DNA from: Kondoa subrosea
Taxonomy: Eukaryota
DNA length: 64,000 nucleotides
NCBI GenBank assembly: GCA_039545335.1
Contig: BCIN01000002.1
Location: forward strand, 1,563,118 to 1,627,117
Direction: 5' to 3'
This document shows positions 1 through 64,000 of this stretch, one piece after another. A program made the translations under genes and the position numbers. Within the stretch, counting starts at the first letter, position 1; each line of letters starts with the position of its first letter. Under the pieces are notes generated by a model that was not told where the DNA came from, searched no databases, and saw only the letters and a list, made by a program, of their open reading frames with translations.

Positions 1-324
1 AGCTGTCTTTGCAACCGCTGAGTTGTCCGGGCAGGCGGAAGCTGCTCAGTATCTATTCTGGGTCGTCCGGACTTCTACAAGCCAGGCGGACAAGATGGTC
101 AGTCAAGGGTGGGATATCCATTTGGCTACCATTGCAAAGGCGTTAGTCAGGCTTGCGTCGATAAAGTTAAAAGTCGCAAGGCTTTCTCTCCTTTCGTAAG
201 ACAATCTCTTGCTTGTCTGCCACGTTATGCTGATCCCGCGAGACAGGCCTTCAAACCGGAACCAATGCCAGCTCAGAAGATTAAGCGAGCACCTATCAAT
301 AATTCAGCCATAGCGAAACTTTAG
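1..324 (+). CDS. 3' end of a spliced gene of unknown function; C-terminus ...NNSAIAKL* (candidate PTS1)
   Basis: Removing two GT-AG introns (~98-150, ~196-246) gives ...AEAAQYLFWVVRTSTSQADKM-ACVDKVKSRKAFSPF-AFKPEPMPAQKIKRAPINNSAIAKL*. Truncated by the window edge. Confidence 0.55.
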
Positions 325-446
325 CTTTCCGGTTCGAAGTCTTTTATTGTACAAAGTGTACAAAATTGTGAAGTAGTAATGCATGATCTTTTTTACATTG
401 CTATCGGGAACAGTCTTATCAACAGCAAAGCCTATACATAATTTCT

Positions 447-2499
447 TTACAACTTCGAGCTCCCCTTCTGCAACGCCGCTGTTTTGGCTTTGAATCGCTT
501 GGCCTGTATGAATGTCAGATTGATACAGAACAACAGCCATGTCATTGAACTGACCAGTTCTATTGCAGAACAAACTTCAGATCATGGTCTCCAGACTTTA
601 CTCGAGCGCTCACCTCGAATCGAAAGATCCAAAAGTACGTCCTCGCTACCTCCCGGAATGCGACTGGCAGGAACCGAGCGATACAATCCTGATGAGCCAT
701 CAGCACACCACATCTTTATACTGGCTTGACTTACTCTCAACAACCGCGCCCTTTCCTTCTCCTTGAGTAAGGCCAGCGCCACCGAAGAGCAGAACAGCGC
801 AACGAGCGCATTCATCGAAAACTATTCCAGTCTGAGCTTTCATCATAGCAGTCAAGCCTCCCAATTCTTCGCTAGCTGTTTTAGCATCGAGTTTGGACAA
901 TTGATAGGCCAAAGATTCGATCCCTGTCAAGCAGTCAGAAGAGCTCATCTTCCGGCAGCTGACCATGCTTACAAGCAGACAATGACTCTAGTTGAGCACC
1001 TGCTTTCGCTAGACGATGTCGTACTACAGGCTGATCCATCAAAGGCTTTCCAAACGCTTCTCGAGCCATTGTGTACTCGAACGCGCTCGAGATTGCCGTG
1101 CGAGCAGATCGACATCCCTGTCTATGCATCAGACTCGAATGAAATAGTTGTGAAGAACTTACGCTGACACATATCTGCAATCGCTCGTGATTGAAGCTGA
1201 GGTATAGACTTGAGATCGGCTAGAGGAGCGTGTGCAGCGACTTACTTGACCATGACTTGCGAAGAAATCAGCTAAGCTATACACTTGGATTCGACAGTAC
1301 TCACTCATCTTCATGCCATGGCCTTCTTTTCCAATCAGGTTGGCGACCGGAACTTTAACTTCATCTCTTTATACGGGGATATTAGTCCAATAATATGAAA
1401 AGAGCAAAAGGACACACAGGTCAATATATGTCGTTCCACTCAGTTCTGCTCCCATAGATTTGATAGGACGCATAGAGACGCCAGGGGTATCGAGTAAAGG
1501 TACACTATGATGCTGTCATTAGATGATTGATGGAGGGGAGGTGACGACTTACATCAGTAGGGAGAGTCCTTGCGGACCAGGACCACCTGTTCGGACAGCC
1601 ATCGTTGAGTAATCGCTCCACTAGCATTCAAATCAGCTTTGTGTGACAAAGCAGCTGGAACCTCACTATGCCGTTGGTAATCCATTTCTTATTCCCAGAA
1701 ACGAGGTAGTACTTGCCACATTCAGACTTCTTAGCAGTGCAACTAATGTTGGCTACATCTGAGCCTGCGGACGGTTCGGTTATAGCTAAACAGGTTCGTT
1801 TCTTGCCTGTGAGAAGATCAGGAAGGAATTCTTTCTGCAGTGCCAGGCTTCCGTATTTGATAATGGGAGACTAGCGAGTAGCTTAGTATGGAAGAATCAG
1901 CGATTTGCATATACCCACGATCGCATAGGTCATGCCAGCACTCATCTACAACGCGATTAGACCAGCATAGTGTGAGCTAGAAGAGTAACCCACGGAAGCA
2001 TAGGCACCGCCAAAACGTGCCATCTATTATCCCATCAGCAACAGACCTGACTCTCTTCAAGAATACACACCTCATCCCAATAGATGATGACATGCATCAA
2101 ATCCATGTCTTCAACCTTGAGTCCCAGTATATCATAGATCCCAGCTTTGTGCAGTGTTTCCACGGGTAAAGGGCAAGGAAGATTAGGAACGACTAACAGA
2201 TTGTTCAGCAACTCTCGATTATGCACCAGATCTGAATAACTAACGCATATGATGCTTGTTGAACGTGTCCCAAAGATGTTTAGGGACAGCTCCGTCGGCC
2301 TGCCACTGCACAGTAACATGTGAGCTTGAAGACTGGAAAGGCAAGTACGGAAACCGACATCTGACATGTGTTCTTCAACATGCTCAGTCATGAAAGCTCG
2401 ACACTTCTTCTGCCATTCCCTATGACTGGCATTGTAATACGGAGAAGGCAGTCCAAGCAGATACGGGGGTTCAGAAAATGGGATTGGAACAGCTGCCAT
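447..2499 (-). CDS. Acyl-CoA dehydrogenase, multi-exon, C-terminal SKL (peroxisomal)
   Basis: Motifs CLAITEPSAGSDVAN, GNKKWITNG, FNHER, REAFGKPLMDQPVVRHRLA, AVLLFGG, IPGGSEDV. Spliced C-terminus ELAKRFKAKTAALQKGSSKL*. Confidence 0.93.
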
Positions 2500-2865
2500 G
2501 AATAGAGAATAACAACAGCTAGCGCGGGCGATATGTTCAGCGCAATAGAGAAGGACAGACAGACGACAGTCAAGAAGCCAAGCGACTGCAACAGTGAAAA
2601 CTTAAGGCTAATTCAACCCCGCACGTGAAAATTACCAAAGCGCGTAATTTCGGCACGCGAATAAGCAAGTTGATCAAGTGTGAAACAGAGTACTGCTGGC
2701 TGCGAAGGAGACTGACGCAGTCCATGGAATGAGTATTATGAGAAGTGAATGTGCTATGTGATGCATAAATAGTACTATGGACAAAAGCATGCTTGCTTAG
2801 AACCTTCGCTCTTCGTCTTTCACACCTCGTCCAACCGTCTAAATGATACAGCTCCTAGAAGAAAT

Positions 2866-4302
2866 TTACTGAGCGACTTCATTGGAAGCACCAGGGCAAT
2901 CTATGGCAAGTACATCAAAGGCGATCGAAAAAAACATGCTTAGTCATTGGCTTACCCCTTGAGATATGTCCGGTCTGTCCGCATTGGTAGCATGTTCTCA
3001 CTTGGCCTTGCGGGCAGTCACGGCTCAAATGACCTTCTTCATTGCAGTCTGAGCGAAAACATCAGCTTAACAGCATGAACATCTGCACAGGCGAACTGAC
3101 TGTAGCACTTGGTCGACCTCTGCTGTCCGCCGTATCCTCCACGCTGAGCACCTCCGTAGCTTGATGTTTGCTTGGTAGGGCAGTCGCTGTGGATGGACTC
3201 CAAGATCAGCTACACTCAGCTGTATTTTAGCTTTGTCGCGCACCGAGAAATGTGACCAGTCTGGTTGCAATTGTAGCAGGTAACATCACGACGTTGTCCG
3301 GGACCCTCAGGACAATCACTGAACACCATATGGATAAGCTGGATCATAAAGCCTTCGATCTATGCAGAAGCGTACCGAGCGAAGTGGTTTCCTCCACAGG
3401 TGTAACATGTTACGTTGCTCTGGTATCCTCCGGTCTGTCCTTCGCTCTGAGGGCATTCGCGCTGTAAAATCAAGGCAATACTGAGATTACTTTCGGCAAA
3501 GGCTTATCTCCAACCCACGCTGATATGGCCTGTTGCAAGTGCCGACGATTAAGATGATCCGTTAAGCTCGAGAAGCTCCACTGACCAGATTCACCGCCTG
3601 AGGAAATAAAATAAGCAATTGTAAGTGTGTATAACTGAGCAAACTAACACTTGTAGCACGACTTTGGCTTGGGTTCTTCAGTGCATTGTGCAGCAATGTG
3701 ATCACCACCGCAGTTATCTAATCCCGGTTGCAAGCGTCAATACGTATATCCAATGAATCCTGCGAGGGAAGACTAACAGCACTTCTTTGGCGCTCTCTGT
3801 CCTCCTTGACCTCCGGTAGGGCAATCGGCAGCTCTGTGACCTTCCTCTCCGCAGTCTGGACAATATGAAGCAAAATAAGCATTGTTGAAAATTTTCAATT
3901 GCCGCTTTCGAAAGACTGACTGTCTATTTACGCGAATCACAAGGTTCAACAGGCCGTTCATAGGATTGACAGCAAGACAGGGTGAGACTAACAGCAAGCT
4001 CTGTTCATGGTTGATGGATTTCGAGTCGTTGATCGATTGTAAGAAGGAGCTCGGGAATAATTATTTGAAGTCGGGTATTGTGGCCTTCGCTCTCTAGGTG
4101 GCCCACTGCTCCTCCTGTCGTTTCTGTCGTAGCTTGGCCTGCGTTCACTTGAATCCCTCGAATAAGATGTAGAGCGATAACCTTCCAAGACTTGAGTTTG
4201 TGTTGAAAAATTCAATTTCGCTTGACGTAGAGGTGCTTGAGCGATAAGTAGGCTAGGTGAAGCAATTTGGAGTCGTAGGGTATTTCGTGCAATAGAATAC
4301 AT
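2866..4302 (-). CDS. GIS2: CNBP/Gis2-like protein with 7 CCHC zinc knuckles and an in-frame 98-aa N-terminal extension (canonical-looking start MNRAC at 4008)
   Basis: Spliced knuckles CYNCGEEGHRAADC, CYNCGGDHIAAQC, CYKCGESGHISREC, CYTCGGNHFARDC, CYNCNQTGHISRDC, CYNCNEEGHLSRDC, CYQCGQTGHISRDC; Gly-rich RGGYGG linker. Confidence 0.88.
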
Positions 4303-4384
4303 GCTATACGTGTATGAATGTTTATTCGCTGTTCCTCAATGCATTAGTTTTCGACATTACAGAAGAGTAGTGGCGAACCGAATT

Positions 4385-7300
4385 TCATGAAGGTGCAGCT
4401 TCTTCGTCGTAGCGTTCTTTCAGCACAGCTTTGTATTTTGCTGCTTCGACAGACAGTTTCCCAGCGGCTTCTTCATTAGAACGCATTTTCGCCAACAGAG
4501 CATCGACGCGTGAAGTGATCTCGACTGGAGTGCTCGCGGAGTTGGTGAAGATGAACTTGCCTGAATCGCTGAACAACTTAGTGAGAGATATGAGCTCTTC
4601 GGATGCAGCTTTGATGTTCGCTTCCGCTTTGGATGCTGCTGCAGAGTTGATGAGCAATTCTTGCTGAGCTGCAAAGATGTTGTCTGCTGTCAAGCGAGCG
4701 AAAGCTGATCTATATACTGGTTTGCCAGGCCGCAAAGAAGCAGGTCGACCTGTTACGAGTATCGAGCCCTGATTCTTTTGAGTACGAGCTTGACTGACCA
4801 TCCCTGTGTATGACAGATACCATCTCTGCTTGTTCAAGTGCATTGAGTGCCTTGTCATCGCTACCAAATGGACCATTGACAAGCACGTCCGCATAATTGG
4901 CCTACGAAAAAGGGTTATCAGTAAAGGTTATGACGCGAAGGTACTCTTTCCCGTACCTCTTCTTTCTGACTGAGCAATTTGGTCAGATACCAGGCTTGCT
5001 GCTGAGTCCATTCTTTGTGATTAGCTTCCTCTCGACTTTCTCCGAAGATGTTTTTCTTGACTTCCGATGCAGATTCTATCGTTACATTATAGATCAGCCA
5101 TCAAACGACTCAGCATAGACGATGGCTTACTAGCAATAATATCTTCTACCGCTGCTTCGCATGAAATACCACTCCTCAATTTCAGCACGAGCGCTTCTAG
5201 ATCTGTCAATCTTCCACCAAGATGTGCTATACTCGCCTCATCCGTAGCTACATCTTGCTTGCCTAGCTGAAGCAATTTGCTCTTGACATGCTGTATGGCG
5301 CCGTCGACACTTGCGTCCGTAAGAGTGATGGTATTGATAGGTTTAGCAGGTAGGGCTTTTTGATCTCCTCGTGAGCTGATCCTTATAGCAAGGTAGACAA
5401 AGCATACCTTTAGCCAGAGGTTTCGCTGCTAGTGCATTGTCTGAAGTAGCTATAACATGCGCGACCTGGCATGCTATTCAGCATGTCTAGCCGCGTCTCT
5501 ACAGGAGGACTGACCTGTGAGCTGACTAGACCTGCTCCCCATTCAGACAATTGCTCCCAGAAGATGTCCTTCCCTTGTTTCGCATTGAAGCTGTCAATCG
5601 GAAATGCTCGAATTAGACTGTTGCACCTGCATACAAGAGAACCTGACTGACTTTCGTAGTATCACGATTGGCACAGTTTGCGTTACCGGATCAAACTTCT
5701 GATCTTCCGTTTCTAATGAGATTGCTCGTGCTTCTTGTAAAGCTCTTGGTCCAGTAACGGTACTTGAGACCAGCGGATCAGTACTTGGGATAGCTTTGTT
5801 GAGAGCCGATACTCACTAAGTGCCCTCTTCACCTCCATTGCCCTCGGCTTCCAGACCAGCGCCAAGTTCAGACATCACTCCATTACCAGCTAAACAGTCC
5901 AATCGACCGTCTCTGATACCATCACGATCAAGGATAGACCTGATTCGACTCCGATCTTCTTTGGTTTGCCGCCGATCCTCAGCAGCCATAAATGCTGCAG
6001 CTTGTTGAGCTTTGGTTTCATCGGAAATCTTCTTGAGCGCAGAAGCGCTTATACTCAGTACTTGCTTGATCTGAGCATCGAGGGAAGAGCTAAAGCCTGT
6101 TTTGCTGCCTACCAAGCCGACAGAGGCGATATCGACGAGGTTATCTAGACGCATTGTTTAGTCTCTTCGTTGTCACTTGGAATTCAGAACTCACTGAAGG
6201 AGTTCAAGAAGGAGAACTGAGGCCAGTAGCTAAAGAGCGAATCAGAATTCAGAGAGGCTGGACTGCAAGCAGAGCTTACCCGAGCTGAGCTGCTAATTCT
6301 GCTACAAGCTTGTCATCGCTTCCTGAGGCTCGCACCAGAGCTGCACAATCTATGGTGATGATATGCCTGCCCAAACAATCAGGCTGCTACTTTCGACGGG
6401 AAGATGATGCCCGCCTATGACTCTCCATAACGTCTTCTAGCAGAAGAGACTTTCCACTGCCTGCCAGACTGGTCAGCGGCCACCTTATGAATGACACAAT
6501 GTGGAGGAAATGACCTCGAGGACCAACGACGTTGATGAAAGCATCAGGCAAGTCCTTCAGCCAACCTTCTAACGCTTCGGCTGCATTCTCCCTTTCCTGC
6601 TCAATACCTGTGGCACTAGCGACAACATCTGATTCCTTCTTATCGCTCTTCAAACCTAGACGACCCAAAGTTTCCCTCTTTAGCCAAGAAAGTGCTTTAT
6701 ATTGTTCCGGATCGAAAGTGCCTTCCACTTTAGCTTGTACAAACCAACTACGGATAGGATCAAAGACCAAGAAACTGAATCCGCCTAGAAGAACCGCAAG
6801 AATTGGGACTGTGATTCTAGGATGATCGGCTAGCCATTGTCTAGCCGCGTGTGCTTTCACTCGGTCTTTGTACAGTATATGCAGAGTCTGACCTGAAGGT
6901 AAAGTATAGCCGTCAAGACAATTTCGTGCAGCTGCTGCAGATCGAGTTGAGCGGAATTGAATTGTAGGTGATTTGACATCTGGGAAAATATCTCGGATTC
7001 GACCATACTACAGGGAGAGTTCAGTTATACCCGCCGGAGAATGTCGAACATGGACATACAGGCCGAGCAAGCTCATAGATTTGCTCTTGCGATGGTGGGT
7101 TTCCATTGGCAAACTCTATTCGAATAGCTGAATTTGGGAAACGATCCATGTCCTCTTGCCAAGGTGCTCCTTTGACAATGTGGACTTGACTTTGACCAAA
7201 AATGTACCAAGGTTTGTACTGCACAGCAGACTTGTTGATTTGCTCGCGAAGCCAACTTTCGACAGCTTCATTGACAACTAGTTCGGCTGACTTTTGACCT

Positions 7301-7729
7301 TCTTGACTCGTGATTCTAGGTGGAATGAAGGAGATATGTACGAATAAGCCTCCATCTTTCGAGCGAGGATTTATTGATTCAATGCGCAAGTCCACATCCG
7401 TTTCATACTATTCCAGCAATTAGATTCTGTCCACAAGAATAGACAATGGCGAAGCAGTGGCGTACGCGAGTCGGTATAAGAGTACGAATCTGATCAACAA
7501 TGGTATCTTGGGTCGCTTTCGCCCAAAGGATTCGAGGATCCAAGGCAGAGATACGAATAGGGAAGACAGAGTCAAAGTACAGATAGGCAGAGCGTCGCCC
7601 AGAAGCAGTTTCTGGTGTTGTAGCATCCTGCAAATGCGAGCGAATGCTGGAAGTTGGCACATCCAAACTTGAGGCAGCTCTCAGGCCCAGCGTGCCTCTT
7701 CGGATTGGTATGAGACTGGAGCGTATCAT
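4385..7729 (-). CDS. YME2: Mitochondrial escape protein 2 (Yme2/Prp12; RRM + RNA12 domain)
   Basis: YFDSVFPIR, PRSKDGGLFV, KGAPWQEDMDRFP, HPRITVPILAVLLGGFSFLVFDPIR (TM), GPRGSGK, C-terminal GRPASLRPGKPVYRSAF; presequence-like N-terminus. Confidence 0.9.
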
Positions 7730-7958
7730 CCTGGCATAGCAGCCGCGTGGGTATATTTCTCAGCTCGCCGTTCCGAAGAAACAAGTTAATGACGAGCTCG
7801 ACTCTGGCCCTCTGGGGTAGGGTAGTGCCTCAGAGCAAGGGTAATACTTAAAGGACCTTGAACATTCAATTAAGTTAACAAATTAAGGTGCTCGCAAGGA
7901 GCTTGACTGTTGTTTTGATCCGTACCAGCTGAGACTCCTGAAACACAACAGGCGTTGC

Positions 7959-9089
7959 ATGGCATCACTGTTCATACCAGCAGAAGTGAAAGAACGCGTC
8001 AAAGCTTCTTGCATCGGAAAATGGTCTATCAACCTTACTTCTGTTGAACTGAAAGCGAAAGAAGCTGCTGCGAAGACGAGTAGTACAGCAAGGAAGCAGC
8101 TGAAAGACTTGAAAGATTCTTATATCGTCAATTGGGCAGAACATTGGACACCTGTTGCTCTTGCCCATAAATGGACTAGCTGGAAGAAAACTGTAGCTAA
8201 GGAGGGCGAATATGGCGATCTGTTCAGTCCATTAGAACTTGCTTTCTACGCAGAGGTTGTCACCTACTACGAGGTCCTGCGCCGGGCTCGTAAAGCTCAT
8301 GGGAATTCTCAAAGTCCTGCTAAAGTCAGTCGTACTAAGCTCTGCAGACATGTCGCTGATGCTTGTTGTTCTAGGGCCTTCCTCCTCAGTTTCCTTTGCA
8401 TGGCCCGTTATTTGCTTCACATGATCTCGCTTCTTCGCACCTGTATGATCCTAAGATTGAGATCGATCCTGCGTCTCTTATGATTCGACCTCTGCTCATT
8501 CTTACCGATCTATATTATCCTCGTACGTACAGTATCTTCTGAGCTTCGAGCAAGAGCTCGCAAGTCGGTTATTGTTTCCGCTGCAAAGGCCAAACCAAAG
8601 GCTTTCAGTACACCGGTACAGCCTCAACCCATAGCGATAACAATCGAATCTGCAGCGATGGTTGCATGGCTGCTTGGAGTAGAGCTCCGTTTCCTCTACC
8701 CCGAGGACTATTCTACTCTGGTGTTCCTCAAACATCAGTCATCTTTGCTCAGCTCCGGTAAGTTATCACAAGGTGACTGTACCTGTTCTATGACTGAAAG
8801 TCTTCTCTTCCTCTGCAGCGATATTGCAAATAGAACTCTGCAAGGCTTTCCACCAAGTGCTGAAGAGTATAACTTACGCATCTACGCGAAATTTGCTTGG
8901 GATGAAGAAAAGAACGAATACAACTTCAACGATACTGCTAAATTCCCTGCGAAGGCTAGTCGTAGCCGTGTGACTTCGGAAAAACATCTTCTAGAGCAAG
9001 TCAAGTCAATGCAGACTAATCCGAATTTCGTTCTGCCGCGGCTTCCGATGGTGCAACAAGAGCTAGACGAAGACGAAGAGATGGTATAG
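7959..9089 (+). CDS. Hypothetical protein, 4 exons, with CFRC and CSDGC (possible Zn-binding) motifs
   Basis: Predicted introns 8325-8374, 8523-8564 and 8758-8818 join the ORF fragments into one open frame. No family recognised with certainty. Confidence 0.6.
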
Positions 9090-9629
9090 TAGGTGGACCG
9101 CGAGCTTCATGTGTGTCCTCAAGCCATGTAGTTGTATTTTAGTAATGTACGCTGAATGATTGTACAAATGTATTGATAACTTTGTTTACGTATGTCGCTT
9201 GCGCTTCTGCTCTATGCCATGAATCAAGTTGGCAAAGCTGCGCTGCAACCCTGTCCTTGCCGCTGAGGCATAGTCACTTTCTTCAGTTCGGTTATACCGG
9301 TTATAGACTGCTCGAAGGTGCTCAGGTGCTTGCCGAACGGCACGTTTTTTGATTACTCTCTCTCTAAGCACCTTGCCGCCCTCTGGGTGCATTGAGTGAT
9401 TTTCTCTCTCATATACGCGTGCGCTACATTGCATACTTCAAGCTGCGTGCAGACTCGCAGCAGGACAGGAATGACAGTGACGAATCAACGAGCAGCCATA
9501 TCTATGTGAGGGTCGATCTCATCAGATGTGAACAGCCAAACACAGCAGAGCGGCAGTGAGAAGCAGAGCTCATCATAATTATCAATCCAACATCCATTTT
9601 TTACGTTCATACGAAACCCAGATTATGAC

Positions 9630-12443
9630 TTAAAATTTACCTGTAGACACCAAACATCAGCAAAAACTTCACAATGCGAACAAGGCAAGCGCACTGTACA
9701 CTACACTGCCCTCAGTGTAATGAGTTGATACATCGGTTGTGGATGATCTGGCCAATGTGGTTCTCTTCATGACTTTCCAAACCACAAACATGAAGGCAAA
9801 GACTAAAGCGGTGTTGGAGTGAGCTATTATCTTCATGTACCGATAAGCGACACTCACAGATGAAGTTAACATAACTGGAGAAGAACCCTGAGGCGTCGAA
9901 ACCGCCCTATAGAATGATATCAGAAACTTGAACTTTGCCAAAAACTGTCGACGTACCTTCAAAGAAGTCCATCCGCTGAAGAAGGAGATTATGCCAAAGC
10001 CGATAAGGACGACCCAGGCGAGGTCTGAACAGGTAGTCAGTCAAGAGTAGCTAAATTTGTCGGTTTTCAGACTAACAAGGTTGGAATGGAGCTATGACAG
10101 CACATTAGCATTGCTGTGAGAGTTTTAGGCACTAGATCGTACCTTGGAAAGGCAGGACTGAGCGAGGAATACCCTGGGCTTTCATGGCCTTCTGCATTCG
10201 GATCTGTTTTTATGATTAGCAACCGGTTGCTAAATACCAGTGTAGGAGACTTACATTCGAGTATGCAATACCCATCCAGGTGATCTGAGATCCAAGGGTG
10301 GTAATGTTACTCAACCAAGTGAAGACCTCGCTGGAGTTGTCGCTGACGTTTAGGTAGGCGAGAAGACTGAAGAGAGATGCAACGCCAAGAGCAACGACGG
10401 GCACACCGCTGCAAGCTCATTTAATACAAAACTCGACGCAGGCGAGAACCCTCACTTTGGCAAAACCTTGGAGAAAATACGGGGAGCTTGACCGATTTGA
10501 GCAAGCATGAAGAGCGCTCGACTGGAGCTATATAAGAACTCGTTTCCAGAACTGAACGCTGAAGTTAAGACGACCGCACTGTCGTGATACATGTCAGGAG
10601 TATCCCCAAGCCAGACCAATGGTATCTCACTTGATGATATGGTCCAGAACCCTGATACCGGATGTCTTGATTACTACTACGAAAGGTGATTGAGCGGCTG
10701 TTCCGGTACTTTGCTTGATTGCTTGAAGCAAATTCGGGTTAGATCTTGAGACACAAAGACCAATCATGAGTATACTGAGGACATAGAGACCAACAATTCG
10801 ATAGAAGATTGTTTTGACGGCCATTTTCATTGTGACTCGTGGGTTTGCGGCTTCCAAACAGATACTTGCCAGACCCTCCATTCCACCGTATGAGAAGGAA
10901 GCTTGCGTTACTATGGCAGGCAAGAATCGTAAACATGAGCAAGCGGAGATGCTACTGAAGAGACCCTTGACATACAAACAGACCAGAAGCCCAGGAATCG
11001 AGACAAGGAGCCGGCTGTCATAAAACTTAGCAAAGGATCGAAGCTCGGAATAGTCACTCACAATATGTCAAGTATGAGCTGTTGAAGGGTTCTCTCTTCC
11101 AGTAACGGAAGCCTCTTCGGTCGTGGTCAGGCTACACCCGTTGTCAGCAGGAATTATCTAATATTATGTTTTCAGACTCACAGCTCCACCGAGATCAACG
11201 ACCAAACACATAATCTACAACATGTAAGCGCAACTCGAAGGGTGAAGATCATTGTCTCACCAAGAGCCCAAGTACAGTGATGACCTGTCGCCGCAGATAA
11301 GTAGGAGACCGGAAATCGAGAAAGAACACACCTTGATGATTGCGAACCAGAACTCAAATTCACCTGTGAAAAATCATCCCCCTCAGTCGCCGCCAGACTA
11401 TCGCTAAGGAATTGGAATACCGAAATAGCGAATGCCTGCGAAATTGATACCAATCATTCCAATGAGGAAAACGGAGATGTAGATCGCCAGATGGCTCGTG
11501 TTGTGGTCCCAATATTGTATCACAATCGATGCAGCGACGACTTCTGTTGGAGCAGTCTGAAGGACAAGGATCTGAGCATTGGATTACCACAATAGCCGAT
11601 ACGAAGAGCTTACAACAGCAGTTTGGAAAACGAATTGCCAGCCCATTGCGAAACCAAATGCAGGATCGACGTATCTAGCACCGAACTCGATGCTATGACA
11701 TACAATTATTTAGTGAAGGCCTGACAGAAGCATAAGAATGCAGACTTACAAACCTCCAGCCGAAGGCTGCAAGGTAACGTCAGCACCAATAGTCATAGAA
11801 GGGCATGCAACGCACGTCCCAGACCATCATCTATGGGTCTGAAATCAGCTTAAGCCTGAAATAAATGTCTCACTACGAACCTCTCCCAAACAGTACATCA
11901 TCTATCGGCAGGATTAGCTCAGTCCGAACAACTATATGCGTCTAAACTCACGGAACCGACGAGCATTCCTACAATTGCGTAACCAAGAAGCTGAACAGTC
12001 GGCGAATAAGCAAACAATGACAGGCAAATAAAAAATCTCGCTCACAGCGCCGACGGGACCACCATTAGCAAGAGCCCTTCCGGAACCAAGGAACAATCCT
12101 GTTCCGCTGCAGAAGAGTTCAGGTTCATATGACTCGCCAGAGTTTAGATTAAGTCACATTGTACCAGCGATAGCAATCATAGACACTTGTCTAGGTTTCA
12201 ATGCTCTGTTACAGTACTTCGGTTAGCCGCCAAGAAGAAGTCTATCATGCAAGAGATGTACCGATGCATGTGTGCACCACCTTCCGCATGAGGTTCAGCA
12301 TTGCGCTCGAGGACTGAAACATCAGCTTGAGGCTCTTCTTTGATATCTTTGCTATCTTGTGGAGGATAAGAGCTTTGGAAAGGATCTGGCTTATCACCAA
12401 GACCTGGAGTGCCAGCTTGATAGGCTGAGCGATGAGTAGCCAT
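9630..12443 (-). CDS. Amino acid permease, APC/YAT family (3' end approximate)
   Basis: RQVSMIAIAGT-GTGLFLGSGRALANGGPVG, RYVDPAFGFAMGW, QASFSYGGME, QSPFVVVIK, SSSRALFMLAQ and multiple hydrophobic helices; many short exons. Confidence 0.92.
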
Positions 12444-12714
12444 TTCAAGTCAATTGGATCAGAGTTATGGAAGTAAGAGGAAGAGAGTGATAGGAAGCAG
12501 ACTATCCACGGGAGAGAAGAGACTTTTCACAAGGCAATCGGTTTAAAAATAGGATCGAGGCATGGAAATCTCCGCTTTTGTGGGGATAAGCTCTGGACCG
12601 AGTTGAACCTTCAACAAAGAAACGCAGGAACAGAACCATGATAAGCAGTCTCAACATGGAGAAGAAGCAGTGATAACGAAGGTCAATAGTAGGGATTCGC
12701 AGCGATTTCATCTT

Positions 12715-15485
12715 TTACGCGCGCCAACATTCAGGTCGTTTCCTCAAACAAGCCTGAGCTTGCTTTCTCGACAGCTCAACCACATCAAAGTCTTTCATCG
12801 TCTGGGAGAAAACCGCATCCGAATCGTTCCAAGCAGCAGCCATAGCTTTGGCGAAATTGATGGTATCTTCACTTCCCGCCGGAAGCGCCAAGAGAGTCGC
12901 GGCATCCCTCAATCTACGCGTTCCTGTTTCCGGTCTACGTGCGTGGGCTTCGCGTGCAGCAGCTTCCCATCCATTCCTGACGTCGAAAAGAAACTGCTGT
13001 CCGCCTTGCTGAGAGAATATACGACTTGTCGCAACCTTGTTGTACAAGTATTCTGAAAGGGTTGTTGCGATCGAGCGGAAGATAGGCTGGAAAAGAGTGG
13101 GAGATAGAGAGCTTGATAAGGCGGTCAACAGAGCTTGATACAGTGTCAATGCGGCCGTGATTTCAGGTGACAGCGAATCAGGCAATCCGCTTTCTGTAGC
13201 AACGTTTTCGTAATCCCATCGTCTAGGACCTGATCAGTCAATTGTTCTGAATATACGGGGTCAGGCTCACTTTGCGACGTAACTTCTGAGCTCGTTCGTA
13301 ACTTCCTTGATGATATGCTTGGTGACCAAATCTTCCGTCCGACTTACCAGCTTCGAGAAAGAGTCTGCAAACCCATCGAAGAGAGTGCTGTCATCATTTC
13401 TCGAGTCCAAGACAAGCTTTTCGGCAGCCGCTCGAGTCTCCGAATCCAGACCATCCAAGCTGAGGTCTTTAATGTCCTGCCACAAATCCAGGAAGAACTG
13501 AAGAGTAGATTACTCACTGTTGTAGGCATCTCGGAATGACATGGACGTACAACATCATCTCCCCACTGCCTGCAAATATTGGCAAACCATCTGGCACTAA
13601 TACCGGCGCGAACAAGTCTTTGCACACCGCTAACACCGGCAGTCAGTTTCCCACTTGCTGCATCACCTGACAAAGCTCCTGGTACAGCTCGAAGAACGCC
13701 AATGCTCAAAGTCTCGAAAGCATCCACAGCGGAAGAGATCCTCAGATGATAAGCTTCGATTAAAGGTATTTGAACTGAGATGAGAAAGGACAAGCGATAG
13801 CTGAAGAGCGGTAGAGGCTTGTATCGATCTGTTACGGATTCGATGAGATCCCGCACGCGTAGAGCAGAATTTGTAGGCTTGGTTCCTGATGGTTCGTTAT
13901 AATCCTCGTTGATCTGCCAAGCGTCTGGAGCTCCAATTATTTCGTAGTATTTGTCTTCAGAGTCTGTAATAAAATATATATGTCAAAGAAACATGACATA
14001 GTTGAAACAGCTTGTGCTTACATTTCCTCTCTGCTTCTTTCCATCCCTCGAACCATTCTTCATTACCAAGAATCACATCTGCCGTACCTTTCCATTCGCC
14101 GGCATCCGCCTTTGATCCGGTATATCCATACTGCTCTACTAAGGCCGCATCAAATTGTAATGCTTGAAAGATTGTATGCGCAAAGATAGGTGGTAACTCC
14201 AGAAGTTGAGGTACAGTAGCTTTCAGCTTCCTCTCGATTAACCCAAGCAAGAGTGAGATGAATTCTTGTTGTGCATCTATTGATCGGAACCCATATTTGT
14301 TCAAGAGTGGTTGGATCACAGAAGATATAAAAGGAGAGTGTGTAGAAATGAGGTTAAGTACATGAGCGAAATACCATTCTGGTTTATCTAGCCGATTTGT
14401 ACTCCGTTTTCCATCGAAATGATATCGGAATCGAAGCGAGAGTGGTGTCAGTAGAGCTTCAAGTGGTAGACAGGATGGTATGGATTGTAGCTGCTCAGAG
14501 GTTTGCTCGCCACTGTGCTTCTATGAGCTTGATTAAGATCTGCGCAACAGCTGACTCACGTCCGTTGCAATCGCAGAAGATCAACGAAGGCTGCTTCAAA
14601 AGCTCGAGAAGTACCAAGTCGACTATCGTACTCTGCTGCCTTGAGATCAGTGGGCCAGCCAATGCCTTCCAAGGCGATAGTGAGTTTGCTATAAATGTGT
14701 TAGGGCTTATCACTCTGTTAGTGATAAACGCACTCTGACAAAGCCTTTTTGAGTTGATTGAAAGTCTCGGCCAACATACTTCGCACGAAAGCAGCAGCAT
14801 GAATTACTTCTTTCGCTGGCGGTTGTGCGCGAACGGATAGTGATTTGGCATAATCTGCCAGTTTGCTATACATCTGTAGAGCAGCATCCAGTTGTCCTGC
14901 TTGTATTGCTTTGCATGCTTCCAAGCTGTGATCTTAACTTCAGTACGAATAGTCGTTCCTCAACAATAAACGGACCTGTAGCTTTCAGCTTTTTCCAGCA
15001 GTGCGAAGTAAGCACTGGCATTTTGCAGCATTTGTACTCTTGTATGTAGGCTTTCCAATGTTTCCAGAACAGTAAGCTTTGAGGTAGAAGCGACCGGTAC
15101 AGCTGAAGCAGCTGATATCAGCTCATTACGATGATCAATGAGTTCATCTTCCAGCTGTAAATGCTTCGCATGCAAGTTCTCTGTTTCTTGCTGGATTTGC
15201 AGGAGAGAACTTCGAGCATGATTCAGTGACGTTTCGAGCGAGGTTTGAGATGCTGCTAGCTGTCATCTCTTGGTCAGCCTGGAGGACTAGCCTAGCAGTA
15301 CAGAGACGAACCTCTGCTTGTAGCTTGTCATGCTCAGCTGAAGCAGAGACGAAATAATCCGCGAGCGCTTCAGGGTTTGCATGATCGTTGATTAATGTCG
15401 CATTGAGCTGCTGTTGAGCTTTCTGCTGTGCTTTGGCGAGATCTACAGGCTGTAGCAAGCGTCCAAGTTCGGCTGTGATGGTCAT
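12715..15485 (-). CDS. TIP20: RINT-1/Tip20 family, Dsl1 tethering complex subunit
   Basis: RLDKPEWYF, EFISLLL...ERKL, AHTIFQALQFD, VILGNEEWFEGW, PTNSALRVRDLIESVTDRYKPLP, FSQQGGQQFLFDV. Confidence 0.88.
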
Positions 15486-15630
15486 CGTGCGAGATCAAGC
15501 GTCGGAGTCACGCTTAGACAAATCTGCCTTGTTACAAAGCTTGGCCAACTTGTAAGTCTTTATTAAACGACGAGTGCAAGACAAACGAGTTAGAGCACTA
15601 CTATACTATACATTTATGCGTAAAGAAGCC

Positions 15631-16383
15631 ATGCCAGAAGCTCATATTACTATTTCGCACATTACACCGGATGAAGATCTTACTCAAGTAGCTGCAGTTC
15701 AATGTGCAGCTTTTGATCCATCCAAGGAGTTTGCGGACATGATAGAGCCTCCTCCCAGAGATCCTGATTCACAAAGACATAAAAGACTCGCTATGAGATT
15801 GAAGAAGAAATTCACCCCAAACGATGATGATTCGCTTTCAGCGCAAGAAGCAACTTATATTGGTTATAAAGCAGTTGCATCAAATGGACAAATAGTCGGG
15901 ATTTCTTATTGGAGGAAGCCAGGTTACAAGACTTCGTTGATTGATGTGAATAATATGAGTGAGGAAGAGAAGGAGTCTTACAAAGGATGGAATCTGGAGA
16001 ATTACAATAGCTTCAAGCAAGCATGTCAAGAAGGACTAGATCAAGTGCTGGTTGAAAAGGGACAATCGGAAGGGTGCTGGTATTTACAAGTCTTGGCCAT
16101 CAAGCCTGAGTATCAAGGACAGCGGGTTGGACCAAGACTACTCGACTATCATCTAGAACAAATTGATTCTGGGAGTTTACAGAAGGGTCCAGCTTGGTTG
16201 GAATCGTCCCCAGCTGGTCTGAAGGTATCTTGCCCGATACATACAAGCAGAAATCTAGCTGATGTGATGATGCAGCTCTATGAAAGCCGAGGCTTCGTCG
16301 TCGAAAAAAGGATGCACGCAAAGGGTTGGAAACATGTTATGCCAAACGGGATAATAGGCATGCTCAGGCCGAAAGCGGGCTAG
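15631..16383 (+). CDS. GNAT-family N-acetyltransferase
   Basis: Motif A WYLQVLAIKPEYQGQRVG and motif B LESSPAGLK-LYESRGF; one in-frame intron ~16225-16275. Confidence 0.88.
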   Translation: MPEAHITISHITPDEDLTQVAAVQCAAFDPSKEFADMIEPPPRDPDSQRHKRLAMRLKKKFTPNDDDSLSAQEATYIGYKAVASNGQIVGISYWRKPGYKTSLIDVNNMSEEEKESYKGWNLENYNSFKQACQEGLDQVLVEKGQSEGCWYLQVLAIKPEYQGQRVGPRLLDYHLEQIDSGSLQKGPAWLESSPAGLKVSCPIHTSRNLADVMMQLYESRGFVVEKRMHAKGWKHVMPNGIIGMLRPKAG

Positions 16384-16650
16384 AGAAGAGGAAGAATTAA
16401 AGTGAAATCAATGCGCACTTCACATTCCCGTCTTGCTGATCACTTGAGACGTCATACCTTGTTGGAAGTAGACACTGGCAAGCTGACACAGAAAACGTCA
16501 AACACAAAGCGTTGCCGCACGCGCCATACAAACAAGCGACACGAGAGTAGAATAGCCACAGATAGAGAAGAGACAGCAATAAGGGACACAGTAGAAGCGA
16601 AGTCGAGAAACCTGAAACTGCAAGTTTGGTACGCATCCACCAAGACAGGG

Positions 16651-19600
16651 ATGGCTGTTGTGCCAGCGAATGTAACAAACAAGCAGCAGGAGCTGTACAC
16701 GCGGCTTGGATCAGCAGCAAGGGTGGTAGATGACCGTCTGGGTAGAGATGCAAAAGCAGGAAATATTGATCTGGATGCAACTCTGTCGTCATGTGAGCAC
16801 ACTGGCAGCTAACTAGCAAGGAGAAGAAGGGCGCTGACGAGAGAAAGGAATCGCCAGCCAATTCGACGGAATACAACATTGCACAAAATGCATACTGGCA
16901 GCCCTTCTTGCTCAAGAGGTCCATACAGCTGCCCGACTTACTATGGGAGCAATTTGATCGTATGTCGCTACTCACTTGTGAAAATTAGCGAGACTCATTG
17001 TGTGTTACAGTCGGTAAAGCGAAATGTTTGATGGGCTTGTTTCCGGAAATTGAACGCGCTTGGTTCACTGTGGATCACAGATTGATTCTCTGGGACTATT
17101 TGGATGGGTATGAGATGATCTTTAACTGTTCTTCCTCCGCTAATAGCGAGACAGAACTGCCTTCATGACCTACGATCAGCTCACAGACATCATCATGTCC
17201 GTCGCTTTAGTGCCACCGAAGCAAGGCTACTTTGTCGACGATATCAAGCACGTTTTGGTACTTGCTACGCCTATGAAAGTCCAATTAGTTGGCATAGCTA
17301 CTCCGCCTCAGCAACAGCAAGTTCACGCTTCTTCTCAAGGTATTGCTTTCTACTTGACAGATCTAGAAGCGCCGACAAATGGTGTTACTATGAGCTGTAT
17401 TACGCCGACGTCGCTAGGCCGGATCTTCATGGCTGGAGCAGATGGTCATCTTTACGAAATTGACTACCATATGTCTTCGTCCTGGCTGGGAGGCTTCTTT
17501 GGTTCAAGTACTTCTTGTTCGGTCAAGAATCATACTGGAGGAGGCTGGTCTTCTTCCGTTGCGCCTTGGCTCAACACTTCTGCATCAGATCCAATTACAT
17601 CAATCAGCATAGACTCTTCAAGGCATTATCTATATACCATCACTGCAAAAGGAGCTCTGGAGCTCTATTCCCTTGGTCCGAATGGTCTCGCACCGCCTGT
17701 CCGTGAAGCTCGGTTAAACGACATTTGTAGTACAGCCATGATGCTTTCACCTTCAAACCCTATGCTTGATCCACGGTCCTTCAATATCGTATCCATACAT
17801 GCGCTCACAAGAGAAGAGGGTGGCCGATTTGGCGTGATGGGCGTTACTTCAAATGGCGTTCGATTATACTTCACCTACAGTGCTCAGCCTCCTAGTGCAT
17901 ACAATCAACATTTCCCTATTCAATTTGCTCTACGTCTCGGTCATGTTCGCTCTCCTCCATCTAACCAAACTCAACCTGTTGCTCGACCGAATACTATTGG
18001 CTATTATAACCAACCTCAAGTCAATGCACCACCTACAGCGAATGGCAACAAAGTGAATATGCCAACAGGACAAATTAATTCTGCTTTCTATGGGACCAAA
18101 GGACTCTTCATCGCAGCGCATACCATCAGCGAAGATGGTGATATCCTAGCTATGTCCGCACCAGATGTTGGACGATTAGCTACAACAGCAATCAGTAACA
18201 ATACAGGTCAACCTATTGTGATACAAGAAATGGCAGGTGCTGTGACTATTGAAGGCAATGCAAGAAGTATGGTCGAAGTTGGTGGATCAAGAGCGGGATC
18301 AAGTGGATTGAACGAATTGGCAACTCAATTCACTGGCGCCAATAGAGCTTTCTTGATTGTCACTACAAGAAGTCTCAACATCTTTGTTCGAAACAGACCA
18401 ATTGATATACTTGCGCTACTGCTCGAAAGAGCTGGAGAGAATGAGAATGATTTGGTTAACTTCTGGTCAAGGTGAGCACTGACAATACCTGTTATATTGA
18501 GCTCATCAAAAACTTCTCAAATCTTGTAGATATGGAAGAGATCAAGCTTGTGCGATGTGTATCGCTATCGCAGCTGGTCAATCAGTCCAAGCTTCTGCAG
18601 CAGCAAGACAAGCAGCTAGATCTTTGCCTTTAGTGACTCAGAAGGAGGTCTCAGCCGAAGTGCAACATTTCGCGAGACGAGTGTACCACGATTGGTCTGG
18701 TAAACCCTTCGCGAGCAATCAAATGGTCAACAATAACTGTAGGTTCATCACTTCCGACAACAATATCCCGTTGCTGAACATCAGGCAGCTGTCACTTCTC
18801 CTGGTCCTGCTCACTGTGTTTCGCTGGATGGCAAGACCGTGCTCAGCGGCAGGCATGAAGCTTTCGCTTTACATCTTTCTCGACTGTTGAGACCGCTCTG
18901 GCCGGCAAAGATCACTCAAGTCAGTCCCGCTCCAAACGCGCCAAATAGACAAGTGCCAGTCTTCTCAGCTGGTGAACTTTCTTCCATGCTCAAGGACTTG
19001 AATGCATTGCAAGCATTAGTCACTAAGTAAATTACATACACATATGCTGCTTTACAGGGCTGATTGTGTGACAGGGAGGGAGAATTATTCATTGCTCAAG
19101 CCGACGAATGGTCTGGACGCCTGGACCTCGACGCGATCCAGAGCGAACGCGTATCCCTTGAGAATCTCAAAACACTACTCACTCAATCTATCGAAGCTAT
19201 CTCTTTCATTATCCTTCTTATCGATCACCAGCTATCTACAGTGCTATCAACGTGAGAACAAGTATTCCGACATTGGAGCTAGGCTGATCATTACTCGTTG
19301 GACAGGTGCGACGAAGAGCTACAGAAAGGTCTCCTCAATCTCACATATAAAGATCTCTTCACATCTGAAAGCGGCCGACAAGTAGCTAGAAAGCTAGTTT
19401 CTGCTATTATTCAACTTCAGATCCAGCGCGGTCAATCTGTGAGTTATCACAATTGCTATTTCGTCGATAGTACAATTCTAAATTGGAAGCTAGGTCGACG
19501 CCGTTAGCGATACTCTACAAAAGCAATGTGGAAGTTTCTGCAGTGCAGATGACGTGTTCCTCCATAAAGCTGCTGACAACATACGAAGAGCAAGGGAAAG

Positions 19601-21562
19601 TCCGAACGAGCGCTCTGAGTGCTTGCGCGAGTCTCTTAGGTATGAGCATGCCTGCCTTCATCTTACCATTTGGCTGATATGCCGACAGACTCCTAACGCA
19701 AGCCGCCGGTCATCTCACACCGGATAGACTGAAGGAAATTACGGGCGAATATCGGAGCCTCCAGTATCCCACAGGTCAGTCGAAGTTTCGTCTTCACCTT
19801 GATAAATTAACAAAGACGCAGGCATTGTCGATCTGTCCCTTGCCTGCGCAAATGCTTGGGACATGGACGGGCAAGGTCTCGCCTGGTGGAACGATAATCA
19901 ACCAGAAAATGATCAGCGCTCGCAAGCCTACGAATCTCGTAAACACTGTTATTTTGCTGTAATCGGTGCCTTGCAAGAGGTAGAAGGTCAATTGAATGAT
20001 GCAGTGAATCAACAAGCTCAAGGCAAGCAATCCGAGATGTCAAGTCAGTACATGTGTAATTTAGCAAAGCTATACTGACGCGGTACTAGTCGATGACCTG
20101 GAATCCTTGCGGAATGCCTTATTGTCGAGAGCGTTGGCGACTCAAGATCAGCCCTTCCACTTTCAATTGTATGACTGGTTGCTATCAGAGAGGAAAATTG
20201 ATCAGCTTCTGGAGGTTGGCCAGTACCGTCAGCGTGATACGATGAATCTGATTTCACTCTGTACAGATCAAGACCAACTTTCTTGAATCATATCTACTTC
20301 GCGAGCCTATGACATTGGAGAGCTATGATCTGTTGTGGCAGTTTTACGTACGCAGTGCGCTGTACGCAAAGGCGGCTCGAGTATTGGCGTTCCTGGCCGA
20401 TAGCGAAGGGTAAGAAAAGCTGAATGAAGTAAAAGTTGGCTGACAGAAAGCGACAGTCTCGACTTGAATCTCCCACGACGACTAGAATACCTGTCTCTTG
20501 CAGCAAGCAACGCTCGATCCCAATCGCCGAATACTGCCAACAGACAAGAGACTATCGCTCTACTGACAGAAGCAGAGGAGAAGCTGGAAGTAGCTCAAGT
20601 ACAGATGGAGACGCAGCGGGCTATCAGCTTGGTGCACAACGTAGAAGACGACAAGCGGGAACATGCTGTGGCGGAACTGGACAGCAAGCTCTACAATATC
20701 ACAGAGGTACGTAACTTGACCTGTCACTAGCCGATGCTCATTTTCTTATGTAAAGCTCTACTCTGATTTCGCCGAACCTTTCGAACTGCTGGAAATCACT
20801 CTTTTGATATTCCATGTGTCTGATCATCGCGACCCAGCGCGCGTGTCCGAGATATGGGATATGCTGATAGCTGAAGGTCAGACTTGATGGAACTATACTT
20901 TCCCTTCGCAAAGCTGATACCGAAGCCTTGTTAGCCGAACAACGACCTGAAGAAACTCGAATTGATTACTTGTCAGGGAGGATAGCAGACCTGGGTCGAC
21001 GCTTCTATCCCTCCGACTCGGTCTTTCCTCTCGGTAGGTAGTCAAATTCTGGCAACGATGTGTTCTGACCTAGTCTGCGAAGCCTTCCTGATCAGCAAGC
21101 TCGAATACTACGCCTTCACTCAAACTCGTACAACACGGCCAGGATGGGTTGCGCAAGCATTGAGAGAAGGTAGCGTGCCGTATGAAGCTTTCTTCGAAGT
21201 GTTTGATGATCTATTTCGAACAAAAGTAAGCACCTCCTTCCAGTCTACTGATGTATCTAAAGTACTCAGCAGGTTCCTCCGTGGCATACAAACAAGGCGG
21301 CAGCATTTTTGGCATCCGAAGGCATCGTCTTGGCAGAGCTGTGGTATGACGACGCGATGTCTCATAGAACCGGCGCTGTCACATCAGAAGTCGCTCTTCC
21401 TGCAAATGAAGTGATGGTGAGTTTTTTCTGCGCCGACGGATCATTGCTGACCTAGCTATCAAGAGTGCGGTTGATCGCTATGTTGCTGGCCTGGATTCGG
21501 CAGCAGGAGATATGAAAACTCGGGCGCAAAAGCTGCAGCAGACGCTGAAACGCATGTTCTAG
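16651..21562 (+). CDS. NUP170: Nucleoporin Nup155/Nup170 (start codon approximate)
   Basis: MGLFPEIERAWFTVDHRLILWDY, GRIFMAGADGHLYEIDY, NELATQF, SGRHEAFALHLSRLLRPLW, DQPFHFQLYDWL, RLEYLSLAASNARS; long multi-exon gene. Confidence 0.93.
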
Positions 21563-21602
21563 ATGAAACAGTATGTATAATATAGGGATTAGACTGTGGT
21601 AA

Positions 21603-23020
21603 ATGACAATTGCAAGGTTGTCAGGCAAGCATGACTTGCTGATAATGTCACAAACTCAGCTTTTGTCTACCTTACTGCCTCAGATAAAGCCTGATCAGGA
21701 TTGGACCGATGCTCTCACTAGGCTCGAAGCTTTAAATATCAGAGATGGTTCGATACCCCTTCAAGTTTGAGATCTCTGCCTGATCCGATTCCCTCGCACT
21801 GCAGACCTTTCTCTGCTATTCTGTCTAGACAATCTGCCGTGGCAATTGCACGAAGCACGGTTGCTTGTCCAAAGTTGGCATGCTGCGAGCGCATCAGTAT
21901 CGAATGCTTCCGCTCTCTATGCTGCGATGCAAGTGAAACGCTCTGAGCGTTGGCCATTGGTCACTGGCACTAGCATTGATCATCTATTGCATGGTGGCTT
22001 CTCTCGAGGTGTTCATGAGATTTCTGGGCCTAAAGGTGTGCTGCGGTTCTATTTCTCTTCTCTCCAAAATCAGTTGATCGCGTCGGACTTCTGGTTTCAG
22101 GATCTTGCAAATCGCTTCTGGCACTACGATGCGTTCTTGGAAAGCTCTACCAGGATTCTACTTCCGCGGCAGTCTATATGTAAGCAGAGACATGCCGTCG
22201 CATACGTCTGACTGACAGCTCATCGACAGCGACACTGAAGGCGACTTCAACGTCGAAAAGGCCTTCGCTATGCTGAAGCTTATTGCTGAAGGGCAAGACG
22301 TACCGCGAGACTCGCAGCTAGAAGGGACTTTGGACCGATTGACTTTGGCTAAGTCGGACTCACTACAAGGCATTCTTGAAGCTATCGATAAGGCTAAGGT
22401 GATTTGCATTGTACCTTAGGTTGATCTATGGAAGGCTCAAAGTGTAAATACAGGCAGCGGCTGATTCTTATGGCGGCCATTTGCAGATCATTGTGCTGGA
22501 TTCCATTTCTATCTTATTCAAGGATCGGCTGAGCAATGCATCTTCTCAAGGTGTACGGCGATCTATTGCTTGTATTGTCTCATGCTGAGCCGTTAATGAG
22601 TAGTACGCTTCACTTGTTGCGCTCATTAGGCATCTGCGAGAACAAGCGCAAACAGAGGACAGAGCTGTTCTTGTGGGTGCTCACTCTGTATTCACCATAC
22701 GTAGTGTCTTACTTGAGCGAAAAGATCCTCAACTCTGCTGTTCCATCGCAAAGCAACCTACCTGTTTCCGCATTCTCTGCTACCAATCAAAGACCATCTC
22801 TAGGCAACACTTTCACACATCAATGCGATACCACGCTGTGGCTAAACAAAGCAAAAGATGTAATTCAAGGTGCAAGCTCGGAGGTGTTTGTAGCTGAGCT
22901 GTTGAGATCTCGACATTCGGTATGTCCTTTTTCCTGGCAGCATCACCCATATTACTAATATCTACGTAGCTCGATAGACGGTTTGTTACTTTTACAAGGA
23001 ATGGATTAGCTTTACAATGA
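21603..23020 (+). CDS. RecA/Rad51 paralog, RAD51D-like (5' exons uncertain)
   Basis: IDHLLHGGF, EISGPKG|SCKS (variant Walker A), YIDSDTEGDF, IIVLDSI (Walker B), RPSLGNTFTHQCDTTLWL, VAELLRSR. Confidence 0.75.
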
Positions 23021-23030
23021 ATACCTACAT

Positions 23031-24694
23031 TTATGCTACATTTATATCGATATCCACAATCTCCTTTGCTGTTCGTGCCGTTTGTATAGGTACCGTTCTA
23101 TAACTGCTTTGACAAGCTTGTCCTGTGTCATTGCCTGCGAAGTAGAAGATCCGAAGAAAGGGAAAGAAGACCGGATTGAAGGATAGTCTTGCGCACAGGT
23201 CAGGAAAGAGGATCTTTGTACCTTGCAGTGCTAAATACTTGAGTGCAGAGGTGCGGAGAACGTATAAGATATTCAATGAAAAAGCTGGCGCATTGATGAC
23301 TACCAACCGCTTGAGTTGAGGGAAAGGGTGTTCTTCTTCAGCGTCACGAAAGCTCGGAAAGGCGTCGTCTAAGCGACAATTCTGTATTTGTATGTCTTGC
23401 AAAGTACTTGCGAGTTCAATCAAGAGGTAAATCAGATGATCTGGTTGTATAGAGCTTGAGCCTAAGAAGCGCAAGGTTGTAATCGGAGCCAGTGGTCCTC
23501 TCTGGTTCCATATATCAGTAAAGAAGAGAGTTCTTGAAAATGCCAGGTGGGATATTTTGCTGCCTTGAATCATCGGTAGGAGTTTTATCGCGTCCACATC
23601 AAGAGTGAAACCATCGAGATGAAGAGATCGTAGATGAGTAAGCGTCAGAACGAGAGTTCGGCTCGACGCCATCAGCTGCAAAAGGTGGAGAGGTCAAAGA
23701 AGCCAGAAGATTGCATTCGAGACCTACATCAACCTCTGATTGCTTATGACCACTACATAGATCTGTCTCAGGGATCAGGCGACATATGTTGCAATTTGCT
23801 TTACAGCTCACCTAGATGTGTCAGGTTCTGCATTGCACCCAAGCTGACCAAAATCCGGTTCGACGAAGGAAAAGATCTTGACAGATAGAGTTTGACGGCT
23901 CTTATACGAGATGAATCCAACAGTCGCAGCGCTTGCAGTATGTACTCGATGTCGCATTCTTCTATGTTGAGGGAAACGTGCTGGACATACGCACTGTACA
24001 TCGGTAGAATGTGTTGTAGCAGGTAATACCAATCGGAATCCTGTTCTCTTGCTACTTCAGTAGAGCTTAGCGTCGAATCTTCATCTGCATCGAGCAGTGC
24101 TGGTTTGCTAGCATTACTGTCATTGACTATATCTTACGTAAGCAAACTTGAGAGGGTACTGGCAAGGGAGGCTTACTTTTTATCGAGCGAAAGATAAGAG
24201 GACCCGCAAAGGCAGATCGGAAGTCTATTACCATGAAAGCATGAGCAAATATCGATTCACGCTCTGGCGCCGATGAACATACCTTTGCTCAAACTGCCAT
24301 AGATTGAGATGAATGCTTCCAGGCCTCCTTCCGCTAGCGCTCCTGCATTGAAAGATTGATCAATCTTCCTACACTGCCGCATGCAGGCATTCCTACCTTG
24401 CTTTTGACGCTTCCTCTTTGAATTTCGCTCAAGGTGAAGGTTGTAGATCGCTTCGACTACTTCTGCTATCAACTCAGGAGGTAGCAGCGAGAGTCCTTTC
24501 TGTAGTCCTAGGGCTGACATTGCTTCGTTCGGAAAGAAAGAGACTGGATCTCTGTCAAAACTCTCGTCTCTTTGATGCTTGGACCTTTTTGCGTTGGGTC
24601 CGCTGCTGTTCACCTGAATGAGCAGCGGACTGAGTCGATGAAGGCAGGACACGGACAACTCTGCTCGATATGTACATGCATAACCAGATGCCAT
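23031..24694 (-). CDS. F-box / leucine-rich-repeat (RNI-like) protein
   Basis: LSLLPPELIAEVV F-box-like start, followed by LxxLxL repeats (LTHLRSLHLDG, LKRLVV, LKYLALQG) spread over several exons. Confidence 0.6.
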
Positions 24695-25301
24695 TCGATA
24701 TCTTTGATTGCGTCCGTTCTTTTACCAACGATCTCTCGATAGTCTATCTGGCCATTTTGTGCACCTCTTGATTGACAAGGCTTGCAAACAATATGAAAAG
24801 GAACTTCGCGACATCGCTAGAAAGTCATCGAAGCACTGCTGTCCCTGCTGTGTGCTCGTCTTTGCAAGGCCTTTGCGTTCCATGAAAGTATTGCAAGCAA
24901 ATGGATTTTGGCTTGCAAGATCAAGTCCCCGGTGACCAGATTGACGGTAGTCGCTCAGAGATCAATTGCGCAACTCATCAACCTTCAACAAAACAACGCT
25001 GCAGATGAACGACATTCGCGTTCATTTCCTTCTCTGATGCTTTGTAAATAGATTTCACATTGCGGAGTAGCATAACCACGAATAGAGGAGAGAATTAGCA
25101 GTCTAATAGAGCAATACAGAGACAACGTGGTCTGTACTCTTGAAAGTCGTGACAACGCGATTGGCCGCATGCAGACTGGTAGCTTCGTGAGATAGGAAAG
25201 GCGCAGGCTGTCTATCTTTATCAGGAGTGTCAACCGCAACGCCGAGTACAGCCTATTCGAGTTTTTGGATTTGACAAAATCGTCGTTCTATGTCAAGAGC
25301 C

Positions 25302-26849
25302 ATGCAACATTTCTGTCTGCCTGCGAAGACGTGGCGCGGCGTATACAGAGCAGCACGACAGCTCAAGACATGTCAGACCTACGCAACGAGTGGTACGTCG
25401 CGGCCAAACACGAGGAGAACCAAAATCTCACGACTATGATCTAGCGACAGTGGTAGATGGACACAGCTACCCAGTGGATGAGACGACCAATGTTCCTTCT
25501 TCTATTCTCTCTCGTATTCCTTTGAAATTGCACGAAAGACCTTCTCATCCTCTGCATATTCTGCGATCTCTGATTCACGCTGCTTTCCCTTCTGATTTTC
25601 AAGTCATCTCCCCTGATTCAGCTGTAGTCTCAATTTACAAGAACTTTGACGAATTAGGTTTCCCTGCTGATCATCCTGGAAGAGCAGCAACGGATTCTTA
25701 TTACCTCAACAAGAAACACATGCTCCGGACCCATACTTCAGCTCATGAAGTAGAAGTCTTCAAACAAGGCAAAGAGAAATGGTTGCTTTCAGCAGATGTG
25801 TACAGAAGGGATGAAATTGATCGATCGCATTACCCTGTTTTTCATCAAATGGAAGCTGCTTTTGTTTTACCAAGGGATCAGATAGCTACCGTCATGCAAA
25901 AGGAGAATGAAAGGATGGAAAAGATCTTAGCAACAGCTTTGCAGAATAAGAAAATAGCAATAGAAGACGAAACTCAAGCTGGAACTGAATCAAATCCATG
26001 GCAAGCTTCCCATGATCAAGACTTGGCAAAGATAGTTGACCGATCACTTAAGCTTCATCTCAATCATCTTGTACTCTCGCTTTTTGGGAAAGCACAAAGA
26101 GATCCATCGGAAACGCTTCAAATCAGGTGGTTGGAGGATGCTTTCCCCTTCACGTCGCCCTCTTATCAAATGGAAGTCTTCTTCGATGGTCGATGGCTAG
26201 AGATCTTTGGTTGTGGTGTTGTCAAGCAGTACACGTTAGATCAAGCCGGTCTGTCATCTGTATCAGTCTCGTCATCATCCTCTTATATTTTGTTCAGACG
26301 TACCACATAAAATGGGCTGGGCATTCGGTCTAGGTTTGGAAAGAATAGCCATGATTCTCTTCTCGATACCAGATATCCGACTCTTCTGGTCCCAAGACGA
26401 ACGTTTCCTTAATCAATTCTCTTCGGGGTCAATAACGACTTTCAAACCTTACTCCAAATATCCACCTTGCTATAAAGATGTTTCGTTTTGGGTGAATGAT
26501 GATCAGAAGAAATGGCACGAGAACGATTTTTGCGATGTTGTGAGAGATGTTGCGGGTGATTTGGTAGCTGATGTCAAACTAGTCAGTCATCATTGAAAGT
26601 AAAGCATTGTTGCATGCTCACTGCCGATGATTATCTGACAGATTGATGATTTCTCACATCCCAAAACGAAAAGACGCAGTTTATGCTACAGAATCAATTA
26701 CCAATCGATGGATAGGTCAGTTCGTATCTCAATGGATATTGCAGAAAATTCATGTGGCCTGCAGAAATCTGGAGAACGAAGAAGTCAACCAATTGCAAGA
26801 TAAAGTTATTGCAGCTATAGTGGATCAGATCAAAGTGTCAATTAGATAG
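25302..26849 (+). CDS. MSF1: Mitochondrial phenylalanyl-tRNA synthetase
   Basis: [69 protein letters not shown] domain [11 protein letters not shown]; basic presequence. Confidence 0.96.
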
Positions 26850-26970
26850 AGAAGGGGAAAACGACAACAAGGAAGATCATGTATTATTGTGTGCAGGTTT
26901 CGCATTTACATCGGAATTCTAGTATGACTACCACTTCGACTTTCAGAAAATTTGACCTCTTCCAGCCGTT

Positions 26971-28943
26971 CTAGACCACATCAGCTTTACTTGGTCGAGA
27001 CGAGGATCCGTAGATCCATTCGGCGACAGCCTCGTTAGCTTTCGAAGCATCAACAGGCAGACTGTAAAAAATGCACAATCAGTTTGATTTGTACCGGTGT
27101 AAGGCTAGGCTTAGACATACACAAAGTTTGGCTGATATTCGTCTCCAACAAGCTTGAAGTATTTGGGTGTAAATGTCTCGCCCTTCGCTTCACGTTGTTG
27201 TGCCAGTTCACGCTGATGATCTTCGATTGCGCTCTTGGCTGTCGTCGCAGAATCCAGATCTTTCGCCTTTATAGCTGCAGTAACCTTGGACCACAACCTA
27301 CAGAAGAAACATATACATTGAGACATAGCAGAGAACACGATATGCTAACCTTCTTGACTCGAATTCGCCTTGTTCACTTTCCGCTGATACTGACTTCTGC
27401 GTTATATGGCTAGAAGCTGAATCGAAAGTTACTTCGCCTTTCTCGCCATGCTGCAGAGCGAAAGATAAGGTAAGGTAAGTCTAGCAAATCAAGCATCCAT
27501 CCGTACCTTGCCTCGCTTAATGGTAAAGCGATCAGACCACTTGCCGTCAACTTCTCCGACTTCTTTATGGTCGTGCTTTATCCTGCCATGGATTGCGTTG
27601 TATTCGCCTGAAAAGAAACCTTTGGTCTTGAACTCCACTTTGCATGAATAATCTAAGTGCTCGTTCTTGATAACACATTCATCTCCCAATTCCAGTAACA
27701 TCTGCAGATCACACTTAGTATGAACGAAAGACTCCTCATCCCACTGTTCGCCTACCTTTCCAAACAAAATTCCACGAGCATACATATTCGGCATCGAGAT
27801 TGTATATTCACCGTCTTCTGGCCTATCTATGAATGCAATCTTGTTGAATCCTTCCATAATAGTTGCAGCAGAATTTCCCAAGAATTTAGATTTAGGTCTC
27901 AGATCACCTCGAATGATGACTTTGTTGTCTGGTGACGCATAGTAGAAAGCTGAGATAGGAGGATGATGGCTGACTTGTTCGGCGACGTAGTAACCTACTG
28001 TTCCATTCGGATAATCGTACCGACATCGGAAGACTTCTCCAAGAATGGCTGTAAATCGATCGCATGTAAGCTGGAAATCAGGCGCAGGCCATTCTAGACT
28101 CACGGTTGTAGGGCTTTTTCTACAGTCCAGCAAACAGTCCGCATCAGTAACAGATTCATATTAACAGCAAAAGGCACATACAACACCTGAAAGAGAAAAC
28201 AGATAACGATCAGCATCATATGTTACGCCTCAGTACATTTTGCACGCACCTTTCGGCTTTATGTGCCAACCAGCCAGCTGTAAAGGCAAAAGTCAGAGAT
28301 GCATTCGAGAAGCTTTCAGGCCATAGACTGACATAACATTGCATCACTCCGACGAATCGAGCTTCCGCATCTGGATTTGCGCCAGCTCCAAAGACCAAAT
28401 CCGAATGCGAAAGGAAGTCGGTAATCCTCTCCAGCATACTTCTAGGCTCAAGTACAAAGACTGGCAGCGTGACCTATAATGAATTTTACTAATGGATTCT
28501 TGATTCTCGCGATACGGCGGCCGAACCCTTTGTAGATCCATACCGATACGCAGTTGTGAGACCAAGGCGAGAAGCATGTTCTTAGGCTCATCATCTAGCT
28601 CTTCAGTGCTGTTACATCAAGTAGAATGCCTTAAGTTTTGAATGCGAGCAACTCTGCATCTGAACTGACTCGTTCTGAACGTACAGTGATCAGCTACGGA
28701 CTATTCATCTGGATTTTGGGACGTACAGGGTTGCCTTCTGGTGCTTTCTCGCCAGACGCAGGTTGAGGAGGAGATCCAGCTGTTGGATGTGAAGTCGAGG
28801 CAGTCGTAGAAGCAGTCTGGCTATGCCCTCCTGAGACTCTGTCCTTTGCCTGTACCAAGATCACCAGCAACAAATCAAAGGCTGACTATTGTACGCAAAT
28901 CGAAGTTGCGCACGGAATGCAGCATGCCATGGAACATAGACAT
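26971..28943 (-). CDS. Oxysterol-binding protein homolog, Osh6/Osh7 type
   Basis: LVSQLRIGMDL, TLPVFVLEPRSMLERITDF, GWHIKPKGVKKPYNP, OSBP signature EQVSHHPPISAF, PNMYARGILFGK. Confidence 0.93.
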
Positions 28944-29188
28944 GTTGGCTCGATTGCTGGTATGCTAGAGTGGTATACGCAGAGCTCAAGGGGATCTTTG
29001 CGAGTGGTTTATCCTGACTTCGGTCGTCGACTCGTAATGACCCCCATGTGCCGCGGAAGAAAAACAACTGACGTTTTTTCGTATGCAATGATCAATCGTA
29101 TGTTATGCATTACATCTATACTGCTGCTCTATTGCAGATCTAGAGTTGGGAGATCTCGAAACCGAGTTGAGTCAAGCATTTTGCGGAC

Positions 29189-31237
29189 TTAGAAGGTAAT
29201 CTTCTTGCCCTTCTTGCCAGCGAGTGACTGTCGCAATGGTTAGCGGATATCCTTGAGTACAAAGCTGTCTCGTTCACCTCGTCATAGTGATCGCCATAAA
29301 CTGGATAGATAAGTTAGCTCAAACCATACAGCACTTAAAGCGAAACATACTAGGATGACTCTTCTTCTTGATCGTCCCGCTAGTAGAACCGAATATCAGT
29401 ACCGCTCGAGAGACAGACAACCCACAATATCACTCACCCAAACTCTCTCAATGAATCTGGCACCTCTTGGCCAGCATCTTTCAACACTCGCTGCAATTCG
29501 CCTGAATGCGCTTTGTCGTCCGCTGTGAAGAAGGTATGGGCTTTTCCTGTTCTTCCGGCTCGTCCCGTACGACCGATACGATCTAATCAAACTAATCAAG
29601 ATCGTCCTTCGAGCAATGACTTGTACTCACGGATGTAGTCTTCGATGGTGAGGGGGAAAGTATCTGTCAGACACGAAGACGGTAGAATCAGCGCACGCTG
29701 CTTCTCCATTCTTGCGTACTGACAATTGACGACCAATTCTACTTTCGGCACATCCAAGCCACGAGCAGCTACATCCGTTGCAACCAATACATTGGTGATG
29801 CCTTGTTTGAAGTCATCTAGAGCTTTCGTTCTTTGTGCTTGCCCAAGATCACCTGTCGATAATCAGTGCAGAACCATCAGCGCGAAGCCGATTTGTCATG
29901 CTACAATCACCGACCTTGAATACAACCAACTTGATAGCCCTTCATTTGCAAGAACCTTTCTACTCTAGCAGCTTCCTTCTTGTACAAAGCAAAGACGAGT
30001 ACTTTGTCTCTTTGAGTGCCTTTAGTTCCACCAGGTCCACTCTTGAACCCTTGCTTGTTCAACACTTTAAGCAATTCACTATCCTTCATTCTCCCATCTT
30101 CTAATACAGTAACTTTTTGCTCGACTGATAAAGAAGCAGTCAATTCGTCCGAACCAACAGTAATCCTAATTGGTTCAACCATGAAATCGTTTGCGAGTTG
30201 TCTAACCGACATTGGCCAAGTAGCAGAAAACATCATTGTATGTCTTTTTGTTTGGTTTGAAGAAGAAATAATGGTTCTAATATCGTTTTCGAAACCTTTG
30301 TCCAACATTCGATCGGCTTCATCTAGAACGAGGTAAGAAACACCAGATAAATCCAATGCTCCTTCATTGCATAGATCAATGATTCTTCCAGGTGTACCAA
30401 CGACTATTCGAGTACTTGATTTAGCCAACAAAGCTTTTTGTGGATCTTTGGGTACACCTCCGTAAATGCAGACGGAATTGAGGTTCAGAGGTTTACCGAG
30501 GGAAGAAAGAACTTCGTGAGTTTGCATAGCTAGTTCTCGAGTGGGTGCAACTACCAAAACGGTAATGGAAGCAGCTTTTTTTGTGGATTTGGGTAGAGAT
30601 TCGATATATTTGATAGCTGGTAAACCGAAAGCCATTGTTTTCCCAGAGCTGCAACATGTCAGAAAAGAGAGGAAGAAAGATGTTGTAGAAAGACATACCC
30701 TGTTTCGGCTATAGCTATGCAATCTTTGCCTCGAAACAAGACACCCCAAGCTGAACTCTGTACTGGTGTAGGTTTCGAGAAAGTCTTGAGGCCTTGTTTG
30801 AGACCTTCAGATATGGATAGAGCGTCGAAAGAGAGAACAGGTGGATAGGTAGAAGTAGCTGCTGCAGGTGGATCATAGGAAATGTCATGCTCCTTCAAGA
30901 AAGTTTCAATTTCTCCAGATGAGGCGGTTGCTACAGGCACAACGATAGCGTCTTGAACAGTCGCAGGCTCTCCAGCTGAACCCTCAAGAGCTGCCTTTGC
31001 AGCTTTCTTCGCAGCCTTTCGAGCTTTCTTCGCTAGTTTCTCAGCAGATACATCGACAGGCAGCGCAGCTTCAGCCTCTTCTCTGAGTTTCTTAATCACT
31101 GGCTCTTCATCAGCTGGTGCATCTTCAGCTTTTCGTTTTTTGCTCTCTTCGCCAGATTCTGCTTTGGCTGCCTGCTTCTTTGCCTTCTTCTCTGCTTTGC
31201 GTGCAGCTTTGGCCTGCTTCTCTTCCTCTGTACTCAT
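29189..31237 (-). CDS. DBP3: DEAD-box RNA helicase Dbp3 (ribosome biogenesis)
   Basis: Lys-rich N-terminus, [57 protein letters not shown]-terminal KKITF*. Confidence 0.93.
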
Positions 31238-31641
31238 GTTATGGTTCTAGAATGACCTTTCCAAAAATTAATGCGTCGTTTCTTATAAAAACGAAACTTG
31301 GCTTGGAGCAACCGTCTGCATTCACAACAGCAGCGGACACTATTGAACGAGCTTCTGTATACCCTTAGACATCATCCAGAACCGCATCATAGCTTTGCAG
31401 GTCAGTCTGTACGCGGGAATCAACGATGTCCACTGATGCCTTGATTTTTGCTTCTTTTCTCTTTTCCTTCTATCTGTCTCCTGCTGCTTCTACATGTTAT
31501 GTCTACCTTCTGCTAACTTACTCCTGGTCATCGTCTTGTGATATTTGGCTTTTTGTTGTTCATCATCGATCCATCGCTTGCATCAAAACGCCAACCCGTT
31601 CTAAACGCGCTTATTTGCTATATTGCATCATCAGATCGAGC

Positions 31642-34043
31642 ATGTTCAGTAACCCACATTATGGATCTAGTCCTGCAGCACTATCGAGTTCAGTTGCATT
31701 GATTGAAGAATTCAGGCAAGAAATCGAACATCGTCAACATCCAGATTCAGGTCACGACAATGAAGTAGAAGAATCTGAAGCTCAATCTCTTTTATCCTCA
31801 AGAAGAGGATCTATGGCATCTAGAAGAACTTCAATGGCTTCTGCTAGAAGAAGGAAATCTTCTGCTGGCGCTTATCGATCTCGTTTGGGATCAAGAGCTT
31901 CTAGTAATCATGTTCATTTCGGATTTGGTGCCAGAGATGGATTAAGACCTCTTACGCAACATGCCCCTTATTTGCGAGAACATGAAAATGCAATAGACGA
32001 CGACGTAGAAGCCTCTTCTATTCATTTGAGAGAAGACAAACCTCCAATGAGTGAAATTCGGTTAGGCGCAAGAGCTTCATTCTCTTCTGCTTTCAATTCC
32101 GTCTATGGTGGTGCAAGCTTGAGCGAAACGACTGCCCTTTTAGCTCCTGGTGATGTTGGGGAACCATTGCTTGAAGCTGTTCCGCCTCCGTTACCTGAAC
32201 CGGATGAGAACGCTGTGTTGAAAGAACTTGGAATCTTGGGCAAATATTCTCTACCTATCTTGGGAACTCAAGCGATGCAGTATTCACTTTCAGTAACTTC
32301 AGTCATTATTGTTGGTCGATTGGGGACGGTGGAATTAGCTAGCGCATCTCTTGGGAGTATGACCTGCAATGTGCTTGCTTTCTCCGTCATTCAGGTCAGT
32401 TGTTGCAGACTTACTATCAGACGGAAGTTTGATAGAGAAGTATCCGTGCTGACAGGGCTTCGCATCTGCTCTGGATGCGCTTTGTCCTCAAGCCTACGCC
32501 TCACCTACACCGACGCTCTCTTCCCTCTATGCGCAAAGAACAGCATTCATCTTGTTGCTATTGATGATCCCTCAGTTCTTCCTCTTTTGGAACGCAGAAC
32601 ATATCTTCAATGCTCTAAGACAAGATCCAGCTGTAAGCGAGAAAGCAGCATTGTATCTCAAGACCATGTCTTTCGCTTTACCTTCATATGCTGGTTTTGA
32701 AGTGCTCAGAAAGTGGTTGCAAGGGTGAGTCAGAGCTTCCTTAGCTGATCTTGACAGAGCTGAGGCATAAGATTTTGTTAATAGACAAGGAAGATTCTTC
32801 CCTGCAACATGTATTGTTTGCATAGTAGCGCCTGTGAATGTTCTCTTGACCTATTTCCTGGTGCTCGGGCCAATCAAGAAATTGCGATATGGTTTCATCG
32901 GTGCTCCATTATCGACCGCCATCTCTATCACCTTGATGTTTCTCCTGGTCGCGTTCTATAGCATCTTCATTTGCCCGAAAGACGCTTTTGGTGGATGGAC
33001 GACCAAAGCTTTCACTGGATTATCAAATAACATCAAACTTGGTTTAGCTGGAACTTTGATGATTGGTAGCGAATGGTGGTGCTGGGAAATCGTTTGTCCC
33101 TTCTACTGCGAAATTGTTTGTCCCTGAAAGAAACCACTTCACGAACAGGTTGGTCTCGAATCTTCGTTCGTTGTCCCTCCTACTCTTGCTTGTTTGCAGT
33201 ATGAAATAAACTACTTGACGAACAGATACCTTGGCTCGACCTCCCTCGCTGCTCAGTCTGTACTTGGTGTCATTACTTCACTCTTCTATCAGATCCCCTA
33301 CGCCGTCTCTGCAGCAGCGGCTGTAAGAGTAGCGAATCTCATCGGAGCTGGTCATTCGAATCTCGCTAGGAAGACCAGTCGAGTTGCTTTACTGCTCGCT
33401 GTAGTCATCGGTACAATTGAAGCTATTATACTCGCTACTTGCAGACACAGTGAGCCTTTGTGAATATACAGCTACAAAGGAAGCTAATCGTTTTGCTTAG
33501 GTATTGGTCGACTCTTCACTACCGACGAACGTGTGGTCGCTCTTGTTGCGACCGTACTACCCATCATCGCTCTCTTCCAAGTCGCGGATGGGGTCACTGG
33601 TGTTGCTAGTGGGTTGCTTCGCGGTTCTGGTCGCTCTGTGAGTTCCGGTTGTTGTTATCAAATTGGCTCAGAGTTGACTTGTATGGTCAGGCAACTGGTG
33701 CTATCGTCAATGTCTCGGCGTACTACTGCATTGGCATTCCTATCGGTCAGTGACATCAATGCGTTGGAAAATCGCGCTGAAAATCAGGCAATAGGTGCTT
33801 TGCTCTGCTTCAAGTCTGCACACATGGGTCTCGCTGGCTTATGGACTGGTCTGACCGTAGCTTTGACGGTCACTTCAGTCTTCAATTCATACTTCATTCT
33901 ATATCGAAGTGAGTCTAGCAATTCTGCGGCATCCTGCTTTCACTAAGTCCAGCTGCCTAGTCGATTGGCAATACGAAGTTCAGCGCGCTAGAGCCATCTT
34001 TGGCGCTGAAGACAAACCCGCTATCAATTACGGAACTCACTAG
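31642..34043 (+). CDS. MATE (multidrug and toxic compound extrusion) transporter
   Basis: VGRLGTVELASASLG, GFASALDALCPQAY, GFIGAP, SEWWCWE, AVRVANLIGAG, GLLRGSGR, GLAGLWTG; long hydrophilic N-terminus. Confidence 0.93.
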
Positions 34044-34347
34044 ACAACATCCCTTTACGATACAATCATCTTTGCATTTACGACCCCTTATGGCATCATC
34101 ATCCATCTTCTTTCGTTCTCACTTCTCTCTTCTATCTCGCATGTGCATATAGCATGAAACTCCATTTTTCAAGGATACAGCGTAATCGTGCATTTTCGTT
34201 GGCATTATTAATAGTGAAGACGTGGAAGGAAACCTAATGATTGTACATAAAACTAATGATGACCGGTTTTTAGATATAACGAAATGATAATGACTTTCTC
34301 TCATGTGCATGAAAATGATTCCTGTGTCCGTGCTTAGAGGTTTTTGT

Positions 34348-36406
34348 TCATCGCTGTCTGCAAAGATCTCTTCCGTGATTCACTTGGTAGCGACATACTG
34401 AAGGCGAGACGAAGGCAGCTACGATAGAAGCCAAAAGAATACCGAAAACGTCTGATATGGCTGAAAGCAAACACAGAGTATATTAGCCTTATCCGTGATG
34501 AAGAAGCGAAAATAATTACCTAATGTAGCAATCAGTTGCTCACGTAATTGAGATTCAGGAGAAGCGGCATCTTCATCTGCTTCATACATAAGTTCAGGTC
34601 GTTGAATCGATTGCTTCTCCGCCAAAGCATCATAGGTGTTTTCTACTTCAGCCGGAAGATCTTCTCTGCTGACTCGGCTACAGATCAGATTGGCATCAGC
34701 TTGCGAGCGGATTTCCGCCGGAGCAATACAACTCACAAATAAGAGTTGCTATAAGCTAAACCTTCTCCGATACCACCTCCTAATACGATAAGCAGCACGA
34801 CGCCAAGTCCAAAGAGATCCCCTTCGGCGTTCATGCTCAAAGCTTCAGCCAAAAGTGCCAGCATGAAGCAAATCGAGACTAGAACAGGGAAATACATCCA
34901 TACAGCTGGGGAGGGTAGCCTGAAGAAGTTGATAGAGGTTCGGCCAAGGAAAGCTCCGGTCATGTATATGAGTTGATAAGCTGGGTAGAAAGATCGAAGT
35001 TGAGTGAAGATTTTCTGTAAGTTGAGCAGATTCAGAATGAGCGAATTCTCACATGATCTACTTAGTGTGACTCACTCGGAAGAAGGTATGCAGGGCATAC
35101 GACTCTGGAATAGGTACAGGGAAGATGATGTCCACAAGAAGACCCTATTGCGCCAATTTTTAGCTTAAACATATTGATTGCAAGGAGAAACATACCTGAT
35201 TGGCAACGTAAATGAAGAAGAAAGCCGAGAACAACGGAATCATGAACTCAAATAGCAATCCCTTGACCAATTTGAGCTTGTCGATAACGGATAACTCGCT
35301 AATGACCATATGACGCCTTGTTTGTGCTCGATTGAGAAGTCGAGTGCTTTCATTCTTGACTTTTGATTTGGGATTACGATACTTGCCTGCGAATTTGGCT
35401 CCAGCTGGTAGGAGGAAGAAATAGACTGCGAGAATAGCAAGAGGTACAATGCCAACGCAAGAGATCACAATGTTTGTGCTGATTTGAAGCCATGAAGTGG
35501 TTGCGTTGTAGATGAGAGCTGAGATAAGACCAGAGAAGCCAGTACCAGTCGAGAAAGCGCCTAGTGCGATATTGGTAGGATAGCTACAGGAGATTGAGAT
35601 AGACATCAGACTCCGAGAAGATGACTTACAGTGTGGATAACTGCAAAAAGGTCATCTCGCCCAGATTACTAGCCAGCGAGACAAAAAGAATTCCAACTAT
35701 TCTCAACCAGATCGGTCGGCTCCAAGCCAACAGCTGCAGACCGATCATAGAAGAGGCGGCGCAGATGAACAATCTTCTAGGATAATCTACTCCTGATCTT
35801 CCTCCTCCCAGTACGACATCCTCTTCTGGTTCTTCCACATCATCGTCGTCTGGGTCTATTTCAGGTATGCCAAGCAGAGTGTAGATATAAGCTGGAAAGA
35901 GCAGTCGAATGAGGTATGTAGGTGAGAGCCATTCAGGCGTCACGTTAGGCATACTGGGAGAAAGATTGGTCAGTCGCGACTATGCAACGGAAAGGTACTG
36001 CTCACTAGGGGACTATCAAACGAATGTATATACTGGGCGCTGTGTACGCAAAGAGTACAACAGCAGGAGGTGCTTGCTGCCCGACCAGACTACGTTACTA
36101 ATGAGCTCTGAAAGTCTGAAAGCGAATGAAGAAAGACTTGCTCTGCAGCCTGTCGAACAATATTAGCAACCTTACTCGAGCGGAACCGATTGGACTTACT
36201 GCTGCAACTCCTACAAAGTTGAAGAGACTGCATACAAGCACTCCGAACAAGAAGAAGGCTATAGCTAATCTTTTGCGAGGTTGATTCTGCACGATTTTCG
36301 CGTAGGAAATGCTTCGTTTAATGGAAGCTGCTCTAGATGTCGCTCTAGAGTGTATGCCAGGCCTTCGAGGGTAGCCTGCGGGCGTTTGCGATTCCATCTC
36401 AGGCAA
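34348..36406 (-). CDS. BTN1: Btn1/CLN3 (battenin) family vacuolar membrane protein
   Basis: AFFLFG, AADLVG, SLASNLGEMTFLQL, FSTGTGFSG, YVANQG, FYPAYQLIYMTGAFLGRTS, GLAYSN, C-terminal C..QV..GRDLC. Confidence 0.85.
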
Positions 36407-36650
36407 AGGATGGTCGTAACGAGAAACGCCGCCAAAGTCAAACGAGAGTCAAGAGGTGTCGTGAGGGTGGGTGCGTCTCGTGAAGAAACAATGTAGAGTA
36501 TGCATAATATTCTAAAGAAGAATGTAATTGGCAAGTTTCCATCCCTTGACCGATGCTCAATAATCTACTTGTATGAATCCAAGCACCTGAGCGGGCGAGA
36601 TCAGATAAGTACAACTGTGGAACAAAGAGTATGCAAACCTGCAGTCTTCA

Positions 36651-38017
36651 CTACCGCCAGGATTTACTGCCAGAGGTGTTCCGTTTCTGCTTCTGCCTAA
36701 GGCGACCAACGCAGACCTTTTCATGGTCAGACCAATCGGCTTTCGCACATGTATCTAAGTAGCAGTTGTGACCAAGCATTTCACAATGAAGAAAGAACTG
36801 GACTCACTTCCGCAGTAACTGGTTATATGGCAAAGTTCGCAATTTTCGTAACCCTTGACTAGATCTTTATAATCTCCATCGAGCGGCTGAGTCGTCTTAC
36901 CACAATAAAGCTGTTTTCAGAGTCATTAAGCATATTTCGGAACTAAGCGAACATGCATGACTCACACAAGACATGTTTCCAGCATGTATCATGTGATCTT
37001 CGCACTGTTCCATCATGAGCTCACGAGCTTCTTTTCTCAACGCCGCAGCTCGTTCTTTCATAAAGACCTGACGATCCTTCTTCCCATTGTCAGTCCATTT
37101 CATGAAATCCTCGCGCGCACGCCGACGCTTTTCGGGAAACACCATATCAAGGATTTCGTAGGTAATGGTGAAACCACATCCGTAACCCAAGACCAAAGCC
37201 AGCGTAGGTATTGATGTAGCATGATGGCGAGTCTGTGCAGGATCGTGGCTGAGGTACTCATTTACGGCAGATGTAAGCGTGACAACGTGAGGATTCAATA
37301 TCTCGAAACAGTCGGCAAAGAGTTTGATAGTGTTGGCCAAAGCGGATGCGAAAACCTCTTCTATGTCCCAAAAATCGACACCCATGTCGTGTGAATCGAG
37401 TTTCTTTTTCCCCATATGATCCGTAGCCCAGAGTAGAAATTGACATTCGCTCTTCCAGTGCGCTATGATGTCTTGTCTTGAAGTAAGGAGTTTGTGTTGC
37501 TTTACCAGCGGCAGTGTGAGGTTCAAAGTTCTTTTTATTGAAAATGCATAGAATTTTTTGGGCCAACTCCAATCCTCTCTTTCATAAAGATCGTCCGATA
37601 TGTCGAAACTATCGCTGTAATACTCTGTGTGGGTCGGCCCAGGTTTTGATCTGGTCGTCGAAGGTATTTCCAGTTCTTCATCAGTATCAGTCCAGTCTTC
37701 TTCAGCATCATCTTCGTCCATACGGAAGCTTCTTCTGAAGAGCTCCCCTTGAGATACGTAGGGCTTGCCGGCCAAATAAAGGTGTGCATCTTTTGCAATA
37801 GAAGTGGCCCGGCAGCTGCAAGAACCAGCCGACATCGAATATTGAGATCCACCATTTGGCTGTCTGTACACACATCGTGCCAGCTGTCGGCTACATTGCC
37901 CAATTTTCTCCAAATAGCTCGAAAATCGATACTTGATGCCTTAATCAATTCTACAATTTCGGCTGCTTCTCCCTTGATTTTCTTGAGTCGCTCTGCTGGA
38001 GTCTCTTGCGAAGTCAT
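36651..38017 (-). CDS. Hypothetical protein with C-terminal MYND-type zinc finger
   Basis: Long ORFs 37535-38017 and 36897-37913. Small terminal exons encode CELCHITSYCG..CAKADWSDHEKVC, matching the MYND pattern. Confidence 0.7.
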
Positions 38018-38603
38018 GGTTGACGAAAGAAAGAAAGCAAGAAAGAAACAGAACTATACGTAAGCCAAATTTTCAGCGCCATAGTAATTTATCAGGTGAG
38101 GCAGATTGCACCCCACTTTTTGCAAGTTTTTCTTGTAAGTGAAGGATGATACACTCCAGAAGAACTCGAAGAGAGGGATTGAGGGGATGCAGCAGAGTGC
38201 TGCTCGATTTTGAGGTTTTGCTTAAAAGACAAATGCCCAACCAGAAGACATCAAGAACAATAGTGCGATTTGCACCAGCGCATACAATACGAAGGAGAAA
38301 GGATGTCAGGAGGTCCCGTCCCTTCTGAGTGCAGTTCTTTACATATCATTCAAAAGCTTCTCATCTCTCATCGCTGCATATGATGTTGAACGAGGCCGAG
38401 ATGTCCTCAGAACAGACTTTCCTGGCATGCCGTCTTGTAATAAAGCCAGCTTTCGTGCAGCTGGGGTGAGATTTGCGGTTCTAGGCGGTTCAGCCTGAAG
38501 TTGCATATTTTGAGGTCCACCTGCATCGTCCACTGTTCCTATTCCTTGCTCCTGCTTGCTCTCTTCCATCCTTCTACTCATATTTCGCCTGTCCTAACTG
38601 AAT

Positions 38604-40284
38604 ATGCCTACAGAAGCTCTTGCATACATTGTGCACGAAGCTGGGGCTCCGTTCAAGCTGGAGAAAGTCACTTTGGATGATCCGCTGGCGAACGAGGTGC
38701 TGGTGAAGATGGTTGCCTCAGGTGTCTGTGTAGGTTTAGACAGCTCCGTCGCTTAGCAAGACCTGAAGTGCATCTTTAGCACACCGATATCACCGTCGGC
38801 GCTGGCTTGTTGCCTTCATCCTTCCCAGCTATCCTAGGTGAATATCAGCATAAGGATGAACTCCTTGAGCCAATATTGATCACAATTGTCTAGGTCACGA
38901 AGGAGCTGGAATCATTCAGAAAGTGGGAAGCGATGTCAAGTCTCTCAAAGAAGGCGACTCTGTCTTGCTTTCTTGGGCTCATTGTACAGACTGCAAGAAC
39001 TGCAAATCAGAGGTACAGCCTTCTGTCTGACTCTCTTTGCAATTATTCAACCCTGACAGGATCCTGTTGCTTGCATGACATGGTATCCCATCAATTTTGG
39101 AAAGACTCGTCTCAATGGATCAGCTCAAGTCGGTACTCTTGAAGACGGAACGCGCGTTGAAGGGTCTTTCTTCGGTGAGTGTGCGATCATTATGATTGGT
39201 CGAAGCTGACCATACTATTCCAGGTCAGAGCTCTTTCGGGACGCACGGCATTGTCAAGGAGACTTCAGTTAGTCGCTTCTACTTCATCAGATCATGCATT
39301 ATGACTTCTGAATAGTGCGTCAAAGTGGACAAAGACGTAGATCTAGAAGTTTGCGCTCCCATGGGATGTGGTATACAGACCGGAAGTGGTTAGTTGAGCT
39401 ATTTCATTGCACATTGCACTCGTCTGATTTTTATGTCCTCGTAGGCGGTGTTCTCAACGTGGCACAACCCAAACCTGAGGATACCATCTTGATCTCCGGC
39501 CTTGGATCTGTCGGCTTCTCAGCTCTTTTCGCTGCTCTGAGTTTGGGTGTGAAGAATATCATTGCTGTCGATCTGGTCGACAGTCGACTGGAACAGGTAT
39601 GATCTAAACAGCTTTATCGTATATTGCTTACGCGTGTTTTGGCTAGGCAAAGTCCTTCGGTGCAACTCACACCATCAATGCTCGCAATACAGATGCAGTT
39701 GCGGAAGTCATGAAAATCACACAGGATGCCGGTGTCCGCTATGCAATTGAATGTACTGGAGGTCAGCAGCTCTGTTCCATCCGTAAACAATACTTGATTG
39801 CAGCCTATTCGATGATTCAGCTCCGAAGGCCTGCAGAGCCGCTTTCGTGCGCCCTTCGGATCCCAAGATGTCTCTGACTGACTTCAAACTTAGCTCTCTA
39901 CTGGCGTCAGGGGAACTATGGTACAAATTGGCGCTTCGACTCAGGTTTGTGCAAGTATCTTTGTCCGCTCAATATCTAAGCGAGCTCTCGAATCAGCCTA
40001 TGGAAATCGCTTCCATGGAGTTCCTCTCGCATATTCGCTCAATTGTTGGATGTGTAGAAGGAGATGGAAAGCCTCAAGATTTCATCCCTCAACTGGTCAA
40101 AATGTATAAATCAGCGGCACTGCCTTTGGACAAGATCACTACCAAATATGATTTCAAGGACTTGGAAACTGCTTTGCATGAGTGAGTTGCCTCTGCCATC
40201 TCGTGAACATAATGCTAACCAGGTAATACACTCAGTATGCACGAGGGAAAATGCATTAAAGCTGTGTTGACCTTCCCGGCCTGA
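38604..40284 (+). CDS. Zn-dependent medium-chain alcohol dehydrogenase, aryl/benzyl-alcohol dehydrogenase type
   Basis: GVCHTD, GHEGAG, structural Zn CxxCxxC...C, FFGQSSF, APMGCGIQTG, GLGSVG, GCVEGD..PQDFIPQL. Confidence 0.92.
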
Positions 40285-40521
40285 ATGGGCCATGAGGCGA
40301 CAGAAGATTTGTGAACGAAGTGTCAAAATATGGAAGCCTTGTTTCTATCCTGCAATGTATTTTATCCCTTGAGCTTCGCTCGCCTACCCTGCTGTCCACT
40401 GCTAGTCCACTGCGATGATCCTCAGGCACATCCCGCTTGAAAGTCGACCCTTCAAGTTGCGGGGTGCTGGAGCTATTTGTTCTCTTTGCTGTTGATCTGC
40501 AATTGCGCTACAACAGCTAAC

Positions 40522-42550
40522 ATGTCAATTACATTCGAGAACGAGAAGCCACTCGCATGTGTCAAGTCAAACAAGCCTTGGACAACATCGAAGACATACA
40601 AGGTGCTTGATCCGCATGATCCGGATACTGTTCTGTTAGCTTCGCTGTCAGTACGACTGCTTCCACGCTGATGGATTGCGCAGTCACGAAGTCTATTGCG
40701 TCAACTCGACGGAAGCTGTCGAAGCTGTTGAAGTAGCTGCTCAGGCCTTTAAGAGTCAGATCTTTTGCTTTCGTCTCAAAGCTCTTTGCTGATTATCCTG
40801 TGTAGCTTGGAAAGATTCACCTATTGCTCAACGCCAGCAGATCTTCGTTAGTTCATTGAGATGGTTTATCCGCGATTTCTGCTGACTAATCAGTAGAGAA
40901 AAGCTGCTCAGCTACTCAGGGAGCGTTCGCAGGAGTATGCAGCTATAGAAGAAGCTGAAACTACTTCAAGTCCCATCTGGTCCGTTGTATACATAAGACT
41001 GATGTCTCCTGGCTCATTCTAGCGGTCAGGGCTGGCTTCGAAATGGGTCTGGCGGTTGAAGGTATTGAAGAGACCGCTTCTGCGATCAACTATTTGCGTG
41101 GAGAGACTATCAACACCGCTGGCCAAAGGGCGACCATCGAACGACATCCTTATGGCGTTGTCTTGGGCATCAGTCCCTGGAATGCACCACTTACTTTAGG
41201 ACTCAGAGCTGTTACAAATGCGTAAGTAGTGCGCATCTCTTTCGAAAACGCGTCGTGATCCATCGAACAGCATCATGGCTGGAAATACCGTTGTTCTGAA
41301 AACTTCCGAATATTCTCCTCGAGTACATTCGCTCATCGCTTCGCTCTTTGTGGAAGCTGGGTTACCTGAAGGAGTCCTCTCATTGCTCAATATCGCACCA
41401 GAAGATGCACCTGAAGTAGTGGAAAGCATCATTGCACATTCGGCTGTTCGCAAGATCAATTTCACTGGTTCCACTCTTGTTGGAACAAAGGTCATTTCTC
41501 GTGCTTGTACTTCTTCTATGTTGGCTAATCAACCTGAGTTCAGATAGCACAAGTTTGTGCAAAATATCTGTAGGCTCCGTTTCTTCACAGTCACCCACTT
41601 AGCAGCTTACATACTATATGACAGCAAACCTTGTGCTTTAGAGCTGTACGTCAAGCTTCCCTTGAGCCTCTTTTGCCCTTACTCACATTCGCTTTTTACA
41701 GAGGAGGCAAAGCTTCACTCGTTGTACTTGAAGGCGCGGATCTCGACTTCGCTGTAAATTCAGCTGCTTTTGGCGCCTTTTTCCATAGCGGTCAAGTGTG
41801 TATGTCTACAAACAATGTTTTGGCGCACGAAAGCATTGCAGATGAACTGGAAACGGCTATTCTAAAGAAACGCAGCGAATTGTCAGCTGGTAAATCAGAC
41901 GCTCCTCTTCGTGGTCTCTTCGCACCCACTTCCGCTAAACGAGTTCAGGCCATCATTGAAGATGCTAAAAGCAAAGGAGCTACTGTTCATGGACCTGAAA
42001 ATAGTTCTGCGCAACACAACGTTATGCAGCCTCATGTCCTGACTGGAGTCAAGCCAGGCATGAAGGCCTTCACTGACGAACACTTCGGGCCGTTGATGAG
42101 CATCATTCGCTTCAAGACCGATGAGGAAGCTGTAAGTCAGCATTACATTGTTCTTGAGTCTGCATGACAATCTTCCATTTTCAGGTCGAACTAGCCAATA
42201 GCAATGATTATGGACTTGCTGCTGCTGTCTACTCAAAGAACGAGGGACACGCCTTGAAAATTGCCAGACAAATCGATGCTGGAATGGTGCGTAGTCTGTC
42301 TGCGTCGGTTCGTTGCTGACTAGACTGCGTGTGCAGGTGCATGTAAATGGTTCAACTGTTCATGATGCGCAGACTTTACCTCATGGGGGTATTAAGAAGT
42401 CAGGATGGGGGCGTTTCAACGGCGTTTACGGCTTGCAAGAGTTTACCTGGATCAAAGTGTAAGCACAACTCTGAGCCGCTGGAGACGCACAACTAACGCT
42501 GCTGCTGTTGCAGCATCACCGTAAATGACCCGCATCCCTATCCAATCTAG
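40522..42550 (+). CDS. Aldehyde dehydrogenase, salicylaldehyde/vanillin/benzaldehyde dehydrogenase type
   Basis: PYGVVLGISPWNAP, KTSEYSP, INFTGST, LELGGK, HSGQVCMST, EHFGP, VHVNGSTVHD, GGIKKSGWGRF, C-terminus ITVNDPHPYPI*. Confidence 0.93.
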
Positions 42551-42705
42551 GAGAAAGCGACGATGGGGATCTCCTGTCGACAATGTCGATGGGTCGTAAT
42601 ATGTATCAAAGCCTGATTTTCTCGTTCCGTACGCAATGCCGTGTGCGAACAAGTACATTTGACCAAAGACTATTGCGAGCGCTACTTATTACACTTTGTC
42701 GGCCT

Positions 42706-45799
<3,094 letters not shown>

Positions 45800-45822
45800 T
45801 CTCTGTTGTGAAGGGTGAAATT

Positions 45823-45943
45823 ACGCGACGAAGAAAAATATATTTGATTATAGTTTTAGAACTGGAGACAAGGAATGACTGATAGGCTCTGCGATAGTCT
45901 TGAACAGAGCTGGAGTGGTACAGAGGATGTTGAAAACACGCGA
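45823..45943. promoter_or_regulatory. Two ACGCGA (MCB/SCB-like) motifs in the divergent MCM3-SGF11 promoter
   Basis: ACGCGA at 45823-45828 and 45938-45943, upstream of a G1/S gene. Short motif that could occur by chance. Confidence 0.3.
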
Positions 45944-46094
45944 AGATGAGACAAGAAATGGTTCGAGATTAAGAAGTTCTCGGAGTGAAACAGCGAAGCG
46001 TCCTCACTGGAGGCTTGCAAGCCTATCCTACTCTCTTTGTTGGAACAGGCCTTGCATTTGCTTTACACAGGCGTAGCACTGTGACTTAGCAGCA

Positions 46095-47099
46095 ATGGTT
46101 CGTTCTCTAGTCATCGATTCCAGTGAAGTCAGCTAAGCTTTCTATACAGGAGCAAGTCGTATTTGCTGCTCTGCTGGATGATCTGATTTTGGACATTGCA
46201 ATGGAAGAGACTCGTTTAGCCAAACGCAGAAAACTACATTGCGAAGCTTGCGGTTACGCTTGCAAAGATCATCGTTAGTTGCACTTTCTTCACATTGCCC
46301 TGCTTTGTCAGCTAAGGACTCTGATAGCCACTGGAAGTGTGCTTGGTACTTCTAGCATCAACGTCAATGGATCAGCAGTACCTACCAAAGCGGAATCTAT
46401 CACTCTAGATTGTGTTTCCTGTTCTAGAAAGGTATGTTGATATCAAGCCTATTTCGTATTTGCTCACTGGGTCTATGCAGATCGCTAGTACTCGCTATGC
46501 TCAACATCTATCGCAATGTATGGGTCTGACAGGGCGTTCGAGAACCAAACGGTCCACAGCTGGAACACCAATGAGTTTAGATGATAGCGATGCTGGATCC
46601 AATGCTGGTAGGAAGAAGAGTAAGTAATCTATCCTATCGTAACGGATTGAAGCTGACAGACAATAGAAGCCAGATTGAATGGGAAACCGCCATTGGCTGG
46701 AAGTAGAGTGAGTTTGCGTCTCATGTGATGAAGATTGAATCGAGCTAACTAGTGTCATAGCTCTCAAGTCGTAAGTGTGTTGATATATCGAGATTCACGA
46801 GCTCAAGAGCTTCTGCATATACAGCTGCACCAGAACCATACCTTCGCGTTCGATCACCTACACCAGCTCAAATAGCTCGAGTGAGTCAACACTGGTCTGT
46901 GTATCAATCCAAGTCTCATTTTCAAGCATAGTCTTCTGGCTCCTCTTCACCAGGTCTTTCTTCACAACAAGAAGCTCGACCAGCAACATCGCGTAAAGGC
47001 ATTCCTGGTCGTCCTGCTGTACCAGCACAGAAGATCGACACCATCTCTAGCAATTCCTCTTCTGAAGGATCCTCTGATCTCTCGTCCGATTCGGACTAA
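46095..47099 (+). CDS. SGF11: SAGA deubiquitination-module subunit Sgf11
   Basis: LLDDLILDIAME helix and Sgf11 zinc finger CVSCSRKIASTRYAQHLSQCMGL. First coding exon is ATG alone. Confidence 0.85.
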
Positions 47100-47293
47100 T
47101 CATCATGTCGCCAGCATCCTTTCAAACAACATCATCCAGCAACGCATCATTCTTCTCTCCACTCGTCACGTTTGACTGTCATATCATCTGCCTAAACATG
47201 AATATCAAATTGCATTATCCCTTCAAAAAGAAAATATCGAAAAGCTTGTACACCCTCACATCCGCCGCCCGCTGTCGGAATCACTTCCATAAA

Positions 47294-48302
47294 TTATCTC
47301 TTCTTCACCTGAGGTTTTGGCCAACAATAACGTTTGGCTTGAAGTTGACTCTTCCTCACCGGCTTAACGAATAATTTCATGGCTGCTGCTCGATCTTTAT
47401 CGGTGTCTTGATCTGGCAGATAAAAGAAATGTGGTGCCAGAGGTTTACCAGAGACGTTCTGCTCACCACGATGAGTATTCGATGAAGGATGAGAAGGAAA
47501 GAGGTTACCTTTAGCGATGGATTTTCAATCACGCCGAATGGACCTGTTCTGAGGTGTTCTAGCAAGATTTCTTCTGGTAATGAAGCGATACGAGGTGGTA
47601 GAGAAGTCAGGATATCGGAAAGAGGAGTCGTCGATTTGGAAGCGAATACCAAAGCAGAGATCAAGAGTCCTTGAACGTCAATTTCTTCTTCCTCACCTTC
47701 TTCTTTCTTCATCTCCACATCCTCTTCTTCTTTTGTTTCGACCTTGAATTTCTCCTCTTTCGCTTGAAGCAAGATCACAGTAAAACCAAAGAAATCCAAA
47801 ACCGTTCTCCCAACTCCATTGTTCACCTTCCTCTTTTCTCCCTTATTCAACTTCACACCATCAACTAATAATCCATTCAAACCAAGAACTTCAACCTGTC
47901 CATCTTTCACTAAAGCAGAAACTCGACTTGCGTTTTTACCCTTGACTTGAATGAACCTCTCAACGTTGTATTGAAGCAATTGACTTGGTGAAGGAGTTTT
48001 TCTACCAAACAAGAAAGAACTAGTAGATGTGAGAGTTAGTTCAAGAATGGGTTCTTCCTCGCATGTTGTTTCCGATGGTGGTTCACTTGAAGCAAGAGCT
48101 GTTGGTTCTGAAGATGGATAAGGCTCTGTAAGACCGATATTAGGGAGTCTGTGTGAATACAAGAGAGTGACGAGAACGAACGATAGCGTTTAGCTGCTTT
48201 CCTTCGAAGCTTTGCAGGTAGATTTGAAAAGTCTATAGCCTTGGGTGTGATCACATTAGTTCGCTCACAGAGAGCAGAGCGGTGCGGTGTGATGCTGTTC
48301 AT
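47294..48302 (-). CDS. FHA-domain protein, Tos4/Plm2-like
   Basis: FHA-like FLFGR...ASRV...VLGLNG; C-terminus NVSGKPLAPHFFYLPDQDTDKDR...KPVRKSQLQAKRYCWPKP resembles the Tos4 C-terminal domain. Confidence 0.72.
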
Positions 48303-48697
48303 GGTTGATAGTGCGAGAGCAAAAGGCCAGAGGCGGCAACAACTCGTCCTCGGCAAAGTTTGGTCAACAAAAACAAACAACCTTGTCCCGTAACGTCGAC
48401 TTTTGGCAGAATTTAGCTGATTAAGGCTGAAGAGGGGAGCTGGTATCAAACAGGAAGTGATCGCGGACCGTAGCAAGCGCGAAGGCAGGGCAATCTTGAG
48501 ACAGGCAGGGACATTTGGCAAAATCTGGCCAAGCAATACGAAGAGCGGTTGAGCGATCTCAGGCAAGATAGAGCAGTGAAGCGGTGAGAAGTGAATCCTA
48601 GGGCTGTTCGCTTCAGACTGTGAGATCCAGTAGGCTTTTTGAGAATTTCGGCAGAAATGCTTACTAAGCACATTGATACACCACAGTCAACCCAGCT

Positions 48698-49891
48698 ATG
48701 GCACATTGCGCCTCTGTATCTAGAGCGCTATCAATCTTGGACCTCTCTGTAGAGCTTTTGAGCGCCATCTTTGTTCAACTGAAAACAAGAGACTTGATCA
48801 ATACGATCCTCACATGCAAACACTTCGCAGCAATAGCTTCTGATCGTCCTCTATATCATACTCTCGACATTGGTGACTCAGATGACGATCGAATAAATCC
48901 AATTTTTTACCATTTGCTGGCAAATCCTGCGAAAGCAAGAATGGTCCGCAGTCTTACGCTGGCGCATTCGAGAGAGACGGATCTCGACACCAGCTTCGAT
49001 GGGCACAATTTCGCCCTTGCATATGCCACCATATCCCTCTGCCGCGATGTCGTCGAAGTTCGCGACTTCTTCTGCTTCAAAGGTACATGGCGACACAGTC
49101 TCGCTTTCTTAGCCAATCTGGATAATCTGACTACCCTCACTCTGTTCAACGTGCAATGGATGACCAAGGATCTCCACACTTTTTCAATGAGCGACGTCTT
49201 CGACCTTCTTTCACTGCCCTCTCTGAAACGATTATCGCTTGACTCATGGAGTGTCAATCCACAGGAAGAGTTTGTGCAAGTCATTCCGCTCTGCAAATCA
49301 AGAATTCAAGTTCTCGAGATTACAGACTTCGAATTGACCGACCATCAGCTCGATACTTTGCTAGCGTGCTGCTCTGGTTCTCTGTTGGCTCTTCAGCTCT
49401 ACAGTGAACAAGACACATTCCCTGCCTTAACACTCAAAATCATCGCTGAAAGATGTCCAAATCTGGAGATTCTGGTTTTGGAGACCTATAAGACCTTAAT
49501 TGATCCTGCCCGTACAATTGTTGACGATAATTGCTGGCTGCTACAACTAGCAGCGCTACAAAGTCTCGCTATATCGTCGAGCTTTCTAGCCTTAGATAAA
49601 GCTTTGACATTTGCCAACCGCCTGGATCACCTCGGGATCAAGCGAATCGGTAACTTTTCACTCTCATGGCTACTACTTTGTATCAAGAGTTGGACAAGCA
49701 ATGTCCCATTGAACTTGGGCTTGTCTTGGAACCTTGACGTCTATGATGACCGACTATTCCAAGTCAGCCATCTCCTCCTGCCTCACATACTGCTGTACTC
49801 ACACAGTACATAGGCCATTTGTGACGAGAACAGGATATGCCGGTCGGAGGGATGGCGCTGCAAAGAAGACGCACGATATTTCGACTCTTAG
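48698..49891 (+). CDS. F-box / LRR protein
   Basis: ILDLSVELLSAIFVQL..RDL....LTCKHF F-box; LRR-like LTTLTL, LKRLSL, CPNLEILVL; intron ~49763-49812. Confidence 0.82.
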
Positions 49892-49945
49892 GATAAGGAG
49901 ATACATCGCTATCTATCATGTCGCCGATGATTTGCTTTGTAGTGT

Positions 49946-49973
49946 ACATATCGTTTACACATATCGTTTACAT
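49946..49973. repeat. Tandem duplication of ACATATCGTTTAC (13 bp x2)
   Basis: Read directly between the convergent F-box and AlkB stop codons. Confidence 0.7.
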
Positions 49974-50018
49974 TAGACTGGTCAACATGAATTACTTCAC
50001 GTATCCTTCTGTTGAACA

Positions 50019-51375
50019 TCAAGTTTCGACCATCGCCCCATTCCGAAAGCGATGGACCTTTCCTTCACCGACATTGTATCTGCTGCTTATCAGCCATGCC
50101 ATCCAAACCTAAAATGGCCAGCTGACCTGTAATAATCTAAGCCAAATTCAGTATAATCGGCAAGAGCTAGATGTATCGACTCACTATTCGTGCCTGCTAC
50201 GTTCATAGCTCGCCTGAAGGTGATGTTCATCCTGCCTATATCGCAAGATAAGAAATTCTTCTACGAAAGCGAACAGCGTTCTCACCTTCAGCTTTCGCCC
50301 GTTTTGGTATCGCATGAAGCCAACACGACTGTGTTGTCCCTTTCATTACTATCATAGTACCGCTTTCCAAGCTGAACTTCTCTGTTGGAACGGTCTTATC
50401 CGTTTTGTGCTTCATCTGGAAATCGCGAGTTCCGCCTAAAGAAAGTGAAGCTATATTCGGTAGTGGGCCTCTGATACAAATTGAGCTCGAAATAGGCGTG
50501 AGTAGGCGGAAACTCAACAGGAAAGACTCGTCATCGCTGTGAAAGCTGATCGAGTCCTTGCCATCAGCATCTAATTTCAAATGTATCAGGTCTGGTCTGG
50601 AGCACAGACTACATTATAGTGGCTGACAATAATTGACTCTGTCGAACAGACTTCATGAGCTCCAGAACGCTATGACCAAGTAATGAGACATACAGGATAA
50701 AGTTGTAATGCGCTCCTGTCCGTTCTTCGACATATGCTTTCAACGTTTGTAGTATTTCAGGAAAAGGCCTTGATATTGACTGCTTCACCGCAGTCCTCTG
50801 CATGGAGGTCTTTGCGCCTACCTTGGTCTAATCTTGTACTTTGAGCTACTTGGATCTGTTCCCGTTTCATCTTGGCCCCACACGCATGTATACCGTGGAG
50901 TTTTGATATCCATTGGACCTTTCTTGTAGCAAACACGATAGAAAGGGAATTCTGAACGGATGTATTCGAAGAGTTGCTTGCGCATGTTGAAAGTCAAAAA
51001 GTCCTTAGGCGCGAAGTAGAGCAAATCCAGACTGATGCATCATATCAGACGATGTGTGATATACACGATTGTCATTAGAGCTTACTCTGGCGTCTTTCTT
51101 ATCACTCTAGGCTCCGAGGTGCAATAGCCATCTGCAAGATTGAAAGGAGGTGGAACGATAGCAAGAGGATCAGCAGATGAAGGACCAGAAGCTATAGCCG
51201 ATGATCCAATCGCAGGCACGGAAAGCTGTGATCTGCTAGAACTGTTCGAAGCTGTTGCAGGTTTGATCTTCTTACGGTCTGGCGTTGCAAGAGGTGCTAC
51301 ATCTTCTTCATCCGAAAGCAATGAGATGACTTCGGGCTCAGCCTTGCGTTTAAAGCCCAAGGTAGCTTGCTTCAT
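50019..51375 (-). CDS. AlkB-family 2OG-Fe(II) dioxygenase (ALKBH2/3-like)
   Basis: TPRYT, YNFILVNYYADGKDSISFHSDDE (HxD), IASLSLG..RDF, WLHAIPKR, RMNITFRR. Confidence 0.92.
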
Positions 51376-51512
51376 GATATTCGAGTGTTCGACCGTCTTC
51401 AGAAAACAAAGCGCGTCATAAATTTATAAATTCTGATCTTCTTCTAAACGAGAATGCATGCTATAATGAATACAGTGGATGTAATACAAGAGGCTCGCCA
51501 GCCTCCAATTAT

Positions 51513-54500
51513 TCAATAGAAAGCTGTTTTTGCCAAAAACGAGGTTCTCCTCAAGCCATTGTGACCCATCTCCTGATCGTACATAACTGCTCCATCAGAA
51601 GAAACACAGATCGTCCAAGCCAAATCCTTCATTGTCTGAAAGCCAAGTGTTTCTAGAGCTTGAGGCGGTAGGATTGGTTTGATGGTGCCCAGATCGATGT
51701 AATCGCTCTTTTTGTTAAACAAGGCATTGATACGAGAACAGCATTCCAAGAACCAAAGAGCTTTGACTTCAGGCTTGCGCAACAAGTTGCATGTAACTTG
51801 ATTCTTCTTCTTTTGGCAAATACTCATCTTCGATGCAGCATCGATAAAGCTACCAAATGTTGGGAAGCCGCCCTCGATCCAAGGGCAGTAGTCGCATATT
51901 GAGCCGATTCTTCCACCAAGCTTAGTGTACTCAATCTCGAAAATTCCTTGCTTGTTAAGTGTTTTGAGAACATCATAGAGCTGGGCAAGGCATATTTAGG
52001 CATCTGGCGTTCATATTGTATGGTTTGTACTTACAGGTAAGAAGCAGAAGATGTCTCTACGATCAGTGATGTGGGAAGGAACAGCTAGACCATCACTTTG
52101 CGAGCTGGATGAGGAGGTCAGCGACATGCTTGAGCTCGATAGGGAAGAGAAAGAGCCGGGTGTTATTGACGAGGGAGGACTAGGAGAACTGAGAGGCGTT
52201 GCATCACGCTTTCCATTGACTGGCTTTTTGATAGGTTTTCTGTTGTGCAGGGCGGCAGAGATGACTGTATACATCGACTGATGAGCACAACCGAAAGGAA
52301 CGAATAGGATAACCGACAAGGCTTATTCTCTAGGAAGTCCAGCTTATGGCCTGACATAATGAAAGCGGCATCGACTGAATAAGAGTGTCAGATAGGATGC
52401 ATACATCGCGCAGCTGTTGATTTACCTATTTGAGATTGCCGGTGCATGTCCTGTAGTGTGGTTAGTGCTTGTTTCTACTACGGTCATTTTCACCAACCTT
52501 GATGAATTGGCCAAACAGTGTTCTCGCGCCGGAGAAGCGTGTGAAGAATTCCAGCTTGCAGACGATGACAAGTTTGCTTTTACTTCGAGTCAAAGCCACA
52601 TTCGCACGTCTTTTATTGCTCAAGAATCCAGGCGCATCTGTTCGGACCAAGGAGAGAATGATGTGATCGGCTTCGTGACCTTGAACAGTATCGACAGTTC
52701 TGCAAGCAGAATTCAATCTTTTAATCGGCCCATGATTAGAAGTAACCCACCGTATACGATCCTCGACGATGTTCTCGTCAATCTGATCTGTTGGGTTGGC
52801 TCGGTTATGTTCGCGTATAGCTTGTCCCAGCTTGACTCTGATCAATTCGCCTTGCTTGTTGTAGGCGACAATACAAATCCAGCTGGATTTCTTGACGAAT
52901 TGATTCATGATCAATTGTACGGCCAGAATAGCTTCTTCTTCGTTTACTAGACCCGTTCCGATTGTCGACTCATGACCTTCTTTTGCATCAACAAAGGCAA
53001 CCGAGCAGCCAGCTGCAGGGGCTTTTGCAGATATCAATCTGGAATCATAGACATTGACGCTAATCCAATTTCCCACGTCTGGCGGAAAGCTGATTGCGAG
53101 CGGTCAAGACAGTCTCTCTTGTTTGTAAGCAGCTGAGATTGCATACCGATATTGATAGGACAACAGAGCACCTGGAGCAATGTGAGCATGCTACAGACAA
53201 ACATCTCTCCGGCTTACCTCCTGCAAAGATCTCATAAATACTCTGTACATCCTGAGACTGTTCATTGCCAAAGGGAGCCAGCTGTTTAGGGTCACCGACA
53301 AACGATACTCTTCGTAACGTTTTCCGATACAGAGCAAATAGATGCGGTAGCGCGAAAGTAGGGATTTGCGAAGCTTCATCAATAAGAAGATGTCGTAGCT
53401 TGCGATCTTGCAAGACAGAAACCAAACGAGAGCTAGATAGCTGCGCTAAAGAGCACAAAAGAACAGTGTTGGGGCCAATACGTTCTTCAAGATCGTCCAC
53501 GCTCATCTCCCTTAGCTGAGAAGTTTTGATTACATGCTGGTGCATGTCAAGGTATCCAGTTTCGTGGAAATCGACATAGAAGCCATCGGCGACGATGATC
53601 TGCCCCTCTTCAGCATCAGTGGGTGTATTTGTTGTTCAGGGTCCAACATACGCAAAAATCCGTCACCTCCTTCTTCAGCAAAGCGACTGCCAAATCTACG
53701 GTGAATGTGGAAGTAAGCGATCACACAGACCATCATAGCAAAATAATCACTTCGCACCGCAGCATTAGTTTGAGCTGCTATCACAATGAAGTGATCGTCA
53801 AGATGGGCTGTCGCCTTGACGAGTGACGAGATTGTATGAGTTTTTCCAGTACCAGGCTACGGCAGATCTCAGCGAACAAGAAAGTTGTTATTCAAGTCGA
53901 CATACAGGACCATGGATCATATTCAGACTAGCGCCGCACAGCATGCTCTGCACTGCAGCTCGTTGCGATTCGTTGAGGTCGTCATCAATCTCGTATTCGG
54001 AAAGTAGCCTGGTCTCATGTAGTTCTCCCCCAGCAAAAATATGGTTGACGAAAGGGACTTGATCGAGGTCGATTTCGCTGTAAAGAACGCCATTGATAAA
54101 AGCAGAGCTAGGACGGTTCATAAGTAAATGACATAGGGTTCAGATGAGCAGCGTACATGGAGAATTCATCTGCGGCCTTAGACATAGCTCGATCGATGAC
54201 CCTGAGCTGCTCGATTTCCGATGCTTCTACTACTTTCTCTAGCTTGATCCTCTTCTCTCGACCATAGTCAGCAACAGTGACCCGTCCATGAACGACTGAG
54301 CCATCTTTCAGAGTAGCTTCAATCGATTCTTTTGCTTCAAGCTGGATGGAGCGCGAAATCACGAAGAATTCGATGCGAAGAAGAGGAAAGCTTACCTTAT
54401 CACGGAAAGAACGAGAAATAACTGTATAGCTACCATCCAAATTCCGCTCGATCTTGATGAATGAAGAAATGTAAGCTGATGGCTGACAACTGCGCACAAC

Positions 54501-55308
54501 GCAACGAGCAGCGTCTGTGGGTTTGTTAGATGACGAATTTTGACGAGTGAACTCGTGAACTTACTGTGCTGTGCAAGCCAGCTCAATGTAACTGGATCAA
54601 CAGTCATAAGGTCTAGTCTCGGTGTCTTGCTGGTTGTAGCGCTTTCTTTGATGCTGCATTGGTAGGTCAAGTATCCAATAAGGCAAGCATACTGAAGATG
54701 AGCGGGTTCGAGAAAGTCTTCTTTCCAATCGCCTGCCGTGAGGTAGTCTCGATTTTCATAAAGTGGTTGGCCTGGGGTGTATAGCTTGGAGAAGAGTCCA
54801 AAAAGAGTGAGCGGAGATTTTGCTTCTTGACCTAAATGACTTGCGTTGTATACTCGTGTGAGACAAAGAGCGTTGCTCGTAATATCTTTGAAACAGAATT
54901 CAGCAGAAGATTGTCAGAAAGCACAATGGACTGACGGCCAAGTTCATGGTATAGCAATAGAGCGGTAACATCCATGTCTACGCCAGCTTTTGACACGTCC
55001 GGACTTGACAGTATGCTCTCAAGGACTTCATTCATTTCAGGTCTGTTCGACGGTACAGTGATGAGCAGACATCTTGTCTCGGTCGACAGAAGGATGATCG
55101 AAAGCTTCCACTTATCGCAGACGATAGATAAGCCAAGTAGATCACCAGCATAGTCTTCGTAAAGCCAATCCAAGTTTTCTTCGTTTAGATAACTGTAAGA
55201 TACCTTTTGGCCCAGGAAACCCTTTGGCTGCTTCGGGATCCCATGAAACAGAGGAAAAGTCACAGGAAAGATGTCGTTCTCCATGTTCAGCCCGGAGACA
55301 GATCGCAT
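51513..55308 (-). CDS. UPF1/DNA2-like SF1B helicase with degenerate N-terminal 3'-5' exonuclease-like domain and C-terminal LOTUS/OST-HTH-like repeats (start uncertain)
   Basis: LNESQRAAV, IHGPPGTGKT, AQTNAAV, LIDEASQ, VGDPKQLAP, TVDTVQGHEAD, PGFLSNKRRANVALTRSK. Introns join the 51513-52430 exons in frame. The helicase call is firm; the accessory-domain calls are inference. Confidence 0.85.
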
Positions 55309-55671
55309 TTGAAAATCAAGCTTGCATTACAGTAATAAAAGACCGCAGCAACGAAACTTCTGGGAATATCGAGAGCTCTGGTAGATTAGACACTGAATGA
55401 AGGGTATCGCGATTGCCGTGCTTCTGGCATTGGCGGCTGTACGTGAAGCCAGGGGAATTGCTTTCCGAAACAGCACAATGGGACTTACATAAGCCAGAAG
55501 GCATCTTGAGTACAGAGCTTGTTCATAATGGCCAAGACTGCACTAAAGAAGCCAGCTAGTACAAACTCGTTCAATCGAAAGGACAAATGTGATGCTATGA
55601 TTCAATCTGTCATTGCAAGAAAAAAAGTGTCACTAATGCTCAAACAACACAACCATGTCCCGTTTCTATAT

Positions 55672-58387
55672 CTAGCGAGATGACAAAGCCTGCAAAAAAA
55701 GTAATCAGCCTAGTCATGAAGTAGTCCAGGCGAAACTAACCTTTTGCAGAGCACGACGCAAGTTGAGGTGGACCTTTTTGAGTTCATCTCCGGATGCATC
55801 TTCCATTTCGAGCTTCTCAAGAGCTGCTGCCAGCTGTTGTTCAATGGCTCCCTTTTGTCCACGCTTCATCTTAGCGCCGAAGTCTGGGCTTGAAATAGTT
55901 TGTTCAACAGTTTGAACGTACTAAGGTTCTGAGTCAGAGAGGTTTCGGAGAGCAAGGGATAATGAACGCACGGTCTCGAGCTCCTGCTTAGCAGTGTGCT
56001 TATCAGAGAATTCCTTGTCCGCAGCCTTGAACTTTTCAGCGTTTGCAACCATCTCGTCAATTTCCGCGCTCGATAGGCGACCGACAGAGTTGGTGATGGT
56101 GATGTTTGCTTTCCTTCCTGATGTGCGATCTTGAGCAGAGACCTTGAGCAGACCGTTTGCGTCAACTTCGAAAGTGCAGACCAATTCAGCTTGACCACGG
56201 GGTTGAGGTGTAATGCCTGAAAGTTCGAACTCGCCCAACAGACGGTTCTCTTTGCATGTAACACGCTCTCCTTCGTAGACTGGGAAAGTGACCGTTGTTT
56301 GCTAAACCAAATCGCATCAGCCGCTGACATGCTAGACAGTAGAAACAATACTCACATTGTCTTCAACGGTGGTGAAAGTTCTCGACTTGTTGGTTGGGAT
56401 AGGGGTATTTCTTGGTACAACTGAAGCGAAGATGTCGCCTTGCATGGCAACACCGAGAGAAAGAGGAGCAACATCGAGAAGAAGAAGATCAGCGGTCTTG
56501 TCTGATGTTTGACCGGTGAGGACGGCTGCCTGAACGGCGGCACCGTAAGCAACGGCTTCATCAGGGTTAATCGACTTGTTGAGTTGACGGCCTCCGAAGT
56601 ACTCGGAAACAAGAGACTGGATCTTGGGAATACGGGTAGATCCACCGACCAATACGATATCGTCAACCTTGGCTTTGTCCATCTTGGCATCTTTCAAGAC
56701 CTTCTCTACTGGCTCGATTGTAGATTTGAATGCAACGGCGTTGATTTCTTCGAAACGAGCGCGGGAGATGGAAGCTTGGAAGTCGGTACCCTATTGACAA
56801 ACATGATTAACACGCTGACTTCTGGCCAAACCTAGAGAAGCTCACTTGGAAGAGAGAGTCGACTTCGATGGTGGTCTGGGTAACACTTGAGAGGGTTCTC
56901 TTGGCACGTTCGCAAGCACTCCTCAATCTCCTCAAAGCACGAGCATCGCCTTCAATGTCCAACTTGTTCTTCTTCTTAAATTCAGCCTTGAAGTGCTCGA
57001 GTAAAGCGTTATCGAAATCTTCACCACCCAAATGTGTGTCACCAGCAGTAGCCTTGACTGCGAACACACCACCAGTAATGGAAAGCAAAGATACATCGAA
57101 AGTTCCTCCTCCAAGATCGAAAATCAAGACATTTCGTTCTGTCTTGGCTTTCTGGTTGCTGGCATCAAGACCGTAAGCGATGGCTGCTGCTGTTGGCTCG
57201 TTGATGATACGGAGAACGTCAAGACCGGCGATTTTACCAGCATCCTTTGTTGACAGACGCTGAGAGTCGTTGAAGCTTTCGACGAGGTTTAGCTCGAGTC
57301 AGGCTTATACGAATGAGACTCACTAAGCTGGTACGGTAACAACTGCCTTCTTTACTTCTGTTCCGAGCTTGGCTTCAGCGATTTCCTTGAGCTTGACCAA
57401 GACCATGGCGGAGATTTCAGCTGGAGAGAAGATCTTTTCTTCGCCTTGGTACTCGACCTTGATGTTTGGTGATCCATCCTTGTCACTGTATACCAGATGA
57501 GCGCGGTCAATTATCGGAGACTATGCAACAGACATGACTTCGAAAGGCCAGTGCTTGATGTCTGCCTTGACTTCTGGGTCGTCGAATCGTCGACCAATAA
57601 GACGCTTGGCATCTGTGCAGAGCGATAAGCTAGAGAAATGGAAGGACTGCGGCACGAAACATACCGAAAACAGTCTGAGCAGATCAATCTGATGTCAGAT
57701 GTTGGTCAGGCCAGAGATGATTGCAAGCTCACGTATTTTGGGTTCATGGCGGCCTGTTGGTTTGAGAGAAACAATTGGACAGGACCCTTTGCTATGCGGA
57801 TTCTGACTAACCTGGTTCTTTGCGGCATCACCAATCAGACGTTCTTCTGAGGTGAAAGCGACATAAGAAGGAGTGGTTCGCTGTTATCTCTTATCAATCG
57901 ATGGGTATATATGCTTGAAGGCAGCACAAACGTTTCCCTCTATATGCGCATAAAATTTTCAGCATTTGCCATCCACTTGCTACAGTTTAACTTACGGTCA
58001 TTTGGAATGATTTCGACTCGATCGTTCTGCCATACACCAACGCTATTCATCCTGCATTAGTCTTCCTCAAATCTTGTACAGAAATCTAGCTAACCATGAG
58101 TAGGTTGTGCCCAAATCAATACTGAAGCCAAGTCTTAGATATGCACTGGTCTAATATGTCTGTAACATACCCGATGGCTCCAGTGAATTCTCCAGACTCA
58201 GGTGCTGCTTGATCGCCGGTTGTAGCGTCTAACAAATCATGGCGCATGAACATGAGCGAACAAGAAATTTGATGCCAGAGACTCTTAACAAACCAATCAA
58301 TTCTGGTGGACCACTAGAGAAGTCACAATGAGCATGTAGACCGAACGCTGTAATGATTTTGACTTGCCTGCTGTCAGAATCAGACAT
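55672..58387 (-). CDS. SSB1: Ribosome-associated cytosolic Hsp70, SSB type
   Basis: [66 protein letters not shown]; ends ...RALQKALSSR* with no EEVD. Confidence 0.95.
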
Positions 58388-59374
58388 GATGAAAATCTGT
58401 TCAACACCAAAGTGATGCGATTAAGGTGCTGCTGATATGTGATATGTACGCTGTGCTCACAGATAGAGTAGAGTGGAAGAGAAAGAGTCGCCGCCGAAGG
58501 GTTGTGGAAAAAAGATGATTTTTGCAAAGATTTCCATCCGAATCAACCGGGTCAACGAGGAACCCCCAGAAGTGCTTCGTCCGCTAGCCTGTGTGGTCTT
58601 GGACGCGATACAGTATACCTGGCTGTAGCCGACGGGAGCGAAGCCCAAGCAGCCTCTTCGCCGCGCTGATTCGCATGAGACTGTATACTCAGGAGAAACG
58701 ATGCAGCAACTTCTGAGTGATGTACAAGCGGAATAGGAGAGAAGTATGAAAACACAAGCAAGGAGACGGGGCATCTTCAGAGTTTCTAGCTGAACAGCAT
58801 GAGTGCTGAAAGATGGGCAAGAGACTTGTAGAGCAGCTGGAACAGCTCTAGGGATGTACAGAGAGTGAAGATAGACTGCTTCAAGCATAAGAGAAGCATT
58901 GCAACCTCAATCCCACGATCGCACTTTCGAGCTAAATTACGTGACGAGGTTCGAAATGATCGAGGTCCACAGAGTCCCACCTGAACAGCAAGAGAGACGT
59001 GTATAGCTAGTCGGCATAGGTGCCAGAGATTGGAAGAGAAAGCGCTGGCCTCAAGGCCCAATTTCGCGAAATCAAACATCTACACTTTTGGAAAAGGGCT
59101 ACCTTTCCTTTCTTCTTCCTCTTCTTCATCATCCTCGTTCGTATCGCAATCCTTTTCACCTCTCGTACGTACAGCTATGTACAGAGTAGTGTCTTGATTG
59201 AGCATACTTTCAGTTGCATCTTTCAGCTTCTCGCATTAGTCCTCCTCGTATCAGTTTATTGACTGCAGTTTCCTACAACACCATCGCTACCTTCACATAA
59301 AGTCACCTTCTCGGTTTGTTTCATTCTAATCTAAATCTTCCTCATCTTCAGCTAATTCTGCTCACATGCAGATC

Positions 59375-59781
59375 ATGGCCAATAGCCAATTTCGGTCTGT
59401 AACAGTCCTCCAACTACTTCTCCTGACTGACAAGCTGGCTTGAGCAGCTCATCTATGTCTCCAAGTGATTCCAGCGCGGATTGTGCCTTGAGATTCGCAG
59501 CTCCTGCTAAGCAATCGAGTTCCACTTCATCAACACCGCTTGCCTCCCTTGCTTCTTCAATTTCCGCATCACCCGGTCAATCACCTTGTACTCCTATATA
59601 CTCGAATCCATCACCTCAATCACCTCCACCTGGCTTGTCAAAGTCTCGTTCATTTGGGCATTGTACTTGTTCATCGACTCCAGCTGTTATAGACAGAATG
59701 AGTTATAGCCAGCTTTCTATCAATTTGCGAGCCTACGTTGGGAATTTACAGTTCAAGGATGTTTTTGTGGGAGATCAATAG
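59375..59781 (+). CDS. Small Ser/Pro-rich hypothetical protein
   Basis: MANSQFR exon plus intron joins the 59440-59781 ORF; long pyrimidine-rich, apparently intron-containing leader upstream. No homology recognised. Confidence 0.4.
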
Positions 59782-59899
59782 CAGTAGCATGCAACGGAAC
59801 AGGATAAGAGTATAGACTATCACATAAATTGTATTGAGATCTCAAATGCACTTTGTAGAGTTCAGGATTTTGCCTTTTGTCGCTATAAGAAAGCAACGA

Positions 59900-60892
59900 T
59901 AGAACTCAAATTGACTTCATCGGATAGGAAGGCAAGTATCTGATGACTTCAGCACCAGCAAAAGACTTGCGACGAGCTGAAAAAGGAGTAGACTATCCTC
60001 ACGAAGATCTCAGAAAGCTCAGAAATTGAACTTCACCAGGCAGGGCTGTGCGCCCAATTAGCAGATCATACGACTTGTATGCGAAAGTTACATGACGAGC
60101 AAAGGAACAGATGCGTCGAAGGAAGACTGCAATAGGCACTGAAAGACGAAAGATTGACATTGATATCCATGTATGCCGAATGAAATGAAAAGGGTAATAG
60201 GTCCTCGGGAATAACTGTACGCAGCAACTGCAATGCATGAGTCAAATCTCACGATGATCATTGCATCGCACCGGAAGCAAAGAGAAGATGAGTTTCAGGC
60301 CTGACTCTTGGACAAGCCCGATGCAAAAGTACGAGCGACAGTTAGAGTGTGCTGGATATTAACCTTCCCAGCCTCTGTGATTGTAATCAGCGCTGTTGAC
60401 TTGCTCTATACATGACCTGCCCTCGTTGGTTTCGTTCTGCCGAATATCGATCATTTTCGTATTCCAGCTATTAACCATTTGGACGGACTACAGCAGATTA
60501 AGAATGAGCACATAGGAAGATTCGGAAAACGGGAGAAACTTACATTGAAGTACTTCCTCGCTTCCCACCTTGTTGACGAAGCGATATCCACAAATTCGCT
60601 TACCGCACCGCAGCTCGAAAGACATACCACACTTTGTACTCCTCAAATAGGTCTGCCATTTTCGCTTGAAGTTCTGATGAATTCCGTCGATACTTGTACC
60701 TTTGCACCTAATGGAAGACTGACCCAGTGATCGCTCCTCGAATTCGCTGCCCGATTTCTCGTACTCTGCTATTAAGCTAGTATCGTCAAAACGCTCAACA
60801 GGCGCGCTGCGGACATAATCAGCGCATGACTCTGGTCGAGCAGAATGAAATGCAATTGACAATGCATCCACAAGCACGATCTTTTGTACCAT
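59900..60892 (-). CDS. Hypothetical multi-exon protein (ends uncertain)
   Basis: 134-aa ORF 60488-60892 followed by several plausible GT-AG-bounded exons. No family recognised. Confidence 0.35.
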
Positions 60893-61186
60893 CTCGGCAG
60901 ATTCAGGAATTCAGAGAGATAGACACAGTGTGAGGACGAGTCAGTGCAGAGACAGAAAAGCACTCTTTCCAACTCTTTCGCGTTTGAAATGAGGACACTG
61001 TTGTTTGGGAGCAACCTTTGGACTGCCTCCTTCTCGCCTCTCGCCTTAGATCTGCCACTGGTCGAGCGGAACCAAGCTGCACACGTACTGGTCTTGTCAG
61101 CAGCGCTGGACAGCCGCCGACAATAACCTTTGCTTCAATCTCTTGTCTCACTCCTGCCCTTTCTCTTATTGCAAGTCGTTATTACT

Positions 61187-62107
61187 ATGTGGGACACGCC
61201 TCAAGAGACGCTCTGCGGTCTCTGTAAAGAGTTCTACAGTCGTGGACTGACCGGTACAGGTGGTGCTATGAGCTTGGTGCAAGAGTCCGTTCTCGCTTGA
61301 TAAGTGACTGTTCTGTCTCATGCTTCCATCATAGAGAACTGGTCTATATCACTCCATCAGGTATAGCTCTCTTCTCATCTTCTTCACTCCTTTAGCTGAA
61401 GCGGTCAGTAGGTGTCGAGAAAGAACGACTTCAACCTGATCACATCTTCATCCTCAACCGCTCAACGCACGACGTAGTTCAAAGTTCGTCAGATCTGAAA
61501 CTCTCCGATTGTGCACCTTTGTTTCATCTATGTCACGAACTGAAGGAAGCGAAATGTTGTATTCATACGCATTCGATTTGGTCCAATTTGGTCAGCAGGC
61601 TTAGTGATGGCAAAGAGTTCAGGATCAAAGATCAGGAGATGATAAAAGGTGTGTTCAAGCAGTGTTGCGAGAGTCTTCTGACTATATTTCTAGGCTTGAA
61701 AAGAGGAGGAGTGAACTCAAGTTACAGCAATACTGATGAGGTAGTGATACCTATTATCGATAAGTATGTCTGTACGAATGTTCTCTCTTGGCTTATTGTT
61801 CATTTCTATGCGCAGCGCACCGACAGAAAGCGAGCTTCTGCCTGGAATGCAAAAGGTATGTTTAAAGTCCATCTGACTTTACTCTTCTCAACGAGGTTGT
61901 ACAGGCATTGCAAAACTATCCTGATGCGCCTTGTGTTCTAGTTCGCGGACATGGCGTCTTCACATGGGGATCAAGTGAGTAAAGTTCAGCTGAAAAGACA
62001 TACTGCTGACCATTTGAATAGGTTGGGTCAAGGCCAAATGTCAACTGGAATGTCTGGACTACCTCTTTGAACTTGCAGTGAGGAAGAAAGGTCTTGGCGT
62101 GTCGTGA
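61187..62107 (+). CDS. MDE1: Methylthioribulose-1-phosphate dehydratase (MtnB/APIP, class II aldolase fold)
   Basis: LCKEFY..TGTGG, TPSGVEKER, SDCAPLF, IHTHS, QEMIKG, PIIDN, LVRGHGVFTWG, ECLDYLFE. Confidence 0.88.
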
Positions 62108-62741
62108 TAAGCAAATGGTGATTCGCGTTCTTTTCACTTCTTGTTCACAAGCTGATGCAGAGTCATAATTAGCATATACCAACTGCATTCGCAAGAGTTC
62201 GGATCTCTCGACTCTCGCGGGCTTTCGAAAAATCGACCAATTCTTGCTTCTGACCACCACTGGACTTTTTTTTGCATGTGAGTTTTCACTTCGACTGTGT
62301 ATTCTCCTCTTCTATCCTCTATTCAAATGATTACAAGAATCATACAGCATTAGAACCGCTACTAGGAAGATCCTTATAAAGGCTCAATGTCTCCTTTTTC
62401 ATGTTTTAATTAGACAATGATTTTATATTTCCTGCATAGTCATCACGGTCTATAAGAGGAATACTGACTATCGTGCAGTTTGCAGGAGCGGAAAGTTCAA
62501 GAGTTGAAGTCTACTTCGTGAAACTTTGCATTAGTGTCATCTGCCCTTTATAGTTGTCTGCCTGCAATAATGAAGGTTGCAACAGCTGTAGAGCTCCTCC
62601 TCTTGCCGTAACCCGCCTGCAGACTTGCTATTGACCTCTTGTATAATTTCGAAAAGTAGTCAAGTTGCTCGCTTTTCTCGTCACTACCATATCTCAAGGC
62701 TAGATATCTACCACACTAGTCTTCTGTATACTACACGGAAC

Positions 62742-63721
62742 ATGTCGCAACGACTTCGCCTGAAACAGCTATCAAAATCCATCGAATTGGCATGCAAGCG
62801 TTCATTATCGACTGAAGCCTCCTCTGCTCCAGAAGCAGACACCATTACCTACACAAGGTCCATACTCGAAGCTCGTTCACGTCGACAGCTTATCTGTATG
62901 TAGCTTCCCCAATCTACACACATACAATGCAATCTTACAGTGCCGTCCTTTTTTTCCAAACAGTACAAGAACTTGGAGCACTAGGATCTACTCAAACTAG
63001 AGAAAACACTTTTCAACCTCATCATACATTACATCGACCAGAAAGTTCACCTACTTTATCCATGCTTTTAGCCAGCACAGCACATTTAGGTCATAATACT
63101 TCTTTAGCTAACGAAGCTTCTTATTCTGCTATTTATGGTACAAGAAATGGGTTCAGCGTTATTGATGTGCGACAGACGTTGAGTGGGTTGAAGAGAGCTT
63201 GTGGGGTTGTTAGAAGTGTGGTAGAGCAAGATGGAACGGTTGTATTCGTCGGTGGTACGCAACAGATAGTGGATGTTAACGCTAAAAGAATGGGAGAGAA
63301 TGGGTTTGGTACTGTCAAGTGGAGACCAGGTTCGTTGGCTTGTGCTAACATCAGATTATTCGCTGATGTGGGAGCACTTCAACAAACAGGAACGATATCT
63401 AACGCCTCGCAAATCTTTCGTACAACCAAAGTCTTCAAACCTTCTCTTCTTATTCTCCTTACACCGCTGAATAACGTATGGGCCCTGAAAGAAGCAACTC
63501 AAGCCAATATTCCAACAATAGGCATTATCGATTCCAACGTGGATCCGCGCTCTGTGACTTACCCTATTCCGGCAAACGACGATTCCATAAGATGCTTGGA
63601 ATTGATTGCTGGTACTTTGGCTTTAGCTGGAAAACAAGGGATGGAAAATCGATTGGCTAAACAGGCAGCAAGGGAATCTGGGCCGCCTGGAAGAGCTAGA
63701 AAGCAGCTCAGGCATCAATGA
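62742..63721 (+). CDS. MRP4: Mitochondrial ribosomal protein uS2m
   Basis: LLASTAHLGH, IYGTRNG..VID, WRPG, IPTIGIIDSNVDP..VTYPIPANDDS; presequence-like N-terminus. Confidence 0.92.
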
Positions 63722-64000
63722 AGACATTTCAAAATAAGTGCGGAACGCTCTTTTAAGAGATTGTTTTCTGGAAGCGCATTTTCCGTTTGCATGATTACGA
63801 CATTTCTGGATACTATTCTGCTTCTTTGAACCTCTTTGTGTCTTTTTCTTCTCTTGTATTATCTCCTTTGGTCCTTTCTCCTCCTTTGCTGTTAGCCAGA
63901 GGATATTTCTCACTGTATCAGAACATTTTGTCGTCCTTACTCCTACTTGAGCACATGTCATTCTCGATTGTGTCTCTGATCGTAGGGCAGAAGTATGATG

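Follow-up and report, generated by a model that had tools for sequence, protein, structure and literature searches.

A predicted exonuclease-dead DEDDy domain fused to a Upf1-like SF1B helicase in Kondoa subrosea

A locus on the minus strand of the window (the whole 64,000-nucleotide stretch of Kondoa subrosea DNA that was analyzed, contig BCIN01000002.1) is best read as encoding a divergent, ~1025-aa member of an uncharacterized family that joins a DEDDy exonuclease domain, a middle region and a Upf1-like SF1B helicase, with the exonuclease domain dead and kept as a binding module and with an added C-terminal extension (probability roughly 0.7). Sequence comparisons supported the predicted fusion of a catalytically dead DEDDy (WRN/EXD2-type) N-terminus to a complete Upf1-like SF1B helicase. 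At present the gene is an uncharacterized helicase of interest, and the status of silencing factor is not demonstrated.

The coding sequence was built by script from an ATG at 55308 to a stop at 51513-51515 (minus strand) as a single open frame joined across GT-AG introns. The predicted product has 1025 aa, encoded by 15 exons separated by 14 introns (all 46–57 nt, GT..AG), in keeping with the single spliced reading frame proposed in the preliminary description. Introns 1–12 (12 of 14) agreed with an alignment of collinear homologs from Geranomyces variabilis (KAJ3185153.1, P0002; 841 aa) and Thoreauomyces humboldtii (KAJ3019899.1, P0005; 1216 aa) and a Logan ORF (P0006); introns 13 and 14 and the entire C-terminal part were placed by splice-site prediction and coding statistics alone. 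Intron 1 was set at 54935-54886 (50 nt) by homolog alignment, which favored it over the 104-nt intron 1 of the first model, now dropped. Enumeration returned no solution joining exon 11 to the last exon by one intron and only poor donors for two introns; the accepted chain has three short introns in this part. For every exon longer than 100 nt (12 of 12), the frame used in the model had the best coding score of the three forward ones. The predicted features were as follows.

51513..55308, minus strand: whole coding sequence, predicted, 15 exons
55308-54936, 54885-54565, 54514-54396, 54341-54157, 54107-53906, minus strand: exons 1–5
53856-53751, 53695-53652, 53599-53218, 53171-53147, 53089-52751, minus strand: exons 6–10
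52699-52498, 52450-52426, 52374-52318, 52264-52035, 51980-51513, minus strand: exons 11–15
54565..55308, minus strand: predicted exonuclease-dead DEDDy domain (WRN/EXD2-type), exons 1–2, aa 1–231, by homology via P0002
53993..54514, minus strand: conserved middle region, exons 3–5 (first part), aa ~232–371, by BLASTP and phmmer to P0002 and P0005
52498..53992, minus strand: SF1B/Upf1-like helicase core, aa ~372–766, by Pfam, PDB matches and motifs
52318..52450, minus strand: short conserved tail (DMHRQSQI..SGHKLDFLENKP), exons 12–13, aa 767–793, by alignment with P0002, P0005 and P0006
52035..52264, minus strand: basic stretch, then Ser/Pro-rich low-complexity linker, exon 14, aa 794–870, by predicted splicing
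51513..51980, minus strand: orphan C-terminal globular region, exon 15, aa 871–1025, by predicted splicing and coding score

The exon-1 and exon-2 ORFs matched the N-terminus of P0002 at 7e-14 and 2e-13 (BLASTP), and the spliced N-terminus matched it at 2e-27 (phmmer). P0002 carries PF01612 (Pfam; 30.1 bits, cut-off 23.6) and was similar to EXD2 (6.4e-9) and WRN-exo (0.002). Its DEDDy residues are all intact, and D-x-E, D and Y-x3-D were conserved in the alignment with EXD2 and WRN-exo. Because the N-terminal pieces of the window protein, scanned as separate exons, gave no direct Pfam match, the exonuclease assignment is transitive through homologs; exon 1 searched against PDB by phmmer returned noise only (E >0.5). 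The three motifs were located by alignment with P0002.

55134-55117, minus strand: ExoI, GLSIVC, aligned with ExoI of P0002
54972-54952, minus strand: ExoII position, DVTALLL, aligned with KDALLL of P0002
54697-54671, minus strand: ExoIII, LQYACLIGY, aligned with LSYGVLDAW of P0002

The positions of the catalytic D, E, D and D are occupied in the window protein by S, V, T and I. ExoI reads S-I-V where P0002, EXD2 and a protein of Edaphochlamys debaryana (KAG2489443.1, P0010; 2096 aa, two tandem units) have D-x-E; the ExoII Asp is replaced by Thr; and in the Y-x3-D of ExoIII the Tyr is retained and the Asp is replaced by Ile. A pseudo-exonuclease had been proposed for this region in the preliminary description, with ExoI, ExoII and ExoIII motifs quoted. 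The motifs lie where they were placed and align with a homolog that has a true PF01612, and the proposal held on the P0002 matches, the domain in P0002 and the S/V/T/I at the catalytic columns.

The middle region matched P0002 at 9e-7 by BLASTP, the alignment having an 18-aa gap at the place of intron 3, and by phmmer the middle segment matched P0002 at 3.4e-13 and P0005 at 2.2e-8. The helicase segment that follows matched P0002 at 1.7e-114 (phmmer). Helicase motif names (I, GxxGxGKT; II, DExx; V; VI, with the arginine finger) are established nomenclature, and motifs I–VI were all intact in the window protein.

53977-53963, minus strand: Q-motif, LNESQ
53911-53839, minus strand: Walker A, GPPGTGKT, interrupted by intron 5
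53380-53366, minus strand: DEASQ
53296-53273, minus strand: GDPKQLAP
53154-53086, minus strand: QYRF, interrupted by intron 9
52698-52666, minus strand: TVDTVQGHEAD
52611-52582, minus strand: RRANVALTRS

The RecA2 half scored 85.6 bits with AAA_12 (PF13087; E 4.2e-24), above its cut-off of 27. RecA1, scanned as separate ORF pieces from four exons, gave AAA_11 (PF13086) at 11.9, 19.7 and 23.4 bits against the same cut-off of 27, and AAA_11 reached 59.3 bits in the collinear homolog P0002; AAA_11, AAA_30 and AAA_19 were the Pfam matches on the split helicase exons. Aquarius, IGHMBP2, Upf1/Nam7, Dna2 and Sen1 were matched in PDB by phmmer, and exon 11 aligned with motifs V–VI of yeast Upf1; exon 8 gave no PDB match by phmmer at 0.1. 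With AAA_12, the full set of motifs and the Upf1-like PDB matches, the complete SF1B helicase core described earlier was confirmed. A FAD_binding_5 match on exon 4 (E 0.099, Pfam at E <=10) was discarded as noise.

P0002, P0005 and P0010, annotated as hypothetical proteins only, aligned collinearly with the window protein from the N-terminus to ~25 aa beyond the helicase. They share with it, in the same order, the exonuclease-like domain, the middle region, the Upf1-like core and a short G-x-x-L-[DE]-F tail, and identity to P0002 was 40% over 737 columns. The DEDDy residues are kept by P0002 and P0010 and lost by P0005 and the window protein. In a quick tree the window protein grouped with the two chytrid proteins (SH-aLRT 100) on a long branch of 1.14 changes per column, a length that could reflect relaxed constraint. 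The nearest relatives found had <=68% identity, on short environmental ORFs only. Word-index homolog searches gave no match for the N-terminal exon and one weak match (P0001) for the RecA2 piece.

A family HMM built on the first 400 aa picked up 23 further proteins among 162 collected. About 20 helicases of ~750 aa, labeled 'DNA2/NAM7 helicase-like' or 'P-loop NTPase', had the same exonuclease-like, middle and helicase layout with degenerate motifs; sources were looked up for some only (Exidia, Pisolithus, Ganoderma, Tetrapyrgos, Tulasnella and Neolecta, including Agaricomycetes). Their N-terminal 380 aa matched the family HMM at 2e-12 (P0046), 1.2e-11 (P0086), 6.8e-11 (P0040) and 1.1e-10 (P0028), and a Pfam exonuclease domain was found in none of the six tested (E <=0.1). 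They resemble the window protein in a related helicase core and a degenerate ExoI, but are shorter, lie on separate tree branches and have no long C-terminal extension. Judged from these comparisons, the exonuclease, middle and SF1B helicase arrangement defines an uncharacterized family whose members occur in chytrids and a chlorophyte and, with degenerate motifs, in many Dikarya. According to the preliminary description, no characterized protein with the three-part architecture is known. The exonuclease-helicase part is not peculiar to this gene, being present also in chytrids, a green alga and ~20 Dikarya-type helicases, but it has no characterized member, and full-text search, which did not cover subscription journals, found no paper on an exonuclease and SF1B helicase architecture.

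The N-terminus belongs, via P0002, to the domain family of the WRN exonuclease and EXD2 (DnaQ-like DEDDy, PF01612), and WRN has the same exonuclease-then-helicase order. The WRN helicase is RecQ (SF2), whereas that of the window is SF1B, and WRN and EXD2 are active nucleases, whereas none of the four acidic residues is present in the window protein. Its helicase motifs and AAA_11/AAA_12 are held in common with Upf1, IGHMBP2, Sen1, Aquarius, Dna2 and ZNFX1, none of which, to our knowledge, has a DEDDy domain. Detectable similarity to Upf1-like structures was limited to the RecA core (E ~1e-6 for the window, 1e-18 for P0002), and unlike Upf1-like helicases of solved structure the protein has no CH domain, zinc fingers or PD-(D/E)XK nuclease. 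Dna2 is likewise a nuclease joined to an SF1B motor.

By analogy with other Upf1-like enzymes, the window protein would act as an ATP-driven 5'-to-3' translocase/helicase on single-stranded RNA or DNA. The dead exonuclease domain may have been kept not for nuclease activity but to bind a nucleic-acid 3' end or a partner protein. The ancestral form, which Geranomyces and Edaphochlamys would still have, was probably a coupled unwind-and-degrade enzyme like WRN or Dna2. From the WRN/EXD2 and Dna2 analogies, a role at DNA ends would be equally possible as one in RNA silencing, antiviral defense or granules. Many fungal 'DNA2/NAM7-like' helicases, unannotated over their N-terminal 380 aa, are now linked to a WRN/EXD2-type exonuclease domain, by way of chytrid and algal intermediates with catalytic residues retained. 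This offers a testable evolutionary story, in which a coupled exonuclease-helicase became a pseudo-nuclease several times, and the exonuclease and SF1B helicase family would parallel WRN and Dna2 by convergence.

Beyond the helicase, 14 of 21 residues of the short tail were identical in P0006, and similarity ended at ENKPC. The Ser-rich linker and the last 155 aa had no detectable homolog, none of P0002, P0005 and P0010 matched the last 230 aa, and no homolog was found for exon 14. A KRDAT shared by exon 14 and the P0002 tail in MAFFT was absent from BLASTP and discounted. The Ser-rich linker of the preliminary description was verified by count (19 Ser in 40 residues). Intron 13 (52317-52265, GTCGGT..TATACAG) makes the exon 13–exon 14 join the weakest junction of the model, and the coding-potential test did not discriminate for exon 14, whose own frame scored 0.070 and one of the reverse frames 0.177. 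Intron 14 (52034-51981, 54 nt, GTAAGT..CCCAG) is canonical and joins exons 14 and 15. Exon 15 scored 0.173, the best of its six frames (others -0.104 to 0.081). It had no match in Pfam, NCBIfam, PDB or homolog searches; metagenome scans with exon 15 and the RecA2 piece found no relative, and the C-terminal pieces matched PHROGs families of unknown function only, at E 0.08 or worse.

These features bear on a two-gene reading, in which the helicase gene reads through to a stop at 52165-52163 and exons 14–15 are a separate small gene or non-coding. Its product of ~845 aa would be close in length to P0002, which ends 74 aa past its own helicase; similarity to all relatives ceases at ENKP, the read-on frame scored 0.121 against 0.070 for the exon-14 frame, and the GTCGGT donor of intron 13 is atypical. 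A separate gene, however, would have a few tens of bases at most as promoter space; in the exon-14 frame, an ATG is found either before the 52165-52163 stop or ~35 nt past it. The canonical intron 14 also joins exon 14 to an exon that is coding by score, acceptors at 52265 and 52220 both enter the exon-14 frame, and P0006 has C-K after ENKP, which fits a T|GTAAR donor there, its raw ORF then losing similarity as at a putative intron. We consider the two-gene reading unlikely. On the preferred single-gene reading, the lineage-specific extension (the Ser-rich linker and ~155 aa, possibly winged-helix) was most likely gained as a recruitment or substrate-binding module.

The last 155 aa had been described previously as two LOTUS-like repeats, and the protein had been suggested to be dedicated to RNA silencing, antiviral defense or RNA granules, combining MUT-7/EXD1-like, MOV10/SDE3-like and tandem LOTUS/OST-HTH parts. 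Among ESM-Atlas features, the named neighbors of whole exon 15 included OST-HTH (0.84) and WHD_Egal (0.82), and for its residues 1–72 the top three named clusters were all OST-HTH (0.84, 0.83, 0.83), followed by WHD_Egal (0.80); all scores lay below 0.9, and such scores are leads only by the bar of the tool. Pfam OST-HTH (PF12872) gave no match at E <=10 to exon 15, whole or halved, and phmmer against PDB gave none at E <=10. An HMM built in-house from 30 Bacteroidota OST-HTH domains scored repeat 1 at 2.2 bits, reached by 11 of 1000 shuffles, and repeat 2 at -1.5 bits, reached by 389 of 1000; hhalign against the 30 bacterial domains gave probabilities of 5.2% (out of register) and 0.2%. A single-sequence AF2 model had two sets of elements in the order helix, short strand, short helix, helix, strand, strand, at a pLDDT (35.1 for exon 15, 43.1 for its first 75 aa) too low for a fold search. 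The exon 15 halves showed no significant repeat when compared with each other (BLASTP E 6; MAFFT), and the two-repeat description was not upheld. Nor was the LOTUS-like assignment: likeness to LOTUS/OST-HTH proteins (Oskar, TDRD5/7, MARF1) and the Egalitarian winged helix (PF23713) consists of the ESM features (0.80–0.84) and the low-confidence secondary-structure pattern only, with no HMM, profile or structural match, and membership is not established. A LOTUS-bearing silencing factor is doubtful. If the C-terminal module were LOTUS-like, the partners of LOTUS domains would extend to SF1B helicases in fungi.

An undescribed three-module RNA regulator is quite improbable. On that reading an ancient, WRN-like unwind-and-degrade machine with an SF1B motor, which some chytrids and green algae still have in catalytically complete form, would in this lineage have shed its nuclease and acquired tandem winged-helix domains of LOTUS-like type, as the fungal equivalent of RNA-binding scaffolds of the animal germ-granule or MARF1 type; if true, the dead exonuclease domain, found by Pfam in none of the six family members tested, would be the hallmark of a large and so far unstudied group of surveillance helicases in fungi.

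Decay of the whole locus, to which the loss of all four acidic exonuclease residues, the end branch of 1.14 and the 68% identity of the nearest relative found (short environmental ORFs only) could point, is very unlikely given the open frame across 15 exons, the intact helicase motifs and the in-frame coding preference of 12 of 12 exons, and the loss of exonuclease residues is common to Thoreauomyces and many full-length Dikarya-type proteins, which therefore argues for a stable pseudo-enzyme state and not decay.

HMMER, run in full against 1.84 billion representatives with the RecA2 piece of the window gene as query, returned 1813 proteins at E <= 1e-3 and 59 at <= 1e-10. The best full-length matches were P0002 (Geranomyces variabilis KAJ3185153.1, 841 aa), P0005 (Thoreauomyces humboldtii KAJ3019899.1, 1216 aa) and P0010 (Edaphochlamys debaryana KAG2489443.1, 2096 aa, two tandem units). 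Pfam placed the 3'-5' exonuclease domain PF01612 on P0002 residues 52-201, before the helicase (30.1 bits against a cut-off of 23.6), and EXD2 (6.4e-9) and WRN-exo (0.002) also matched the P0002 N-terminus, with D-x-E, D and Y-x3-D aligned. The same part of P0002 was matched by the window exon-1 and exon-2 ORFs (7e-14 and 2e-13), and the middle region of the gene matched P0002 as well (9e-7). At the catalytic columns the window protein carries S-I-V (ExoI), T (ExoII) and Y-x3-I (ExoIII). Because the exonuclease part of P0002 is matched and the catalytic columns are replaced, the term 'pseudo-exonuclease' used in the preliminary description is correct; the domain is, as judged from sequence, of WRN/EXD2 type and catalytically dead.

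On the minus strand of the window, 15 exons were chained from stop-to-stop ORFs and the sequence, running from ATG 55308 to the stop at 51515-51513 and giving a predicted product of 1025 aa. The 14 introns are all GT-AG and 46-57 nt long. A 104-nt intron 1 was rejected, since part of it proved to be conserved when the exon-2 frame was compared with a homologue by BLASTP. A 50-nt intron (54935-54886) was therefore adopted, bringing back conserved residues (window '..LGHITSNALCLTRVY', homologue '..FGHMLRGGIDITHLY'). Introns 1-12 each agree with collinear, gap-free homologue alignment, in keeping with the single GT-AG-spliced reading frame originally proposed. The in-frame intron 3 corresponds to an exact 18-residue gap in the homologue alignment, Walker A is made whole across intron 5, and in a close relative the raw ORF reads on without a break at the position of intron 11 (FIQ-DMHQQSQ). 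Upstream of the ATG, a short ATG-started frame (55527-55360, minus strand) leads into a putative intron bounded by GTAAGT..CAG (55488-55378 or 55488-55360). This could be a uORF or an intron in the 5' UTR; an in-frame TAA at 55329-55327 keeps it from lengthening the main ORF. Antisense to exons 10-11 lies a 184-aa stop-to-stop ORF (52396-52950, plus strand), which is probably open by chance on the strand facing coding sequence, given the low scores of the reverse frames in the coding-potential test.

Pfam was run on nine ORF pieces of the gene. AAA_12 was matched at E 4.2e-24 (85.6 bits) and three RecA1 pieces gave partial matches to AAA_11, AAA_30 and AAA_19; among the nine, the three N-terminal/middle pieces and the last exon had no match. 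The closest solved chains were Aquarius, IGHMBP2, Upf1/Nam7, Dna2 and Sen1. Motifs I, II, III, IV, V and VI were all found, and the last two lie in an alignment of exon 11 with yeast Upf1. These results uphold the complete, Upf1-like SF1B core described earlier.

Five rows (the window model, P0002, P0005 and both P0010 halves) went into an HMM of the N-terminal 400 aa, which matched 26 of 162 collected proteins, 23 besides its three source proteins. Matches with a checked source came from Agaricomycetes, Tulasnella and Neolecta. No Pfam exonuclease domain was detected in six family proteins scanned (E up to 0.1). ExoI columns were covered by 18 rows of the 29-row family alignment: D-x-E was present in three (P0002 and both P0010 units), the Asp alone in one (P0005), and 14, the window among them, lacked both acidic residues. 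In P0010, an algal prediction, two complete exonuclease + helicase units follow one another, both with their DEDDy residues; this could be a real tandem fusion or two merged gene models. Quick maximum-likelihood inference on 46 rows grouped the window with the two chytrid proteins (SH-aLRT 100), next the alga (91) and next Neolecta (96), and 39 family rows were set apart from the remainder by a branch with support 99. This placement hints at a fungus of an early-diverging lineage. Together, the HMM matches and the tree indicate that the exonuclease + SF1B architecture is an existing, widespread and uncharacterised family, of which the window gene is a divergent member (40% identity to P0002; end branch 1.14). 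Its nearest relatives, P0006 and P0019 (68-69% identity) and P0004 (49%), are ORFs from environmental sequence that carry no annotation. The architecture is not unique to this gene, its layout being common to the family, yet it is uncharacterised. No paper describing it was found by a literature full-text search whose coverage omits most subscription journals.

Characterised Upf1-like enzymes are ATPases that move 5'-to-3' along single-stranded nucleic acid; because its helicase motifs are intact, the window protein would be expected to do the same. The exonuclease-dead domain, seemingly retained under selection in many lineages, would most plausibly serve to bind a partner protein or a nucleic-acid 3' end. 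Some relatives keep the DEDDy residues, which suggests that unwinding and 3'-5' degradation were coupled in the ancestor; WRN (exonuclease + RecQ) and Dna2 (nuclease + SF1B) are analogous. The data fit a role on RNA, in surveillance or silencing, as well as one on DNA, in repair.

Similarity to all relatives ends at '..LDFLENKP', followed in order by a basic stretch, the previously noticed Ser-rich linker (with 19 Ser among 40 aa) and a 155-aa exon. This C-terminal part probably belongs, by predicted splicing, to the same gene as the helicase (roughly three chances in four). The frame of exon 15 scores as coding and is the best of six (0.173 bits per codon, the others lying between -0.104 and 0.081 and pooled introns near -0.10), exons 14 and 15 are linked by a canonical 54-nt intron, and room for an independent promoter is tens of bases at most. 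Similarity to the environmental relative P0006 ends exactly at ENKPC-K, where the C-K would be compatible with a T|GTAAR donor at the intron 13 position. Against a single gene, the intron 13 donor (GTCGGT) is atypical and codon statistics do not favour the exon 14 frame (0.070), whereas reading on from exon 13 to a stop at 52163 scored 0.121 and would give a product of about P0002 length.

Homologues of the C-terminal part were found neither by word-index search nor in the metagenome scan, nor by phmmer against the 162 collected proteins; NCBIfam gave no match, nor did PDB at E up to 10, nor Pfam for the last exon, whole or in halves, at E up to 10. The two repeats proposed in the preliminary description were not recovered, the halves of the exon having no significant mutual similarity. 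Single-sequence AlphaFold models of the exon (pLDDT 35.1) and of its first 75 aa (43.1) were too poor for fold search; a helix/strand element pattern occurring twice in the low-pLDDT AF2 model is a weak sign. Against an OST-HTH profile constructed from 30 Bacteroidota domains, repeat 1 scored 2.2 bits (matched or beaten by 11/1000 shuffles) and repeat 2 -1.5 bits (389/1000), with hhalign probabilities of 5.2% and 0.2%. ESM-Atlas feature neighbours included OST-HTH clusters (0.83-0.84) and the Egalitarian winged helix (0.80-0.82), all under the tool's 0.9 bar. Because every positive sign is weak and homologue searches were empty, LOTUS membership is possible but not established. The preliminary description was largely correct as observation and half right as interpretation, the dead exonuclease and SF1B helicase being confirmed and the LOTUS domains and silencing role staying at the level of proposals.

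The neighbours of the helicase gene are ordinary genes:

55714-56790 and beyond, minus strand: Hsp70 (PF00012, E 8.4e-54 and 2.7e-28 on two exons)
50236-51375, minus strand: AlkB-type 2OG-Fe(II) oxygenase (PF13532, E 1.9e-14 on one exon)
48677-49810, plus strand: F-box protein
42971-44431, minus strand: MCM
62816-63718, plus strand: ribosomal protein S2
61396-61938, plus strand: class II aldolase/adducin domain

The upstream Hsp70 gene ends ~400 nt before the helicase ATG. On the downstream side, the AlkB-type gene apparently starts at ATG 51375, just 138 nt beyond the helicase stop, so that gene spacing is very compact. No mobile-element signs were seen among nine neighbouring pieces scanned, and no tRNA genes were found in the 64-kb window. 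Many assemblies labelled as bacteria (L001-L017 and others) hold contigs of ~0.5-2 kb whose Hsp70 shares 60-68% identity with the eukaryotic one of the window; the contig names give very low coverage for several, and these contigs look like eukaryotic contamination.
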